Source: Planctomycetota bacterium (GTDB lineage Bacteria > Planctomycetota > B15-G4 > SIAN01). Taken from it: a stretch of DNA of 64,000 nucleotides. The DNA lies in NCBI GenBank assembly GCA_031409275.1, contig JANNXA010000016.1, positions 64,001-128,000 of the forward strand, read 5' to 3'. The notes under the pieces are model-generated. The model was not told the DNA's origin and ran no database searches. It was given only the letters and a program-made list of their open reading frames with translations. A program made the position numbers and the translations under genes. Below, one piece after another: positions 1-64,000 of this stretch; the first letter of the stretch is position 1; every line of letters starts with the position of its first letter.

Positions 1-681
1 GAGGTACTCCTTGTAGAGCGCGAGCGCGGGCTTGCCGTCGATCTCGTAGAGGACGTTGCCCGTCGAGCGGGTGATGCGCCGCTCTGGACCGAAGATGTCC
101 CAGCCGCCCTTCGAGCCGTGGCCGACCTTCACCGCGGCGCCGTAGAACCCGACCGCGCTGACGACGCCCGACGTCGGCTGATCGTCGTGCAGCACCCACG
201 TGCTCTGGAAGCGACTGCCGTCGCCCGCAAGGCCGCCGGTCACGACCACCTCGCGCGGTGCCACCGAGTTGATGCCTGCCACGAGCTCGCTGCCGTTGAC
301 GCAGAGCCCGTCGGAAAGGACGAAGATCGCCATGAGGTCGGGCGCGAGCAGCGTCCGCGCGAGCTCGGCGCCGGCGCGCTTCGAGTCGGCCGCCGTCGCC
401 ACGACTTGATGCGCGGCGCGCACGTGCCCCTTCTCGAGCGTGAGGACCGCCACCGCGAGGGTGTCATCGTCGACGCGCGTGTCGAGGATCTCGCCCGCCG
501 TCGAGCAGCCGACACGGACGGCGCTCGGATAGGCGCGCGCGAGCTCGGCGAACGGCTCAGGCCGCTGCGCATAGCTCGAGCCGCCGAAGACGATCACGAC
601 GCTCGCGGGCTGCGGCGCGGTCGGAAGCGGTTTCGGCGACCAACCGCGAGTGAGGTGATGGCTGGCGATCTCGAGTTTCAT
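1..681 (-). CDS. FIST-domain signal transduction protein (runs off the window start)
   Basis: Not in the ORF track because it is truncated. The minus strand reads from ATG at 681 (MKLEIAS...) to ...GNVLYEIDGKPALALYKEYL at base 1, a typical FIST_C motif. Confidence 0.85.
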   Translation of the reverse strand, partial: MKLEIASHHLTRGWSPKPLPTAPQPASVVIVFGGSSYAQRPEPFAELARAYPSAVRVGCSTAGEILDTRVDDDTLAVAVLTLEKGHVRAAHQVVATAADSKRAGAELARTLLAPDLMAIFVLSDGLCVNGSELVAGINSVAPREVVVTGGLAGDGSRFQSTWVLHDDQPTSGVVSAVGFYGAAVKVGHGSKGGWDIFGPERRITRSTGNVLYEIDGKPALALYKEYL

Positions 682-798
682 GCGTGCGATCCAGCGACGA
701 CGAGTGGTGGCGTGACGTCGAGGCTTCGGATCACCGGAATCGAGAACGTGAGCGACTCGGGCGGACGTGAAAACGATTCCCGCCTGGCGCCGCTCTCA

Positions 799-956
799 GG
801 GCGCCTGACAGAATGGACGCGTCGCGCCGAGACCGAGCGAGGCCACCCAGGACGAGGAGACCGAAGCAGGCGACTCTGAAGAGTCGCCGATGGAGGTCGA
901 CGGAGTCATGGGTGGCCGCAGCCGGTCGAACGCAGCGGACATTCTGTGAGGCGCCC
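799..956. mobile_element. 158-bp MITE-like element, copy 1
   Basis: 17-bp terminal inverted repeats GGGCGCCTGACAGAATG / CATTCTGTGAGGCGCCC (1 mismatch), flanked by TCA on both sides (796-798, 957-959). 147/158 identical to 22390-22547. Confidence 0.8.
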
Positions 957-2441
957 TCAGTCGCGCGGGGCCGCGGAAAGCACCACCTTCAGGTCGGGCG
1001 TCTTCCCGTCCTGGACCACGCGCGGGAGCGCCACGCGCGTCGGCGCGATGCCGCTGGCGAGCAGCAGGCCGGTGAAGTTGTCGCGCCATTCGAGCTCGAG
1101 CGCGACGGCGCCGATCGGGAGTTCGAGCTCGGGAGGCGTGCGTGAGAGCGGATCGGCGAAGCCGTGGCCCACTTCGGCGCCATCGCTGGCGCGGAACGTC
1201 GCGACGAGCGTGCGCGGGATCACGATCTGCTCGTTCACGTCGCGCGGCGCCTCGGCCGGCCATTCGAGCAGCAGGCGCACGATCCGCGTCGGCGGGCGCA
1301 CCGGCTTGATGCGCAGGTCGAGCCGCTCGACCTCGCGACCGCCAAGCTCCACCACCACCTCGTGCAGCGTCGCCACGACGCCATCGGTGCGGACGATCTG
1401 CAGTCGCCACCGCCCCGCCGGCAGCGGACCGAGCGCGAAGCTGCCGTCGCCGCCGAGCGGCGCGAAGCCGCCCTGCAGCGCAGCGGAGTGGCCCGCGACG
1501 TCCGACGCCGCGAGGCGCGCCACACTCGCGATCGCTTGCGGCAGAGGCGCCTCGATTCCATCCCACGCCGCACTGCCGACGATGCGGAAGCCCGGCTGCA
1601 GTTCCACCAGCACGTCCCGGTCATCGCGCTCGCCAAGCTCGAGCGTGAACTCCGCCGGCAGCTGACCCGCCACCCGAACGACGCCGCTCCAACGGCCCGC
1701 ATCGAGCGCCGTGAAGCGAGCGCGCCCCTCCTCGTCGAGCCAGACGCCGCGCCGCGCGCTGCCCTGGCGGAGCAGCACGCCGGCGCGATCGTCGAGATCG
1801 GGCTTCGGGTTCGGGCGCACCACGATCGTCGCGGCGCAACCCGCTGCCGCGATCGCCGAGAGGTCGACGCGCAACGTGAACGGCGTCGTCAGCTCCGATT
1901 CGAGGAAGGTCGCGAAGCGCCGACCGCCCAGCATCAGCTCCGCCTCGATCTCGCTGCGATCGAGCGGCGCCAGCAACGACGCGGTCAGATCTCCGTTCGG
2001 ATTGCGGGTGAACTCCGCGAGCCGCGCGCCGCGCTGCACCAGCCAGACACGCGGGATGGTGCCGGCGGCCGCTGCCGTCAGCGTCGGCTCGTCGAGCGGG
2101 CGCGCGTGCTCGTCGGCCAACGCACCCGTCACCTCGACCCGCTCGCGGCGCAGCGGCTCGAAAGCGAGATCGTCGCGCGACACGAGCGGCGCGGCGGGAG
2201 GAGGGACGGCAGCGCTCGCGGGAGCCGCGGCGCGCGCAACGTCGTTGCGACGCCGCGCGACTTCATCCAACGCGGCGGGCGCCGCGCGATCGCCCTCGGC
2301 CGGCATCTCGAACTCGTTGCCCACGAAAATGCGCGTCGCGCCTCGCTCGCCGACCAGTGCCCAGGTCAGGAGCACGCCGATCAACGCGATCGCGCCACCA
2401 GCAGCGAGCACGATCAGGCGCGACCGAGGTGCGGCGCTCAT
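957..2441 (-). CDS. Membrane-anchored protein with carboxypeptidase-regulatory-like (transthyretin-like beta-sandwich) domains
   Basis: N-terminal hydrophobic helix (LIVLAAGGAIALIGVLLTWALV). Motifs DEEGRARFTALDAGRW and GDGSFALGPLPAGRWRL are typical of CarboxypepD_reg repeats. Confidence 0.65.
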   Translation of the reverse strand: MSAAPRSRLIVLAAGGAIALIGVLLTWALVGERGATRIFVGNEFEMPAEGDRAAPAALDEVARRRNDVARAAAPASAAVPPPAAPLVSRDDLAFEPLRRERVEVTGALADEHARPLDEPTLTAAAAGTIPRVWLVQRGARLAEFTRNPNGDLTASLLAPLDRSEIEAELMLGGRRFATFLESELTTPFTLRVDLSAIAAAGCAATIVVRPNPKPDLDDRAGVLLRQGSARRGVWLDEEGRARFTALDAGRWSGVVRVAGQLPAEFTLELGERDDRDVLVELQPGFRIVGSAAWDGIEAPLPQAIASVARLAASDVAGHSAALQGGFAPLGGDGSFALGPLPAGRWRLQIVRTDGVVATLHEVVVELGGREVERLDLRIKPVRPPTRIVRLLLEWPAEAPRDVNEQIVIPRTLVATFRASDGAEVGHGFADPLSRTPPELELPIGAVALELEWRDNFTGLLLASGIAPTRVALPRVVQDGKTPDLKVVLSAAPRD

Positions 2442-2519
2442 CGATCCACTCCACTGCCAGCGACACCGGGCACGCAGCCAATCTCGCAGGACCTGCTTCG
2501 AACCAAGCTCGCAACGCGC

Positions 2520-5309
2520 TCAGCGCCCCGCCGCAAACGCCCCATCGAGCAGCCGCTGCAGCTCGATCTTGTGGCTCGCGTGCGAACCGGTGGCGGGGCT
2601 CGCCGAAGCGGGACGACTCACGCAGCGCAACACGCGGCCGTCGGGGAGGCGCTCGCCGAAGCGGCGGCGCAGGTACGGCCACGCTCCCATGTTCTCGGGC
2701 TCGTCCTGCACGAACAGGACGGGTGCGAGCGATGCGCCGGCGACCACGGGGCCGCTGCTGGCGGCAAGCGCAGCGCACAGCGCCGAGTCGGCCAGCGGAT
2801 AGGGCTGCTCCAGTCGGACGATCGCGATGTCGTGCGCGCCGCGCTTCACGCGCTCCTGCTCGAGGTCGTAGCAAAGCTTGCCGCTGACCAGCAACACGCG
2901 ACGCACCGGCGACGACGCGGCCGCGCGAGCCTCAGGCAACAGCCGCGCGAAGCGGCCGCCGGCCAGCTCCTCCAAGCTCGACGTGCTGGCCGCGCTGCGC
3001 AGCAAGCTCTTCGGCGTCAGCACGATCAGCGGCTTCCTCCACTTGCGCAGCGCCTGGCGGCGCAAGAGATGGAAGTACTGCGCCGGCGTCGTCGGCTGCA
3101 CGAGCTGCAGGTTGTCGGTCGCCGCGAGTTCGAGGAAGCGCTCGGGCCGAGCGCTCGAATGCTCTGGACCGGCCCCTTCGTAGCCGTGCGGCAGCAGCAG
3201 CACGAGGCCGGAAAGGCGCCGCCACTTCGTCTCGGCGCTCGCGAGGAACTGATCGAGGATCGGCTGCGCGACGTTGACGAAGTCGCCGAACTGCGCCTCC
3301 CACAGCACCAGCGCGTCGGGCGCATCGAGGCTGTAGCCATACTCGAAGCCCAGCACGCCGGTCTCGCTGAGCGCGCTGTTGACGATCGCGACCTTCGCCT
3401 GGCCGGGCGTGGCCGCGGCGAGCGGCATGAAGCGCTTGCCGTCGTGGACGTCGTGCAGCACCGCGTGGCGATGGCTGAAGGTGCCGCGCTCGCTGTCCTG
3501 TCCGGTGAGGCGGATCGCCACTCCTTGCGCCGCGAGCGTCGCGAAGGCGAGCGCCTCGGCGGCCGCCCAATCGAGCGGCAGCTCTCCGCGCGCCATCGCG
3601 CGCCGCTGCTCCAACAACCGCTCGATCTTCGCGTGCGGCCGGAAGCCCTCAGGCACGCGCGTCAACGCCTCGAGCAGCTCGACGAGGCGCGCGCGCGCGA
3701 CGCCGGTCTCGACCTCGGGCGCTCGCTCGTCGAGGCCGCCGAGATAGCCGTCCCACAAGCCGCCCGGCAGGTCGAGCTTCTGCACGTACTCGCGGCTCTT
3801 CGCCACGGTGAGCTCGCGTTCGAGCAGCGCCTTGCGCTCGGCGGCGATGGCGTCAGCTTCTTCGCGCGCGATGCCGCCGCGCTGCAGCAGGTGGTCGACG
3901 TAGCCGGCACGCACCGACTGGCGCCGCTGGATCGCCTGATAGAGCAGCGGCTGCGTGAAGGTCGGCTCGTCGCCCTCGTTGTGGCCGCGCAGCCGATAGC
4001 ACCACATGTCAATCACGACATCACGGCGGAACTGCGCCCGGAAATCGAGCGCGAGCTTCACGACCTGCGCGACCGCCTCCGGATCCTCGCCGTTCACGTG
4101 GAAGATCGGCACCTGCAGCAGCTTCGCCACGTCGGTCGCGTAGGTGCTGCTGCGCGACTCCTCGGGCGGCGTCGTGAAGCCGATCTGGTTGTTGACGATG
4201 ACGTGCAGCGTGCCGCCGGTCGTGTAGGCCGGCAGCTCGGAGAGGTTCAGCGTCTCCTGCACGATCCCCTCGCCGGCGAATGCGGCGTCGCCGTGGATCA
4301 GCAGGACGAGCCCCTTCTCGCGCCGCTCGTCGCCGACGCGCTCCATCTTCGCGCGCATGCGGCCGAGCGCGACCGGGTTGACCAGCTCCAAGTGGCTCGG
4401 GTTGAAGCACAACGAAAGGTGCACCTTGCGGCCGGCCGCCGTGGTCCACGTCGAACCGTGGCCCAGGTGGTACTTCACGTCGCCGCCGCCGAGGTTCAAC
4501 TCCGCGTCGACATCGGCGAACTCGCGGAAGATCTGGCGCGGCGACTTGCCGAGGATGTTGGCCAGCACGTTCAAACGCCCGCGGTGCGCCATCCCGATGA
4601 CGACCTCGTCGACTCCCTGCTGCCCCGCCTTCTCCAGAGCCAGATCGAGGAGAGGGATCAGCGACTCGGCGCCTTCGAGGCTGAAGCTCTTGGCGCCGAC
4701 GAACTTCTTCTGCACGAACTCCTCGAAGATCGCCGCGTCGGTGAGGCGCGTGAGGATGCGCAGCTGCTCGTTCTTGCCGAGCACGATGCGGTTGCGCGAC
4801 GCCTCCATCCGATCCTGCAGCCAGCGGCGCACCGCGAGGTCGTCGATGTGCATGAACTGCGCGCCGATCGAGCGGCAGTAGGTGTCCGCAAGGCGCTCGA
4901 CGACGCCGCGCACCGTGAAGGGGCCGTCGCCGGCGATCGTCTCGCGCGAGACCGGGCGCTCGAAGTCGTCGGCGCCGATCCCCCAGAAGGCGGGGTCGAG
5001 TTCGGGCGGGCGCGGTCGTTCGCGGCCGAGCGGGTCGAGCGTGGCGACCATGTGGCCGCGCACGCGGTAGTTGCGCACGAACTGATCGACGCGGTGCTGG
5101 AGCGCATCACTGCCGGCGGCGGACGGCGCGGCGGGCGCGACCGGCGACGGAGCGAAGCGCGAGCCGCTCGTCGGCACGTTCGGCCGCACCGCGGTGCGCT
5201 CCATTCGAGAGGCGCGCGCGGCGAAGTGCGGCGCCATGCGCCCGCGCGGTGCTGGTGCGGACGCCTGCTGCGCTTCGAGCCAGGCGACGCTTTCAGGCGA
5301 GACGTCCAT
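2520..5309 (-). CDS. sucA: 2-oxoglutarate dehydrogenase E1 component
   Basis: [41 protein letters not shown] (TPP motif), [47 protein letters not shown]. Confidence 0.97.
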
Positions 5310-5311
5310 AT

Positions 5312-7219
5312 CTACTGATCGTCCCCGGCGTCCTCACCACGCGGCGGCGACTTCGCGCCACGGCGGCGCGGCGGCTTCGCCACTCCGTTCTCGCGATCGC
5401 GTTCGCGCGCGCTGGGAGCGTCGGCGCGGCGATACCACTCGACGAAGACGCCAGCCATCTCGTCCCAGATCTGCGGCCCTTGCTCGACCCAGACGTTGGG
5501 GTTGGGGTTGAAGGGGTTGTTCTTGCTGTTGTCGAAGTAGCTGGTGCAACGCACCAGCGTGCCGCGCTCGACCGGGATCGGCGTCACGAACTCGTAGGCG
5601 TACTGCCAATCGGGATGCCATTTCTCGAGTTCGAGCGGCACGGTGCGAGTGCCGTCCGGCGCGATGAATTCGACCGTCACCGACTTGCCGCGCAGGTGCA
5701 TGTGCGGGATGAGGCGACGAATCATCGCGGCGAAGGGGAACTTGTATTCGGAGACGACCTCGTAGTGCTCGATGTTCGGCGGGATGCGCAGCTCGTACTC
5801 GCGGACGATCTTGCCGCTGACACGGTACTCGGGCGGTCCCGCGGCGAACTTGAACCCGATCTTGGTGCGCTCCTTCACCGGCGTCCCGTCCGGTGTGTAG
5901 TGCAGGTTGAAGCGGATCACCGCCCCCTTCTCGAGCAGCAGCGCTTGATCGGGAGGGAAGACGGTGGCCGCGCGTCCCGGCAGGTAGGAGTCGATGAACT
6001 CCATCGACTGCTGCTCGGGGTAGTAGGCGTGCGCGAGGACGTGGTGGCAGATGGTCGGATGCTCGGCGAGGATCTGGATCGCGGAGATCCAGACGTCTTC
6101 CTTCAAGTCGGTCGGAACATTGATCGTGAGGTATTCGACGACGCCCGTCGCCGGGATGTTGACCACGCGCGACTCGACGATCAGGTCGGGCTTGCCGATG
6201 GTCCAACCGCTCGGCCATGTCGGCGCGGGCATCGCCAGCGATTCATCCCCTACCGGACATTTCGCGTCGAGCCACGCCAGCAGCGCCGCTTTCTGATCGT
6301 CGGGCACGCGCATGTCGTGAAGGAAGGGGCCGCTGCTTGCGGTCGCGTTCCACGGCGGCATCGCGCCCGAGCGCAACACTTCGCGAATCATCGCCGCGTT
6401 GCCCGCGAAGTCCTCGGCGCTGCACAGTTCGAAACCTGCGGGGCCGCCGGTGCGGTGGCAACCCTGGCAGCGGTCGCGCGCGATCGGCTCGATGCCGCCG
6501 AACCAGGCGAGCGGCGCCGACGCGACCGGTTCGGGCGGAGCGGTGAGGAACTCGAGCAGGCAGCCGGGCGCGCTCAGTGCCGGTTGCTCGATCCGCTCGC
6601 CGGCGAGCAGCGCACCGAGCGCCTCCTTCAGGTAGTCGCGAGTCGCGGCCGGCTTCGAAGCGCCGCGCCCGATCTGGTCGTCGATGGCACCGCGGTAGCG
6701 CAACCGCCGCTGCGGATCGAGCACGAAGACGTCGCCGGTGGAGCGCACGCGAAGGTGCCAACCGAAACGCCCCTCGTGGTCGCGCGCGTAGCGGCCCGCG
6801 AAACCGAACTGAGTCGCTTCGGCGCGGCACTCCTCGACCGAATCGTCGCTGGTCGGGTTCACGTAGAGGAACGCGACCCCGCGCGCCGCGAAGTCGCGCT
6901 CGATCTCGGCGATGCGCAGTCCATACCGCTTCGAAACGGGGCATCCGACATCGCGCACGACGATCACCAGCGCGGCATTCGTCGCGTAGCTCGACAGGCG
7001 GCCGTCCTTGCCTTCGAGGTCGCAGAAGGCGAGGTCGGGGACCACCTGCCCGATCCCCCACTTGGCGGGATCGAGGACGTCCGCAAACTCGGCCGGCGCC
7101 AACGTCCCGTCGCCGGCGGGTGCCGATTGCGGCGCCGACTGCGGCGCGGCGCAGAGGAGCGACCACGGCAGCAAGACGGCAGCGAGCCCTGCAACGACAC
7201 GCATCGATTGTCGATCCAT
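5312..7219 (-). CDS. Secreted redoxin + c-type heme + copper type II monooxygenase-like multidomain protein
   Basis: Signal peptide; AhpC/TSA-like domain ([15 protein letters not shown]); CQGCH heme motif; MPPW; C-terminal [10 protein letters not shown] and DEM motifs resembling PHM/DBM monooxygenases. Confidence 0.8.
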
Positions 7220-7297
7220 CCAAGGTCGAGCGAGCGCGGCGGAGCATAGCTCCGCTTTTCGAGTCGTCAGGAGCTGCGCCCCGCGGGGCCGGAATCC

Positions 7298-9754
7298 TCA
7301 GCGAATCGCGCGCACCTGCATGTCGCGGCCGAAGCGGGCAGCCGCCCGCCACGTCTGCTCGATCGGGTGGAGCGACGGCTCGCGGAAGCCGGCGGCGACG
7401 AGTTCCTTGGCCAGCGTCTCCGGTGTCCAGCCCCAGTGGTGGCGCATCGGCAGCTCGGCGGCGCGGTTCGGATCGCCGTAGATGCCGATCATCGTGAGGT
7501 CGTCGCCGCGCTCGTCGAAGTGGCTTCCGAGCTCGCGAACGCAGACCGCAAGGTTCGGGCACTCGATCGCCAGCGTGCCGCCCGGCGCCAGCACGCGCTG
7601 CCACTCGCGCAGCGCGCGGCGCGCCTGCTCGCGCGTGAGATGCTCGAAGAGGTGGAAGCTGCGGATCGCCTCGATCGAGCCGTCGGGGAGCGCGGAGAGG
7701 TCGGTGACGTCGAGGAAGAGATCGGCCTTCGCAGTCGGCGCGCAGTCGACGTTGATCGAGTCGGCGTCGGGCCGCGGCCCGCAGCCGAGCAGCAGCCGGC
7801 GCGGCTTGCCGCTCGCGAAGAGGCGCTCCACGTCGGCGCGCGTCGAGCGGCGCGGCGCGGCGGCCACCGCCGTCGTCGCTGCCGCCGGCACGAAGTCGCG
7901 CCAGAGCGCGAGGTCGAGTTCCGGCACCAGCGCGGCCGTGGCCTGCACGTCACTCGCGAAGTAGTCGGCCAGACGCGCGCGCGCGGCGGCGTCGGGCTTC
8001 GGCACGAGGTAGGGCTTCTGGTTCACCGGCCGCTCGAAGTCGCGCGGCGTGCAGCGCGGATCGATGCCGAGGAACTCGCAGGTGCGCTTCCACGCCGGCC
8101 GCGGATCGTCGCGCAGCGCTTCGTACTGCAGCAGCAGCACTTGCGACCTCGGCACGCGCGCGAAGAGCTGGCGGAGCGCGTCCGCGATCCGGCAGCTCCA
8201 GAGCGCTTCGGGGAAGAGCGAGTAGTCCTCGAGCAGCCGCTCGCGCTCCCCTTCGAGGCCGAGCAGCTTCTTGCGCCCGTGCAGGAACTGGTTCCAGTTC
8301 GAGACGGCGCGGTCGACCGGATTGCGCAGGATCACCACGAGCTTCGCGTCCGGCGCGGTGTCGAGCAGGTAGCCGAGCGCGAGCGGGTGGTTCAGGAAGT
8401 TGCCCGACCACTCGCCGCACACCTTGCCGTCGGGGCGCGCGAACGCCTCGCGGTAGAGCGCCTTCGCGGCGGCGTCAGGGCCGCGGAAATCGTGGTGGCA
8501 GAAGTAGTGCAGCTCCTTCGCATCCAGGCGGTTCCTCACCACCTGCGGGTGCTGCTGCAACAGCTCGTACCACCAGCTGCCACCCGACTTGCCGCAACCG
8601 AGCCCGACGAAGTCGGGAGGGCCGACCCGCCAGGAGGCGGGCACCGGCGCAAGATCGCCACGCGTGAAGCAAGCGGCCATGCGCGCGCGCGGGCCGGGCG
8701 CAACCGTGGCAACGACCGCGGTGGGCGTCGGTGGCCGCGGCTCGATCACCGTGGTCGCGGCGGAAGGGTCGATCAGCGAGCGCGCCTGCACCATCGCCAG
8801 CAGTCGATCGTGCTGCGAGGTCAGCGCGCACGGATTCGTTCGCCAGCCAATCGGCGGAGCAACGGTGCGCACGCTGCCCGCGCCCGCGTCCTCGAATGCC
8901 TCCTCGCGACCATGCGTGGCGCGCGCCTGCGCGTCGAGCTGCTCGATCTCCGCGGCGGAGAAGGCGCTGGCCCAATACTGGCGGTGGTGCGAGTAGGTGT
9001 CGAAACGGGCGCCGAACGGCTTGGCGGCCGCGAAAAACTGGCGGTCCCAGTCGGCGCCGTAGAGCTTCTGGAAGTAGGGATAGGCGAAGCGGCGCGCGCG
9101 GCGCTGGTACTCGGCGCGCGAGATCGTCTGCGTGTTGACGGCGCCGTAGGTCGAGCCGCCGAGATGGCGGTAGCTCACGGCGTCGCTGTAGCCGAGCCAC
9201 CAACCGCGGCGATGCAGCTGGAACGACAGCTCGTGGATCGCGCCCCAGCAGTAACGGAACGCCGGATTGAGGAACCCGACCTCGCGCACCGCCGTGTCGC
9301 GGATCAGGAAGCCAAGGTAGTCGCAGGTCGTGACCGGACGAACGCTGCCGCCTGCCTGCGCACCGGCTTCGGGATAGTGGCCTCCCACTTCGGTCGGCGA
9401 GACCAAGGCGAGGCGCGGCGCGTGATCGAACGCATCATGCAGCCGCGCCAAGGGATCGACCCCGTCGGGGAAGACGAGGTCGTTCATCACGACCCAGTAG
9501 TCGTCGTAGCCGCCGCGCGCCGCCGCAGCGACCATCGCCTGGCGCAGAGCCAGGTTGTGGCCGAAGCACTTGCCGAGGAAGTCGGGGTCGTCGTAGGCGA
9601 GGGTGGAACGACTGCTCCACTGCTCCGGCGCGCTGCCGCACTCGACGACGTAGAGATCGTGCGGCGTCTTCACGTTGCGCGCCGCCCAATCGCCGAACGA
9701 GTCGACGAGGTCCTTGCGGTTGCGCGAAGCGACGAGGATCGCGGTCCTGCTCAC
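7298..9754 (-). CDS. Fusion protein: GT2-like glycosyltransferase + PAPS-dependent sulfotransferase + class I SAM methyltransferase
   Basis: Probable GTG start at 9754 overlaps the upstream stop (GTGA). GT-A-like part: VVECGS, GHNLAL, WVVMNDL, EVGFLNPAF. Sulfotransferase part: PDFVGLGCGKSGGSW, KELHYF, ILRNPVDRAVS, YEAL. Methyltransferase part: LLLGCGPR, INVD, HLFEHL, RVLAPGG. Confidence 0.8.
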   Translation of the reverse strand: MSRTAILVASRNRKDLVDSFGDWAARNVKTPHDLYVVECGSAPEQWSSRSTLAYDDPDFLGKCFGHNLALRQAMVAAAARGGYDDYWVVMNDLVFPDGVDPLARLHDAFDHAPRLALVSPTEVGGHYPEAGAQAGGSVRPVTTCDYLGFLIRDTAVREVGFLNPAFRYCWGAIHELSFQLHRRGWWLGYSDAVSYRHLGGSTYGAVNTQTISRAEYQRRARRFAYPYFQKLYGADWDRQFFAAAKPFGARFDTYSHHRQYWASAFSAAEIEQLDAQARATHGREEAFEDAGAGSVRTVAPPIGWRTNPCALTSQHDRLLAMVQARSLIDPSAATTVIEPRPPTPTAVVATVAPGPRARMAACFTRGDLAPVPASWRVGPPDFVGLGCGKSGGSWWYELLQQHPQVVRNRLDAKELHYFCHHDFRGPDAAAKALYREAFARPDGKVCGEWSGNFLNHPLALGYLLDTAPDAKLVVILRNPVDRAVSNWNQFLHGRKKLLGLEGERERLLEDYSLFPEALWSCRIADALRQLFARVPRSQVLLLQYEALRDDPRPAWKRTCEFLGIDPRCTPRDFERPVNQKPYLVPKPDAAARARLADYFASDVQATAALVPELDLALWRDFVPAAATTAVAAAPRRSTRADVERLFASGKPRRLLLGCGPRPDADSINVDCAPTAKADLFLDVTDLSALPDGSIEAIRSFHLFEHLTREQARRALREWQRVLAPGGTLAIECPNLAVCVRELGSHFDERGDDLTMIGIYGDPNRAAELPMRHHWGWTPETLAKELVAAGFREPSLHPIEQTWRAAARFGRDMQVRAIR

Positions 9755-10203
9755 AGGTAGCTCTCCTCGCGGTGGATCACCTTGATGACGACGTCGTCCG
9801 CCTCGAGCCGACGCGCGATCTCCTCGACGAGGATCGCGGAGCGATGGCGGCCCGCGTTGCAGCCGAAGCCGACGCGCACGTCGCCGTCGCAATCGAGCAG
9901 CACGCGCAGCAGCGGCACGGTCGCCTCGATGAAGCGGCGGCAGCCGGGCTGTGCCATCACGAACTCGCGCATCGCCGGAGTCACGCGTGCGAAGAGATCC
10001 CAACGCTCGTCGCGTGCCGGGTTCTTCAGGAAGCTGACGTCGAAGTAGTAGTTGGTCGGAGGCGGACCGAACTTGAAGCCGAACGACATCAGCGTCAGGC
10101 GCTTGGTCGCGCTCGGCTGCACGATCGGCGCCACGACGCGACCGTTCGTCTGGACGCCGGCGACGATCGTCGCGCCGGCCGTCGATTCCACCGCTTCCGC
10201 CAT
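9751..10203 (-). CDS. Stand-alone RapZ C-terminal-domain protein
   Basis: SFGFKFGPP...FDVSFLKNP and VGFGCNAGRHRS...VIHRE match the RapZ/YhbJ C-terminal domain. There is no N-terminal P-loop domain. Confidence 0.8.
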   Translation of the reverse strand: MAEAVESTAGATIVAGVQTNGRVVAPIVQPSATKRLTLMSFGFKFGPPPTNYYFDVSFLKNPARDERWDLFARVTPAMREFVMAQPGCRRFIEATVPLLRVLLDCDGDVRVGFGCNAGRHRSAILVEEIARRLEADDVVIKVIHREESYL

Positions 10204-10343
10204 CGCCCCCTCCTTGCGGACGGCCGCGCCAGGCGCGCGCCGTACCGCAGAGGGTCATCGGCTGAAGAGCGATCGACGCTGAAAGAAGGGAAATCGCTGC
10301 CCAAGGTCGGGGGCGGCCCGGGGAACGCGCCGGCCGGAGGCGA

Positions 10344-11843
10344 TCAGCGCTCCGTGCGCCGGTGACCCAGCAGCCATTCGATGGCGTGCGGCAGTTGCGC
10401 GGTGACCAGCAGCGTGTGGCCGAAGGCAGCGTGCTCTTCGATTTCGAGCGGCGCGCCGCGCGCCTGCGCCGCCCGCGCACCGCGCAGCAGCGGTCCCGGC
10501 GGCACGATCGGATCGATGGCACCCACCAGCAGCAGCGTCGGCGGCAGCTCGTCGCTCGGGGAGGAGGCGCCGCCGAAGCTCCCGCCGGCCAGGCACGCGG
10601 CGGCGGCCCACCGCTGCGGCACCTGACGCGCGAGCTGCGCCGTCGCGCCGGCTCCCATCGAGTGGCCGAGCAGGTAGACGCGCGCGCGATCGACGGCGTA
10701 GAGACGAGCCATCTCCTCGATCAGCGCGTCGACATGGCGCGCGTCGCTGGCGAAGAGGCTCGTCTGCGGAGTCGCAACCAGGAAGCCGTGCTCGTCGGCG
10801 AGGCGCACCAGCAGCCCCGCGCCATAGCCGTCGATGAACATCCGCTCGTCGCCGCCGGCGCCGTGCAGCGCGATGACCAGCGGCGCCGGCGCCGCATCGG
10901 GCGGCACCAACGCGATCGGTGCGTAGGTGCAGAGCGGCAGCTCGCGCCGCCCCACCTGCAGCACGCGCCAGAGCTCGCCCGCGCGCCGGTCGTAGGGATC
11001 GCGACCGGCACGCAACGCGGCCGCTTCGGAGTGGACGGCGCGCAGCAGCGCGAGCGGCTCGGCCAGGAACTGCGCCGAGTTCAGCGCCGAAGGCGTGTCG
11101 GTCAGCAGCCGCGCGCGCGCCCGACAAGTGGCAAGCGACTCGGCAAGCGCGGCCGTCGGCGCCGCAACCGTCGAAAGCGACTCGATCAGCGACTCGCGCG
11201 CGCGATCGAACGAGGCGTGCGCCAACGTCGTCGCCGCGAGCTCGACCGCCGGTGCCCCTTCGTGCGATGCGATCAGCCGATGGCGGCCAGGCGCGAGCTC
11301 GATCGCCGCCAGCGGCAACGTGACCGTCGCGCGGCCGGCCGAGGAGAGGCGCAGCGGGGCGCTCCACGCGATGCCGCCGTCCGGTCGCAGCAGCGCCAGC
11401 GTCGCCGCACCAGCGGCCGTCGGCGTCGCGCCGTCGTGCAGCTCCGCGAGTGCTTCGAGGCGAAGCTCGAGCGACGCGGTCCCGTCCGCCATCACCACCA
11501 CGGGCGGCAGCCCGTCGACCCGCAGGCTCGCCAGCGTTCGCTGCAGCGGATCGGCGGCGAGCCCGTCGAGTTCGAGCGCGAGCGTCTCGAGCGTTGCGCA
11601 GCTCGTGGCGAAGGCGCCGGTGAAGAACGCGAGCGACGCGCGGTCGAACTCGCGATTCAGGCGTTCCGCGTCGGCGACGAGGCGCTCGGGATGGCGGGCG
11701 AGCGCCCGCTCGAAACGGAGATAGCTACGCGCAAGGTCGGCGCGCGTGGCGAGTACGCGGCGCGCGTCGACGCCGACCTCTTCCTGCCAGAGAGGCAGCA
11801 GCGCCGCCATCGTCGCCGCGACGAGCCATGCCGCCATCGTCAC
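10344..11843 (-). CDS. Secreted alpha/beta hydrolase (esterase/phospholipase-like)
   Basis: PLVIALHGAGG, DRARVYLLGHSMG (GxSxG), GAIDPIVP and terminal GH give a catalytic triad. Start is GTG 11843 (GTGA overlap) or ATG 11837. Confidence 0.85.
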   Translation of the reverse strand: MTMAAWLVAATMAALLPLWQEEVGVDARRVLATRADLARSYLRFERALARHPERLVADAERLNREFDRASLAFFTGAFATSCATLETLALELDGLAADPLQRTLASLRVDGLPPVVVMADGTASLELRLEALAELHDGATPTAAGAATLALLRPDGGIAWSAPLRLSSAGRATVTLPLAAIELAPGRHRLIASHEGAPAVELAATTLAHASFDRARESLIESLSTVAAPTAALAESLATCRARARLLTDTPSALNSAQFLAEPLALLRAVHSEAAALRAGRDPYDRRAGELWRVLQVGRRELPLCTYAPIALVPPDAAPAPLVIALHGAGGDERMFIDGYGAGLLVRLADEHGFLVATPQTSLFASDARHVDALIEEMARLYAVDRARVYLLGHSMGAGATAQLARQVPQRWAAAACLAGGSFGGASSPSDELPPTLLLVGAIDPIVPPGPLLRGARAAQARGAPLEIEEHAAFGHTLLVTAQLPHAIEWLLGHRRTER

Positions 11844-13198
11844 TTGCCGAGCAGGTGGCGCAGCGCGGCTTCGAGCGTCGGATAGCCCCACTGGTAGCCA
11901 GCCGACTGCAGTTTCGTCGGCGCCACCCGCTGGCTCGAAAGCAGCAGCTCGTCCGCCATCTCTCCGAAGACGAGGCGCGCGGCGAACGACGGCATCGGGA
12001 AGAGCGTCGGGCGGCCGAGCACGCGGCCGAGCGTCTTGGTGAACTCGTCGTTGGTGACCGGCGTCGGCGCCACCACGTTCACCGCGCCGCGCAGCGACTC
12101 CTCCTGCAACGCCTTCGCCACCGCGCCGATCACGTCGTCGAGGGCGATGAAGCTCATCCACTGCCGGCCATTGCCGATGCGTCCGCCGACGCCCATTCGA
12201 AACGGCGGCAGCATCTTCTTCAGCGCTCCGCCCGCGGCCGAGAGGATGACACCGAAGCGCAGGTGCACCACGCGGATGCCGGCGTCGACCGCGGCCTGCG
12301 TCGCCGCTTCCCATTCGCGACAGACGTCGGCGAGGAAGCCGCTGCCGAGCGAACTCTGCTCGTCGAGCCATGCGTCGCCGCGCGTGCCGTAGAAGCCGAT
12401 CGCCGAGGCGCAGATCAGCACCTTCGGCTTCTTCGCGAGACCAGCAAGGCCGCGCGACAGGAGCCTGGTGCCCACCACGCGGCTGTCGCGGAGGCGCTGC
12501 TTCTTCGCCGCGTTCCAGCGACCGTCGGCGATGCTGTCGCCTGCGAGGTGGACCACGGCGTCGATGCCCTCGAGCGGGCGCGCGTCGAACTCGCCTCGAT
12601 CCGGCCGCCAGCCGACATCGGTCGGCGCGCCGCTCTCGCGCACGAGACGACGCACCGAGTGGCCGCCGGCCGTGAGGAACGGCACCAGCGCCGAGCCGAC
12701 CAATCCGCTCGAACCGGAAACGACGACGTTCATCGGACGACTCCCGAGATGGCAGCGCAGGTCGAATGCGGTGACGCGATGTCGCCACGCGAAGGCACGT
12801 TCAAGCGAAGCACGGGCCCAACCGGCAGCGGGCGCGGACCACGGCGCGAGCGGCAGTTGCCACTCGATGTCGTCTTCGAGGATCGAGCCGCCGGGGGCCG
12901 CAAGGAAGCGGTGCGTGTGGTCGAACTGGCGAAACGGGCCTGATCGCTGCACGTCGCGGAAGCGCTCGCCGGGCACGTGCTCGATGTGTTCGGCCACCCA
13001 GCGCCGCGAGAACGGGCCGAGGTGCACGCGCAGGATCGCGCGCGTGCCCGCGGAAAGGCCGGTCGGCGCCTGCTCCAGCGTGACGCGCTGCCATGGCGGC
13101 GACAGGCGCTCGAAGGCGCCCGGCCGCGCGTGCCAGTCGTGGAGAGCGTTCGCGTCGACCGGCATCGCGCTGCGAAAAATGGAGTGTTGGGCTGCCAT
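11840..13198 (-). CDS. SRPBCC-domain + TIGR01777 (YfcH-like) NAD-dependent epimerase family protein
   Basis: N-terminal WHARPGAFERLSPPW...FRDVQRSGPF (SRPBCC). Then VSGSSGLVG, VVHLAG, ASAIGFYG, GNGRQWMSFI, LLLSSQRVAP. Confidence 0.92.
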   Translation of the reverse strand: MAAQHSIFRSAMPVDANALHDWHARPGAFERLSPPWQRVTLEQAPTGLSAGTRAILRVHLGPFSRRWVAEHIEHVPGERFRDVQRSGPFRQFDHTHRFLAAPGGSILEDDIEWQLPLAPWSAPAAGWARASLERAFAWRHRVTAFDLRCHLGSRPMNVVVSGSSGLVGSALVPFLTAGGHSVRRLVRESGAPTDVGWRPDRGEFDARPLEGIDAVVHLAGDSIADGRWNAAKKQRLRDSRVVGTRLLSRGLAGLAKKPKVLICASAIGFYGTRGDAWLDEQSSLGSGFLADVCREWEAATQAAVDAGIRVVHLRFGVILSAAGGALKKMLPPFRMGVGGRIGNGRQWMSFIALDDVIGAVAKALQEESLRGAVNVVAPTPVTNDEFTKTLGRVLGRPTLFPMPSFAARLVFGEMADELLLSSQRVAPTKLQSAGYQWGYPTLEAALRHLLGK

Positions 13199-13205
13199 GG
13201 TCCGA

Positions 13206-14228
13206 TCACACGTGGTTTCGCAGCATGAGCTCTTTGGGATGCGGATCGAGGTAGGTCTGCATCGCGAGGTATCCGACCGCGAAGCGCCGCACGTAGTGGC
13301 GCAGCAGCGTCAGCGGGACGATCAGCGGGACGAGCCCGGCGCCGAAATCGGTGATCGACTGCGAAAGCTCCTGGCGGCCCGACGCGTCGAGTTGCTCGCT
13401 CACGTAGCCGGCCATGTGCTGCAGCACGTTCACGTGCCGTCGCGTCGGCGCCAGCGTGGCCAGCGCCTCCATGAACTTCCGGCGGTAGTCGACGGCGAGC
13501 TCGGCGCGCGGCCGCCCTTTCGCATGCGCGACCAGGCGTCCAAGCTCCTGGTAGAGCTTGGGCGAATGGGCCATCAGCAGCAGCTTCTCGCGCGAATGGA
13601 ACGCGACGAGGTCGCCGACGGTGAACGGGACGTCGAAGCGATCGCGCAGCCGCCGCCAGGCGAACAGGCGCTCGAAGAAGTTCTCGCGCAGGCGCGGGTC
13701 GTGGAGACGTCCATCCTCTTCCATCGGCAGCTGCGGGAACGCGGCGCTCATGGCCGCGGCGAAGAGCCCCTGGCCGCTCTTGTTGGGCATGCCGTTCTTG
13801 TCGTACACGCGCACGCGCATCAGGCCGCACGACGGCGAGTCCTTCTTGAAGACGAACCCGCAAAGATCGGCTCCGGCCAATCCCGCCGAGCGCTCCTTCG
13901 CCAACGTCGTCATGCCCGCGGTGTGGTCGGTGCCGCTCTTGCGCGCGATCAGTCGCAGCCCGTCATCGCCTTGCACCAGCCGCAACGTCTCCCGCGGCAC
14001 GCCAAGCCCCAGTTCGAACTCGGGGCAGACCGGCACCCACTCGACGAAGCGCCCGACCGTCTCGACGAGGAAGGGGTCGCGCTCGTGGCCGGCGTTCCAG
14101 CGCACCTTCTGACCCAGGAGGCAGGCCGAGATGCCGACGCGAAGGGGCGCCGCGAGGCGCGCCGCATCCGCCGAGAAACTGGCATCGGGAGCGGCCATCG
14201 CGGGGGCACGAGGCGCCAGATCGTCCAT
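13206..14228 (-). CDS. DUF523 (2-thiouracil desulfurase-like) + DUF1722 protein, YbgA family
   Basis: GISACLLGQKVRWNAGH, PVCPE..LGLGVPRE, KKDSPSCG, EEDGRL, FHSREKLLLMAH, QTYLDPHPKELMLRNHV. Confidence 0.92.
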   Translation of the reverse strand: MDDLAPRAPAMAAPDASFSADAARLAAPLRVGISACLLGQKVRWNAGHERDPFLVETVGRFVEWVPVCPEFELGLGVPRETLRLVQGDDGLRLIARKSGTDHTAGMTTLAKERSAGLAGADLCGFVFKKDSPSCGLMRVRVYDKNGMPNKSGQGLFAAAMSAAFPQLPMEEDGRLHDPRLRENFFERLFAWRRLRDRFDVPFTVGDLVAFHSREKLLLMAHSPKLYQELGRLVAHAKGRPRAELAVDYRRKFMEALATLAPTRRHVNVLQHMAGYVSEQLDASGRQELSQSITDFGAGLVPLIVPLTLLRHYVRRFAVGYLAMQTYLDPHPKELMLRNHV

Positions 14229-14675
14229 CGAATCCTCCCCGAGCGCCCGGAAGGCGGCCGCTCGATGTCGGGGGAGAATAGCCACAAAACGTTCAAATCG
14301 TCAGCGCAAACTCCCCCCAAACGCGGGGATCGCTCCCGCACCGATCGGAGTGCCACCTCGGCCACCCGCGCGCAGCTCTTCCGGCCACGCGTTCGCGCGT
14401 TCCCATCGGTCGCGAGCGCGCGGCCCGATGACGGTGCGCTCCTCTGGCGGAGCACCCACGAGCGCAGCAGACCGGACGTCGCCACGACGAGGGCGCGCGC
14501 AGAGTCGAATCGTTGCGGCCGTCCGCGGCGACCGCCGCCATTCGAAGCAGCCGGGGATCTGCAACTTCGCGAATCGCGCGCACAGTTCCGAGCGCTGCGA
14601 CACGAGGCCTTCGATCACGACCTCGCCTCTCTCGTCGAGCGTCCGATGCGAGGGCTGCTACGCTCGCGCCCCACG

Positions 14676-15659
14676 ATGACGACTCAACTCGCCGATCCGC
14701 GCCCGTTCTACAAATCGCTCGCGCCGCTGCTGGTCTGGCAGACGTTGCCGCGGCCGGCTGATTGGAGCGCGCTCTTCGGCCGCTCGGCGCCGCTGACCGT
14801 CGAGATCGGCATCGGCAACGGCGAGTTCCTGGCGCGCGAATCGGCCGCCCACCCGGAGCGCGACCACGTCGGCATCGAGATGCGCTGGTCGAGCGTGAAG
14901 CGGTCGCTGCGCAACCTCTCGAAGGTGGCGCCACCCGCCGGAGCGGCGCCGCCCGCGCGCGGCAACGTCCGCCTCCTGCTCGACGACGCGCGCCCGCTGC
15001 TCGAACGCTGCTTCGCGCCGCGCTCGATCGCGCGCGTGTTCGTCCTCTTCCCGTGCCCGTGGCGCAAGGACCAGCACGAGAAGCACCGCCTCTTCCATCG
15101 GGACTTCTGCGAGCTGCTGAACAACCGTCTCGTGGACGACGGCGAGGCGCTGCTGGTCACCGACTGGACGCCGTTCGCCGAATGGACGCTGGAGCAGCTG
15201 CCCGGCACCGGTTTCGCCGTCGACCACCGCCTGATCGACCCGACCTTCGACACCAAGTACGAACGCAAATGGCAGTCGCTCGGCCGCGACCGTTTCCATG
15301 AAGTGCGCATGCGCAAGGTCGACCATCGCAGCGTCGCGCTGCCAGAGGATCACCCGTTGAATCCGCCCCACCTCGCCGCCGTCGACCTCGATCGCGTCGC
15401 GCCAATCGACCTGTTCGGGCCGATCACCATCACCTTCAAGGAGACGGTCCACGACCGCGAGCGCCAGATCGCGATGATCCGCGCCGTGGTGGTCGAGGAG
15501 CCGCTCACGCAGATGGTGTGGATCACCGTCGCGCGCGAGAAGGATGGCAGCTGGTGGATCGTGCCGTCGCGCGGCTGCCAGATGGTGCCGACCGCCGGAT
15601 TGCAGCTCGCCCTCGAGCGCGTGGCCGAAGCGGCGCGCGCCACCGTCGCCACGCCATGA
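14676..15659 (+). CDS. trmB: tRNA (guanine-N7)-methyltransferase TrmB-like protein with C-terminal extension
   Basis: VEIGIGNGEFL, GIE, NVRLL, FPCPWRK..HEKHRL, VTDW, TKYERKW. About 100 extra C-terminal residues. Confidence 0.85.
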   Translation: MTTQLADPRPFYKSLAPLLVWQTLPRPADWSALFGRSAPLTVEIGIGNGEFLARESAAHPERDHVGIEMRWSSVKRSLRNLSKVAPPAGAAPPARGNVRLLLDDARPLLERCFAPRSIARVFVLFPCPWRKDQHEKHRLFHRDFCELLNNRLVDDGEALLVTDWTPFAEWTLEQLPGTGFAVDHRLIDPTFDTKYERKWQSLGRDRFHEVRMRKVDHRSVALPEDHPLNPPHLAAVDLDRVAPIDLFGPITITFKETVHDRERQIAMIRAVVVEEPLTQMVWITVAREKDGSWWIVPSRGCQMVPTAGLQLALERVAEAARATVATP

Positions 15660-16573
15660 AACGGCTCGGCGCGCTCGAAACGGGCGGCACCACGACACGA
15701 GTCGCGGTCGCCGACTCCGCGTCGATCGACGCCGCGAGCGCCATCGCCCCGTTCGCCGCTCGCGCCAGCTTCGCGACCAGCGATCCGGCGACGACGCTCG
15801 GCCACGTGGCGGCGTTCTTTCGCGCCCACCCGATCGACGCGCTCGGCATTGCGGCGTTCGGACCGCTCGATCTGGTCGAAGGCTCGCCGACCTACGGCGC
15901 GCTGCTCGCCACTCCGAAGCCGGGCTGGTCGCGCTATCCGTTGCGCCATGCGCTCGAACACGCGCTGCAGGTGCCGGTGATGATCGATACCGACGTCGGC
16001 GCCGCGGCACTCGCGGAGCAGCACGCCGCGTTGAGCGCCAGCGTCGCCGGCGGCAATGGCACGCTCGCCTACGTCACGGTCGGCACCGGCGTCGGTGTCG
16101 GCCTCGCGCTTGGCGGCCGCATCCACCACGGCGCGCTCCATCCCGAAGCGGGCCACCTGCGCGTCGCGCGGGCGAGCGGCGACGTCTTCGCCGGCCTCTG
16201 CCCGTTCCACGGCGACTGCCTCGAAGGGCTCGCAAGCGGTCCCGCGCTCGCCGCGCGCGCTGGCGGCGATCCGGCCCGGCTGCCGCGCGAATCACCGGCG
16301 CTGCGGGCGGCGCTCGCGATCGAGGCCGACTACCTCGCGCAACTGGTCGTCACGTTGGTCGGGCTGCTAGCGCCGCATCGGATCGTGATGGGCGGAGGAG
16401 TGCTGCAGAGCGAGGGCTTGCTCGACGCCGTGCGCGGCCGCGCTGTCGCGCTGACGAATGGCTACGCGCCCGCGCTCGCCGATGGCGTGAGCGCGGCGCA
16501 GCTCGTCGTGCCGCCCCGATTCGCGGGTGACTCAGGGCTCGTCGGCGCGTTGCTGCTGGCGGCCGGCCGCTGA
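15656..16573 (+). CDS. ROK family sugar kinase (fructokinase-like)
   Basis: ALETGGT, GIAAFGPLDL, TPKPGW, DTDVGAAALAE, YVTVGTGVG, HPEAGH, CPFHGDCLEGLASG. ATGA overlap with trmB. Confidence 0.92.
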   Translation: MKRLGALETGGTTTRVAVADSASIDAASAIAPFAARASFATSDPATTLGHVAAFFRAHPIDALGIAAFGPLDLVEGSPTYGALLATPKPGWSRYPLRHALEHALQVPVMIDTDVGAAALAEQHAALSASVAGGNGTLAYVTVGTGVGVGLALGGRIHHGALHPEAGHLRVARASGDVFAGLCPFHGDCLEGLASGPALAARAGGDPARLPRESPALRAALAIEADYLAQLVVTLVGLLAPHRIVMGGGVLQSEGLLDAVRGRAVALTNGYAPALADGVSAAQLVVPPRFAGDSGLVGALLLAAGR

Positions 16574-16607
16574 CCGTCGAGCGGTCGCGCGCGCCGAATC
16601 GCGCGGA

Positions 16608-19600
16608 TCACTCCTCGAAGAGCGCGACGACGCACGATCCGTCGAGCCGCACGAGCAGCGTGTCGGGCTCGGCCCCCGGCTGCGCATCGAGTCGCTCGAA
16701 GCGACGCGTGGCGCGATCGAGTCGTCGCACCTGAAGACGCGCCACGTCGCTGCCCGCTGGCGCATGCAGCAGCAGCGTCACCGGAATGGCGAAGGGAGCC
16801 GGAGCGCGGCCGAGTTCGATCGCATGGATTCGGCCGATGGTGGCGTGCGCCGCGGCGACGGGCGCGACGACGCTTCCGGCGGCATCGATGTAGAGCGGCG
16901 GCCCGGCCGTGCTGGCGATCGCGAGCAGATCCGCGTCGGCGCTGCTGCCCACCGGCAGGCGCAACTCGAGCGCGCCATCGAAGTTCGCCACCGCGGCCTG
17001 CGCGTCGGGGCCGACCACGGCGCGGACGACATCGACCACCAACGTCACGTCGCCGCGCGCGCCGCCCGGCACCGTCAGTTCGACGCCGAGCCGCGAGCCG
17101 TCCCAGATCGACTCGGGCAGTGCGGCACCGAAGAGCTCGGGCGTCGCCGGCAACGGCATGAGTTCGATCGAGCCGACCGGGTCAGGCACGTTGCGCACTC
17201 GCATTCGCGGCGCGCCATCGGGCGGCGTCCACGGGATCACCTCGATCGCCCCGCCCGCGGCCACACCGCGCGCGCGCTCGGGGTGAACGACGACGAGCGG
17301 CGGCGGGCCGAGCGAATCGCTGCGGCCGCCCTCGAGCTCGAGCGTGTAGCGATCGCGTCGCTCGCGCAGCGTGAACTCGGCGCGCTGGCCATCCTTCACC
17401 GCGGTGACGCGATCGCCAACGTGGACGCCCATGAGGCCGATCGTGCCATCGCCGTAGCTCACGCCCTGGTAGAGCGTGCGCCGGTCGTGCGCCTGCTCGA
17501 CGTGGACGACGACGCCCGACTGTTCCGCCGTACCGAGGCCGGCGAGCCGCAGCGTCGCGTCGAAGCCGCCGCTGTCGCCGTCACGGATCACCAGCGCCAA
17601 CTCGTCGCCGACATGGTTCTCGAAGGGCGGCGGCACCACACCGCCACGTTCGAGCGGCGTGGTCACCGGCGCGAAGGAGTCGCCGCGCATCCCTTCGTGC
17701 CATTCCTCGATCTGCTGCCAGCAACTGCGGCCATTCCACATGCCTTGGTTGGTGTAGGCCTGGTGGTTGCCGTGCCAGCAGATCTTCCAGTCCGAATACT
17801 GGTAGCCCATGATGCAGCGGCACATCTCGGGGTAGCTCAAGCCGCGGTACTCACCCTGCGGAGCGCCGAGGTACTCGTCGAAGAGCCCGAGCCCGTAGTG
17901 GCCGAACTCGTGCACGACGGTGCTGTAGTGGCCGCGCGCATCCCACGGCCCTTCCCAGTGGCGGCCGAAGTTGATCGCCGTGTTCCATGGCGCGTTGACG
18001 GCGTCGTAACGATGGCGGATGCCGGAGACGCTCGCGTTGGGATGGATGTGGTTGCACGCCCAATCCCACACGTCCGCCTGGTTCCAGCCGACGCCGCCGT
18101 CGACGATGACGACCCGGCCGTAGGTCAGCTGGCCGTCGCTCGCGGCGTAGAGGAACTCGGCCGCACGGCGCATCCCACGCCCGATCTCCTCGAGATAGGC
18201 GCGCGACGCATCCCATTCGGCGCAGACGTAGAGCGAGTAGCGCGTGGTCGAGCGGGCCAGCACGATGTCGCGGCCGCCTCCGGGCGTGACGGTCGGCAAC
18301 TGCTCGCGGCCGTCGTTGCCGATGGTCGCGCTGGAAAGCACGACGTCGTAGAGCAGGTTCTCGACGTCCTCGCGCCGCTCCTTCGCCGCAGGCTCGCGCC
18401 AGATCACCTTGCGCGCGCGCACCTGCCAGCCGCCGGCCGGCACGCCGCCGAACCCGTAGCCGCCGCCGCCATCCGAGATCGTTCGCGCGATCGCCTGGCC
18501 GTCGCGTTCCAACGTGACGTCGGCGCCGGCGACCGGCCGACCTTGCACGTCGAGGATGCGGCCGCTCAGGTTGCTGGCCCACGGCACGGGGACACCAACG
18601 TCGATCGTCTTGCGGCTGCGCGCCCCGTCGCGACCGCTCGACACCTCGAAACGGACCAACTGCGCGCCGCCGCTCGCGAGGTTCGGACGCACGATCCAGC
18701 TGCGCTGCACGATGGCATCGAGCGGCAAGTCGCCCAGCCGCGTTGCATCTTCGGGCGCGGCCAGAAGCTCGAGTCCCGGCGAGAAGGAGGCATCGATGCG
18801 CAGCTGCGCGCACGGCCCGACCGCACCATTCAGCGCGTTCTCGAGCTCGACCACGACGCGCGTCGCGTCGCTGGCCGGCAACGGCTCGAGGAAGGCGCGG
18901 CTGCGAACCGGCGCACGCTCGTCCAGCGGCGCGGGCGCGCCACGTTCGGCAGCCCCGAATTCCGCGGCGAGCGAGCGAGTCGCGCCGGGAGGCAGTGGCG
19001 CCGGATCGGCGTAGAGGGCGAGCGCGCTGTCGGGGCCGAGCGGCAGGTCGGGCGTGAACGCAAGATCGAAGGGGGCGGCGAGGAACGGCGCGAGCGGACC
19101 GAGCAGCAGGCGATCGGGAGCCTGGCCGCCGACACCACGCAGCGCCAGTTCGCGGCGACCGATGCCCACGACAGCGGGCAGCGCATCGCCAAGCCACTCG
19201 CCGGTCAGCGTCGCGATGCGGCGGCGGCCGAGGCGAAATTCCGGCGCATCATCGAAGCCGTCGATCAGGTCGAGCAGCAGGCGCGTGCCGACCACATGGG
19301 CAACGCCCCCGCGGTTCGAAACGTGGAGATCGAGACGAACTCGCGTGCGCGCCGCGACGTCCTGTTCGTCGACCCGTGGCGTCGCTCCGGTGAGGACGAC
19401 GACCACTTCGAGGTCGCCCTCGCGCGTCACCAGTTGCAGCCCGTCGCCTCGCCCCGCGATCCCGGTGCGCGGCGCCAGCATGCGCGCCTCGCCATCGACC
19501 TCGAGCGAAACGCGGCTCGTCGTCGCATCGGGAAACAACGAGAGGAGCGGCGCGAAGCCGCCCTCCCCACGTTCCGGTCGCGCTGCTGCGGCGAAGCCGC

Positions 19601-19958
19601 CGTCTTCGCCAAGCGCGACGCTGAAGGCGCCGAGGTGCTGCACGGCGACGCCGCTCGCCGGCGCGGGAATCGTGGTCCCGTCGGCGTCAGGACCGGGCGC
19701 GAGGAAGGCCGCGAGACGCCGCCACTGCGCCGCCTTCCGCGCGAAGGGCGAATCGGCGGGCGCTGGCGATGCCGCGACGAGCGCGTCGGCAAGCGCGGGC
19801 ACTTCCGCGAACGCCCCGCGCTGCAGCGCCGCCAGCAGCACGCGGTAGCGCTCCGCCTCGCTGGCCGCGTCGTCGCTCGAGCCGGATCGCGCCAACGCCC
19901 CCGCCGTCGCCCCTGCGACCGCGATCGCCGCGACGAGCGCCCGAGCGCCGGCTCTCAC
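16608..19958 (-). CDS. Secreted multidomain protein with carboxypeptidase-regulatory-like domain and CLCA-like zinc metalloprotease domain
   Basis: GTG at 19958 overlaps the upstream stop. LSGRILDVQGRPVAGADVTL (CarboxypepD_reg); AAEFLYAASDGQLTYGRVVI; VVHEFGHYGLGLFDEY; CIMGY; SCW. Confidence 0.75.
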   Translation of the reverse strand: MRAGARALVAAIAVAGATAGALARSGSSDDAASEAERYRVLLAALQRGAFAEVPALADALVAASPAPADSPFARKAAQWRRLAAFLAPGPDADGTTIPAPASGVAVQHLGAFSVALGEDGGFAAAARPERGEGGFAPLLSLFPDATTSRVSLEVDGEARMLAPRTGIAGRGDGLQLVTREGDLEVVVVLTGATPRVDEQDVAARTRVRLDLHVSNRGGVAHVVGTRLLLDLIDGFDDAPEFRLGRRRIATLTGEWLGDALPAVVGIGRRELALRGVGGQAPDRLLLGPLAPFLAAPFDLAFTPDLPLGPDSALALYADPAPLPPGATRSLAAEFGAAERGAPAPLDERAPVRSRAFLEPLPASDATRVVVELENALNGAVGPCAQLRIDASFSPGLELLAAPEDATRLGDLPLDAIVQRSWIVRPNLASGGAQLVRFEVSSGRDGARSRKTIDVGVPVPWASNLSGRILDVQGRPVAGADVTLERDGQAIARTISDGGGGYGFGGVPAGGWQVRARKVIWREPAAKERREDVENLLYDVVLSSATIGNDGREQLPTVTPGGGRDIVLARSTTRYSLYVCAEWDASRAYLEEIGRGMRRAAEFLYAASDGQLTYGRVVIVDGGVGWNQADVWDWACNHIHPNASVSGIRHRYDAVNAPWNTAINFGRHWEGPWDARGHYSTVVHEFGHYGLGLFDEYLGAPQGEYRGLSYPEMCRCIMGYQYSDWKICWHGNHQAYTNQGMWNGRSCWQQIEEWHEGMRGDSFAPVTTPLERGGVVPPPFENHVGDELALVIRDGDSGGFDATLRLAGLGTAEQSGVVVHVEQAHDRRTLYQGVSYGDGTIGLMGVHVGDRVTAVKDGQRAEFTLRERRDRYTLELEGGRSDSLGPPPLVVVHPERARGVAAGGAIEVIPWTPPDGAPRMRVRNVPDPVGSIELMPLPATPELFGAALPESIWDGSRLGVELTVPGGARGDVTLVVDVVRAVVGPDAQAAVANFDGALELRLPVGSSADADLLAIASTAGPPLYIDAAGSVVAPVAAAHATIGRIHAIELGRAPAPFAIPVTLLLHAPAGSDVARLQVRRLDRATRRFERLDAQPGAEPDTLLVRLDGSCVVALFEE

Positions 19959-21106
19959 CAGAGGTTTCGCCGCAGCCACTCGAGCGTGACATCGACGCTG
20001 CCATCCACCGGCAGAGCGACCTCGACTTCGACCTTGTCGTGCGCAGGCTTCGTCGTTGGATGGCTGGCGCCGACCACTTCGAACGGCGCACCCGGCTGCT
20101 CGACGATCACCAACGTCGTCGCCGCGCCGCTGCCGTTCCTCACCTTGTAGACGAGCTTCGTGCGTTGGTCGTAGGCGACCACCTTGTTCCAGCGATCGCG
20201 CCGCTCGTTCTCGTTGCCCTGGAAGGTGACGTAGCGATCCACCACGAAGTCGCGCGCGTGACCGACGTAGAGCTTCGCCTTGCCGCCGAGCGGCGTCGCG
20301 GACAGCACGTCTTCGCCCAGCAACCCGGGTTGCCCGTTCTCCTGCGGCGTCAGCAGGCGGATGCGTCCCGCCGCCAGGAACGGCCGCGCCAACGGCGAGC
20401 CGGCGCGATTCTCGAGCTCGACTTCGATGGCAGGAAGGGCGCCGTAGCGCGCCGGATCGAGGACGTAGCGCCGCTTGACCGGGACCTGCTCGACGCGGAA
20501 CAGCTCGACTTCGCGCCGCTCCCCTTGCGCGAGCGTCAACGCGGCGAGTTCGCCGCCGTCGAAGACGACGCGTGCGGCGTCGAGATCCTGGCCCGAGCGG
20601 TTGGTCACTTCGACCGTCCCGACCAGCGTCATCGAAGTGCCCGCCGCGTCGAGCAGACCGCTGTAGGCGACGCGCCAACCGATGCCGGCCAGCAGGTAGC
20701 GCGCGGTCAGCGTTGCCGTGCCCGCGTTGCCCGCGTCGACGTCGAAGTAGGTCATCGCGCCGCGCCGGCGAATCTTCTCGCGCTGCGTGATCGAGGCGCT
20801 GCCGCTCGACGGAGTCACGTCGAAGCGCAGCGAGCCTTCATCGAGCCGCTCGCGACTCCAATCGAAGCGCAGGCGATTGGGGCCCTGCGCCAGCGTGATC
20901 TTGCGCGTCGTGGCGACGCTCGCCGGCTGGTCGCTGGTGAGGCGCAGCGTGACCGTGTCGGGCGCGGTCGGCACGACCACTTCGACGAAGCCGTCGCCGT
21001 CGGGGCGAACCGGCGCTTGCGCGAGGAGCGCTGCCGGAACGACCACGCCGGAGAAGAGCGCGGCGAGCAGCGCGCGGGCAATGACGGTGGGCGTGGAGTG
21101 GTTCAT
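19955..21106 (-). CDS. DUF4139-like secreted protein
   Basis: Signal peptide; ITLAQGPNRLRFDW, YLLAGIGWRVAY, VTNRSGQDL, LAAGRIRL. ATGA overlap with the upstream paralog. Confidence 0.7.
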   Translation of the reverse strand: MNHSTPTVIARALLAALFSGVVVPAALLAQAPVRPDGDGFVEVVVPTAPDTVTLRLTSDQPASVATTRKITLAQGPNRLRFDWSRERLDEGSLRFDVTPSSGSASITQREKIRRRGAMTYFDVDAGNAGTATLTARYLLAGIGWRVAYSGLLDAAGTSMTLVGTVEVTNRSGQDLDAARVVFDGGELAALTLAQGERREVELFRVEQVPVKRRYVLDPARYGALPAIEVELENRAGSPLARPFLAAGRIRLLTPQENGQPGLLGEDVLSATPLGGKAKLYVGHARDFVVDRYVTFQGNENERRDRWNKVVAYDQRTKLVYKVRNGSGAATTLVIVEQPGAPFEVVGASHPTTKPAHDKVEVEVALPVDGSVDVTLEWLRRNLW

Positions 21107-22350
21107 GGGTGGAGGTTCGTCTTCTTGACGGAGTAGGTGAGCTCGACCTTGCCGCCGGCGGGGACGTCGATCTTCCATTCGAGCGTCGTCTGGTCCTTGC
21201 GATTGGCGGGCGCGCTCGACGCGGTGAGCTCGAACGATGGCGTCGAGACGTGCTCCGTGACCGTGAGAGCGCGCGCGTCGGCGGCGCGGCTCTCGAGGAG
21301 CAGCTTCACGCTCTCCGTCTCGGAGTAGGAGATCAGCGCTTTGTTGTAGTCGCCGAAGACGAGGTCGCCGCGCTGCAGGTCGACCACCGTGCGCTCCACG
21401 GCGAAGTCGTTGGTGGGCCCGAGGTCGAGTTCGAGTTCCTGGCCCGGCGCGAGCGGCCCGAGTCCGCCGCTGCGCACGAAGCGCTCGGTCGCGGTCGCCT
21501 CGCGCTCGACCAGGAAGAGGCTGCCCGGCTGCAGCGTGACGCCGCCGAGCCCCGCATTCGCGGCGTTCGCCACCTTGGCGACCCGCCACACGCGCCCGCC
21601 CCAGCCGTTCACGTCGAAGCGCCATTCGAGCGTCGTCGCCAGCTCGCGTTTGGCGAGCGCGACGCGCCGCACGGTGACGCCATCGGGCAGCGAGAGCGGC
21701 GCGCCGAACGGCACCACCGTGTGCTCGGCCAGATCCTGCGCGAGCGGCGGCGTCGGCAGGCCGGGGGCGGCGTCGGGAGCCGGATCGGGCGCGCGGCCGT
21801 GCAGGACCGCGCTCGATGGCACGGTCCGGACCACGCCGAAGACGGCGCGCACGTCCGCCTGCGTGAAGCTCTCGCCGCTGCCGTTGCTGACTTCGAGCTC
21901 CTGCACCAGGTCGAGCGTCCACTTGGCCGCGTCGAAGGCCGCGGTGTAGGCCACGCTCGCCGCGAGGCCGCGCGCCGCGTAGCGCAACCGCAGCCGCTCG
22001 GGCCCCGGCTTCGTCGCCTCGAGCTCGACGAAGGTCGTGTTGCCGAGGTCGTCGCGTCGGAACAGCGAGACGACTTTCACTTCGCCGGCGCGGTCGAGCG
22101 GCACCACCTCGAGCGACGCGACATCGGCGTTGCCGCGCACGAAGTCGAGCCGCACCGACGAGCGTCCCTGCGCGAGGAGCACCGCCACCGTCTCCTCGAC
22201 GATCGTCAGATCGCCGGGATAGACGAGCAGGCGCGGGATCGAGGCGGCGGGCGCGGGAGCGCCTTGCGGAGACGCGGCGACCAAAGCAGCGCCGCCAGCG
22301 AGCAGCGCGGCCAGCACCGTCGCACCGCGGAGAGGGACGAAGCGATGCAA
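21103..22350 (-). CDS. DUF4139/DUF4140-like secreted protein
   Basis: Signal peptide; LLVYPGDLTIVEE, VSNGSGESF, GLGGVTLQPG; C-terminal LEWKIDVPAGGKVELTYSV. TTG start is uncertain. Confidence 0.72.
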   Translation of the reverse strand: MHRFVPLRGATVLAALLAGGAALVAASPQGAPAPAASIPRLLVYPGDLTIVEETVAVLLAQGRSSVRLDFVRGNADVASLEVVPLDRAGEVKVVSLFRRDDLGNTTFVELEATKPGPERLRLRYAARGLAASVAYTAAFDAAKWTLDLVQELEVSNGSGESFTQADVRAVFGVVRTVPSSAVLHGRAPDPAPDAAPGLPTPPLAQDLAEHTVVPFGAPLSLPDGVTVRRVALAKRELATTLEWRFDVNGWGGRVWRVAKVANAANAGLGGVTLQPGSLFLVEREATATERFVRSGGLGPLAPGQELELDLGPTNDFAVERTVVDLQRGDLVFGDYNKALISYSETESVKLLLESRAADARALTVTEHVSTPSFELTASSAPANRKDQTTLEWKIDVPAGGKVELTYSVKKTNLHP

Positions 22351-22389
22351 GCGAGACTCCTTCGCGAGAGACGAGCGGTGCGACGCTAA

Positions 22390-22547
22390 GAGCGTCTAAC
22401 AGAATGGACGCGTCGCGCCGAGACCGCGCGAGGCAGCCCAGGACGAGGAGACCGAAGCAGGCGACTCCGAAGAGTCGCCGATGGAGGTCGACGAAGTCAT
22501 GGGCGGCCGCAGCCGGTCGAACGCAGCGGACATTCTGTTAGGCGCTC
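22390..22547. mobile_element. 158-bp MITE-like element, copy 2
   Basis: Terminal inverted repeats GAGCGTCTAACAGAATG / CATTCTGTTAGGCGCTC (1 mismatch), flanked by TAA on both sides (22387-22389, 22548-22550). Same length as copy 1. Confidence 0.8.
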
Positions 22548-22558
22548 TAAGGGCCGAT

Positions 22559-23533
22559 TCACTGCGCCGCCAGCGCCTCGTCGAGCAACTTGACCAGCGC
22601 ATCGCGGTCGTACGCGTACTGCTGCCCACCGTTCAACTGCACCACGCGCGCGAGCGCCGCCTTGATCGTCGTCGCGGCCTCGGCCTGGTTCGGCACGACC
22701 AGGTAGCGACGCTTCGGCTGCGGGGAGGTGAGCGCGTGGAGGAACGCCTGCGCCACCTCGTCGGGCTCCTTGTACTGCGCGCGATCGGTCGGGCCGGCGA
22801 GGAGCCGCTCCATCTGCTTCTCGTAGCGCGAGCCCTTGCCCGTGTAGCCGGCGTCCAGCAGCCGCTGGCGCATGTTCACCATGATCTCGCTCTTGTAGTT
22901 GCCCGGGTCGACCAGGCTCACCGCGACGCCGAAGGGCGAAAGCTCCGCGGCCAGCGTGTCGCTGAACGCCTCGATCGCGTGCTTGCTCATCGTGTAGGCG
23001 CCGCCCATCGGCCACGTGACGATGCCGGAGGTCGAGCCAGTCGTCGCGACGCGTCCCTTGCTCTCGATCAGGAGCGGCGCGAACGCCTGCGTCATGCGGT
23101 AGGGGCCGTAGACGTTGGCATCGAGCTGGAAGTCGAGGTCGCTCTCGCGCAGCTCGATCAGCGGGCCGAGCACCGCGACGCCGGCGTTGTTGATGAGCCC
23201 GTAGAGCCCGCGCCCGCCGTCGCGCACCGTCTGCACCGCGGCGTCGATCTGCTCCTGCTTCGTCACATCGAGCTCGATCGGCTGCACGTTCGCGAGCTTG
23301 CCGAGCTCCGCGAGGTCGGCCTCCTTGCGCGCGCCGGCGTAGACGAAGAAGCCGTTCGCCGCGAGCAGCTCGGTCGTCTTGCGGCCGATGCCGGAGCTGG
23401 CACCGGTGACCAGCACCGCGCGCCGCGGCGACGCCGCGGGCGGCGAGGAGTGCGCCGCCGCGTTGCGCAACGACCACCAGCCGGCAAGGAGCGCCACGGC
23501 TCCGCACGCCACGACGATGCGCCACCGATGCAT
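22559..23533 (-). CDS. SDR family oxidoreductase with N-terminal signal/anchor
   Basis: VLVTGASSGIG, LDVT, LINNAG, YTMSK (YxxxK), VSLVDPG. Confidence 0.93.
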   Translation of the reverse strand: MHRWRIVVACGAVALLAGWWSLRNAAAHSSPPAASPRRAVLVTGASSGIGRKTTELLAANGFFVYAGARKEADLAELGKLANVQPIELDVTKQEQIDAAVQTVRDGGRGLYGLINNAGVAVLGPLIELRESDLDFQLDANVYGPYRMTQAFAPLLIESKGRVATTGSTSGIVTWPMGGAYTMSKHAIEAFSDTLAAELSPFGVAVSLVDPGNYKSEIMVNMRQRLLDAGYTGKGSRYEKQMERLLAGPTDRAQYKEPDEVAQAFLHALTSPQPKRRYLVVPNQAEAATTIKAALARVVQLNGGQQYAYDRDALVKLLDEALAAQ

Positions 23534-23833
23534 GCCTCGCTCCATTTCGACCTGCGGGAAAGGCGCGCGCGACTTCGGGCGCGAGGCGGGGGAGGCTACG
23601 AGGGCCGAGCGGGAAGGGCGAGCTGTCGAGCTTTGGGAACAGGAAGGCACCAGTTGATCGGGAGGTGACCGCGCAGGATCGTCACCCCGCCACAAGGAGT
23701 CTCCCCTGGGAAACGGCGCCTCACCGATTCTCCTGACCCGTTCACCCGCCGATTGCGCCTCAGATTCCGGCGGCCGCTCCCGACACAGCGCCCCGATCCA
23801 CCTTCTCGTGTCGAGCTTCCTCCGGAGACCAAC

Positions 23834-24430
23834 ATGGCACAGCGAAAGACCCCCTCGAAGCAGCGCACCGCAGCGAGCCCGTTCGTCGAGTTGACGATCG
23901 AGCAGCTCTACGAAGAGTCGCGGAAGATCGCACACGCGATGTTCCGGAACGAGCCGAGATCCGTCTCCTTCTCGCCGACCAGCATCGTCCATTCGGTGCT
24001 CGCCGACGAGGCGGCGCGCGGCTCGCTGCCGAGCGCCTCGTCCCCCCTCGATCCAACCGAAGCAACGCATCTCCTGCGTCGAATCCGCGTGGCAATCCGG
24101 AACAAGCTGATCGACCGCGCACGCGGCCGTCGGGCGGGGAAGCGCGGCGGTAACGCCAAGCGAGTCGAGCTCGATGAAGCGATGCGAGCCGAGGAACTCG
24201 GACCGGCAGAGATCGCTGAGATCCACGACCTCACCGAGCACCTCATGTCGAACGTGAACGCAATGGATCGCCAGCAGGCGGAGGCGTTCACGTTGCAGTT
24301 CTTCCACGGGCTGACCGTCGAGGAGGTCGCAGCGATCCTGGAAATCCCGATGGAAGCAGCGAAGACGCGGGCGCGCCGCGGTCGGGAGTGGATCGCCGCC
24401 CAAATGCGCCAGCAGAGCGGCGAGGGGTAA
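23834..24430 (+). CDS. ECF-type RNA polymerase sigma factor (TIGR02999/ECF_like, kinase-associated type)
   Basis: LYEESRKIAHAMFRNE...SFSPTSIVH, IRNKLIDRARGRRAGKRGG, and sigma4 FFHGLTVEEVAAIL...AREWI. Directly upstream of a Ser/Thr kinase. Confidence 0.9.
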   Translation: MAQRKTPSKQRTAASPFVELTIEQLYEESRKIAHAMFRNEPRSVSFSPTSIVHSVLADEAARGSLPSASSPLDPTEATHLLRRIRVAIRNKLIDRARGRRAGKRGGNAKRVELDEAMRAEELGPAEIAEIHDLTEHLMSNVNAMDRQQAEAFTLQFFHGLTVEEVAAILEIPMEAAKTRARRGREWIAAQMRQQSGEG

Positions 24431-24462
24431 TCGCGCAGCACCTCGACACCGCTCGCGCACGA

Positions 24463-24494
24463 ACGAGGGCGCCTCCACGCGGAGGCGCCCTCGT
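24463..24494. repeat. Perfect 14-bp inverted repeat between the ECF and kinase genes
   Basis: ACGAGGGCGCCTCC-ACGC-GGAGGCGCCCTCGT; no U-tract on either strand. Confidence 0.75.
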
Positions 24495-24541
24495 CACGCC
24501 TGACGCCCGCGGCTACGCTCCCCCGCCCGAGGGGGTGATCG

Positions 24542-27500
24542 ATGGCTCAGAAGAGAGTGCGACCGACCGCCGCGGCGATACCGGCGACGGCGCCGGTCCC
24601 GACGCACACTCGAACGGCTGGGAGCGACTCTGCGGTCGAGATCGAGGGCTATCGCATCGTCACCCGGCTCGGCGAGGGTGGCTGCGGAGTCGTCTATCTC
24701 GTCGAGGAGTTGAAGCCGGAGCGCGGCTCTGCGCAGCAGTTCGCGGCGAAAGTCCCGCGCGACGATTTCGACCTCGATGCAAACGCTACTCGCCGCCTCT
24801 CCGCGCTTCTCGAGGAGGAGATCAGCAAGCTGCGGGAGCTCCGTGACGAGCCGTCGATTGCCGCCTACCGCGGCACGCCCAAGGCGACCCGGAACGGCAA
24901 GCCAATCCCCTGCGTCCTCACCCGCTACCTGAGCGGCGGCGAACTCCTCAAAGAACTCGACGCGAGGTCGCCGCTGCACATGCGGCTCGCCGCGATGAGC
25001 GAGGTCTGCTACGCCGTCGCGCTTCTGCACGATCGTCACATCGTCCACGGCGACCTCAAGCCCGCGAACCTCCGCTACGACCGGCTGATCCGCGGCAAAC
25101 CCGTGCTGCTCGACTTCGGGCTCGCTGAACCGCTGCGACGGATCGGCCGCGATGCGGAACCGCAGATCGCCTCGCAACGGATCGCGGGAACGCTCGGCTA
25201 CATGGCACCCGAACGACTGCAGCGCGCCGCAGACTGCAACGACGCCGTCGACGTCTTCGCGTTGGGAGTGATCACGTTCGAGCTGCTGACGGGAAAGCGC
25301 GCCTTCTACGACTTGAAGGGACCCGGACCGGACGCGGTCGTGACGGCCATGAAGAGGTGCGCCCCCGAGGTCGAGAGTGCGCTCAATTCAATCCTCGCCG
25401 CCAAGAAGCTGGACGAGCTGCTCCCCTACCTGCGCACCGCGCTGGCGCTCGACCCGAAGCAGCGAACCATCCGTGCACGCAACTTGGCCCATTGGCTCGA
25501 CCACTTCGCGGTGCTGGAACGATTCCGGACCATCCTCCCGAAGCAGGGCTCCAGTGACACGGCGTTCGACACCTACAAGCGGCAGTTCCTCGAAGGGCTG
25601 AAGCACTTCCCGCAGCTCGGCGTCGGCTATCAGTCGGGTGGAAAGGGTGTGCAGGTCCAGACGAGGAGCCCGTACCAGCTCGACCTGCCCGAGATCAAGA
25701 TCGACCTCGTGGCGCAACGCAGGGGGACCGAGCACGCGACGCTGGCAGCCAGCAGCGAAGCCGGCACGATGTCATTCGACGCGCGCGACGCGTTCGAGCA
25801 GGCGCGAAGCGAGCTGCAAGACCAATCGAAACTCGGGTTCTTCCTCATCGGCGGCCCCGGCACCGGCAAGTCGACCTTCTTGCGTCTCCTCGCACTGCAA
25901 GCGATGACGAGCGACGGGCGCCAACGGCTTGGCCTCGGTGAGTCGCGCGTCATTCCCGTGATGGTGCAGCTCGCCGCCTACAAGGATTTCACTCCGCCGG
26001 ACCAGAGATCGCGAGGGAGGTCGAAGGTCCCTCAGCTCAGGCTGGCCCAATTCGTCAATTCCGTCATCGCGCAGACTTGTGCCGACTGCCGCGTTGAACC
26101 CGCGGTGCTTGCAAAACAGGGCGACCTGCTTCTCCTGCTCGACGGACTCGACGAGGTCGAGACGCAGCGCGACGAAATCGTGACGCAACTTTGCGATGCG
26201 CGTTGGCCGTGGAAGGGCCACCCGACGGTCGTCACTTGCCGGCCGGCTGGATTCGAGAGCCTCAAGCCCAAGCCGACCGATCACTTCGCGATCTTCCAGC
26301 TCGGCGGAGTCGACCTGCGCACGGCTCAGGCATTCGTCCGCAAGTGGTTTTTCCACGTCGCGACGAGCCACACCGTGCGCTCGAAGGAGAACGACCCGGG
26401 GGCCCATGGATCCGCGGACCGCATCGCGCAGCACGAACAAATGGCCGAATCGCTCTGCCAACAGTTGCGCGAACGGCGGATCGAGCTGTCGTCGCTGGTG
26501 TCGATCCCCCTGCTGCTGACGATGGTTTGCATCGTCCATCGCTTCCGCTGCCGGAACGGGCAAGTCGACCAGCCGCTCCCGGCGACGATTCACGATCTGT
26601 ACGAGGCCTTCGTGCAGACGGCGCTGCGGGAGTGGCCGCACTTCCGGAGCAAGGCGTCGCCAGGACATCGCCACGATTCACGGAAGCCCGCCGCGAACGA
26701 AGGCAACGACGGCGGAGACGATCCGACGACGCCCGACGAACTGCGGCTTGCCCTGGAATCGATCGCGCTCTATCTCCGCAGCGTGGCGTTGAAGGCGAAG
26801 GACGACGCCAAGAAGCAGACCACTCCGGCGACGCGCACGACCGAGCGTGCCGGTCGCCAGGCACTGGACACAATTCTGAAGGATGAGGCGTGGGCCGCCC
26901 TCCCGTGGGAGGGCGCGAAGTTCGAGCGCTTCTGGCAATTGGCCAACGACGAGTCGGGGCTGTTCGCCAACCACGGCGGCGCTGACCAGTGGGGCTTCCT
27001 CCACCTCGGCATCGAGGAGCACCTTGCCGCCAGCGCGTTGGCGCGCGACCCGCTCCGGGTTGGCTTCGGCATCGACCAGCTGGTCGAGCGCTTCGATGCG
27101 GTTGCGTTGCGAGAGGTCATCGGCGACTTCGCCGCGACCGCCCATGAGCTTCATGTCGAGGCGCTATTGGCCGCGGTGCTGCGCTCCGATCGGATCGCGG
27201 CCTTCGAGCAGCCGCTGGAAGTGGTGCTGCGCGCGCTGACGCGCCGTTTCGCGCCGACGGGGCGTGTGACGTCTGATCCTCGGCAGTCACAGATTCGCAC
27301 GCGCTTCCGGCAGATGCTGCTGCCAATCCTTCTGCAACCGGCCGCCGCCGCGGAGAAGCTTCGAGCTCGGCAGCTCGCCGCACGGATGGCGGCATTCCGT
27401 CAGCTGCGCGGGTGGGTTGTTCTGGCTTCCGAAGCCTGGAAGGAGCTCCGCTCAGCGTTGGCGGCGGATCACCACTTCGGCTCTCTCGAACTCGAGCTTT

Positions 27501-28258
27501 GGGCTCGCAACGAACTCGAAACGCGTGAATTCCAACGCGATCCCAAGAGCGGGATCGTGTTCGTGAAGGTGAAGGGAGCGCGCTTCGGCTTCGCGCAGGA
27601 CAAACCGGATGCAAGCTGGAACCACGACTATGAGCTGCAGCGCCACCAGCAGAAGCGCGAACGAGTCGTCGACCTGGCCGACTTCTGGCTGGCGACTGCC
27701 CCCGTCACCAACGAGCAGTACCGCCGCTTCCTCGACGATCGCGATGGCGATGCGGAGAACGACGATCTCCCGGAGTCGATGACGACTGCGGGCTTCGATG
27801 GACCGCAGCAGCCCGTCACCGGAGTCACCGCACTCGACTGCGAGAAGTTCTGCCGTTGGTGCTCGTCGCAAAGCGGTCCGCCGATCCGACTGCCCACCGC
27901 GGATGAGTGGGAGTACGCCTGCGTGGCGGGCAACGCCGCGCAGCAGGAGTACTGGAGCGGAAACGGAGAGGAAGCACTTGCAGCCGTCGGCTGGTACGCC
28001 GCGAACTCGGGCGGTACCACCCATCTGGTCGGACAGAAGCCGCCAAACGCCTTCGGACTCCACGACCTGCATGGCAACGTCTGGGAGTGGTGCGCTGACG
28101 ATCACCCATGCGACGCCGGCAGCCGCGTGGTTCGTGGCGGCAGCTTTGCCTTCGACGTCGCCGCGATCGCGCGGTCGGCCTTCCGGAACGCCTTCCAGCC
28201 GGGCTTTCGCTTCCGGTTCTTGGGCTTCCGCGCCGCCAAGGGTGTCTCCACTTTTTGA
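24542..28258 (+). CDS. Ser/Thr kinase - NACHT NTPase - FGE-sulfatase/CLec protein; DGR target
   Basis: Kinase: GEGGCGVVY, AAK, HGDLKPAN, DFG, GTLGYMAPE, DVFALG. NACHT: GGPGTGKST, LLLLDGLDEV, VTCRP, IPLLL, FLHLGIEEHLAA. FGE/CLec: PVTNEQY, RLPTADEWEYAC, PNAFGLHDLHGNVWEWC, RVVRGGSF, LGFR. Confidence 0.95.
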   Translation: MAQKRVRPTAAAIPATAPVPTHTRTAGSDSAVEIEGYRIVTRLGEGGCGVVYLVEELKPERGSAQQFAAKVPRDDFDLDANATRRLSALLEEEISKLRELRDEPSIAAYRGTPKATRNGKPIPCVLTRYLSGGELLKELDARSPLHMRLAAMSEVCYAVALLHDRHIVHGDLKPANLRYDRLIRGKPVLLDFGLAEPLRRIGRDAEPQIASQRIAGTLGYMAPERLQRAADCNDAVDVFALGVITFELLTGKRAFYDLKGPGPDAVVTAMKRCAPEVESALNSILAAKKLDELLPYLRTALALDPKQRTIRARNLAHWLDHFAVLERFRTILPKQGSSDTAFDTYKRQFLEGLKHFPQLGVGYQSGGKGVQVQTRSPYQLDLPEIKIDLVAQRRGTEHATLAASSEAGTMSFDARDAFEQARSELQDQSKLGFFLIGGPGTGKSTFLRLLALQAMTSDGRQRLGLGESRVIPVMVQLAAYKDFTPPDQRSRGRSKVPQLRLAQFVNSVIAQTCADCRVEPAVLAKQGDLLLLLDGLDEVETQRDEIVTQLCDARWPWKGHPTVVTCRPAGFESLKPKPTDHFAIFQLGGVDLRTAQAFVRKWFFHVATSHTVRSKENDPGAHGSADRIAQHEQMAESLCQQLRERRIELSSLVSIPLLLTMVCIVHRFRCRNGQVDQPLPATIHDLYEAFVQTALREWPHFRSKASPGHRHDSRKPAANEGNDGGDDPTTPDELRLALESIALYLRSVALKAKDDAKKQTTPATRTTERAGRQALDTILKDEAWAALPWEGAKFERFWQLANDESGLFANHGGADQWGFLHLGIEEHLAASALARDPLRVGFGIDQLVERFDAVALREVIGDFAATAHELHVEALLAAVLRSDRIAAFEQPLEVVLRALTRRFAPTGRVTSDPRQSQIRTRFRQMLLPILLQPAAAAEKLRARQLAARMAAFRQLRGWVVLASEAWKELRSALAADHHFGSLELELWARNELETREFQRDPKSGIVFVKVKGARFGFAQDKPDASWNHDYELQRHQQKRERVVDLADFWLATAPVTNEQYRRFLDDRDGDAENDDLPESMTTAGFDGPQQPVTGVTALDCEKFCRWCSSQSGPPIRLPTADEWEYACVAGNAAQQEYWSGNGEEALAAVGWYAANSGGTTHLVGQKPPNAFGLHDLHGNVWEWCADDHPCDAGSRVVRGGSFAFDVAAIARSAFRNAFQPGFRFRFLGFRAAKGVSTF
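28109..28239 (+). repeat. DGR variable region (VR)
   Basis: 131-bp ungapped match to 30388-30518 with 14 mismatches, all at TR adenines. Encodes the C-terminal part of the CLec domain. Confidence 0.97.
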
Positions 28259-28433
28259 CTTCACCACCTCACCACGAAGATCGCTGCGCCCACGATCGAC
28301 ACCGGCGTTGACAACCGGGCCCACCCGCGGTGTCGTGCTCGTATTTCGTTCGATTGACGGTGTGCTGGTAGGTGGGTAGTGGGCGGAGGGCGCGTAGTGC
28401 GACGTCGTGTGCGTCGCCGCTGGAGCCACGCCC

Positions 28434-28982
28434 TTGCGAGTCCATCTCCTGACGCTGCGATACAGCAGCACGCTTGGCGCCTTCGATACGGCACCGCTCA
28501 CCGCGCTGACCCACGGCTGCGAAGTCGTCGCCTTCCGCGAGCACTTCTTCCAAGTCGCGGACGTGCCGCATGCGCTGTGCGTCGTCACCGTCCATGACCC
28601 GCCGCCGCTTGCGCAAGGAGGCCACGAGGCGCGCTCCCGTGCGGACCACGGGGCGCCTTCCGGCTTGCCGCGCACCCGCACGCCTCGTGAAAGCCGTGAC
28701 CTCCGTCCCTTCGCGGCGCTGGATGAGGCACAACGCCAGCTCTTCAACCGGCTGCGTGAATGGCGATCGGCGACGGCGAAGTCGGAGGGGGTCCCTCCGT
28801 ACGTGCTGCTCACCAATCGCGAGGCGGTGCGCATCATCCTCGCCGCACCCGATTCGCTGACCACGCTCGGCCAGCTCGAAGGGATCGGCGCCAGCAAGGT
28901 CACGCGCTACGGCCATGCGATCCTCGGCTGCCTCCAGGGTGCGCCCGTCGCCAGCGCGCAAGCCGCGGAGCCGACGTCGTGA
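28434..28982 (+). CDS. HRDC-domain DGR accessory protein
   Basis: Likely TTG start (MRVHLLTLRY) 8 nt after GGAG; alternative GTG at 28407. C-terminal HRDC: LFNRLREWRSATAKSEGVPPYVLLTNRE...LGQLEGIGASKVTRYG. Confidence 0.88.
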   Translation: MRVHLLTLRYSSTLGAFDTAPLTALTHGCEVVAFREHFFQVADVPHALCVVTVHDPPPLAQGGHEARSRADHGAPSGLPRTRTPRESRDLRPFAALDEAQRQLFNRLREWRSATAKSEGVPPYVLLTNREAVRIILAAPDSLTTLGQLEGIGASKVTRYGHAILGCLQGAPVASAQAAEPTS

Positions 28983-29356
28983 CGGCCCCCATCGATCGTC
29001 CGCGCGCACGCGAAGCCGGACCGGAACTCCTGGTGCTGGCCCGTTTCGAGGAGGGCACTCGGTGGCTCCTGGATCACACCGCACGCTGGCCGAAGCACGC
29101 GCGCTTCACCCTGACGCAACGGGTCGAGAACCATGCGCTCGACATCGTCGAGCTGCTGGTCCACGCGCGCTACGAGCCGCGTGGGCGCGCGGCACGGCTT
29201 GGCGACGTCAACCTGCGCCTCGAACGGATGCGCTTCCTGTTCCGGCTGGCGCATCACACGCGGGTGATGCATGCCGCCGGCTTCGAGACGGCCATGCGTT
29301 GGCTCGACGAGAGCGGGCGGATGTTGTTCGGCTGGCGCCAGGCGCTCGCGCCATGA
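28979..29356 (+). CDS. avd: DGR accessory variability determinant (Avd-like four-helix bundle)
   Basis: About 125 aa, basic; WPKHARFTLTQRVENHALDI...LERMRFLFRLA...ESGRMLFGW. Overlaps HRDC (GTGA) and RT (ATGA). Confidence 0.92.
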   Translation: MTAPIDRPRAREAGPELLVLARFEEGTRWLLDHTARWPKHARFTLTQRVENHALDIVELLVHARYEPRGRAARLGDVNLRLERMRFLFRLAHHTRVMHAAGFETAMRWLDESGRMLFGWRQALAP

Positions 29357-30369
29357 GACGGAAAGGCGGTCATTGGCCGCTCATCACCCGCTTCGACCAT
29401 CTCTGCGCCTCGGCATGGCGAGCCGCCCGCGGCAAACGACAGACGGCCACGGTCGCGCGGTTCCTCGAACGACTCGAACCCGAGGTGCTGCAGCTGAAGC
29501 GCGAGCTCGAGACCCAGAGCTGGCGACCGCAACCACCCACCCGTTTCCGCATCCTCGATCCGAAGGAGCGCACGATCACCGCAGCGGCGTTCCGCGATCG
29601 AGTCGTCCACCACGCGTTGATCGACGCCATCGAGCCAGCCCTCGAGCGCCGCATGGTCGCCTGCAGTTTCGCCTGCCGGAAGGGCATGGGAACGCATCGC
29701 GCGCTCGATCACGCCCGACGACTGGTGCGCCGTTTCGGCTGGTTCCTCAAGCTCGACGTGCGCAAGTGCTTCGACTCGCTGCGGCACGACGTGGTCCTGG
29801 CAGCGGCTCGGCGGGTCATCAAGGGACGCGCGACGCTCGCCTTGATCGAGACGATCGTCCGCCACGACGCGAGCGCCGTCGCCGAGGGGCGCGGCCTCCC
29901 GATCGGCAGCCTCACCAGCCAGTGGCTCGCGAACCTCGTGCTGGACCAGCTCGACCACTTCGCGCTGGAGCAGCTGCGCGTTCCCGGCTACGTGCGGTAC
30001 ATGGACGACTTCGCGTTGTTCGGCGGTTCCAAGGGAGAGCTATGGCGCTGGCATGCGGCCGTCGAGCGCTTCCTCCGCGAACGGCTCGGTCTCGAACTGA
30101 AGTCGCAGGCCACCTGCCTCGCGCCGACCACGGAGGGGCTGCCGTTCCTTGGCTGGAGGATCCACCCGGGGACGACGCGGTTGAAGCCGGAGAGTCGGAG
30201 ACGATTACTGCAGCGCCACCGACGACTGACGCGGTCGCTGCAACATGGCGGGATGACGGAGGAGCAGTTCGCGGTGCGAGCACGCAGCCTGTTCGTCCAC
30301 GCCTCAGCGGGATCGACTCTCGCATGGCGCCGCCTCGTTTCGACGAGGGAGCCCATGCCTCGAACTTGA
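29353..30369 (+). CDS. DGR-class reverse transcriptase
   Basis: DPKERTI, FRDRVVHHA, SFACRKGMGTHRA, LKLDVRKCFDS, GLPIGSLTSQWLAN (DGR-type IGxxxSQ), YVRYMDDF, FLGW. 338 aa with no maturase or endonuclease extension. Confidence 0.97.
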   Translation: MRRKGGHWPLITRFDHLCASAWRAARGKRQTATVARFLERLEPEVLQLKRELETQSWRPQPPTRFRILDPKERTITAAAFRDRVVHHALIDAIEPALERRMVACSFACRKGMGTHRALDHARRLVRRFGWFLKLDVRKCFDSLRHDVVLAAARRVIKGRATLALIETIVRHDASAVAEGRGLPIGSLTSQWLANLVLDQLDHFALEQLRVPGYVRYMDDFALFGGSKGELWRWHAAVERFLRERLGLELKSQATCLAPTTEGLPFLGWRIHPGTTRLKPESRRRLLQRHRRLTRSLQHGGMTEEQFAVRARSLFVHASAGSTLAWRRLVSTREPMPRT

Positions 30370-30387
30370 TTGAACGTCCGTCGGCCG

Positions 30388-30518
30388 TGCGACGCCGGCA
30401 ACCGCGTGGTTCGTGGCGGCAGCTTTGCCAACGACGACGCCGCGAACGCGCGGTCGGCCTACCGGAACGCCAACCAGCCGGGCAATCGCAACCGGAACTT
30501 GGGCTTCCGCGCCGCCAA
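30388..30518 (+). ncRNA. DGR template region (TR)
   Basis: AAC-rich copy of the VR starting 19 nt after the RT stop; 8 AAY codons in the VR frame. Confidence 0.96.
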
Positions 30519-30690
30519 TGTGTCGCCAACGCCCGATCGGCGCGCTCGCCGTGCGAACGGCATCGCGTCGCAGAGCACGGGACACCCAGGTCGACGGACG
30601 TGGCCGAGGTGACGAGCCTCGGACGAATAGCTGTGGCCGCGCCGGGGCTCGTAGGCCGCAAGGCCGAGCGCTCCGGCGCGGCGTTTCTTC
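30519..30690 (+). ncRNA. Structured 3' part of the DGR RNA (spacer), ending in a terminator-like hairpin
   Basis: Hairpins GCCGT-GCGA-ACGGC (30548-30561), CCGAGG/CCTCGG (30604-30622), and GCCGCGCCGG...GGCC-GCAA-GGCC...CCGGCGCGGC (30636-30682) followed by GTTTCTT. Confidence 0.6.
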
Positions 30691-30821
30691 AGGACACCGG
30701 GTGCGACAGGAGCACTTGTCCGCGGTTTGACCCCGTGCGTCGGCAACTGCGCCTGAGTGGGCTCCAGGGCGAGGAATGGTGAAGCGCCTCGCCCTCTCAT
30801 CCCAGAACGAGGGTCACTTCA

Positions 30822-31934
30822 ATGGATCGACTGGAACGTAAGGACAAGCAGCTGCTCGTGGCGCCGAGCGGCGAGTGCGTGGACTGCGGGAGTTTCGACT
30901 ACGAGCCAACTGACGCGGGACGCGAAGCGATCCGCGCGGTGCGGACTCGCGCCCTGCAGAAGCGGGGTCGCCTGGCGGCTTCGATGGCCGGTCGCTGGCT
31001 GACCTTGAACGCGGCAGCGATGGGCGCGGCGGCGCTGCTGCCGATCGGGGCGCAGTGGCCGTTCCTGATTGGAGCGGGTGGCATCCTGCAGCGGTTCGCC
31101 ACCTCGGGGATGCTGCACGAGTCGGCCCATCTCACCCTGCTCTCCCGGCGCAAGTGGAACGATGCGATGGGCCGCATCCTGGCGGCGCTGTCGTTCGTCG
31201 ACTTCGACGACTGGAAGGCTGCCCACATGAAGCACCACGCGGAGTTGGCCACCATCCGCGACCCGGAGTACGCCGAGCTGACGCTCCACGGCATGAAGCT
31301 CGACGGCATGTCGCCGAGCGAGTTGGCCCGCATGCTCGTGGCCCCGTTCCAGCCCGCGATGTTGCTGCGCGCCGCGAAGGAGAGCCTGTCGGTCTTCCGC
31401 AAGCGCACGCCGTGGATCGTCTGGGGGGCGCTCGCGAGCCTCGCGCTCGCCTGCGGGCCGCTCGGCATGACGTGGCTGCTGACGTGGTTCATCGCCAGCT
31501 TCTCGACGCGCAAGTTCGTGTGGCTGATCGCCAACGCGACCGAGCACTCCTTCAAGTTGCAGAAGGAGATGGAGGACGGCTCGACGCCGGCCGGCCGGAA
31601 GCTGCGGCAGATGCCCCTGCGGCTGCGGTGGCTGGCCATCTCGCGCGAGCGGCGCGGCGCGCTGTCTCGGCTGATCAGCCCGGAGTCGGAGGCGCTCTAC
31701 CACGCGACCCACCACTACGACGCGGGTGCGCCGGGCGGCGGACTGAAGGAGCTGCACGCCACCCTTCTGCAGCACCAGCCGGGCTATGCGGAAGTGCACA
31801 AGATCACGGACGGCCTCTTCATCGCGAAGCCTGGGCGCGCGGCGGCGCTGGATGACTTGCGCGCCGGAGCCGCTTCGGACGACGCGATCATCAAGTCGGG
31901 TCTCTGCAACGCCGAGGCGCGTCGCGCGGCGTAA
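30822..31934 (+). CDS. Membrane fatty-acid desaturase-family protein
   Basis: Three His boxes (HESAH, HMKHH, HATHH) plus an EH motif, with hydrophobic segments between them. Confidence 0.8.
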
Positions 31935-32058
31935 GCCGTCAGTTCGGATCGCCTGTTCGACCGAGATCGGAGTCATCGACTCCGTGCGCCCGGGTGCTCT
32001 CCTGCAAGAGCACTCGGGCGCTCCCTCCCGCCCCATCGCCGCGGCATCCTGCGCCGCC

Positions 32059-32400
32059 ATGCAAGCGAGCCGGATTCTCTCGATCCTGTTGCGGCTGCAG
32101 ACGCAGGGGCGCGTCTCGGCGCGCGCGTTGGCCGAGGTCTTCGAGGTCTCGGTGCGGACGATCTACCGCGACATCGATGCGTTGAGCGCGGCGGGTGTTC
32201 CGGTCGTGGCGGAGAAGGGGCGCCACGGCGGCTTCGCGTTGCGCGATGGCTACCGCACGCGGCTCCGCCGGCTGGCCGATCGCGGCCGGATCGCGCCGGG
32301 GCTGCTGGCCGACCTCGTGCTGGTCGAGGAGGCGGAGTGAACGGTGGCGGACGGCGAAGGCGTGGATCGGCGGGAAGCTCGCCTACGACCGAGCGCGCGG
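32059..32400 (+). pseudogene. Chimeric remnant: YafY/WYL-regulator N-terminal HTH joined to an amidohydrolase C-terminal fragment
   Basis: [14 protein letters not shown]...[21 protein letters not shown]...[13 protein letters not shown] (HTH_11) switches abruptly to [18 protein letters not shown]. It then continues in another frame as AWIGGKLAYD. Confidence 0.7.
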
Positions 32401-32596
32401 CGAGGACGTGGCCGCGCTCGAGGCGGCCGCACCACCGCCGCTCGAGTCGCGCGGTGGCGACGGCAAGAGCGGCGGCTGCTGCTCGAGCGCCGCTTCCCGC
32501 CGCCGGGCCGGTCGTCCGCTCGCCGGAATCCTTGAGCCGAGCGCGCCGCGGTTCCGGCGGAGGGGTCCTGAAGTCCCTGCTTCAGGAGCCACTCCG

Positions 32597-34717
32597 ATGA
32601 ATCGTTCGATGCGCTTCCCGATCCTCTTGGCGACGGTCGCGGCGGCCGCGGCGTGCGGCGGCGGCGGCGGCAGCAGCCAGGCGAAGAAGGTCGTGACGCA
32701 GCTCTCCGTCGACTTCCCGCCGGCGCGCTCGATGACGAGCAGCACGACCGTCACGATGCGCGGCCGGGCGAGCAACGGCGCCGACGTCGCCTCGCTACAG
32801 GTGAACGGCATCCAGGCCGCCAGCGCCGACGGCTTCCAGAACTGGACCGCCACGGTGTCGCTGCCCGTCGCCTCCAACACGCTGCGCGCGGTCGCGACCG
32901 ATCGCGTCGGGCGTACGCTCGGGCCGATCGACCGGACGGTCGAGATCTCGACACCGCCGGTCAGCCCGCAGCGGCCCACCGTCGACCCGAATCGCCAGCA
33001 ACTCCTCCTCGGCCAGGGCAATCTCGATCCGTTCGGGCTCGTCGCGCTCGACGTCCCGACCGGGCGGTTCGTCGCCGTCTCGGGTCCGACCCGCGGCGCC
33101 GGGGCGTCCTTCGACGGGTTCGTGATGTCGGTGGCGGTCGACGCCGCGTCCGACGTGGCCTACGTCGTCGAGTTCCTCCCGACCCGCATCCGCGAACTCG
33201 ATCTCGCCAGCGGCGATCGCGCCATCCTCTCCGACGACGCGAGCGCCGGCCCCGACCTCGACTTCCCGACGGACGCCGACCTCGACTTGCCTCGGAACCG
33301 CCTCCTGGTGGCCGATCGCGACTTGAGGGCGATCGTCGCCGTCTCCCTCGCCGACGGCTCGCGGTCGATCCTCTCCGACGCCACCCACGGGAGCGGGCCG
33401 GCGTTCAACCTGCCGGACTCGATCCAGGTGGTCGCGAACCAGGGACGCGCGCTGGTCGGGGACGTGATCCTGGGCGCGCTCGTCTCGGTCGACCTCGCCA
33501 GCGGCGCGCGATCGATCGTCTCCGATGCGACGCGCGGCTCGGGCCCGGCGTTCGTCTCGATCGGCGACGTGGCCTTCGACCTCGCGAGCGGCGCGGCGCT
33601 GGTCGTCGACCAGAGCCTCGAGGCGCTCCTCCGCGTCGACCTCGTCACCGGCAACCGGACGATCGTGAGCGACCGGACGACCGGCGGCGGCGCCGCGCTG
33701 CGGTCGCCCGTCGGCGTCACGCTGCTCGCGGACGGGAGCGGCCGGGCGGTGCTGGTCGACAGCGGGCAGGGGACGCTCCTGGCCGTCGACCTCGCGACCG
33801 GCGCCCGGACCGACCTCGAGACGCTGCGGATCGGCGCCGGCCAGCGCCTGGGGCGGGCGAACATCGTCGCGGCGAACCCGGTGAACGGCCACCTCTTCAC
33901 CGCCGGCTTCGACTCGGCGAACCTCTTCGAGATCGACCCGGCGACGGGCGACCGCGCCGTGGTCGCCTCGGAGACGCGCGGCAGCGGGCCGGCGCTCGGG
34001 TTCGTCGTCGCCCTCGCCGTCGCGCCGTCCCTGCGCAAGGCGTTCGTCGCGGACATCGCGCTCGACGGGCTGTTGGCCGTGGACCTCTTCAACGGCGACC
34101 GGACCATCGTCTCGAGCGACTCGATCGGCTCCGGCCCCGCCTTCGACACGCTCGATGCGATCACGATCGACGAGGGCCGGAACCTCGCGATCGTCATGAG
34201 CGAGACCTTCGGCGGCGGCGGCGCCCGGCGCCTGCTGAACGTCGACCTCGCGACCGGCGATCGCAGCGAGCTCTCGGGGCCGACGCGCGGCTCGGGACCG
34301 GCCGCCTTCCGGATCGAGTCGCTGGCGCTCTCCGCCGACGGGATCACGCTCTTCGCCGTGGACGTCGGCCTGCGCGCCGTCTTCCGGATCGATCGCGCCT
34401 CGGGCGACCGGACGATCGTCTCGGACGCGACGACCGGCAGCGGCCCCTCGGTCTCCTTCCTCCAGCCGGGACTCGTGCTCTCGGCCGACGAGGAGAAGGC
34501 CTACATCGTCGACTTCAACTCCGGCCTGCTGGAGGTCGATCTCGCCACCGGCAACCGCGTTGCGCTCGCCGGCCCCACGGTCGGCTCCGGCCCGCAGATC
34601 CAGGGCAGCCTCGCCTTCGGCACCGCGCCCGATCGACTCTTCTCGACCGCCTTCGGCAGCTTCGGCGTCCTCGAGATCGACCTCGCGACCGGCGACCGCG
34701 TGATCGTCTCGCACTGA
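32597..34717 (+). CDS. Lipoprotein with Ig-like domain and 12 beta-propeller-type repeats
   Basis: Lipobox-like AAAAC-GGGGGS; Ig-like segment; 12 repeats of about 50 aa with consensus VDLATGDRTIVSDATRGSGPAF. Confidence 0.8.
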   Translation: MNRSMRFPILLATVAAAAACGGGGGSSQAKKVVTQLSVDFPPARSMTSSTTVTMRGRASNGADVASLQVNGIQAASADGFQNWTATVSLPVASNTLRAVATDRVGRTLGPIDRTVEISTPPVSPQRPTVDPNRQQLLLGQGNLDPFGLVALDVPTGRFVAVSGPTRGAGASFDGFVMSVAVDAASDVAYVVEFLPTRIRELDLASGDRAILSDDASAGPDLDFPTDADLDLPRNRLLVADRDLRAIVAVSLADGSRSILSDATHGSGPAFNLPDSIQVVANQGRALVGDVILGALVSVDLASGARSIVSDATRGSGPAFVSIGDVAFDLASGAALVVDQSLEALLRVDLVTGNRTIVSDRTTGGGAALRSPVGVTLLADGSGRAVLVDSGQGTLLAVDLATGARTDLETLRIGAGQRLGRANIVAANPVNGHLFTAGFDSANLFEIDPATGDRAVVASETRGSGPALGFVVALAVAPSLRKAFVADIALDGLLAVDLFNGDRTIVSSDSIGSGPAFDTLDAITIDEGRNLAIVMSETFGGGGARRLLNVDLATGDRSELSGPTRGSGPAAFRIESLALSADGITLFAVDVGLRAVFRIDRASGDRTIVSDATTGSGPSVSFLQPGLVLSADEEKAYIVDFNSGLLEVDLATGNRVALAGPTVGSGPQIQGSLAFGTAPDRLFSTAFGSFGVLEIDLATGDRVIVSH

Positions 34718-34970
34718 AGGCCAGGATGCCGCAGTCGAGGTAGCGGCAGAGCGTCGAAGTCAGCGATCGCGGGGCGCTCGCGTACCAGCTCTTCGCCGGT
34801 GTGGGCTGGCGCGCCACGGACGCTCTCGAGCGGACGATGGAAGGCCGTTATCCGGGCACGCGTGGTGTCGAGCTCGAAGGCGCGTGAAACTCCTTCGACG
34901 CCGACGATGAGCACCTCGGCGTGCTGCTTGGCATGCGCTGGCTGCTCTGAGCGACGGCGACGCCCCTCAC
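34715..34970 (-). pseudogene. Possible degraded IS91-family transposase N-terminal fragment
   Basis: The minus strand encodes RYLDCGILAF (about 34716-34753), resembling the motif that starts IS91 transposase zinc-binding domains. RRRRSEQ lies upstream in another frame. No intact ORF. Confidence 0.35.
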
Positions 34971-35190
34971 GGGCGGCTGGATTCCGGAGTCGGCTGGACT
35001 CGATCTGCACCACGAACAAGTCCTGGTGTCGGTGGGACTTCAGCCGCCAGCCGAAGCGTGTGCACCGCTCGCTCGCGATCTGAAGTCCGAGCACGAGCCG
35101 CGAGCCTTCGACCTCGACGCGCACGCACCCGCGAGTACCGAGCGCTCCGCGACCAGCCGATCATCGTGCGAGGCGCAGGCGGCGAGTCGC

Positions 35191-36651
35191 TCACACCAGC
35201 CGCAGCACCGACACGAGTCCGCCCTTCTGCGCGACGTTGACGACCCGGCGACGCGAACCACGACCCAGCACGCCGAGGCGCTGCTCGCTGGCGTAGAGGC
35301 CGAGCACCGTGAAGTAATCGGCGAGGCCGACGTTGCCCTCTTCGTCGATGACGGGGAAGTCCTTCTCGGCGACCGGACGGTAGCCCTGCACGACCCAGCT
35401 GCCGGGGTTCTTCACGCCGCGATCGATCGCCTGCTCCCACGCGCGCTCGGAACAGTCGAGCCCGACCAGGATGCCCGATCCGCCGTAGCTGCGATTGGGC
35501 TTGAGCAGCAGCGACTCGCGTTCGCGCGCGAGCCACGGCAAGAGGTCGATCGACTCGCCCTTGGGCGACGTGGTGCGCCCGGCGTCGACGAGCCGCGTCC
35601 AGGGCACGTGGCGCTTGAAGAGTCGCCGCTCGTTCGCCGTGAAATGGCGGGCGAAGCGCTCCTCGGTGAAGAGATGGAACGCGCTCTTGTGGTCGAACTC
35701 GCCGGCCAGCGAGCTGATGCAGCGGCCGCTCTTCAGAGCGTGCTTGATGCCGCTCATGTCGACGCCCGACTCCTCCTGCGCGGCGAGGTCGTTGATCTCG
35801 TGGTCGCGGTAGATGATGTCGATCCCGTGTTCCACGCTGCCGCCCGCCGCCGCCGGCCGCTCTTCGACGTAGACCAGCTCGCCATCCTTCACGCGCAGCT
35901 CGCGCGGATCGACGTGCCAGCAGTTGACCCCCAGCGCGCGGAAGAACTTGACGTTCTCGGGGAACTCCTCGACGCCGCCCTTCAACCCCTTGTATTGGCA
36001 GAGCGCGACGTTGAAGCGGTGGAGCTTCAAGTCGCGCGCGTGGTCGGCCAGCACTTCGAGCATCACGAGACGCGGGTCGTCGTTCATCTCGAGCAGCAGC
36101 GTCGGCGCCAGCTTGCGCAGCTCCGGCACCAGCGTCTTCAGCAGGATCGCGTCGGTCGCAGGGGCGAGGTAGGTGCCGCCGGCGCCGATCGGGTTGTATT
36201 CGAAGAATTGCGTGCTCTTCACCCAGTCCTTCACGCCGAAGTCGCTCGTCGCGTCCCAGCGCCCGAAGAGGACGTCCGCCTGCTTGCCGCCGAGCTCGGT
36301 GAGCCAGCGCTCCTCGCGCGGCGTCATCGCGAGGCAGCGGCGCGCCTCGGGCACCTCGCGCCAGAGGCGGTAGAGCTTCTGCCACGCCCCCTCCATCACC
36401 CGGCAGATCTGGTGGAGGTAGTTGCGCTGGTTGCCGCCGAGGACACGCGGACGCAGCAGGATCGGCGTCGGCTGCGGCTTGCCGTCCTCATCCTCGTAGA
36501 CGACGCCGCGCGCGAGCCCCTCCTCGCGCACCTGCCGCTTCACCGCCCTCAACACGTCCGGCGGGATCATCTGCAGCATCTCGTTCAGCGACGAGCCGAG
36601 GCTGTCCTTCAGGTTGACGAATTTGACCGGCAGGTGCTTCGTCTTCCCCAT
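35191..36651 (-). CDS. Circularly permuted ATP-grasp (glutathionylspermidine synthase-like) peptide ligase
   Basis: GRWD, FFEYN, IDIIYR, HVPWTR, LLLKPNRSYGGSGILVG, WVVQ, VVNVAQKGG. Confidence 0.8.
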   Translation of the reverse strand: MGKTKHLPVKFVNLKDSLGSSLNEMLQMIPPDVLRAVKRQVREEGLARGVVYEDEDGKPQPTPILLRPRVLGGNQRNYLHQICRVMEGAWQKLYRLWREVPEARRCLAMTPREERWLTELGGKQADVLFGRWDATSDFGVKDWVKSTQFFEYNPIGAGGTYLAPATDAILLKTLVPELRKLAPTLLLEMNDDPRLVMLEVLADHARDLKLHRFNVALCQYKGLKGGVEEFPENVKFFRALGVNCWHVDPRELRVKDGELVYVEERPAAAGGSVEHGIDIIYRDHEINDLAAQEESGVDMSGIKHALKSGRCISSLAGEFDHKSAFHLFTEERFARHFTANERRLFKRHVPWTRLVDAGRTTSPKGESIDLLPWLARERESLLLKPNRSYGGSGILVGLDCSERAWEQAIDRGVKNPGSWVVQGYRPVAEKDFPVIDEEGNVGLADYFTVLGLYASEQRLGVLGRGSRRRVVNVAQKGGLVSVLRLV

Positions 36652-36728
36652 GGCTCGGGATCATCGCGCGCCGCAGTGTCGACGCCAAGCATGGGAATCT
36701 CGGCCACGCACGACCCCGGGGCGACGCG

Positions 36729-38195
36729 CTACGCGAGGATCTCGCGCAGGACCGTTCCGTGCACGTCGGTGAGCCGCCGCTCGATGCCGTTGTGGTACCA
36801 GCTGAGCCGTTGGTGATCGAGGCCGAGCAGATGGAGCAGCGTCGCGTGCAGGTCGTAGATGGTCGTCACGCCGTCGACCGCCTTCCAGCCGAAGTCGTCG
36901 GTGGCGCCGAAGCAAAACGGCGCTTTGACGCCCGCACCCGCAAGCCACACCGTGAACCCCTTCGGATTGTGGTCGCGACCGCTGGCCCCTTTCTGGAAGG
37001 TCGGCATGCGGCCGAACTCGGTGGTGAAGAGGACCAACGTCTCGTCGAGCAGTCCACGCTGCGCCAGGTCGTCGAGCAGCGCGGCGGCCGGCTGGTCGAG
37101 GATCGGCGCGTGGACGGCGTACTGCTCCGCGAGGTACTTGTGGCCATCCCAGTTGCCGACCCCTTCGCCCATCGCGTAGGAGCCATTGAAGAGCTGCACG
37201 AAACGGACGCCCGCTTCCAGCAGCCGGCGCGCCAGCACGCAGTTCTTCGCGAAGCCCGCCTTCAGCGCGTTGCCGTCGTCGCAACCGTAGGCGGCGCGCG
37301 TCGCGGCGCTCTCGGTGGAGAGGTCGCCGATCGCTGCCGCACGCAATTGCATGCGCCCCGCAAGTTCGAAGCTCGCGATGCGGGCCGCGAGATCGGCGTC
37401 GCCCGGGAAGCGCTCGAGCCGTTGCTGGTCGAGGCGACGGGTCAACGCGCGCGCGGCGTGATCGCTCGCTTCATCGAGGCCGGCGGGCCGCGCAAGATGT
37501 TCGATCGGCCGGTTCGCGCTGAACGGAGTGCCCTGGAAGACGGCGGGCAGGAACGCGCAGCCCCAGTGGTTGCCCATCGACTGCGGCAGTCCGCGCGGAT
37601 CGGGGATCGCCACGAACGCCGGGAGCTCTTCGCACTCGCTGCCGAGCGCGTAGCTCACCCAGGCCCCCATGCCTGGGAACCCCTCGAGCGTGAACCCGGT
37701 GCTCATCTGGTTCTCGCCCGGCCCGTGCGTGTTGCTCTTCGCGACCATGCCGTGGAGGAAGCACATGCGATCGACGTGGCGCGCGAGGTTTTTCAGCAGG
37801 TCGGACGTCCACTTGCCGCATTCGCCGCGCGGCGCGAACGACCACGGGCTGCGCGTGAGGTTGCCTTGCTCGCCCTGGAAGGTGACGAGTCCATCGCCGC
37901 CGGGGAGCGGTTGCCCGTCGCGCTTGTGGAGTTCCGGCTTCCAATCGAACGTGTCGAGGTGCGACAGCGCGCCCGAGCAGTAGATCACCAGCACCCGCTT
38001 GGCGCGCGGCGCGAAGTGAGGCGAGCGAGCGCGCAGCGGTGCCGACGGATCGATGCTCGGACGGATCGGCGAGCCGTCGTCCAGGCGAGCGGCGGGCCAC
38101 GGCGCCGCACCGCGCGCACGCTCGGCGAGCAGGGCCGCCAACGCGATCTGCGCCAGACCGTTCGCGCCGGAAGCGAGGAAGTCGCGTCGATTCAT
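36729..38195 (-). CDS. DUF1501 (sulfatase-like) Tat-exported protein
   Basis: MNRRDFL Tat motif; AKRVLVIYCSGALSHLDTFDWKP, LARRLLEAGVRFVQL, WDGH, EFGRMP, GRDHNP, DLHATLLHLLG. Confidence 0.95.
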   Translation of the reverse strand: MNRRDFLASGANGLAQIALAALLAERARGAAPWPAARLDDGSPIRPSIDPSAPLRARSPHFAPRAKRVLVIYCSGALSHLDTFDWKPELHKRDGQPLPGGDGLVTFQGEQGNLTRSPWSFAPRGECGKWTSDLLKNLARHVDRMCFLHGMVAKSNTHGPGENQMSTGFTLEGFPGMGAWVSYALGSECEELPAFVAIPDPRGLPQSMGNHWGCAFLPAVFQGTPFSANRPIEHLARPAGLDEASDHAARALTRRLDQQRLERFPGDADLAARIASFELAGRMQLRAAAIGDLSTESAATRAAYGCDDGNALKAGFAKNCVLARRLLEAGVRFVQLFNGSYAMGEGVGNWDGHKYLAEQYAVHAPILDQPAAALLDDLAQRGLLDETLVLFTTEFGRMPTFQKGASGRDHNPKGFTVWLAGAGVKAPFCFGATDDFGWKAVDGVTTIYDLHATLLHLLGLDHQRLSWYHNGIERRLTDVHGTVLREILA

Positions 38196-38214
38196 CGGCA
38201 GCCTCGAGGGCACG

Positions 38215-40893
38215 TCATTCGATCCACAGGAACTCGCTGGCCGCGAGCAGCGCGCGGCAGCACGTCGCAAGGCCGTGGTCGCGCGCCACGGCGACCGCCT
38301 CGGCGCGTTCCGCGCCACTCGAAGCGCGGCCGAACGCCGATTCGAAGGCGCGCCCCACCTGCGCCTCGAGATCGCCGGGCCGCTCGCGCTCGAGCCGCGC
38401 CGCGAAGCGCTGCGCGACGTCGATCACGAAGGGCGAGTGCGTCAGCGCGAGCGCCTGCAGCGGCGTGATCGCGCTGCCGCGGCGCGGGCAGGGCTGGCCG
38501 CCGTCGGGCAGGTCGAACGTCGCGAAGGTCGGTTCGGGATGCATGCGCACGCGCTGCAGGTAGATCGTGCGACGGAAGTCGGAGCGATCGAACTCGAGCT
38601 TCGGCTCGTAGACGCGCACGTAGTTGTCATTTCGCGCGAAGGGCGAGGCGCTCGGCCCGCCCATCGTCAGGTCGAGCGCGCCCGCGACCGCGAGCATCGA
38701 GTCGCGAATCGCTTCCGCCGGAAGGCGGCGCGGCGCGAAGCGCCACAGCCAGCGACCGCCGGCGTCGGCGGCCTGCGCATCGGCGCGCGGCGCGCTCGCC
38801 TGCCGATAGGTCGCGGACAGCAGCAGTCGCCGATGCAACGCCTTCATGCTGCCGCCGCTCGCAACGAAGTCGCACGCCAGCGTGTCGAGCAGTTCGGGAT
38901 GGCTTGGCCGCGTGCCCATCGCGCCGAAGTCGCTCGGCGTCTCGACGAGGCCGCGCCCGAAGTGGTGCTGCCAGATCCGATTGACCATCACGCGCGCCGG
39001 CAGCGGGTTGCCAGGCGCGACGATCCACTCGGCCAGCGCGCGCCGTCGCGCGGGCTCGCCGGCGTCCGGAGCGAGCACGAACGGAACGTCGATCCGCACG
39101 AGGCCGCCGGGCGCGACCGCTTCGCGCGGCTCCATCGGGTTGCCGCGCTCGAGGAGATGGGTTTCGGCCGGCATCGCAGCGAAACGGCCGGCGAAGAGCG
39201 TCGGCTCCGGTCCGCGCGGCGGACGGCGGTCGTCCGAACTCGCGACGATGCGCCAGCCGACGCCATCGACGAGCGCCTCGATGCGGTAGGCGGTGGCCAC
39301 TCGATCGCGGTACGTCCCGGTCCGATCGCGCCCCCACGAGACGGTGTCGATGGCGGTCGGTCGCGCGAACTCGATCTCGACCCAGCCCTCACGCTCGGCG
39401 GGAATCCAGCTCCAGTCGTTGCCGTAGCGGCCGTCATTCACGTGGTCGAGCGTGTGGCGCGGATTGCCGACGTAGACGCTCGACGCACGCGCGACGGCGC
39501 CCTGCGACGCCAACGCGACGTTTGCGCGCGTCGTGCCGGCGTCGGTCGCCGGTTCGCCGACGGAGAGCACCTCGATCTCGTCGAGGCACGGCTCGGCGTC
39601 GCTGGAGGCGAGGACGGTGAAGCGCACGCGCGTCGCCACGATGGGCGCGAAGCGGTCGACGTTCTGCTCCGGCGCGACCGGCTCGCGACCCGGCAGCGCG
39701 CCGACGACGGCCGCGCCGCGCCATGGCCGGCTCGCCAGTTCGACTCCGGCGAAGCAGGCGCGCAACGCGTAGTAGTCGCGCTGATCGATCGGGTCGAACT
39801 TGTGGTCGTGGCACTTCGCGCAACCGACGGTGAGGCCGAGCAGCGCGGCGCTGGTCGTCGCGACCATGCCATGCAGCTCGTCGTCGCGCTGGACGGCGGT
39901 CAGCTCAGGATCGGGGCTCTTCACCTCGTCCCACGCGCCTGCGACGAGGAATCCCGTCGCCGCATCGGCTCCAAGCTGATCGCCGGCCAGCTGCGCGCGG
40001 ACGAAGTCGGTGAACGGCAGGTCGCGATTGAACGCCGCGATCACCCAGTCGCGATAAGGCCACGCATTGGCGCGCGGCTGGTTCATCTCGAAACCGTGCG
40101 TCTCGGCGAAACGCACCACGTCGAGCCAATCGACCGCGCAACGCTCGCCGTAGTGCGCCGACGCCAGCAGTCGGTCGATGCAGCGCACATACGCGCCGTC
40201 GAGGTCGACGCGCGCGTCGGCAACGAAGGCCGCGACCTCCTCGGGAGTCGGCGGCAACCCGGTCACGTCGAGCGTCGCGCGGCGAATCAGCGTGCGCGCA
40301 TCGGCCTCCGGCGAAGGCGCGAGACCGGCCGCCGCCAGCGACGCCGCGACGAACGCATCGAGCGGATCGCGGACGAAGCGGGCGAAGGGTGGCGAGTCGG
40401 GGGGCGGCGGCGCGGGCGATGCGCGCGGCAGCGCGAAGGCCCAGGTGTCGGGAAGCTCGTTGGTGGCGGCGACGGCATCGGTCACCGCGACGCCCTCGGG
40501 CCACGGCGCGCCGCCGCGGATCCAGCTCTCGAACGCGGCGACCGTCTCCTCTTCGAGCGCATGCGACGGTGGCATCTGCAGCTTCGCGTCGCTGCGGCGC
40601 AGCGCCTCGATCAGCGTGCTCGCCGCGGGATCGCCGGCGACGATCGCCGCGCCGCGCTTGCCGCCACGCAGCAGCGCCGCGCGCGAATCGACGCGCAGTC
40701 CGCTGCGCTGCTTCACGGGCCCGTGGCAACGAACGCACTCGCTCGTGAGCGTCGGCACGACGTGCGCCGCGAACGCCTCGGCGGCGGCCTGCACAGCGAC
40801 CTCGTCCTGCCCGCTCGCGCGGGCGAGCGGCACGAGCGTCGCCACCATCGCGGCGAGCGACCGGCGAAGGAGAAAGAGATGCGGCGCAGTCAC
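38215..40893 (-). CDS. Planctomycete cytochrome c (PSCyt1) + DUF1549 + DUF1553/PSD1 protein with discoidin-like insert
   Basis: CVRCH, LIRRATLDVTGLPP, YGER..WLDVVRFAET, AWPYRDWVI, CAKCHDHKFDP, NPLPARVMVNRIWQHHFGRG, PSHPELLD. Confidence 0.95.
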   Translation of the reverse strand: MTAPHLFLLRRSLAAMVATLVPLARASGQDEVAVQAAAEAFAAHVVPTLTSECVRCHGPVKQRSGLRVDSRAALLRGGKRGAAIVAGDPAASTLIEALRRSDAKLQMPPSHALEEETVAAFESWIRGGAPWPEGVAVTDAVAATNELPDTWAFALPRASPAPPPPDSPPFARFVRDPLDAFVAASLAAAGLAPSPEADARTLIRRATLDVTGLPPTPEEVAAFVADARVDLDGAYVRCIDRLLASAHYGERCAVDWLDVVRFAETHGFEMNQPRANAWPYRDWVIAAFNRDLPFTDFVRAQLAGDQLGADAATGFLVAGAWDEVKSPDPELTAVQRDDELHGMVATTSAALLGLTVGCAKCHDHKFDPIDQRDYYALRACFAGVELASRPWRGAAVVGALPGREPVAPEQNVDRFAPIVATRVRFTVLASSDAEPCLDEIEVLSVGEPATDAGTTRANVALASQGAVARASSVYVGNPRHTLDHVNDGRYGNDWSWIPAEREGWVEIEFARPTAIDTVSWGRDRTGTYRDRVATAYRIEALVDGVGWRIVASSDDRRPPRGPEPTLFAGRFAAMPAETHLLERGNPMEPREAVAPGGLVRIDVPFVLAPDAGEPARRRALAEWIVAPGNPLPARVMVNRIWQHHFGRGLVETPSDFGAMGTRPSHPELLDTLACDFVASGGSMKALHRRLLLSATYRQASAPRADAQAADAGGRWLWRFAPRRLPAEAIRDSMLAVAGALDLTMGGPSASPFARNDNYVRVYEPKLEFDRSDFRRTIYLQRVRMHPEPTFATFDLPDGGQPCPRRGSAITPLQALALTHSPFVIDVAQRFAARLERERPGDLEAQVGRAFESAFGRASSGAERAEAVAVARDHGLATCCRALLAASEFLWIE

Positions 40894-40947
40894 GCCGAGA
40901 TCATCGCCGCATCGCTTCCGCTCGCAAGAGCCCGCGCCGAAGTCGCG

Positions 40948-43900
40948 TCATTGCGTTGGCGGCGCGACGTCGCGGATCACGGCACCGCGCTGCTCGTGCA
41001 GCACCAGCACGGCGTAACGCGTCGCGCCGGCATTGGGGTCGTCGGAAACGGAGGCGTAGTCGAAACGGCCGCGCAGGTCGGTGTAGCCATCCTTGTGGAA
41101 GCGGACCTCGCCACTGGGGAGCTTCGCGAAGACCTTCACGTAGGTCCTCGGCAGCGGCGTCTTCGTGCCCGGCTCGCTGACCGTGACCTGGCCGTAGGAC
41201 TCGAGGAAGCGCACATCGAGCGCGTTGGCGAAGTAGGTGCGCGAACGGACGATCCCGCCGCCCCGCACTTCGACGAGGACGTTCTGCTGGTGGAACTCCT
41301 TGGGCAGCTCGATCACGAGCTCCGGCTGCTCCTTGCGCAGCTCCACCGCATCGCGGCGCGTCGGCTGGACGAATGCGGCCGAGCCTCCGCCTTCCTCGGC
41401 GAAGGGCTGCGCCGAGAAGGCGAACTCGACGTCGATCACGTAGTAGCTGACCTCGCATCGCGCGAGGTTCTGGGAACGGAGCAGCAGGTTCTTGCCTTCG
41501 ACGGCAAGCTCGAGTGCCGGCGCCGTCGCCGCCAGCGCATCCGCCGTCGGCTCGCCGCTCACCACCGCCGTCTTGCCCTCCGCCTCGTCGAGCTGCCCCA
41601 GCACGTCGGCGAATCGGGCCTGCCAATGCGGGACCGGGAAGGCTCGGTAGCGCTCGGCGATGCCGCGCGCCTTGCTCGCGTCGCCGGTGAAGAAGCAGAG
41701 GTAGGCCGAGAGGTAGTCGTACTGGATCTTCTCGTGCACCTGCGCCGCATCGACCTTCGCGAACGCGGCGAGCGCCTCCTCGACGCGGTCCTGGAGCAGG
41801 AGGTAGCAGGTGACGGCCAACCACTCCTCGCTGTCGAGCTTCGGCTGGTAGCCGAGCAGCGTCGTCAGCGCGGCGTACTGGCGCGCGAGGTCGGCGTTGC
41901 CGATGACGCGCTGGCTGCCGAGCCGATGAGCCCGCGCGTACACCAGCGGATCGAGCTCGAGCTGCTGGTACCGGCGACGTTCGACGGGATCGAGCGAGAC
42001 GAGCGGCGACTCGATCGCCATGCCGCAGTTCTGCAGGAAGCCGTCCGCGTGACGCAGGTACTCGCGCGCGGCGACGGCATCGCGATGGAGGATGCTGTAG
42101 CTCCACAGCGTGTCGTCGTAGACGTGGCGTGCCCGCAACGAGACGAGCAGCGTCTGGAAGAACTCGCGATCCTTCATGCGCCACGCGAGCTTGCCGAGCT
42201 CGAGGTTCTGCACGTTGTGGCGGTCGAGGAAGCCGAGCACTTCCGCCGCGCTGCCCTGTTGTGACACGTGCTCCCACGAGGTGGTGTCGATCTTCGTGGC
42301 GGTCGGGACGACGTGGAGCGTGCGCGCGCTGGCGGCGGCCGCCAGCTTGCCCTTCTCCGAGGCGTGCGCTGGATAGTGGGCGAAGTCGCCGGAAGCGGGG
42401 AAATAGAAGGCGTACTCCAGCGACGCCGTCGCGTACGGCGCGAGCTCGACGGCGACACCTTTGGTCCAGAAGCCCTTCTGCAACGGGAGCGAGCCAGCGG
42501 GGATCTGCAGCAACACCTCGGTGGTGCGCTTGCTCGAGGTCGGATTGGTGACCACGACCTGGCAGCCGTACGCGACGTCGACCAGGAACTCGTCGGTCAC
42601 GAAGGCATCGCGGCGCTCGCCCCCCTCGAAGCGATAGCGATCATCGACGCGGAAGAAGTTCTCGCCGAGCAGCAGCGGTGCGACGTCCGCGGCGACTTCC
42701 GTCTTCTGCACCTCCTTGCGCACCAGCAACAGCGGCGTTGCGGCGCGCAGCGTGCGTCGGTCGCCATCGGCGACGACCTCGTGCGCACCCGCCTCGAAGG
42801 GCAGGTCGAGCAGCGAGAGCGCGAACATCATCTCGAGGAAGCTGCCACCGGTCTCGACGATCGCCGGTGAGACGAACGGCTGGCCCGCCGGCGCCATGGC
42901 GTAGTCGAGCCAGAATCGGTTGGGCGCCACGACGTCGCCGCCGCTCTCCTCGAGGCGACGATGCCAGTAGTGGTGCTCGGCGAAGAGCTTGGTCGGCTCG
43001 ACGGCGCGGTAGAGCCGGCGCACGAGGCCACGCTGATCGCTCTCGGCCGCGAGCGCCCTGCCTTCGAACTCCTTGTCCTGCACGACCTCTTCCAACTTCT
43101 CGAGGGTCTCGGGCTCACTCGACTTCTTCTCCTTGGCGTCGATCCGCGCGTCCTTCGCCGCCGCCGCGTCCGCCTTCGGGGCATCCTCCGATTCGAAGCG
43201 GTCCGCTGCCGACTCCGCGGGCATCGCCGCGGCGGGCGCGCCGGGCGGCGTCATTGGTGCCCTGAACTTCACGATGCCTGACTGCGGCTCCGCGAGCTCG
43301 TTGCTCTTCAATGCGAGATCGAACAGGCGATCGAGCCGTTCGCGATCGACGGGCCGCAGTTCGAGCTGCTCCTTCACGAGCCGAGCCACCGCGTCGCGCT
43401 CGCTGCCGCCGAGACGCTGCGCCAACAGCAGCCTCTCGACGAGGTTCAACTGGGCGAACGACCAGGTTTCGAGGTAGCCGCGCAGGTCATCGCCCAGCAG
43501 CCAGTGGTCGAGGAACGTCCACTCGCGCTTGTTGGCGAGGAACGGCTTCACCACCGCGCCGAAGAACTCGGGGTCCTTGCGTGACAGGAAGAAGTGGAGC
43601 TCGTGGCAGGCGTGCTGGCTGTAGAGCTCCTGCTTGCGAGCCGGCGTGAGCTTCGGCCACTCGAGCAGGAACGCGAACTCCGCCAGCGCCGCGTCCTGGC
43701 TGACCGTCGTCAGCAGCCGGTAGACGCTCGCGATCGAGTCGTAGATCTCGACCTCCGCGCTGCGCGCGTCGCCGAGCACGCTGGTCGCCCCGCCGGCAAC
43801 GAACTCGATGCGCTTCTGCTCGATGAAGTGCTGCGCACCATCGAGCGCCGTCGGCAGGTGGCGCGCGCGGGGAAGCAGCGGCTTCTCCGCGAGGACGAGC

Positions 43901-46900
43901 GAGTCGTAGATCGCCTCGTCACCGTCGATCGCGACGACGTGGACGATCTGGCCCTCGCCGAGTTCGGCGCGCGCGACATGCACGACGCCGTCGGGACCGG
44001 GAACGAGGTTGGTCAGCGTCGTCGAACCGCGCGGGAGGTAGTCGAGGTTCGCGAACGTGCCGGGATGCGGCGTCTGTCCAGGTCCGCCGCTGCTCGGTCC
44101 GCCCTCGCCCCTGCGCCGCATCCCCGCCGAACCGCCACGACGGCCGTACTTGCCGCCGCTGCCGCCGCCGGCGCCGATGGCGGCGTTCCACGAATCGTCG
44201 TCGATCGCCCACGGATTCAGCAGCAGGCTCGGCCGACGCAACATGTTGCCGGCGTACTTGGTCTGGAAGCGGCGCTCGAGCACGTAGCGGTACTCATCAC
44301 CGAGTTGGCGGCCGGCGTGGTAGCTGCTCTCGAGCAGCTCACCCTCCATCGCTTGCAATGGCGGCGACGCGACGCCGCCAAGTCGCTCGAACGGATCGAA
44401 CGGCGGCGTGAAACGAGTCACCGTGACGTGGGCGCGCGTGCCCGGCGTGATGTTCACGAGGCGAATCTGCAGCTCATCGCCCGCGACCTCGATCGCGCGC
44501 AGCTGCAGCGGCCGCGACTGGCTTGCCTGGAGCATGCGATCGGCGCCGAGCAGCCAGCCCCCATCGCGGTCGCCCTTCGTCACGCGGACGAGGATCGACT
44601 GCTCGCTCTCGTGGAGCAGCAGTCGATAGTCGCCAGGCGCCAGGTCGCGCAGCTCGAGGAACCCACCCGCGAGTGCAAGGTGGGAGAACTCGTCGCGCTC
44701 GTGGCCAAGCAGCGAGAACTCGCCGTGCGTCGGTGACGTGGCCTTGCCCTGATACGGGACGCGCAGCACCTCGCCGGCGCTGGCGTGGAGCACGGTTGGC
44801 AAACGGCTGCGCGCACCGATCAGCGCGAAGGTGCCCGCGAAGCCCGACGGCTGCTGCACGCTGACCGAGTCGATGCCGGGAAGCGCGCCGAGCGCGATGC
44901 GGCCGGTCGCGTCGCTCTGCAGCGCGACGTCGATCGAGTCGCGGAAGTCGCGATGACGCAGCGCCACCTGGCAGGTCTGGCCCGCCTGGCGCTCGCCATC
45001 CTTGCCGCGCATCTCCAGCACGTAGCCCTCGGTCGTGCGCAGCAGCAACACGCTGCCCGTCGCCGCCGTGAAGTCGATGCCGTTCACCGCGAAGAACTGC
45101 GGCGGCGCTGTCAGCGCGACCTCCTTGCCGGCGAGGTCGCGCACGGTGCCGCGCAGGCTCACCTGCAGCGAGGCAAGCCGCTCGGGCACCCGGATCTCGT
45201 GCACGAGTTCGCGGTCGTCCGCGAGCTTGAGGTCGCGCACTTCCTGCGGCGTCGACAGGCCGTCGAGGTCGGTGGCGACGATGGAGAGGATCGGGTCGGC
45301 GAGCAGCTTCAGCGCGACCGCGTGGTCCGACAGTCGAAGTTGCGGGCGCACGACGATGCGCGCCTTCTGGCCGGCGATCAACGCTTCGCGGTCGACGTAG
45401 ACGCCCGCGTGCAGCGCATAGCTCTCTTCGCGATGGTCGAACTGCGCCAGCGTCGAACGAATGCCCTGGTGCAGCACGATCGATTTGCTGCCGGGCGCCG
45501 TCGAGAACGGCAGCAGGATCTCGCCGTTCGCATCGGCTCCGTACTCGCGCCCGCCGAACCAGACGGCAGCGTCCTTCAGATGGCGCCCCGCCTCGTCGTA
45601 GATCCGGAACAGCTGACCGGCCGCCGCGGTGCGTTCGACGTAGCGCAGGCCGCCCTTGTGGATCACCGCGCGGCTGCTGATGCCATTGCCGACCAGCTCG
45701 ACGACGTAGGTGCCGGGATTGGCGAGCATCGGCAGCTCCAGCGTCCGTCGCACTCGGCGCAGAGGCAGGTCGCTGTAGGTCAGCGTCTGCTCGACGTTCG
45801 CGACGATGCCATCGAGCTCGATCGAGGCGTCGACCTCCTTCTGCTTCTCCACGTGGTAGCGGTAGCTGTCGATCGCGAAGACCTTCACCAGCAGCGTCGG
45901 CACGTTCTTGGTGTCGACCGCGAGCGAGACGGCGTCACCTGCCGCGTAACGCGTGCGCTGAGTAGGCGGGAACGCGATCTCGACACGCCGCTCGAGCTGC
46001 ACGAGCCGCTGCGGGTCGTTCAGCAGCGCCGCCCACCGCTCCATCGCACCCTGTCCGAGCAGGATCTTCGTTTCGGCGAGGACCCCCTTCAGCCAGTCGC
46101 TGTCGAGATAGTCGGCGTACGCCTCGTAGCCGTCTTCGCGCACGAAGAACTGCTCGAGGCAGGCGCGCACGAGCGCTTCGTCGTCGCCGATCGGCGGCAG
46201 CTCGGTCGGGTAGTCGCTGCTCGGATCGACGGACGGCTCGATGCGCGCGAGCCGCTGCACGTACTCCTTGTTCGGATGGCCGCTCTTGCGCGGAAGCCGG
46301 ATGTAGGCGAGGAAGCGCTCCTTGTCAGGCGCGCCCTGAGTCAGATCGTGCTGCAGCCAATGGAACAGCACGTGGGCCTTCAGCGAGTTGTGCGCCGGAG
46401 ACAGCCGCTGCGCGAACTCCCAGAGACGCGCCAGTTGGGTCGCGCGAGCGGTCGGGTCGGACTGCCAATCGGTGTCGGCGCCAGGCTGCAGCCGAACAAG
46501 GTAGGCCTGGACGAACTTCGGCTCGTTCTGGAGCTTGGGGCGCAGTCGCAGGCACTCCTCGAGTTGCTCGCGGCGGAGCTCCGAGTGGATCGGCAGCGAG
46601 CCGAAGCCGGAGCTCGAACGGTTCTCGAGGTCGCGAACGATCAGTGCGGGAAGGTTGGCGACGTCCGGCCTTCGCAGGCGCGCGAGCAGGCTGCGCAGCG
46701 CGTCGTCGCCGAGGTTCGTCGCGGCGAGCGCGGCCAACGCATGATCGGTGAAGCCATCGACGGTGCCCGAATAGCGTGCGAGCGCTTGCGCCGAGAGAGC
46801 GGTCACGGAGAGAGTCTGCGGATCGAGCGCGGTCGGCAGATCGGAGCGCTCCCCCGGCACCACGCGCTGGTGGTTCCACTGCAGCCCGAGGCGATCGCGC

Positions 46901-47238
46901 AGGAAGTCGTACGTGCGCGCGGCGTTCGCGGCGAAGCTCAGGAGCGCTTCGCGATTCTCGATCTCGATCACGCGCTGCGAGCGGCCGTAGCGCTGGATCC
47001 AGGTCGGCAGGATCTTGCGCACGCTGTCGAAGTCGCCGGCGTCGAGGCGCTCGCGACAGCTGTAGTAGTAGGACTCCTCGCTGCCGGGGATCAGCGTTGC
47101 GACGACCTTGGCGCGATCGGGCGCGAGCGCGTAGGTCTCGTCGAAACCGACCGGGGTCCCTTGCGCCGCAGCGGTGGCAGGGAGCGCCGCGAGGAGGCAA
47201 AGCGCGAGGCGACGATCGAGGCTCATCGAGAGACGCAT
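40948..47238 (-). CDS. Very large secreted protein (about 2100 aa), alpha-2-macroglobulin-like architecture
   Basis: Signal peptide (RRLALCLLAALPATAAAQ); helical N-terminus; MG-like beta-sandwich segments (PGTYVVELVGNG, LEYAFYFPASG); C-terminal YVKVFAK...FHKDGYTDLRGRFDYAS. Start is 47238 or 47226. Confidence 0.6.
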   Translation of the reverse strand: MRLSMSLDRRLALCLLAALPATAAAQGTPVGFDETYALAPDRAKVVATLIPGSEESYYYSCRERLDAGDFDSVRKILPTWIQRYGRSQRVIEIENREALLSFAANAARTYDFLRDRLGLQWNHQRVVPGERSDLPTALDPQTLSVTALSAQALARYSGTVDGFTDHALAALAATNLGDDALRSLLARLRRPDVANLPALIVRDLENRSSSGFGSLPIHSELRREQLEECLRLRPKLQNEPKFVQAYLVRLQPGADTDWQSDPTARATQLARLWEFAQRLSPAHNSLKAHVLFHWLQHDLTQGAPDKERFLAYIRLPRKSGHPNKEYVQRLARIEPSVDPSSDYPTELPPIGDDEALVRACLEQFFVREDGYEAYADYLDSDWLKGVLAETKILLGQGAMERWAALLNDPQRLVQLERRVEIAFPPTQRTRYAAGDAVSLAVDTKNVPTLLVKVFAIDSYRYHVEKQKEVDASIELDGIVANVEQTLTYSDLPLRRVRRTLELPMLANPGTYVVELVGNGISSRAVIHKGGLRYVERTAAAGQLFRIYDEAGRHLKDAAVWFGGREYGADANGEILLPFSTAPGSKSIVLHQGIRSTLAQFDHREESYALHAGVYVDREALIAGQKARIVVRPQLRLSDHAVALKLLADPILSIVATDLDGLSTPQEVRDLKLADDRELVHEIRVPERLASLQVSLRGTVRDLAGKEVALTAPPQFFAVNGIDFTAATGSVLLLRTTEGYVLEMRGKDGERQAGQTCQVALRHRDFRDSIDVALQSDATGRIALGALPGIDSVSVQQPSGFAGTFALIGARSRLPTVLHASAGEVLRVPYQGKATSPTHGEFSLLGHERDEFSHLALAGGFLELRDLAPGDYRLLLHESEQSILVRVTKGDRDGGWLLGADRMLQASQSRPLQLRAIEVAGDELQIRLVNITPGTRAHVTVTRFTPPFDPFERLGGVASPPLQAMEGELLESSYHAGRQLGDEYRYVLERRFQTKYAGNMLRRPSLLLNPWAIDDDSWNAAIGAGGGSGGKYGRRGGSAGMRRRGEGGPSSGGPGQTPHPGTFANLDYLPRGSTTLTNLVPGPDGVVHVARAELGEGQIVHVVAIDGDEAIYDSLVLAEKPLLPRARHLPTALDGAQHFIEQKRIEFVAGGATSVLGDARSAEVEIYDSIASVYRLLTTVSQDAALAEFAFLLEWPKLTPARKQELYSQHACHELHFFLSRKDPEFFGAVVKPFLANKREWTFLDHWLLGDDLRGYLETWSFAQLNLVERLLLAQRLGGSERDAVARLVKEQLELRPVDRERLDRLFDLALKSNELAEPQSGIVKFRAPMTPPGAPAAAMPAESAADRFESEDAPKADAAAAKDARIDAKEKKSSEPETLEKLEEVVQDKEFEGRALAAESDQRGLVRRLYRAVEPTKLFAEHHYWHRRLEESGGDVVAPNRFWLDYAMAPAGQPFVSPAIVETGGSFLEMMFALSLLDLPFEAGAHEVVADGDRRTLRAATPLLLVRKEVQKTEVAADVAPLLLGENFFRVDDRYRFEGGERRDAFVTDEFLVDVAYGCQVVVTNPTSSKRTTEVLLQIPAGSLPLQKGFWTKGVAVELAPYATASLEYAFYFPASGDFAHYPAHASEKGKLAAAASARTLHVVPTATKIDTTSWEHVSQQGSAAEVLGFLDRHNVQNLELGKLAWRMKDREFFQTLLVSLRARHVYDDTLWSYSILHRDAVAAREYLRHADGFLQNCGMAIESPLVSLDPVERRRYQQLELDPLVYARAHRLGSQRVIGNADLARQYAALTTLLGYQPKLDSEEWLAVTCYLLLQDRVEEALAAFAKVDAAQVHEKIQYDYLSAYLCFFTGDASKARGIAERYRAFPVPHWQARFADVLGQLDEAEGKTAVVSGEPTADALAATAPALELAVEGKNLLLRSQNLARCEVSYYVIDVEFAFSAQPFAEEGGGSAAFVQPTRRDAVELRKEQPELVIELPKEFHQQNVLVEVRGGGIVRSRTYFANALDVRFLESYGQVTVSEPGTKTPLPRTYVKVFAKLPSGEVRFHKDGYTDLRGRFDYASVSDDPNAGATRYAVLVLHEQRGAVIRDVAPPTQ

Positions 47239-47570
47239 GACAGCTCCAGCACGTGGGCGGTGCGACATCGTGGCAACGGCGCGGACCGAGGTCGGCTCAT
47301 TCGATTCTGCCGTCGAGCGCGAGAATCCTTCGGAGCGCGTTGCGCCGAGCCGCGCCGACTTCCCGAACCGGTGGTTCGACCTGCGGGCCGCTCGCCAGTT
47401 CCCACCGCTCGCGTCGCCGCGAGTCCCGCCCGCGGATTTCGAGTCGGGACGAGGAGCCGGTTCGAAGCCAACTCCCCGGTGATTGGTCGAGAGCCGCGGA
47501 CGAAGCACCGGCTCGAAAGACGCCGCCGGGCGACGCGGAGAGTTCGCCGACGGGCGCTAGCCTCAGCGCG

Positions 47571-48737
47571 ATGATCCTCCGCCAATTCCCGCCAATGGGC
47601 GTCTACGAGACGCTGTTCCGCTTCGCCGAGGTCACCCACAAGTACATGGGCGACCCGGGAACTCACCCGTGGGCGCAGGGCTTCCCGCTGACGACGCCCG
47701 TTCCTGGCGGCCCGTCGCTGCCCGACTCGATCGCAATCAGCGCGACCGACCGCATGTATCCGAAGGCCGACGGCCAGCCGCCGTTGCGCGAGGCGATCGC
47801 CGACTACTACCGGAACTTCTACGGCGCGAAGATCACGGCCGACCACGTGGCTCTCTTCGCCGGCGGCCGGCCGGGGCTCTTCGCGACGCTCGCCTTCCTG
47901 CTCGAAGATTGGAAGGTCGCCGTCGAGGAGACGGAGTACACGCCCTACTTCGATCTGCTGCAGTTGCTGCGACGTCCTCACACGCTGATCGCGAGCAACG
48001 CGCAGAACCGCTTCCGGCCGACGCTGGCCGACCATCCGACCGGGGATCGAGTGGTGCTCCTCAAGAGCAACCCGTGCAACCCCAGCGGCGTCACCACCGC
48101 GGGCGCCGAGCTGCAGAAGCTGGTTGCCGCCTACAGCACTCCCGAACGCGGCGCGATCTTCGACGAGGCGTACGAGTTCTTCTGCGATCCCGAGCCGGTC
48201 AGCGCGCTGCGCTACGTCGACGACATCGACCGCACCAATCTTTTCATCTGCGGCGCCGCGACGAAGGGGTTGCAGGCACCTGGGATGCGCGTCGGTTGGA
48301 TCGTCGCCGCCAAACGGCACATCGAAGTGTTCCGGAACTACAGCTCGCTCGGCATGGGTGGAGTGTCGCGTCCATCGCAGCTCTACGTGACGGAACTGCT
48401 GCAGCGGGAGCGCGTCGCGAAGGCGCGCACGGCGATCGCGAGCTTCTACACCAGCCAGCGTCATCGCTACGCGGAAGGGCTGCGGCGACTCGGCTTCGAG
48501 TTGTTCACGGGAACCGGCGGCTTCTACCACTGGGCGCGACTGCCCAAGGGGATGACCGGCGACGCCTTCAACGAACGCCTGATGCGCCACGACGCCGCGA
48601 TCCTGCCGGGCCGGCTCTGTGACATGGCGCGGCGCGGCGACCGCGGCCCGCTCGGCGACATGATGCGATTCTCGTTCGGGCCGCTGTCGGCGAGTTCGTG
48701 CGAGCAGGACCTCGAGATCTTCGCGCGCTGCGTCTGA
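47571..48737 (+). CDS. PLP-dependent aminotransferase class I/II
   Basis: LREAIA, SNPCNPSG, FDEAYE, ATKGLQAPGMRVGW (PLP lysine), GGFYHW, MRFSF. Confidence 0.93.
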   Translation: MILRQFPPMGVYETLFRFAEVTHKYMGDPGTHPWAQGFPLTTPVPGGPSLPDSIAISATDRMYPKADGQPPLREAIADYYRNFYGAKITADHVALFAGGRPGLFATLAFLLEDWKVAVEETEYTPYFDLLQLLRRPHTLIASNAQNRFRPTLADHPTGDRVVLLKSNPCNPSGVTTAGAELQKLVAAYSTPERGAIFDEAYEFFCDPEPVSALRYVDDIDRTNLFICGAATKGLQAPGMRVGWIVAAKRHIEVFRNYSSLGMGGVSRPSQLYVTELLQRERVAKARTAIASFYTSQRHRYAEGLRRLGFELFTGTGGFYHWARLPKGMTGDAFNERLMRHDAAILPGRLCDMARRGDRGPLGDMMRFSFGPLSASSCEQDLEIFARCV

Positions 48738-48743
48738 GCGCTC

Positions 48744-49841
48744 CTACTTCGAGGCGCCACCGCGCGGCACCCAGCACGGCGACGAGTCGGTCGCTGGATG
48801 ATGGGTCAGGTTCTCGATGACCCCTTCCTTGATCCGCAACGCGCCGATCTCGGCGTTGCCGCTTCGAGACGATGCGAAGAGCACTCGCGTCGAATCGGGA
48901 GAGAACCCGACGATCTTCGCTCCCTCGAGCTCCTTGCCCAGTTCCACCGCCGTCCCGAGCTTCACGTCGAGAAGCCGTGGCGACCGCGAGCTGAGGAGCA
49001 GTCCGGTTCCGTCGGGCGTCCATGCCACCAGGTCGCCCTCGATGTCCGCGACGACCCTTCGGTTGGATCCATCGGCGTCGACGAGCACGATGCGTGTCGG
49101 GGTCGGCACCGCAGCCGGGTCGGCGGAGACCTGATAGGCGATCTTCGTTCCATCGGGTGACCATCGCGCCGCGAACACCCCGACTTCCTCGCGCGTCACC
49201 GGTCCCGGGTCGGATCCATCCGCCTTCATGACGACGAGCGTCGAAGGCGCCGTGAAGACGGGGCTTCGCTTCGAGAGAAAGAGCAGCCGTTTGCCATCGG
49301 GCGACCAACTCGGATCGAGATGGAGCCCGTCGACGTCGGTGAGCCGCTTCTCATGCTCGCCCGTGCTGTCGATTCGGTAGATGGCGCTCGAGACCAGGCC
49401 ATCCTTGCCCGCGTTCCTTGCGTCCTCGCATGAGGAAAGGAAGACGATCGAGCGGCCATCCGGCGACCACCGCACGCTTCCCGCAGCGACCGGAGTCTTC
49501 GTCAAGAGCGCGAGGCCCGTCCCGTCGATCCCCACGACGTAGAGCAGGAAGTGCATGGAGAGGTCGAACCGCTCGAGGGTCGCCGTGTCCTCTTCGCGCA
49601 AGCCGACGAAAGCGACTCGCTTGCCGTCAGGAGAAACCGTCGGCGCGAAGCCGTACTCACCGCGAAACAGCGCGCGGGCGTCACCACCGAGGTCGTCCGT
49701 CACGAAGATTCCGCCGCCATCCCGATCGGACACGAAGACGACTGCGGCCTTGGCGTCGTCCTCGGGAAGTGCGCGATCCAGCCAGACGCCGGCCGCCAAC
49801 AGCCACGCCGCGCCGCCAATCAGAAGCGATCGAGAGTCCAC
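48744..49841 (-). CDS. TolB-like PD40/WD40 beta-propeller protein
   Basis: Repeated (W)SPDG(K/R) motifs, FVSDRDG, SSRSGNAEI, signal peptide. Confidence 0.88.
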   Translation of the reverse strand: MDSRSLLIGGAAWLLAAGVWLDRALPEDDAKAAVVFVSDRDGGGIFVTDDLGGDARALFRGEYGFAPTVSPDGKRVAFVGLREEDTATLERFDLSMHFLLYVVGIDGTGLALLTKTPVAAGSVRWSPDGRSIVFLSSCEDARNAGKDGLVSSAIYRIDSTGEHEKRLTDVDGLHLDPSWSPDGKRLLFLSKRSPVFTAPSTLVVMKADGSDPGPVTREEVGVFAARWSPDGTKIAYQVSADPAAVPTPTRIVLVDADGSNRRVVADIEGDLVAWTPDGTGLLLSSRSPRLLDVKLGTAVELGKELEGAKIVGFSPDSTRVLFASSRSGNAEIGALRIKEGVIENLTHHPATDSSPCWVPRGGASK

Positions 49842-49887
49842 CGCGTTCTCCTTGCAAGCTGTCGAAACCTGCGGTCTCGAAGCTCGC

Positions 49888-51447
49888 CTACCGCTGCCGA
49901 GTCAGGCGCATGCCATCCACTAACAGCAGCACCTCGCCGCGGTTCGAGCGGAGTTCGGCCACCAGTGTCACCTCGTCGACGCCCTCGGCGACGACGAAGT
50001 CGTAGCTGATCGCACGCAGCGCATGGCTGCCGATCAGCCACTCGCCCTGCGGCTCGGCTCCCGAGATGCGCAGGCCGACGCCAGTGCCGGCGACGCCAGT
50101 GACCTTCACCTTGGCCTCGAAGCGGTAGCGGCCCGGTTCGAGGGTCACCGCACGGCGCCATGAAGCCTGGCATTCGCCATCGGCGACGATGCGCAGGTGC
50201 TTGTCGCCCAACCGATCGAGCCGCGCGTCGCCCTCGCGCTTCATCGCCCAACCCGACGTCAGGCGCGCCACCCCCGCTGCATCGAAGTGCAGCGGCTCGC
50301 TCACGTCCGCGAGAGCGTCGCCGACCGCGGCGATGCGCTGCGCGACGGTCTCCTTCAGCGCCTGCTGCTGCTCGCGCATCTCCTTCGCGAATCCGCTGCC
50401 GCGCCGAGGCAGGGCGGCCAGCACTTTCGCGCTCGCGGCCCCGACCTCGGCCGGCCAGTCGCGGCTCGTCAACACCTTCGAGTGCAGTTCCGCGGCCCGC
50501 TTCCGATAGAGCGCACGTCCTTCTGGACACGCGAGGAACGCCGTTCCGACGATGCTCTCGGGGCTGCGTGCCAGGTCGACTTCGACTTCGTTGAACGGTT
50601 GGTCCATGCCGTGCGGGATGAACGAGAGGAGCTTCGTCAGCGGGTCGTGATAGATGCGGTAGTTGTTGTGGAAGAAGTCGTATCCGTCGCCGATCCCGAG
50701 CAGCACTTCGAGCGAAAAGAAGGTGGCGAAGCGGTCGACGTCGAGGATCGCGCCGAGCTTCCGCCAGCGCTCCTCCGCATCGTCCTCGCGACACGCCTCG
50801 AGCAGCTGCTCGATCGCGCGGAAGTCCTTCTTGTCGCCGACGTCTTTGGTCAATCCCTGGTCGATGTCCATGCAGAAGCCGCTCTCGAACAGGTCGCCGG
50901 ACGGATCGGCGAAGAACGGCGCCAGCAGATCCTCCGTGTAGCTCTCGGTGAGCACGTAGAGCCCGAGTTCGCGGCCATCGAGCGAGACGTTCGCGTGCGT
51001 GCAACGCAGGGCGGGGATGCCGGCGGCACGCACCATGGCGCCGCACAGCTGCTGCCGGAGGAAGCTCGGGTCCTCGTTGGCGTTGTTGAGGTGCAGCTTC
51101 TTCAGGCCGTGGAAGCGCTCGCCGTTCCCGTACTTTCCGAAGCTCAAGGTGAAGCACGGCTTCTCGTCGACGGGCTGGAAGCTCCCCGAAGCGCCCTTCA
51201 GCTTCAAGGCCACGCCCTTCCACGTCCGGTCGCCGACCTTCATCGCGCCTTCGACGTAGGTGCGCGGGTCGCTGCGCAGCGATTCGAGTGCGTCGGGCGG
51301 CAACGCCAGCGCGATGGTCACGATCGGCCCGGCGAAAAACTCGTCTTGCGCCGCGCGCTCGGCGCGATCGTCCGCCCGGCTCACGATCGACAGGACGCCG
51401 ATCGTCAACGCGGCGAACCACCGGCGACCTGGAGGAGAGAGCGGCAT
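49888..51447 (-). CDS. CotH kinase family protein
   Basis: VALKLKGASGS, KPCFTL, GLKKLHLNN...DPSFL, GLYVLTE, GDGY..NNYRIY, FIPHGMD. Start is approximate. Confidence 0.9.
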   Translation of the reverse strand: MPLSPPGRRWFAALTIGVLSIVSRADDRAERAAQDEFFAGPIVTIALALPPDALESLRSDPRTYVEGAMKVGDRTWKGVALKLKGASGSFQPVDEKPCFTLSFGKYGNGERFHGLKKLHLNNANEDPSFLRQQLCGAMVRAAGIPALRCTHANVSLDGRELGLYVLTESYTEDLLAPFFADPSGDLFESGFCMDIDQGLTKDVGDKKDFRAIEQLLEACREDDAEERWRKLGAILDVDRFATFFSLEVLLGIGDGYDFFHNNYRIYHDPLTKLLSFIPHGMDQPFNEVEVDLARSPESIVGTAFLACPEGRALYRKRAAELHSKVLTSRDWPAEVGAASAKVLAALPRRGSGFAKEMREQQQALKETVAQRIAAVGDALADVSEPLHFDAAGVARLTSGWAMKREGDARLDRLGDKHLRIVADGECQASWRRAVTLEPGRYRFEAKVKVTGVAGTGVGLRISGAEPQGEWLIGSHALRAISYDFVVAEGVDEVTLVAELRSNRGEVLLLVDGMRLTRQR

Positions 51448-51605
51448 CGTGGAAGACTCGATCACCATCGCTGGCAACGGCGTGACGAGGGCATCGTGTC
51501 GCGATCCCGCCGCACGATCAACCGATGGCGGCCCGCCCGCGGGCACTACGATGCCGCCGCACGACCTTTCGACCGCGTCGCGCCCGCTGCAAGGAGACCG
51601 CCCCG

Positions 51606-52778
51606 ATGGATTCCTTCGATCCGACCAAGCTCGACCGCTTCACGTTCGGCCTGTGGACGGTCGGCAATCCCGGGCGCGACCCGTTCGGCGAGCCGGTGCG
51701 CGCGCGCCTGTCACCGGTCCAGATCGTCACCAAGCTCGCGGCCTGCGGCGCGCATGGGGTGAACCTCCATGACGACGACCTCGTGCCGCCGGGCTCTTCT
51801 CCGAGCCAGCGCGATGCGATCGTCGCCGAGTTCAAGCGCGCACTCGTCGATCACGGGATGGTCGTGCCGATGGCGACGACCAACCTCTTCACCCACCCGG
51901 TCTTCAAGGACGGCGCGTTCACCGCCAACGATCCCGCCGTGCGCGCCTTCGCGCTGCAGAAGACGCTGCGCGCCATCGACCTCGGCGTCGAGCTTGGCGC
52001 GCGGATCTATGTGTTCTGGGGCGGGCGCGAAGGCAGCGAGGCCGACGCCTGCCGTGACCCGCGGACGGCGATCGCGCGCATGCGCGACGCGCTCGACTAT
52101 CTCTGCAGCTACGTGCGCGATCGCGGCTTCGACCTCAAGTTCGCGCTCGAAGCGAAGCCGAACGAGCCGCGCGGCGACCTCTACCTGCCCACCACCGGCC
52201 ACATGCTCCACTTCATCACGACGCTCGCGCACCCCGAGATGGTCGGCGTCAATCCCGAGGTCGCGCACGAGACGATGTCGGGGCTCTCGTTCGTCCACGG
52301 CGTCGCGCAGGCGATGGAAGCCGGCAAGCTCTTCCACATCGACCTCAACGCGCAACGCATCGGCCGCTACGACCAGGACCTGCGCTTCGGCTCCGAGGAT
52401 CTGAAGCAGGCGTTCCTGCTGGTCCGGCTGCTCGAAGGAACTGCGGGCGGCGCTCCCTACACCGGTCCGCTCCATTTCGACGCGCACGCCTATCGCACCG
52501 AGGATGACGCCGGGGTGTGGGACTTCGCGCGCGGCTGCATGCGCACCTACAAGATCCTCGCCGCGCGCGCCCGCGCCTTCGATGCCGATCCCGAGGTGCG
52601 CGCCCTCATCGCCGAGCGGCACGACACCGCGCTCGAGCCGCTGCTGACCGGCTACTCGCGCGCGAAAGGCGAGGCGCTGCGCGCGCGGGCGATCGACGCG
52701 AACGCGCTTGCGCAGCGCGGCCTGCAGTACGAGCGGCTCGATCAGCTCATGGTCGAGCATCTGCTCGGCACGCGTTGA
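51606..52778 (+). CDS. xylA: Xylose isomerase (short, class I type)
   Basis: [79 protein letters not shown]. Confidence 0.97.
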
Positions 52779-52791
52779 GGCGGCGGCGCGA

Positions 52792-54282
52792 ATGGGCCGC
52801 CCGCTCTTCCTCGGCTTCGACGTCGGCACGCAAGGCGCCAAGGGGCTCCTCCTCGACGCCGAGCGCGGCATCGTCGTCGCGCGCGCCCGAAGCGCTTACG
52901 GCCTGATCGAGGGGCTGCCTGCTGGCGCTGCCGAACAGCATCCCGACACCTGGGCGACCGCGTTGCGCGCGATCACGGCAGAGCTCTTCGACGGGGCGCG
53001 CGCGGACGCCAGCCAGCTCGCGGGGATCGGCGTCGCGGGCCAGCAGCACGGCTGCGTGGTGGTCGACGACGCAGGCGAGGTCGTGCGCCCCGCGAAGCTG
53101 TGGTGCGACACGGCGACCGTCGCGGAGGCACGCGAGCTCTCCGATCGACTCGGCCGCCACGTGCCCGTCGGCTACACCGCGTCGAAGCTGCTCTGGCTCG
53201 CACGCCACGAACCGACCCGCTTCGCGCGGGTCCGTCGCGTGATGCTCCCGCACGACTGGGTCAACTTCCGGCTGACCGGTCGGGCGACGATGGAGGCGGG
53301 CGACGCCTCGGGCACCGGCTTCTTCGACGCACGGTCGCGGCAGTTCGACCGCGTGGCGGTCGCGGCGATCGACCCACGCCTCGAGGCGATGCTGCCGCCA
53401 CTCCTCGCCGCAGGCGCACCGGCGGGCGAGCTGACCGCCGACGGCGCGCGCTGGCTCGGGCTGCCCGCATCAGCGATCGGCGCGCTGGTCGCAGCGGGCG
53501 GCGGCGACAACATGATGAGCGCCGTCGGCAGCGGTGCGACGCGCGCCGGAGTCGCGGTCTTGAGCCTCGGCACGTCGGCGACGCTCTTCTGCCACAGCGA
53601 TCGACCCATCATCGATCGCAGCGGAGCCATCGCGCCGTTCTGCAGTTCGACGGGCGGCTGGCTGCCGCTTCTCTGCGTGATGAATGCGACCGGCGTCCTC
53701 GAAGAGGTGCGCGCCGCGTTCAGTGCCAGCTGGGCGACTCTGACCGCAGAGGCGGAACAGGTCGCGCCAGGATGCGACGGGCTCACCTTCCTCCCCTTCT
53801 TGATGGGCGAGCGCGTGCCCGACCTTCCCACCGCAACGGGAGCGCTGATCGGGTTGCGGCCGGGCCTGCTGCGTCGCGGCCGCCTCTTTCGCGCCGCGCT
53901 CGAAGGGGTCGCGCTCAACCTCGCGTGGGGACTCGAGAGAATGCGAGCGCTCGGGCTCGCGATCGATTCGGTCCGACTCGTGGGCGGTGGTGCGCGCGAT
54001 CCCCTGTGGCAGCGGATCCTCGCGGACGCGCTGCGCACCTCGGTGCAGCCGCTCGCGGAGCCTGAGTCGGGCGCGCTCGGTGCGGCACTGCAGGCGCTCT
54101 GGACGCAACGAATCCAGGCGGGCGAGTCGATCGGCATCGACGCCGTGGTCCAACCGTGGATCCACTTCGAGGGCGGCACGATCGAGCCGGAAGCGGGCGC
54201 TGCAGATTGCTACTCAGCACTGCTCGCACGATTCCGCGAGAAGTGCGACCGCCTCTTCGGCGCCGCGCCAGCGCGCTCCTGA
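52792..54282 (+). CDS. xylB: Xylulokinase
   Basis: GFDVGTQ, GQQHG, RPAKLWCDT, GYTASKLLWL, GDASGTG, GGGDN, SLGTS, LPFLMGERVP. Follows xylA. Confidence 0.95.
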   Translation: MGRPLFLGFDVGTQGAKGLLLDAERGIVVARARSAYGLIEGLPAGAAEQHPDTWATALRAITAELFDGARADASQLAGIGVAGQQHGCVVVDDAGEVVRPAKLWCDTATVAEARELSDRLGRHVPVGYTASKLLWLARHEPTRFARVRRVMLPHDWVNFRLTGRATMEAGDASGTGFFDARSRQFDRVAVAAIDPRLEAMLPPLLAAGAPAGELTADGARWLGLPASAIGALVAAGGGDNMMSAVGSGATRAGVAVLSLGTSATLFCHSDRPIIDRSGAIAPFCSSTGGWLPLLCVMNATGVLEEVRAAFSASWATLTAEAEQVAPGCDGLTFLPFLMGERVPDLPTATGALIGLRPGLLRRGRLFRAALEGVALNLAWGLERMRALGLAIDSVRLVGGGARDPLWQRILADALRTSVQPLAEPESGALGAALQALWTQRIQAGESIGIDAVVQPWIHFEGGTIEPEAGAADCYSALLARFREKCDRLFGAAPARS

Positions 54283-54309
54283 AACTGCGAACGCCGTCCG
54301 CGTTCGACC

Positions 54310-55542
54310 TCAGCGTTTGCTGGCCGCGATCCACTCCGGCAGCACCGTCGCGGGGTCGAGCCAATCGCTGAGCCCGGCGGACACCGGCTTGTAGCCGTAG
54401 TTGTGGAGCGGGTCGAAGGCGCCGGGATAGAGGCCGAGGTGGAGATGGGCGAAGTGGCCGCCGTTCTCGATCGAGAACGAGAGCCCCATCGTGCCGAGCA
54501 GCTGGCCCGCGCTCACCTTGTCGCCGCTCTTCACGAAGACGATGGCCCCGCCATGCATGTAGACCGCGTTCACCAGCTCCTTCGCCGCGCGGCGGTGCTC
54601 GACGACGAGGAGCGTGCCCATGTCGCTGCCGCTGTAGACCCAGCGCACGACACCATCGGCGAGCGCGTAGTAGCCGGCGCCATCGAGGCTGGCGCCCAGA
54701 TCCTGACCGGTGTGGTAGACGGTCCCGTTCTGGCGCAGGTTCGCGAAGGGCTGCAGTCCGGCGCCGGGCACCTCTTCGTCGGGCCAGCGCGTGAGCGGTC
54801 CGATCCAGCTCGCGGCCACCGGCAGCTTCTGAGCGCTCGTCCCGCTCGGTGACCCCTTCGTCACCAGCCTCACCCCTGGCGCGACGGTGCCGAGCTTGTC
54901 CATGCCGTCCAGGAACGGCGTCCACTGCAGGCCATCCTCGCAAGCGACGACCACTTCGTCGGCCACCCGCTCCGGAGTCAGCTTGCCTTGAAGTCGACGC
55001 TCAAGGGCGTGGAGCGCGGACACCAGATGCGGATCCGTTTCGGCGGCGAGCTTCTGCGCGACCCGTTCCTTCACCTTGCCACCCGCGAGCTCCTTCCCCT
55101 TCTTCGGATCCCACGCTTCGAGCAACGTCAGCGCCGCCTTTTCGCGCAGCCGCGGCTGCTCGTGGTCGAGCAACGCAACGGCGGCTTCGAGAACCGCCGG
55201 GTCGTTCAAGCAGCGGCTCCAATGGAGTCCGCGGTGCGCGACCTTCCAGTCCGCGTGCTTCACACAGGCGCGCGCGAGCGCGACGAGCTCGGGGTTGCGG
55301 AAGCGCTTCCACGCCTCGATCGCCGCCACCGCACGGCGAGTCGCGAGCGCCTCGGCCTTCGCCGCGCGCTCGGCCGGCGCCGCCTTCACGATCTCCAGCA
55401 GTTCCGCGTGCGCTTCGGCAGCGAGCTTCGGCCCCGCCCCAGGGTTGATGTCCGTCCCCCACGCATTGCCCCTCGGCATCGAGGGTGCAAGCGCGAACAG
55501 AGTCGCCAAGGCCGCGAACAGCGCCGCGTGCACGCTTCTCAT
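54310..55542 (-). CDS. Secreted M23 family metallopeptidase with N-terminal HEAT-like repeats
   Basis: Signal peptide; LLDHEQPRLREKAALTL (HEAT-like); HTGQD, VYMH, VKSGDKVSAGQLLG, AHLHL, WLDP. Confidence 0.85.
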   Translation of the reverse strand: MRSVHAALFAALATLFALAPSMPRGNAWGTDINPGAGPKLAAEAHAELLEIVKAAPAERAAKAEALATRRAVAAIEAWKRFRNPELVALARACVKHADWKVAHRGLHWSRCLNDPAVLEAAVALLDHEQPRLREKAALTLLEAWDPKKGKELAGGKVKERVAQKLAAETDPHLVSALHALERRLQGKLTPERVADEVVVACEDGLQWTPFLDGMDKLGTVAPGVRLVTKGSPSGTSAQKLPVAASWIGPLTRWPDEEVPGAGLQPFANLRQNGTVYHTGQDLGASLDGAGYYALADGVVRWVYSGSDMGTLLVVEHRRAAKELVNAVYMHGGAIVFVKSGDKVSAGQLLGTMGLSFSIENGGHFAHLHLGLYPGAFDPLHNYGYKPVSAGLSDWLDPATVLPEWIAASKR

Positions 55543-55794
55543 CGAGTTCTCCGTACCCCCAAGCATCACGCGGCGAGCGTGTCGTCGGCAACTCGACCGC
55601 ACGCCACGGCGCTCGACGTCATCGGGGAATCGAGCCTGACCATCCGACTCGCACAGGGAAGAACCTCCCGAAATGCACGCTCGCGCCGCCCCTCCTCCCG
55701 GGCGCCGGGCCCCGGGACTCAGGTTCGCACTGCCCCCTTCCGTCGCGACGACGCTGCGCATCGACGCCCACTGCGTCCACGCGAGGAGGAACCC

Positions 55795-56511
55795 ATGGTG
55801 ATGGCGAACAATCGACGCAGCTCGATCCGTTGGGTGGTGGCAACGGCAGTGCTTGCCGCCGGCATGGTCACCGCGACCGCCGGCACCGGCGGTACGCCGC
55901 ACGCGCTCGCGCCGGCTCCCAAGTACATCGGCTCCGCCAAGTGCAAGAACTGTCACGCGACCAAGGCGAATGGCGATCAGTACGGCCGCTGGAAAGCGGA
56001 GAAGCACTCGCACGCGTTCGAGTCGCTCGCGCTTCCCGCCGCGCTCGCCGCGGGCAAGGAGCGCGGCATCGCCGAGCCGCAGAAGGAGGCCGCGTGCCTC
56101 AAGTGCCACTCCACGGCGGCGACCGAGCCGGCCGATCGGCTCGCCAAGGGCTTCGATCCCAAGGAAGGGGTCGGCTGTGAGGCGTGCCACGGACCTGGTG
56201 AGGCGCACTTCAAGGCGCGCATGGCGGCAGCCGCTGCCGCGGAAGGGGACGCCGGGTTCGGCGACGAAGAAGCCGCGACGGCGGTGCAGAAGCTCCCGGA
56301 CGGCGAGATCGTGCTGCGCCCGAAGGTCGACCTCTGCGTGAAGTGCCACAACAAGGAGAGCCCGACCTACAAGCCCTTCTGCATGAAGGAGCGCGTGAAG
56401 GAGATCGCCCACTTCGATCCGCGCAAGCCGCGGACGCCCGAGCAGCTCGCAGCCAAGGACTTCGAGTGCCTCCCCGACTGCGAGAAGTGCAAGGCGGGCG
56501 GCGGCAAGTAA
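55795..56511 (+). CDS. Tetraheme cytochrome c554-family protein
   Basis: Signal peptide; YIGSAKCKNCH, CLKCH, GVGCEACHGPG, CVKCH. Confidence 0.9.
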   Translation: MVMANNRRSSIRWVVATAVLAAGMVTATAGTGGTPHALAPAPKYIGSAKCKNCHATKANGDQYGRWKAEKHSHAFESLALPAALAAGKERGIAEPQKEAACLKCHSTAATEPADRLAKGFDPKEGVGCEACHGPGEAHFKARMAAAAAAEGDAGFGDEEAATAVQKLPDGEIVLRPKVDLCVKCHNKESPTYKPFCMKERVKEIAHFDPRKPRTPEQLAAKDFECLPDCEKCKAGGGK

Positions 56512-56535
56512 CCAGGGGCGCGGCGGAGCCCAGCG

Positions 56536-57045
56536 ATGGCGAGCTCGAGAAGGCGGGTCGTGATCAGCGCGATCGCGACCCTGTTCGTCGCCACCGGCAT
56601 CGGGCCTGCCAGTGCGCCACCGGCCGTAGTCCAGCCGCTGCACTTCGACCACAAGCGCCATGTCGACGAGGGCGTCGCCTGCACCGACTGCCACTCGCGC
56701 GCGACCAACGCCGCGAAGGCGGGCCATCCGCTGTTGAAGGCGTGCCTCCTCTGCCACAACGAACCCAAGGGCGAGAGCAGCGACGAGGCGAAGCTGCGCG
56801 AGTTCATCGCGGCTGGCCGCCAGGTGCCGTGGGTGCGAGTGAACCGGCTTCCAGGGCACGTCTACTTCAGCCACGAGGCGCACGTGACGCGCGGTCAGAT
56901 GGACTGCGCCGAATGCCACGGCGACATGAAGGGTCGGACGACATCGACGGTCGCTTCGCAGATCGACCACCTCGACATGCGCGCCTGCATGGAATGCCAC
57001 GAGCAGCGAGGCGCGGCCAACGACTGCATCACCTGTCATCAGTGA
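56536..57045 (+). CDS. Pentaheme cytochrome c, QrcA/ActA-like
   Basis: QPLHFDHKRH; CTDCH, CLLCH, CAECH, CMECH, CITCH; WVRVNRLPGHVYFSH. Confidence 0.92.
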   Translation: MASSRRRVVISAIATLFVATGIGPASAPPAVVQPLHFDHKRHVDEGVACTDCHSRATNAAKAGHPLLKACLLCHNEPKGESSDEAKLREFIAAGRQVPWVRVNRLPGHVYFSHEAHVTRGQMDCAECHGDMKGRTTSTVASQIDHLDMRACMECHEQRGAANDCITCHQ

Positions 57046-57055
57046 GCGCCACGCC

Positions 57056-59416
57056 ATGGCCACGCCTCTCGATCGCCGCCAGTTCCTGCAGCTTGCAGGC
57101 GGAGCCGCCAGCGGTGCGCTGATCGCCGGCTGTCACCACGAAGAGGATCCGTACGCGCTCGAGCGACCCGAAGTCCCCGGCGCCGACGGGTTCATGCGCG
57201 GCGAGGAGCGCTTCATCGCCACGGCGTGCGCGCAGTGCCCAGCCGGCTGCGGAACCCGTGTCCGCGTCGTCGAGGGACGGGCAGTGAAGATCGAGGGACA
57301 CCACTCCTCGCCCGTGAACCGCGGCGGCATCGGCCCGCGCGGCCTTTCGGCATTGCAGGCGCTCTACGACCCCGACCGGGTGCGCACGCCGCTGCGCCGA
57401 GTCGGCAAGGGGGCGGGCTCGAAACTCGAGCCGATCGGTTGGGACGAGGCGATCGCGCTGCTGTCGACCCGCCTGACCGAGCTTCGCGCGCGCGGCGCGC
57501 CCGAGCAGCTCGCCATCGTCTGCGGACGCGAGCGCGGCACGATGCTCGAGCTGTGGCAGCGCTTTGCCGCCGCGTACGGCACGCCGAATCTCCTCAACAG
57601 CCGCGATCACGCGGAAGGAGTCGTCGCGCACGCCGTGCGGCTGATGCAAGGCGGCAACGAACCACCGGCGTACGACTGGCCGCGAGCGCGTTACGTGTTG
57701 AGCCTCGGCTCCGGGCTGCTCGACTCCTCCTGTCAGCTCGTGGCGTTCGCGCGCGCGCAGCACGAGCGGCGCGACGGTTCCGCCGGCGGGCGTGCCAAGG
57801 TCGTCCATCTCGGCGCGTGGCGTTCGCGCACCGCGGTGAACGCCGATGAGTTCCTGGTGATGAAGCCAGGGTCGGCCGCGGCGATCGCGCTGGGTCTCGC
57901 CCACCTGCTCGTGCGCGACGGAGTCCATGACGCGGCGTTCGTCGCCGATCACGGCTTCGGCTTCGCTCCATGGCTCGACCGCGCCGGCGTCGAGCAGCCG
58001 GGCCTCGCGGCTCGATTGGCCGACTACGCGCCAGCGCGGGTCGCGGAGCTCACCGGCGTGCCCGTGGCCGAACTCGAGCGCATCGCGCGCGAACTCGTCG
58101 CGCAGAAGCCGGCGTTCGTGGTCGCTGGCGGCGAAGAGCTGCTGCTCGCTCACGGCCTCGAAGCGGCGCTCGCGATCCACGCGCTGAATGGACTGTTGGG
58201 CGCCATTGATCGGCCGGGTGGACTGCTCACGCAGCGGCCCGCGCCACTCGATGGCTGGCCGGAATTCGAGCCCGACGAAGTGGCGCAAGCCGGCCTCGCG
58301 CGGCCGCGCATCGACGGGGTCGGCACGGCGCGCCTGCCTTCGTGCGGAACGGTGCTGGACGCGCTGCCCGAAGCGCTGCAGCGCGGCGCCGTCGACACGC
58401 TGCTGCTCCACTACGCGAACCCGGCGTGGTCACGTCCGGGCGCCGCCCGGTGGCGTGAAGCGCTGGCGCGCGTGCCGTTCCTCGTGAGCTTCAGTCCCTA
58501 CCTCGACGAGACTTGCGCCGACCTCGCCGACCTCGTGCTGCCCGACAGCTCGTCGCTCGAGCGGTTCGAGGATGCCGCACCGGGACCGAGCGTCGGCTTC
58601 CCGGTCTTCGGCATCGCGCAGCCGACCGTCGCCACTCTCCACTCGACGCGACCCAGCGGCGATGTCGTGCTCGCGCTGGCGAAGGCGATGGGCGAGCCGC
58701 TGGCCGCAGCGTTCCCGTGGGCGGACTTCAAAGCGGCGCTGCTCAAGCGCGTGGTCGGACTCCACAACGCCAAGCGCGGCACCATCGTCGAGACCAAGGG
58801 CTCCGACTTCCTGAAGCGCCTCTACGAAGAGGGCAGCTGGAGCGAGCCGGGCTACGTCTACGAGCAGTGGGATGCCGTGCTGACCACGCCGTCGGGCCGC
58901 TTCGAATTCGCATCGCAACCGCTCGCGCAGGAGCGCGCGGCGCTGACCGGTGGCGCCGCATCGATCGACGCGCTGCCGCGCCACGTCGAGCTGCCGACGC
59001 CACCACCGGATCGCCCGTGGCTCCTGCTGGCGTATCGGCCCGGCAGCTACGCGACCGGCAGCGGCGCCAACCTGCCGTGGCTGCGACGCGTCGCCCCTGA
59101 AGTGCACGCGAACGGCGGCGTCTCGGTCGTGGTGGTCCATCCGGAGACGGCGCTCGCGGCAGGAGTCGGCGCCGGCAGCCACGTCGAGCTCGAGAGCGTT
59201 CACGGCCGCGTGCAGGCGATCGCGCGACTCGATCGTGACGTGGCGCGCGGCGTCGTGGTGATGGCGGAAGGCGGCGGCCACACGGCGTTCGGGCGCTACG
59301 CGCGCGGGCGAGGCGCCAACGTGATGGAGTTGTTCGCCGCCGGCGAAACGGACTGCGCCGGAAGCGTTGCGGCGGCGCGCGCCGCGCACGTCTCGATGCG
59401 AAGGAGCGCGTCATGA
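57056..59416 (+). CDS. Molybdopterin-oxidoreductase-fold subunit, QrcB/ActB-like (Tat lipoprotein)
   Basis: DRRQFL Tat motif and LIAGC lipobox; CAQCPAGC; KIEG..SPVNRG; LYDPDRVRTPL; ADLVLP; C-terminal molybdopterin-dinucleotide-binding-like domain. Confidence 0.88.
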   Translation: MATPLDRRQFLQLAGGAASGALIAGCHHEEDPYALERPEVPGADGFMRGEERFIATACAQCPAGCGTRVRVVEGRAVKIEGHHSSPVNRGGIGPRGLSALQALYDPDRVRTPLRRVGKGAGSKLEPIGWDEAIALLSTRLTELRARGAPEQLAIVCGRERGTMLELWQRFAAAYGTPNLLNSRDHAEGVVAHAVRLMQGGNEPPAYDWPRARYVLSLGSGLLDSSCQLVAFARAQHERRDGSAGGRAKVVHLGAWRSRTAVNADEFLVMKPGSAAAIALGLAHLLVRDGVHDAAFVADHGFGFAPWLDRAGVEQPGLAARLADYAPARVAELTGVPVAELERIARELVAQKPAFVVAGGEELLLAHGLEAALAIHALNGLLGAIDRPGGLLTQRPAPLDGWPEFEPDEVAQAGLARPRIDGVGTARLPSCGTVLDALPEALQRGAVDTLLLHYANPAWSRPGAARWREALARVPFLVSFSPYLDETCADLADLVLPDSSSLERFEDAAPGPSVGFPVFGIAQPTVATLHSTRPSGDVVLALAKAMGEPLAAAFPWADFKAALLKRVVGLHNAKRGTIVETKGSDFLKRLYEEGSWSEPGYVYEQWDAVLTTPSGRFEFASQPLAQERAALTGGAASIDALPRHVELPTPPPDRPWLLLAYRPGSYATGSGANLPWLRRVAPEVHANGGVSVVVVHPETALAAGVGAGSHVELESVHGRVQAIARLDRDVARGVVVMAEGGGHTAFGRYARGRGANVMELFAAGETDCAGSVAAARAAHVSMRRSAS

Positions 59417-60237
59417 CGAGCAGTCGCCGCGGGGTCCTGCGCACGCTCGGCACGGCGCTGCTCGGAGCCCTGTTGCCGTCGCGGCGCGCGAACGCGCAAA
59501 CGGCAGCGTCGAAGCGAACGCTGACCGCGGATGGCCACACGCCGCGCTGGGGAATGGCAATCGACCTCGACCTCTGCACTGCCTGCGGCGGTTGCGTAGT
59601 CGCCTGCGCCAGCGAGAACAACCTGCCGTTGCCCGACGACTCGACCGACGCGGCCGGCACCGGCGTCTCGTGGATGGAACTCGTCGCGCCGCGCTCGGGC
59701 GAGCAAGGAGTCGTCGCCGAGCTCGCGCCGATGCCCTGCATGCACTGCGACAACCCGCCCTGCACGAAAGTCTGCCCGGTCGGAGCGACCTACCAGAACG
59801 AGGAGGGGCTCGTCGTCCAGATCTGGGATCGCTGCATCGGCTGTCGCTATTGCACCGCCGCGTGTCCCTACTCGCGCCGCTACTACAACTGGTCGAAGCC
59901 GGAGTTCCCTGACGACCTGCGCAACCTGCTCAACCCCGACGTCGCGACGCGCCCCGAAGGGGTCGTCGAGAAGTGCACCTTCTGCGTCCATCGGCTGCGC
60001 AAGACGAAGGAGAACGTCCGCCGCGAAGGGCGCCTGCTGACCGACGACGACGTCGTCCGGCTGCCGGCGTGCGCACAGTCGTGCCCGGCCAGCGCGATCG
60101 TCTTCGGCGACCTCGCCGACCCGACCAGTCGCGTCGCGCACGCGGCCGCCAGCCCGCGCGCCTCGCGCCTGCTCGAGCACCTCGGCACGCAGCCCAAGGT
60201 CTACTACTTGTCGAAGGACCGCAGGAGGAGTTCATGA
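59413..60237 (+). CDS. Multi-[4Fe-4S] ferredoxin subunit, QrcC/NrfC/DmsB-like
   Basis: CTACGGCVVAC, CMHCDNPPCTKVCP, CIGCRYCTAACP, EKCTFC...PACAQSCP, GTQPKVYY. Confidence 0.95.
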   Translation: MTSSRRGVLRTLGTALLGALLPSRRANAQTAASKRTLTADGHTPRWGMAIDLDLCTACGGCVVACASENNLPLPDDSTDAAGTGVSWMELVAPRSGEQGVVAELAPMPCMHCDNPPCTKVCPVGATYQNEEGLVVQIWDRCIGCRYCTAACPYSRRYYNWSKPEFPDDLRNLLNPDVATRPEGVVEKCTFCVHRLRKTKENVRREGRLLTDDDVVRLPACAQSCPASAIVFGDLADPTSRVAHAAASPRASRLLEHLGTQPKVYYLSKDRRRSS

Positions 60238-61799
60238 GCGGTGAAGCGGACGGGCGAGAGCACGCCGCGACCGACGTGCTGCCCTTCGGAATCGGCCGCC
60301 TCTCGAAGCGCACCGTCGTCGCGGCGCTGCTGCTGCTCTGCGGCCTGGCATTCGGACTGATTGCCTACGCGCAGCAGCTGCTGCACGGCGACATCGTCAG
60401 CGGCCTGCGCACGATCGGCGGAGGCGGCGCGACCTGGGGCCTCTACATCGTCCTCGACGTCACCTTCGTCGGCTTCAGCTTCGCCGCGATGCTGGTGGTG
60501 GTGATCGAGCGACTCTTCCACGTGCGCGCGCTGCAGCCGGTGACGCGCCTCGCCGAGTGGATCGCGCTGCTGTCGCTGGTGATGGGCGGGATGTGTGTGC
60601 TCGCCGACCTCGGTCGCCCGCTGCAGGGCCTGTTGAACCTGCCGCGCTACGCGCGCATCACCTCTCCCTTCTTCGGGACCTTCGCGCTGGTGATCGGGGG
60701 CTACCTCTTCGCGACCCTCGTGCAGCTCTTCCTGTCGGGTCGCGCCGATGCCGCATGGTGCCTCGAGCGCAAGCCGCCGCTCCCGTTGCTCCACCGGGTC
60801 TGGGCCGCCGGCTTCCGCGGCAGCGCCGGCGAGCGTTGGCGCCACGCACGCGTCAGCGGCTGGATCGCGGTTGCGATCCTGCCGTTGCTGGTCATCGCTC
60901 ACTCGACCCTCGGATTCATCTTCGGCATCCAGGCCGGGCGACCGGGTTGGTTCAGCGCGCTCGCAGCGCCGGGCTTCCTGCTCCTCGCCGGAGTCTCCGG
61001 TGTCGGGTTGCTGCTGCTGGTGGCGGCGGGCGCGCGGCGGTGGCTCGGCCTGCACGAGGCGCTTGGCGAGGCGACGTTCCGCTGGCTCTCGAACCTCCTG
61101 CTGGTGCTCACGGCGGCGTTCCTCTACCTGCTCGCGGTCGAGGAGCTGACCGCGTGGTACGCCGCCTCGACGCAGGACTTCGAGCTGGCTCGCGAGCGCA
61201 TCGCCGGCGCGTTCGCGCTCCCCTTCTGGACGATGGTCGGCTGCTTCGTGGTCGCCGTCGGCGCGCTGCTGGTCGAGTGGACGCGGCGGCGCGTCTCGAT
61301 GCCGCTGATCGTCGCCGTCGCGCTCCTCGTGAACGTCGGCGCGTTCTGCAAGCGCTGGCTGATCGTGGTCCCATCGCAGACGCACGGAATGCTGCTCCCC
61401 TACGGTCACGGAAGCTACGTGCCGACCTGGGTCGAGTGGGGCGTGACGCTTGGGGTGCTTTGCGTCGGTGCGCTGTTGCTGCTGGTGGTAGCGAAGCTCT
61501 TCCCGCTGGTGCCCGTCGATCGGACGCCGGCACCCGCGACCCGACCACCCGACGCACTCGAAGGCGGACGCGGCGTCGCGCGCGTCGTGATCGCGCTGTC
61601 GACGTTCGCCGCCGGCTCGCTGCTGCTGGTGGCCGGCTTCCTCTGGAGCGCGCGCTACGGCAGCGACCACTACGTCGATCCGCCGGTGCCGTTCAGCCCG
61701 GTGATCTTCATCGCGGGCGTGGTGATGACCTTCTATGCCGCCGCCGTCTTCGAGACGATTCCGTTCACGCGATCGGTGACGCGCGCCACCAAGGAGTAG
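60234..61799 (+). CDS. NrfD/PsrC-family membrane anchor, QrcD-like, with C-terminal extension
   Basis: TWGLYI, ADLGRP, SPFF, AHSTLGFIFG..GRPGW, KRWLIVVP, YVPTWVEW; two extra hydrophobic helices at the C-terminus. Confidence 0.92.
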   Translation: MSGEADGREHAATDVLPFGIGRLSKRTVVAALLLLCGLAFGLIAYAQQLLHGDIVSGLRTIGGGGATWGLYIVLDVTFVGFSFAAMLVVVIERLFHVRALQPVTRLAEWIALLSLVMGGMCVLADLGRPLQGLLNLPRYARITSPFFGTFALVIGGYLFATLVQLFLSGRADAAWCLERKPPLPLLHRVWAAGFRGSAGERWRHARVSGWIAVAILPLLVIAHSTLGFIFGIQAGRPGWFSALAAPGFLLLAGVSGVGLLLLVAAGARRWLGLHEALGEATFRWLSNLLLVLTAAFLYLLAVEELTAWYAASTQDFELARERIAGAFALPFWTMVGCFVVAVGALLVEWTRRRVSMPLIVAVALLVNVGAFCKRWLIVVPSQTHGMLLPYGHGSYVPTWVEWGVTLGVLCVGALLLLVVAKLFPLVPVDRTPAPATRPPDALEGGRGVARVVIALSTFAAGSLLLVAGFLWSARYGSDHYVDPPVPFSPVIFIAGVVMTFYAAAVFETIPFTRSVTRATKE

Positions 61800-61928
61800 C
61801 CCACGCCACGCGGGCGGCACTCGTCCTCCCTTGGCGGCCACTCCACCCACGCCATGGTCTTGCAAGTCCGCGTTCTCTCTCTACGGTGCGGAGCCTGGAA
61901 CAATCCCCCCCCCACCTTGGAGTTCGAC

Positions 61929-62924
61929 ATGCGGAGTTGGATATCGATCTCGATCCTCGCGGCGCTCATGCCCGCTCCGGCTTTCGCCGGCGACTGCGAC
62001 GGCGCGGACGGCTGGCACAACGCGGCTCCGACCGAAGCCGCCATCGGCTCGACGGTCGACGTCTGCCTGCACGGTCCGGCCAATGAGATGGGACTGCTCC
62101 TGGTCTCGGGCACTCAGGGATCGCTGCCGAGCAAGTACGGCACGATCTGCGTCGGCTTCCCGACGATCACCGATGTCCTGTTCACGCTCGACGTGAACGG
62201 CACCTTCTGCTTCCAGGCCGAGATCGACTGCGATCCGACGCTCGTCGGGATCACGGTCTACTCGCAATTCATCACCTGCCGGCCGAACATCGGCATCTCG
62301 AACCTCGTCGCGACGACGATCACCGACGCGCTCTGCGACGGCGATCTCTGCACCTTCACGCAGGGTGGTTGGGGAACTTCGTGCAGCGGCGGCAACCCCG
62401 GCTGCCGTCGCGATCAGTGGTTCGACACCGTCTATCCCAACGGGCTGACGCTCGGTGACAGCGACGGCATCGATGGCGATTCGGTCTACGCGCTCCACTT
62501 CGATAGCTCGAGCGCGGTCGAGGCGTTCCTTCCGGCCGGCAAGTCGGCGGGAGTGCTCACGGCGGACGCCCACAATCCGACCAAGAGCGCGGCGGGCGTC
62601 TTCGCTGGCCAGCTGCTTTCGGCCAAGCTCAACGTCGGTTTCGATGACGCCGGCGCGCTCGACGATTGCAAGGGTCGCACCGACCTCCTCGTCGGCGACC
62701 TCGTCTTCCAGTCCGGCGTCGATGGCGACCTGATCGGCTGGACGGTCCGCGAAGTTCTCGACCTCGCCGATCAGGCGATCAGCGGCGCGCTCGGAACCGA
62801 CCTCGACCTCGACGGCGACGGCCACGCCGAGCTGACGATCAGCGACCTCAGCGACGCGCTCGACGTGCTGAACAACAACTTCGACAACGGCACGTCGAAC
62901 CTCGGGCACCTCGGCATCGGCTGA
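61929..62924 (+). CDS. Secreted Cys/Asp-rich hypothetical protein
   Basis: Signal peptide (ILAALMPAPAFA); CTFTQGGWG; AGVFAGQLLSAKLNVGFD; DLDGDG acidic loop. Confidence 0.75.
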   Translation: MRSWISISILAALMPAPAFAGDCDGADGWHNAAPTEAAIGSTVDVCLHGPANEMGLLLVSGTQGSLPSKYGTICVGFPTITDVLFTLDVNGTFCFQAEIDCDPTLVGITVYSQFITCRPNIGISNLVATTITDALCDGDLCTFTQGGWGTSCSGGNPGCRRDQWFDTVYPNGLTLGDSDGIDGDSVYALHFDSSSAVEAFLPAGKSAGVLTADAHNPTKSAAGVFAGQLLSAKLNVGFDDAGALDDCKGRTDLLVGDLVFQSGVDGDLIGWTVREVLDLADQAISGALGTDLDLDGDGHAELTISDLSDALDVLNNNFDNGTSNLGHLGIG

Positions 62925-62943
62925 GCTTCCACCACGGCATCTG

Positions 62944-62989
62944 GCGGGCCCGGCACGGCGAGGAGCCGCGCCGGGCCCGCGTCGTTTCT
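62944..62989 (+). terminator. Putative intrinsic terminator-like hairpin
   Basis: GCGGGCCCGGC...GCCGGGCCCGC stem 20 nt after the stop, followed by GTCGTTTCT (weak U-tract). Confidence 0.45.
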
Positions 62990-63120
62990 GCCGCGGAGGG
63001 GCCGCCTGAGGAGGCGGCTGCCGAGAGGAATCCCCCAGGTTCCGGGAAGTAAAGCCGCGGCCGCGCGCCTGCCGATTAGTCGACTCGCTCCCGTTTCGAA
63101 CCGGGTCGAGGACGCGCTCC

Positions 63121-63819
63121 ATGACACCACTGATCGCAAGCCGTCGATCACTCTTGCCGCACCGCCGCCAGTGCGACGGCTTGGGCCTGATCGATTGCCT
63201 CGTGTCTCTCGTCGTGATCTCGCTGTCGAGCTTCGGGTTCCTCGCCGCCTCGATGTCGTCCACCGCGCTCGACGTCGAGACGCGCACGATCGCGGCCGCG
63301 AACCGGATCACGCGCGGGGTGCTGGAAGAGATGCAGTCGATCCCGATGGACGAGCTCATCCGGCGCTTCAACGCCGACCCGGCCGACGATCCCGACGGGC
63401 CCGGCACCGCGCGCGGCGACACGTTCGAGCTGCAAACGACGGAAACGAAACGCGACCCGCTAGTCGTCGTCGAGGACCTCTACGACCCGAATTGCACTTA
63501 CGACCCGAACGCGAGTTGCAACACGACGACGTCGGATCGCACCAAGGTGTCGATCGGATCGATCCCGCCGAAGATGGATTGCCGCGTCGATCTGCCGACG
63601 ACGATCAGCGGCGGCATCGAGAAGCTGCGCGAGGACACTGTCGCGCCAGAGCTCGGGCTGCCCGCCGACTTGAACGGCGACGGCCAGATCGACTCCGTCG
63701 ACCACTTCGCCGACTTCAAGATCCTCCCGGTGCGCATCCGCATCCAGTGGCCTGGCTCTGACGGCAGCCTCCGGAGCGTCGACCTCACCGCGGTGCTCGG
63801 CGGCAGGGGCAAGTCGTGA
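63121..63819 (+). CDS. Prepilin-type (pilin/pseudopilin-like) protein
   Basis: Basic leader, then G|LGLIDCLVSLVVISLSSFGFLAA hydrophobic helix; DLNGDGQID calcium-binding-like loop. Confidence 0.7.
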   Translation: MTPLIASRRSLLPHRRQCDGLGLIDCLVSLVVISLSSFGFLAASMSSTALDVETRTIAAANRITRGVLEEMQSIPMDELIRRFNADPADDPDGPGTARGDTFELQTTETKRDPLVVVEDLYDPNCTYDPNASCNTTTSDRTKVSIGSIPPKMDCRVDLPTTISGGIEKLREDTVAPELGLPADLNGDGQIDSVDHFADFKILPVRIRIQWPGSDGSLRSVDLTAVLGGRGKS

Positions 63820-64000
63820 TGCGCCGCAAACCCCGCACGAGGTCGCGCGCCGAGGCGGGCGTCTCGATGATCGACGTGCTCATGGGCGCCGCCGTCATGG
63901 CGACCGTGCTGGGCGGCGTCACGACGTTCCTGAGCTCGGCGATCGCCGGCAGTCGCACGACGACCGAGCGGGCGATCCTGGCGCGGCGCGCTTGCGAAAC
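63819..64000 (+). CDS. Prepilin-type protein (partial, runs off the window end)
   Basis: MRRKPRTRSRAEAG|VSMIDVLMGAAVMATVLGG; TGATG overlap with the previous gene. Confidence 0.65.
   Translation, partial: MRRKPRTRSRAEAGVSMIDVLMGAAVMATVLGGVTTFLSSAIAGSRTTTERAILARRACE

Follow-up and report, generated by a model that had tools for sequence, protein, structure and literature searches.

The locus described here places a gene for an ECF sigma factor directly ahead of a gene for a kinase-NACHT-CLec protein that is the target of a DGR, and the question that it raises is whether such an evolvable sensor would signal to transcription through the adjacent sigma factor or would act through a toxic effector. 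The window, as we call the whole stretch of 64,000 nt that was analysed, was scanned with Pfam and NCBIfam, and the repeats were aligned. The six co-oriented parts that the first-pass annotation had described, that is, ECF, target, HRDC, Avd, RT and TR in this order on the + strand, were confirmed at their coordinates. In the Pfam scan the ECF (Sigma70_ECF), the target (Pkinase, NACHT and FGE-sulfatase), HRDC, bAvd and RVT_1 all exceeded the gathering cut-offs. The features are the following.

23834..24430, + strand: ECF43-like (TIGR02999-type) sigma factor, 198 aa (Pfam PF07638 Sigma70_ECF)
24463..24494, + strand: perfect 14-bp GC-rich hairpin with a 4-nt loop and no U tract (fold of the ECF-kinase gap)
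24542..28258, + strand: DGR target, 1238 aa, non-RD Ser/Thr kinase-NACHT-helical region-CLec (FGE-sulfatase) (Pfam, motifs, hydropathy, AlphaFold2)
28106..28239, + strand: VR, target aa 1189-1233 (alignment to TR)
28407..28982, + strand: HRDC accessory gene (PF00570, 54.7 bits)
28979..29356, + strand: Avd accessory gene (NF033474, 80.3 bits with a cut-off of 80; PF22296, 49.7 bits)
29353..30369, + strand: DGR reverse transcriptase, 338 aa, YMDD (RVT_1, 70.5 bits)
30385..30518, + strand: TR (alignment to VR)
30822..31934, + strand: fatty-acid-desaturase-like gene (PF00487, 78.3 bits)
23553..32018, no strand: stretch missing at the matching site of the same-genus genome G004 (blastn)

An assembly artefact was considered and, as far as these data allow, discarded, since positions 23000-32500 were found as one contig, with zero differences, in two freshwater-sediment DNA runs, possibly the source; no RNA run with the locus was listed. 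No gene intervenes between the ECF and the target, and no anti-sigma was recognised.

The target is formed by Pkinase (aa 37-309), NACHT (aa 434-603; 34.5 bits, cut-off 26.7) and FGE-sulfatase (aa 1034-1233) domains. The motif check recovered the Gly loop, K70, HGDLKPAN, DFG and APE of the kinase and the GGPGTGKST (Walker A) and LLDGLDE (Walker B) of the NACHT, in agreement with the initial description of the catalytic motifs of both domains as intact. Bacterial NACHT/NLR-related STAND proteins are recognised by a match to PF05729 above cut-off, by Walker A and B motifs and by an effector-NACHT-sensor order, and all of these were found. An AlphaFold2 model of aa 377-1238 (pTM 0.81, from a 52-row alignment) resembled NOD2, NLRC4 and NLRP3 in Foldseek (E 3e-10 to 2e-9) and also matched FGE-fold proteins, including the Treponema DGR target TvpA; the predicted fold is NLR-like. 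By Kyte-Doolittle hydropathy alone, no membrane segment was found after the kinase, and the sole hydrophobic peak (aa 647-665, 2.17) is the PLLL helix of the NACHT, which agrees with the absence of an obvious transmembrane segment noted at first. Considering that most kinase-CLec proteins without NACHT have, by the same measure, a hydrophobic segment about 35-45 residues past the kinase, the target protein is likely cytoplasmic.

The kinase itself is of the non-RD kind, its catalytic loop reading HGD and not HRD. All three kinases of the kinase-NACHT-CLec proteins that we found are non-RD, versus 2 of 67 other classifiable kinases (5 more were unclassifiable), and this echoes the link between non-RD kinases and signalling in innate immunity that is reported in the available text of PMC8463890. 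The N-terminal helical region that is found in 6/6 canonical ECF43-adjacent kinases was absent from the target kinase when searched with a profile built from those six, and in a quick tree, uninformative for long branches, the kinase was a long branch apart from them. It also matched the defence-kinase profiles MAD6 and PD-T4-6, which probably reflects a generic kinase.

With respect to the DGR, the features that define such an element are present: a DGR-type RT, an adenine-specific TR/VR pair, and Avd together with HRDC. The RT has an intact YMDD catalytic motif and an RVT_1 match, and its nearest relatives, 50-58% identical and mostly from Planctomycetota MAGs, sit in TR/VR cassettes. From these nearest RT matches, the host is probably a member of Planctomycetota. 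Homologues of the HRDC gene, 40-49% identical, occupy the same position in the closest related DGRs. The VR lies inside the FGE-sulfatase domain, at the C-terminal CLec as had been claimed, and this is a ligand-binding fold with a fold match to TvpA (2y3c). VR and TR differ by 15 mismatches over 134 nt, 14 of them at TR adenines and one at the third base of the repeat, that is, at its edge. Among the 24 TR adenines, 14 are altered in the VR, and 13 of these 14 changes are A to T; in other VRs pooled the share of T was 883/2183, and the maximum over the 129 VRs with 10 or more changes was 12/14. The binomial p of this A-to-T excess (7e-5) is overstated, since the changes are not independent, owing to doublets and selection. 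Phe is currently encoded by six variable VR codons, which may point to selection for a hydrophobic binding face. The TR offers 14 variable codons, or about 1e13 protein variants, with stop codons unreachable. Regarding further targets, a blastn search of the genome with the TR as query gave just the one VR; a weak TR match on another contig (C53) was discarded as a remote target because it falls in an unrelated ORF. No VR variants were seen among the matches listed for contigs of four DNA runs, in a kind of data where rare variants are dropped.

The sigma factor matched PF07638 Sigma70_ECF with 79.5 bits (cut-off 21.1). Its top NCBIfam match was TIGR02999 with 74.1 bits; this is below the family cut-off of 126.15, and the protein is therefore called ECF43-like and not an ECF43 member. 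At the DAED position of sigma2.2, in a register confirmed against a solved ECF (PDB chain 6dxo_A), it reads SPTS, with no acidic residue and with T49 as the phospho-acceptor-equivalent, and the KRGG motif is kept. The ECF43 consensus at this position is given as QTTA, with Thr in 88% (PMC13147305), and the equivalent Thr of EcfK and EcfP is described as phosphorylated by the adjacent kinase (PMC13147305, PMC8999054). Taking into account that EcfK T51A is stated to remain functional via a second site (PMC13147305), T49 is possibly not the sole site here. In a quick tree of 73 ECFs, taken from the source genome and the fetched loci, our ECF was located within a clade of eight (99% SH-aLRT), 8/8 directly upstream of a kinase. 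Thr occupied the DAED column in 7/20 kinase-adjacent ECFs versus 0/53 others, and 35 of those 53 had D or E. Of the traits of ECF43 systems, the locus has uncharged residues with Thr replacing DAED, an adjacent Hanks-type kinase gene and no anti-sigma gene; the partner kinase is not of the PknS type, lacking both the N-terminal helical region and the membrane segment. The phosphorylation-dependent type of ECF proposed at first is thus supported, at the level of sequence, by its ECF43-like clade and by T49. In the source genome there are 61 ECF-like ORFs, and 13/40 kinases follow an ECF, so adjacency of ECF and kinase alone is common there. The genome carries three further pairs of an ECF43-like sigma and a kinase, and the kinases of these pairs could also act on the sigma of our locus.

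The gap between the ECF and the target is 111 nt long (24431-24541), and its fold has a z of -2.49, equalled by 0/200 shuffles. The 14-bp hairpin in it, without a U tract, was not called as a terminator; it has no second copy in the genome, and by eye no counterpart was seen in the short ECF-target gap of G416, a genome of another family described below. The promoter scan gave no sigma-70-type promoter in 23400-31000, and terminator-like sites were three versus 4.0 expected.

A key aspect is whether the sigma factor and the target arrived together. When the window was compared by blastn with locus L331 of G004, the one informative relative for this comparison, the match over an SDR gene stopped at 23552 and the next match began at 32019. 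The distance from the SDR gene to the next regulator gene, which we take to be of the YafY/WYL type, is about 70 nt in G004 versus 8,466 nt in the window, and the stretch of about 8.5 kb absent from the G004 site holds the ECF, the target, the DGR and the desaturase-like gene. GC3 was 0.81-0.83 for ECF, target, HRDC, Avd and RT, and 0.92-0.96 for four flanking genes; the desaturase-like gene had a host-like 0.91 and one large upstream ORF 0.86. No close match to the ECF was found in five relatives, the best being 26-41% identical and none orthologue-like, and a search of five relatives with the window's desaturase-like gene as query did not find that gene. Joint acquisition of ECF, target and DGR fits these data, since their GC3 is common, the stretch is absent from G004 and the relatives are without a close ECF.

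Recurrence was assessed on related DGR loci from genomes and metagenomes, with local profiles run over L021-L213, L294-L330 and the window; 80 viral loci (RT at most 46% identical) and 20 short loci were left out of the target scan. This gave 153 distinct VR-bearing targets, of which 54 with less than 1 kb of upstream DNA were dropped and 99 were scored. An ECF was directly upstream of 2/3 kinase-NACHT-CLec, 1/15 kinase-CLec, 0/28 NACHT-CLec and 1/53 other CLec targets. The Fisher p of 0.006 for 2/3 versus 0/28 is overstated, as kin are not independent, and the window itself is one of the two ECF-linked cases, so that the independent support comes from G416. In this genome, from the same phylum and another family, locus L128 has an ECF43-like sigma, a kinase-NACHT-CLec with VR, HRDC, Avd, RT and TR in identical order; the sigma reads SATR at the DAED position, with Thr retained, and its stop lies about 45 nt ahead of the target start. 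Past the TR of the same DGR, on the opposite strand, there is a second kinase-NACHT-CLec target with no ECF directly upstream. The targets of the window and G416 are about 24% identical, and their ECFs gave no significant pairwise BLAST match. In the NACHT tree the single origin of the two ECF-linked targets was neither shown nor rejected (p-AU 0.278).

The full ECF-kinase-NACHT-CLec-DGR order was found nowhere else in the 339 and 401 partly overlapping genomes surveyed, where a three-row profile with two candidates scored per genome gave no further kinase-NACHT-CLec protein. A word-index homologue search gave 0/107 non-self matches with Pfam kinase, NACHT and FGE together; 9/107 were kinase, nSTAND1 and FGE, all RD. 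The local profile showed one further protein (P0042), a kinase-metallophosphoesterase-NACHT-CLec of RD type. In a search of 1.84 billion representatives, whose listing was dominated by multi-kinase proteins, 0/149 matches had NACHT by the local profile, and 33 of those 149 checked in Pfam had no NACHT among the five best families listed. At locus L320 an ECF43 (QPTA) precedes a membrane kinase-CLec and a decayed DGR, and no TR was found. A lack of co-conservation of ECF and target, which would have spoken against the first-pass annotation, was not observed, with n = 2 genomes: the arrangement recurs in a second family, and composition and insertion are shared.

By analogy with STAND and ECF43 biology, we propose that the evolvable kinase-NACHT-CLec sensor would phosphorylate its own sigma factor and so have a transcriptional output, a reading that we hold to be evenly balanced between right and wrong. 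The DGR would diversify the CLec tip of the membrane-free protein; binding of a ligand there, most likely an invader molecule, would relieve autoinhibition, the NACHT would oligomerise and the kinases would cluster. The oligomer would likely activate the non-RD kinase, which would likely phosphorylate T49 of the neighbouring sigma, and the phosphorylated sigma would bind RNA polymerase and turn on a regulon; the kinase may have toxic substrates in addition. This explanation is supported by the SPTS with its Thr, the shared GC3 and insert, the recurrence in G416, the ECF upstream in 2/3 versus 0/28 targets, the intact catalytic motifs, the NLR-like fold, and the lack of an intervening gene or a recognised anti-sigma. 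It is weakened by the restriction to two genomes, the third target without ECF and the commonness of ECF-kinase adjacency in the source genome; by a kinase without N-terminal helices and on an unplaced long branch; and by the diverged ECFs and targets, the hairpin and the effector slot of the sibling targets.

This slot is the main ground for a different reading, which we regard as rather unlikely, in which a toxic kinase of the abortive-infection type was swapped into the place of TIR or SIR2 and the ECF is the leftover of an ECF43-kinase pair, with no role in the output. The position of the kinase is filled in 24/24 kinase-free NACHT-CLec targets scanned: TIR in 12, DUF4062 in 8, SIR2 in 2, and metallophosphoesterase and a nucleoside-deoxyribosyltransferase-like domain in 1 each; DUF4062, according to bioRxiv 10.64898/2026.05.01.722283, is a TIR-like NADase. 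The siblings argue for a toxic role of that slot, and the part of the earlier circuit reading that set a transcriptional output against a toxic effector is weakened to that extent. The type of ECF that it proposed was supported, as was the tie of ECF to target, by shared composition and insertion and by the recurrence in G416; 'self-contained' may be too strong a term, considering that the partner kinases of the other ECF43-like pairs could act on this sigma. A single clade of the three kinase-bearing NACHTs was rejected (p-AU 0.034), and one of the three falls within the DUF4062/TIR targets, from which it follows that effectors were swapped between NACHT-CLec targets. The same reading draws on the MAD6 and PD-T4-6 matches, probably generic as they are, on the one kinase-NACHT-CLec target in three without ECF, and on the listing of kinases among enzymatic NACHT effectors in the available text of bioRxiv 2022.07.19.500537. 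However, both ECFs, of the source genome and of G416, are intact and keep Thr and KRGG despite being about 30% identical to their best matches elsewhere; a leftover ECF would be unexpected in two families, and the kinase does not look derived from the canonical ECF43 partner.

The sigma could also act upstream of the target: other cellular kinases would activate it, and it would drive expression of target and DGR, for example under stress. The three other ECF43-like/kinase pairs, the lack of a sigma-70-type promoter in 23400-31000 and the usual adjacency of ECFs to the genes they regulate (PMC7826278) speak for it; yet ECF43 members are as a rule encoded beside their own kinase, according to the accessible part of PMC13147305, and 0/28 kinase-free NACHT-CLec targets have an ECF, though equally in need of such a regulator. 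We find this improbable as a separate explanation, and the upstream- and downstream-acting roles can be combined as positive feedback. Mere chance, with a DGR cassette inserted behind an unrelated ECF, would be easiest to accept in a lineage so rich in ECFs (61 ORFs, 13/40 kinases behind one) and with a gap of 111 nt containing a hairpin; it is very improbable in our view, as GC3 and insert are common to ECF and target, the ECF belongs to a kinase-dependent clade and the arrangement recurs in G416.

By comparison with known systems, our proposed sensor circuit joins parts that are familiar. In the available texts on DGR-diversified STAND/NACHT-FGS(CLec) sensors of multicellular bacteria (PMC8195603, PMC10907252, bioRxiv 2022.07.19.500537), the effector-NACHT-CLec layout, the C-terminal VR and the adjoining DGR are the same as here, and the outputs proposed are enzymatic effectors, adaptors and fused DNA-binding domains; a sigma partner activated by a kinase does not appear in those texts. 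Kaur et al. 2021 (PMC8195603) describe STAND-FGS proteins with DGRs and S/T/Y kinase among the N-terminal domains, so the target class is not new, as had been said at the outset; in the accessible text, ECF sigma factors come up in connection with different systems, namely TRADD-N and EACC2-caspase. The word 'sigma' has 0 occurrences in the main texts, as available, of Dore et al. 2024 (PMC10907252) and Kibby et al. (bioRxiv 2022.07.19.500537). FGE-sulfatase domains are listed among STAND sensors (PMC13581612). HRDC DGRs are covered in PMC5758913 and PMC10053308; those of architecture C (Wu et al. 2018, PMC5758913) have, as here, HRDC with Avd, RT, TR and a CLec target. Wu et al. list kinase-CLec and TIR/NTPase-CLec targets, and the available text of that paper has 0 occurrences of 'sigma' and of 'NACHT' and no kinase-NACHT-CLec target (PMC5758913).

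On the side of the sigma factor, kinase-associated ECF groups are listed in PMC7826278. EcfK-PknS of Xanthomonas citri is described, as far as the source is available, with a sigma without the DAED acids and with Thr kept, an adjacent kinase and no anti-sigma recognised (PMC13147305), and EcfP-PknT of Vibrio parahaemolyticus shares these features (PMC8999054, PMC13147305). The receptor kinase PknS is transmembrane and has an N-terminal helical region of 81 residues (PMC13147305), whereas the kinase here is membrane-free, non-RD, without that region, and fused to NACHT and a hypermutated CLec. Kinase and FGE/CLec are also joined in single-pass kinases of Planctomycetota that carry a periplasmic FGE-sulfatase domain (PMC11032199), and among the kinase-bearing targets of the closest DGRs such membrane-type proteins are the most frequent. 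These membrane kinase-FGE proteins of Planctomycetota are nearly all RD and most have a post-kinase hydrophobic segment; in the target NACHT replaces the membrane step. DGR-diversified kinase-STAND-CLec proteins and ECF43 phosphorylation are each published already. The literature search gave no report of a DGR target coupled to a sigma that a kinase activates, though such a locus could be present in the source data on gene neighbourhoods of Kaur et al. The DGR is real, and both its class of target and the kind of sigma switch beside it are known already; what we did not find described is the way in which they are joined.

According to the available texts, bacterial NLR-related proteins have so far been linked to enzymatic effectors and cell death. 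We consider it possible, with the balance lying a little on the side of doubt, that some Planctomycetota-like bacteria, perhaps repeatedly, built an adaptive intracellular receptor with a transcriptional output of one step, in which a DGR-diversified NLR with a non-RD kinase phosphorylates a dedicated sigma factor. If this is true, the outcome of recognition is likely gene activation and not cell death alone, and a sensor wired to a sigma would give bacteria a transcriptional response, in immunity or kin recognition, that is evolvable and possibly non-lethal. Control of sigma factors by hypermutated receptors would then be recurring, together with the related loci that combine ECF43, membrane kinase-CLec and decayed DGR or ECF and DGR-diversified FecR-CLec. 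The sigma-dependent promoter would serve as a reporter for the screening of VR variants and candidate ligands, by which the question of the ligand of DGR-diversified CLec sensors would become directly testable.

In the variable repeat (VR) at the 3' end of the target (window 28106-28239), 13 of the 14 changes are A-to-T, the strongest T bias of all the VRs examined, and Phe now occupies six variable codons. The surroundings of the insert that is missing from the same site in the same-genus genome G004 contain the following features:

Window 22381-22556: inverted repeat of 31 nt, arms 114 nt apart and 81% complementary, between DUF4139-like and SDR genes
Window 32059-32340: HTH regulator gene next to the insert
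Window 32450-34717: repeat protein with internal repeats of 147 nt and a weak PQQ_2 beta-propeller match

The regulator, which we take to be of the YafY/WYL type, aligns with G004 only up to about 32265 and then stops early, while its counterpart there is full length; a second rearrangement thus lies at the border of the insert. A protein resembling the repeat protein was also found in the collected locus L025.

Outside this region, the following arrangements of ECF, kinase or DGR genes were found:

L182:6174-9205: ECF sigma and VR-bearing target, on a metagenome contig
L320:748-7552, genome G598: ECF43-type sigma (QPTA at the DAED position), then membrane kinase-CLec, then DGR remnants
L034:1687-7527: sigma and membrane kinase-CLec DGR target
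L030:12328-15012: kinase ORF that continues in frame into a DGR RT, of which the 3' half is left, and a TR-like sequence
L341, L342 and L343, contigs C32, C9 and C44: three additional ECF and kinase-CLec pairs of the window's own genome

The three pairs of the own genome are without a DGR, and the window TR had no match in them. In many related DGRs the TR is followed downstream by a second NACHT-CLec target, which is encoded on the opposite strand and has an inverted VR (L040, L128/L330, L301, L303, L304, L306, L309 and L310, L128 having the window's arrangement). The L030 fusion is a deletion or a misassembly, by which most of a DGR was lost.

The L034 sigma, upstream of its target, is non-ECF43 (ESGD); the RT of this locus, 55% identical to that of the window, is among the closest. 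In L320, Avd is intact, HRDC broken and the RT truncated, and a search of the locus for a TR found none; it is an ECF43-kinase pair with a decayed DGR downstream. The sigma of L182 is not ECF43-like (DVLQ), and the target immediately downstream carries CLec at its C-terminal end and a weak FecR match (24.1 bits against a cut-off of 24); this target is possibly a DGR-diversified anti-sigma factor.

Follow-up and report, generated by a model that had tools for sequence, protein, structure and literature searches.

The well-known defining signature of a diversity-generating retroelement (DGR), a gene-diversifying cassette of bacteria, is a template repeat (TR) and a variable repeat (VR) that differ only at adenines of the TR, a pattern which is ordinary by itself. 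A close known system is the HRDC-containing Architecture C DGR of Treponema denticola, whose target TvpA belongs to the category b FGE-sulfatase CLec1 proteins (PMC5758913). Avd is also present in about half of the HRDC DGRs, and a GC-rich GRNA-loop hairpin follows the VR in 34% of DGRs (PMC5758913). DGR-linked kinase-STAND-FGS proteins (PMC8195603) and NACHT-CLec DGR sensors (PMC10907252) are on record, whose NACHT-lectin targets in cells still await characterisation (PMC10907252). Phosphorylation of ECF43 sigma factors has been described, and the characterised ECF43 kinases are membrane receptors (PMC13147305).

In this study, we analysed 64,000 nucleotides of a Planctomycetota bacterium (contig JANNXA010000016.1, positions 64,001 to 128,000; hereafter the window). 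We consider it probable (roughly 0.72) that an intact chromosomal DGR rewrote the tip of the lectin domain in a receptor of kinase-NACHT-lectin layout, which likely is an intracellular sensor signalling via its kinase. The locus is of modest importance and bears on ligand readout by NACHT-lectin receptors and on the roles of a pyrimidine octamer and of HRDC.

Adenine-specific differences between the repeats

The VR (28109..28239, plus strand) encodes aa 1190-1233 of the target, and the TR (30388..30518, plus strand) holds 24 adenines and 8 AAY codons. The original prediction had claimed a gap-free pair of 131 bp with 14 mismatches, all of them at TR adenines. A computed alignment returned exactly this, with 14/14 mismatches at TR adenines and 0 at the 107 non-A positions (P = 8e-13 for all changes falling on A by chance); on both flanks of the block, identity of TR and VR drops to the background level. 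Thirteen of the changes are A>T and one is A>G. The codon arithmetic of the prediction holds as well: the 43 shared codons contain 22 TR adenines across 14 codons, 8 of these AAY, allowing 1.76e13 DNA variants and 1.05e13 protein variants, and mutation of A cannot create a stop codon at any of them. The GGS and GFR scaffold codons are the same in both repeats, yet AGC of GGS contains a mutable A. Nine residues of the VR differ from the TR and six of them are now Phe.

Together with profile matches for Avd, HRDC and RT, the A-only alignment supports the predicted DGR pair, and on the sequence evidence past retrohoming at VR 28109-28239 is established. It is highly improbable that the two repeats arose by simple duplication followed by drift, were produced by the assembly or belong to a group II intron. 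The A-only pattern speaks against drift, and both repeats are present in independently assembled contigs. The RT does score 136.8 bits on TIGR04416, which would point to a group II intron; this lies below the cut-off of 300 and an Rfam search of 20000-36000 gave no match, so that neither a maturase RT nor an intron RNA was found and the intron was dismissed.

Remote VR targets, which the prediction had proposed to look for, were sought on both strands of 55 contigs of the 93% complete genome by BLAST of the TR and by an A-wildcard scan. TR and VR alone matched, and the next best A-wildcard match had 45 non-A mismatches. The TR/VR pair of this locus is the sole one in the genome; three further PF00078 matches lie elsewhere in it. 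A degenerate pattern of the distinctive spacing of the TR had no match in metagenome contigs.

The prevalence of A>T, which yields a Phe-rich variable surface, had been missed in the original prediction. An unusual intrinsic preference of the RT for dA opposite template A is quite an unlikely explanation. It is favoured by the contrast with related elements, in which 42% of the changes are A>T (binomial P ~1e-4, codon-aware simulation 7e-5), by the highest A>T share among 102 cellular pairs (runner-up 0.79; a false antisense pair, L018, was removed before counting) and by dA being the most frequent error of the BPP-1 RT in vitro (PMC7826257). When the observed over-dispersion is allowed for, P becomes 1.6e-3 to 2.5e-3, and it rises to about 0.23 when the pair is taken as the most extreme of 102. 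Moreover, the T fractions of two VRs served by one RT are uncorrelated (r = -0.25, 10 loci) and can differ widely, as in L190 with 8/15 and 1/16, and the preference is judged from a single VR allele. As the T fraction is not common to VRs with the same RT, an RT-intrinsic bias is unsupported. The skew is compatible with a tail draw or with selection, an RT property not being clear. In the sampled population a single Phe-rich allele prevails, most likely owing to selection or to one draw from the tail.

Cassette, target boundary and present activity

Judged by its sequence, the locus is a complete chromosomal DGR of a known kind, made up of target, HRDC, Avd, RT and TR plus a structured 3' RNA that shows covariation. 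The HRDC gene (28407..28982, plus strand; PF00570, 54.7 bits) has its probable start at TTG 28434, placed after a homologue in the related locus L093. The Avd gene (28979..29356, plus strand; NF033474, 80.3 bits with a cut-off of 80, and PF22296) encodes a protein with a pI of 11.3 and shares 4-nt overlaps with the HRDC stop and with the RT start. The RT of 338 aa (29353..30369, plus strand; PF00078 and motifs) has an uninterrupted frame and an intact YMDD. It shows 53-58% identity to its closest cellular relatives and at most 46% to viral ones; a quick RT tree covered only the related loci collected here. TR/VR pairs were found at 60/90 loci with related RTs in genome searches and at 28/79 metagenome loci. 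The predicted template RNA continues into a putative IMH* and a structured 3' spacer (30519..30682, plus strand), for which an alignment of 15 sequences gives 22 pairs, 95% paired and 15 changed on both sides, against 0/500 shuffles, the structure being taken from the same alignment. A promoter and terminator scan gave nothing exceeding shuffles.

Beyond the block of identity follows an imperfect repeat (a candidate IMH, with a candidate non-identical IMH* at the TR). The putative IMH (28240..28258, plus strand), assigned after PMC5758913, continues the TR 3' end imperfectly up to the stop codon of the target. The VR boundary reads AAG, where 35/39 related HRDC+Avd VRs have AGG, and this could weaken homing. 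Directly downstream of the putative IMH lies a tandem pyrimidine octamer (CTTCACCACCTCACCA; 28259..28274, plus strand; 13.4 bits with a matrix trained without the window), placed about 27 nt past the VR and one of 12 such sites in the genome. In a held-out test on HRDC+Avd DGRs, the octamer was found at 16/18 VRs and 0/18 TR flanks. It is a candidate target-recognition signal of HRDC+Avd DGRs, for which we found no report in print. A role as promoter of the accessory operon is unlikely, because it also accompanies second targets that lie on the other strand or 3' of the TR (L015, L018, L040, L049, L052, L060, L068, L190). Strict necessity of the octamer is unsupported, since an internal VR of L017 without it has 17 A-changes. 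A perfect stem of at least 6 with a loop of 3-5 nt was not found within 160 nt after the VR. A perfect 8-bp stem with a 23-nt loop (28297..28335) lies downstream; it differs from the canonical short GRNA-loop hairpin and its folding is not significant (z -0.95 and -1.45).

The inference of recent or ongoing activity from the lack of non-A drift proved weak, because zero non-A differences are common in relatives (42/70 pairs, with a filter that favours such pairs); they occur in 65% of DGRs (PMC5758913), and 0/107 bounds TR-VR drift only at <2.8%. The proposed search for VR polymorphism, run on Logan contigs rather than reads, revealed no variation in X1, X2 and X3, which are samples from a single study. 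The contigs of X1 and X2 (the window possibly stems from these samples) span 27600-30800 with 0 differences from it, and the X3 contig covers 8/14 changed sites, also with 0 differences; contigs of X4 and X5 do not reach the VR. Apparent T>A changes over the VR were rejected as variants, being TR pieces placed on the VR (14 differences, loose TR flanks). A TR piece of X2 with 0 differences was taken as a counting artefact, because in both repeats X2 has the same sequence as the window.

It is conceivable, if on the whole doubtful, that the DGR is intact in sequence yet silent or recently inactivated, with the VR as a frozen past product. The single VR allele in the contigs would fit, as would the AAG boundary, the absence of a short-loop hairpin and five RT positions that depart from the 75% consensus, e.g. 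M112 in place of K. Against this stand uninterrupted and translationally coupled genes and the preservation of both the 3' RNA structure and the octamer. An example of drift is the same-genus element L094, where 120 nt contain 12 non-A mismatches, some of them at the 5' edge, as compared to none here. Furthermore, assembled contigs lose rare variants, purifying selection masks DGR activity and 20-50x cover under-detects it (PMC8144416). As contigs only were available, present activity is neither shown nor excluded.

A kinase-NACHT-lectin target and its sigma factor neighbour

The target gene (24542..28258, plus strand; 1238 aa) encodes, by Pfam, a Ser/Thr kinase (aa 37-309), a NACHT domain (434-603) and an FGE-type C-type lectin (1034-1233). 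The kinase motifs HGD, DFG and APE as well as Walker A and B are present, and the effector-NACHT-FGS layout is that of bacterial NACHT-FGS (NLR-related) sensors. The VR ends 5 codons upstream of the stop. A structural model (pLDDT 83.9), which Foldseek matched to T. denticola TvpA (2y3c, TM 0.74), shows a C-type lectin fold; the target gene carries the VR at its 3' end, as is the case in DGRs. No clear membrane span was seen, with a single hydrophobic peak at aa 647-665, and the protein is likely an intracellular sensor signalling by its kinase. PADLOC matches were limited to the kinase domain.

Immediately upstream lies an ECF43-like sigma factor (23834..24430, plus strand; open frame from 23753, ATG 23834 being the likely start) with 78.9 bits on PF07638 (cut-off 21.1) and 73.5 bits on TIGR02999, below the cut-off of 126. 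Its identity to relatives is at most 37%, and it has SPTS where these have QPTA, retaining the acceptor Thr. The locus thereby shows two features of an ECF43-kinase pair, adjacency to a Ser/Thr kinase and Thr at the QTTA-type site (motif as defined in PMC13147305). This position suggests a hypervariable sensor-kinase-sigma relay, as a local arrangement, and the sigma factor is a likely candidate substrate of the target's kinase. Between the two genes we observed a perfect 14-bp inverted repeat with a 4-nt loop (24463..24494), present in one copy in the genome and of unexplained role.

A real, if tentative, alternative is that the kinase itself is the effector, phosphorylating host proteins in the manner of abortive infection, and that it has no link to the sigma factor beside it. 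None of the 40 other NACHT-lectin homologues has a kinase, the slot being filled by TIR, SIR2, DUF4062 or phosphoesterase domains, and 10.1101/2022.07.19.500537 counts kinases among the NACHT effectors. The upstream position of the sigma factor is not conserved, with 0/6 among those related DGR targets of the kinase-lectin type that have 2 kb or more of upstream sequence, and just 5/35 kinases of the genome follow a sigma-like gene. On the other hand, all four ECF43-like sigma factors of the genome adjoin a kinase, as do 9/11 of the best-matching sigma factors of relatives; near this one there is no second kinase, and its acceptor Thr is preserved.

Proposed mechanism and comparison with known systems

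By analogy to the Bordetella model, an RNA with the TR and the structured 3' spacer would be copied by RT-Avd with errors opposite A, and the resulting cDNA would replace the VR. The recipient would be marked by the VR 3' end, i.e. the IMH and the tandem octamer, the latter perhaps read by HRDC. A ligand bound at the variable surface may then make the NACHT domain oligomerise and switch on the kinase, which in turn may phosphorylate the adjoining ECF43-like sigma factor. That a hypermutated NLR-like receptor is wired to a phosphorylation-activated ECF sigma factor, and that HRDC+Avd DGRs of many phyla mark their targets by the octamer, which HRDC might recognise instead of a hairpin of the Bordetella type, is as a whole rather unlikely. 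If true, it would constitute an evolvable sensor with a transcriptional, not suicidal, output, and the cognate sigma factor would offer a simple reporter readout for ligand finding. Being short and mutable, the candidate octamer makes target recognition without the Bordetella hairpin, and a role of HRDC, testable.

With the Bordetella phage BPP-1 DGR (PMC3240598, PMC7826257) the locus shares the TR/VR/RT/Avd logic and an AAY-rich template, whereas it is cellular, includes HRDC and has the tandem pyrimidine octamer instead of a short GC GRNA-loop hairpin. The Treponema denticola DGR resembles it in the HRDC gene, in a VR at the C-terminus of an FGE-type lectin, in differences confined to A and in the TvpA-like fold. 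Here, however, HRDC and Avd are both present, the TR follows the RT, and the VR belongs to a large kinase-NACHT fusion that appears to be cytoplasmic, unlike the lipoprotein TvpA. As in ECF43/Hanks kinase pairs (EcfK-PknS, EcfP; PMC13147305, PMC7826278), the sigma factor lies directly 5' of a Ser/Thr kinase, has Thr at the QTTA-type site and shows no anti-sigma factor; it is divergent in comparison, and the sensor consists of NACHT and a hypermutated lectin rather than a membrane span and TPRs. The accessible portions of PMC8195603, PMC10907252 and 10.1101/2022.07.19.500537 describe STAND/NACHT-FGS sensors as effector-NACHT-lectin proteins whose lectin is diversified by a linked DGR, and name a kinase as a possible N-terminal domain, as found here; they describe no sigma-factor partner. 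As compared to these sensors, this locus has a single target, in a kinase version that is rare among its nearest NACHT-lectin homologues.

Template and variable repeats of the cassette

In a computed alignment, the variable repeat (VR, 28109-28239) and the template repeat (TR, 30388-30518) share 131 bp without gaps. All 14 mismatches fall on TR adenines (P = 8e-13 for 14 of 14 by chance) and none on the 107 non-A positions. The 22 adenines are spread over 14 of the 43 shared codons, eight of them AAY; a stop codon is impossible, and the TR could yield 1.76e13 DNA or 1.05e13 protein variants. Computation thus bore out the ungapped, adenine-only pair of the original prediction and each of its codon numbers. 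Mutagenic retrohoming certainly occurred in the past, and we put the probability that the element is a diversity-generating retroelement (DGR) at about 0.99. It is the only TR/VR pair in the genome (5.6 Mb, 93% complete), which holds three further reverse transcriptases (RTs; C10:328-993, C47:67269-67904, C35:2034-2675).

Gene and domain annotation places an ECF sigma factor gene (ending at 24430), the target gene (24542-28258; Pkinase, NACHT and FGE-sulfatase domains) and then HRDC, Avd (NF033474, score at the cut-off), RT and TR in this order on the + strand. Overlaps of 4 nt join HRDC to Avd and Avd to RT. The kinase and Walker A/B motifs of the target and YMDD of the RT are intact. The modelled lectin domain (pLDDT 83.9) resembles FGE-fold proteins including the Treponema denticola DGR target TvpA (TM 0.74). 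The closest RT relatives are cellular, mainly from Planctomycetota assemblies (53-58% identity), and viral ones reach at most 46%, which makes a planctomycete the probable host. Across 15 close loci, the flank 3' of the TR conserves a structure of 22 pairs. These are 95% paired, and 15 of them carry changes on both sides; its score was reached in 0 of 500 shuffles, the structure being derived from the alignment on which it was tested. The DGR is fairly likely to be able to work. Between sigma gene and target gene lies a perfect 14-bp inverted repeat (24463-24494), single-copy in the genome. At 30822-32340, a gene resembling fatty-acid desaturases precedes a short regulator of HTH_11/DeoR type (93 aa, possibly truncated).

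Activity and the A>T skew

The absence of non-A drift had been taken as a sign of recent or ongoing activity. It is a weak sign, since zero drift is usual in relatives: 42 of 70 related pairs lack non-A differences, under a pair filter that favours clean pairs, a share near the 65% of DGRs given in the available text of PMC5758913. The 0/107 bounds TR-VR drift only at <2.8%. The stretch is present, whole or in part, in five sequencing runs, all as contigs. X1 and X2 (depth 18 and 21), both possibly the window's source, each carry the cassette in a single contig with 0 differences. In X3, a TR contig and a VR contig, the latter covering 8 of the 14 changed sites, show no difference from the window, and the X4 and X5 contigs leave the VR outside their coverage. 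A single VR allele dominates, and contigs cannot reveal rare variants. In a genome of the same genus (G002), locus L094 has a TR/VR pair (oriented positions 1063 and 3350) with 12 non-A mismatches in 120 nt, part of them at the 5' edge, and is either a drifting DGR or one with an exchanged template.

Overlooked in the original prediction, 13 of the 14 VR changes are A>T and Phe makes up six of nine changed residues. After removal of one false pair, the 70 related pairs (60 of 90 loci) gave T 507, G 560 and C 151, that is 42% T; held-out sets gave 44% (metagenome; 31 pairs, 28/79 loci) and 31% (viral; 59 pairs, 58/80 loci). The window's T fraction of 0.93 is the highest among 102 cellular pairs (runner-up 0.79). 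The binomial P is about 1e-4; the pairs are over-dispersed, and the beta-binomial P is 1.6e-3 to 2.5e-3, or about 0.23 as top of 102. The skew is best read as either selection favouring an aromatic surface or a draw from the tail. In the published text available, dA is the main BPP-1 error in vitro (PMC7826257) and BPP-1 error spectra depend on context (PMC7826257, PMC12875486). A new enzyme property is unlikely in view of the over-dispersed P and because the T fractions of VRs served by the same RT are not alike (r = -0.25, 10 loci).

A tandem octamer 3' of the VR

A motif search over 39 VR flanks from HRDC+Avd cassettes, with the window left out, found an octamer repeated in tandem (consensus TTTTACCCTTTTACCC; 14.4 bits on average versus 6.7-7.2 in shuffles), mostly 19-37 nt 3' of the GFR codons. 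Leave-one-out scoring recovered it at >=10 bits in 30/39 flanks. The window's octamer (28259-28274) scores 13.4 bits and its TR flank -4.1. Among the controls, 1/35 TR flanks exceeded 5 bits, and neither the 25 HRDC-only VRs nor the 14 non-target FGE genes of the window's genome exceeded 0; no random 80-mer of 3000 scored as high, and the genome holds 12 octamer-like sites. At >=8 bits, held-out data gave 16/18 HRDC+Avd VRs, 0/18 TR flanks, 0/11 HRDC-only and 1/56 viral Avd-only VRs, cassette types being assigned with HMMs built for this analysis. Cassette type tracks RT lineage in a quick tree, and therefore a link of the octamer to HRDC is not separated from descent here. At L017:3-1349, a single TR diversifies both of the two lectin domains that the target carries in tandem; the octamer accompanies the terminal VR alone, and the internal VR is diversified though it lacks one. 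The octamer was found neither by literature searches nor in the text of PMC5758913, PMC4891356, PMC3240598, PMC4372165 and PMC8144416, whose figures or supplements may show it in TR/VR alignments.

Viral Avd-only DGRs (L101-L177) have their own TCTG-based short tandem repeats (period about 8 nt) between VR and GC hairpin; periodic repeats 3' of the VR may therefore be general and their sequence lineage-specific. Purine-rich tracts follow the VR in 18/26 HRDC-only cassettes (e.g. L066, L083, L087, L088) versus 1/41 HRDC+Avd. No short-loop hairpin was found 3' of the window VR; 22/41 HRDC+Avd VRs have one. Positions 28238-28240 read AAG, and 35/39 related HRDC+Avd VRs have AGG whatever their TR. 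In these relatives AGG is apparently a fixed IMH/IMH* difference that the window element lacks.

Sigma factor, kinase and known systems

All four ECF43-like sigma genes of the genome adjoin a Ser/Thr kinase gene, as do 9 of the 11 best sigma matches in relatives, and the window's sigma factor keeps the Thr that is phosphorylated in ECF43 members according to the accessible parts of PMC13147305 and PMC7826278. The DGR target is therefore probably the kinase of the adjacent sigma factor; whether the latter is the output of a sensor is an even call. The link is local: such a sigma gene lies directly upstream in none of the six related kinase-lectin targets for which 2 kb or more of upstream sequence is present (L012, L019, L023, L045, L067, L180), and none of 40 NACHT-lectin homologues has a kinase domain. 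At L092 (G093) and L093 (G023), ECF sigma and Ser/Thr kinase genes adjoin the DGR 3' of the TR; these kinases are not DGR targets.

On the best reading, by analogy with BPP-1, the standard copy-and-replace cycle of RT and Avd would diversify the target. This protein probably serves as an NLR-like sensor inside the cell, and its kinase likely switches on the sigma factor. A NACHT oligomerisation step would be expected, as in STAND proteins generally. A literature search on the combination of DGR, ECF and kinase matched only PMC8195603, whose ECF passages, in the text available, treat other systems. The element belongs to an already known kind of DGR. As far as the accessible texts go, kinase-STAND-FGS proteins have already been reported with DGRs (PMC8195603, PMC10907252, 10.1101/2022.07.19.500537), and PMC5758913 covers both HRDC cassettes and FGE targets that bear a kinase.
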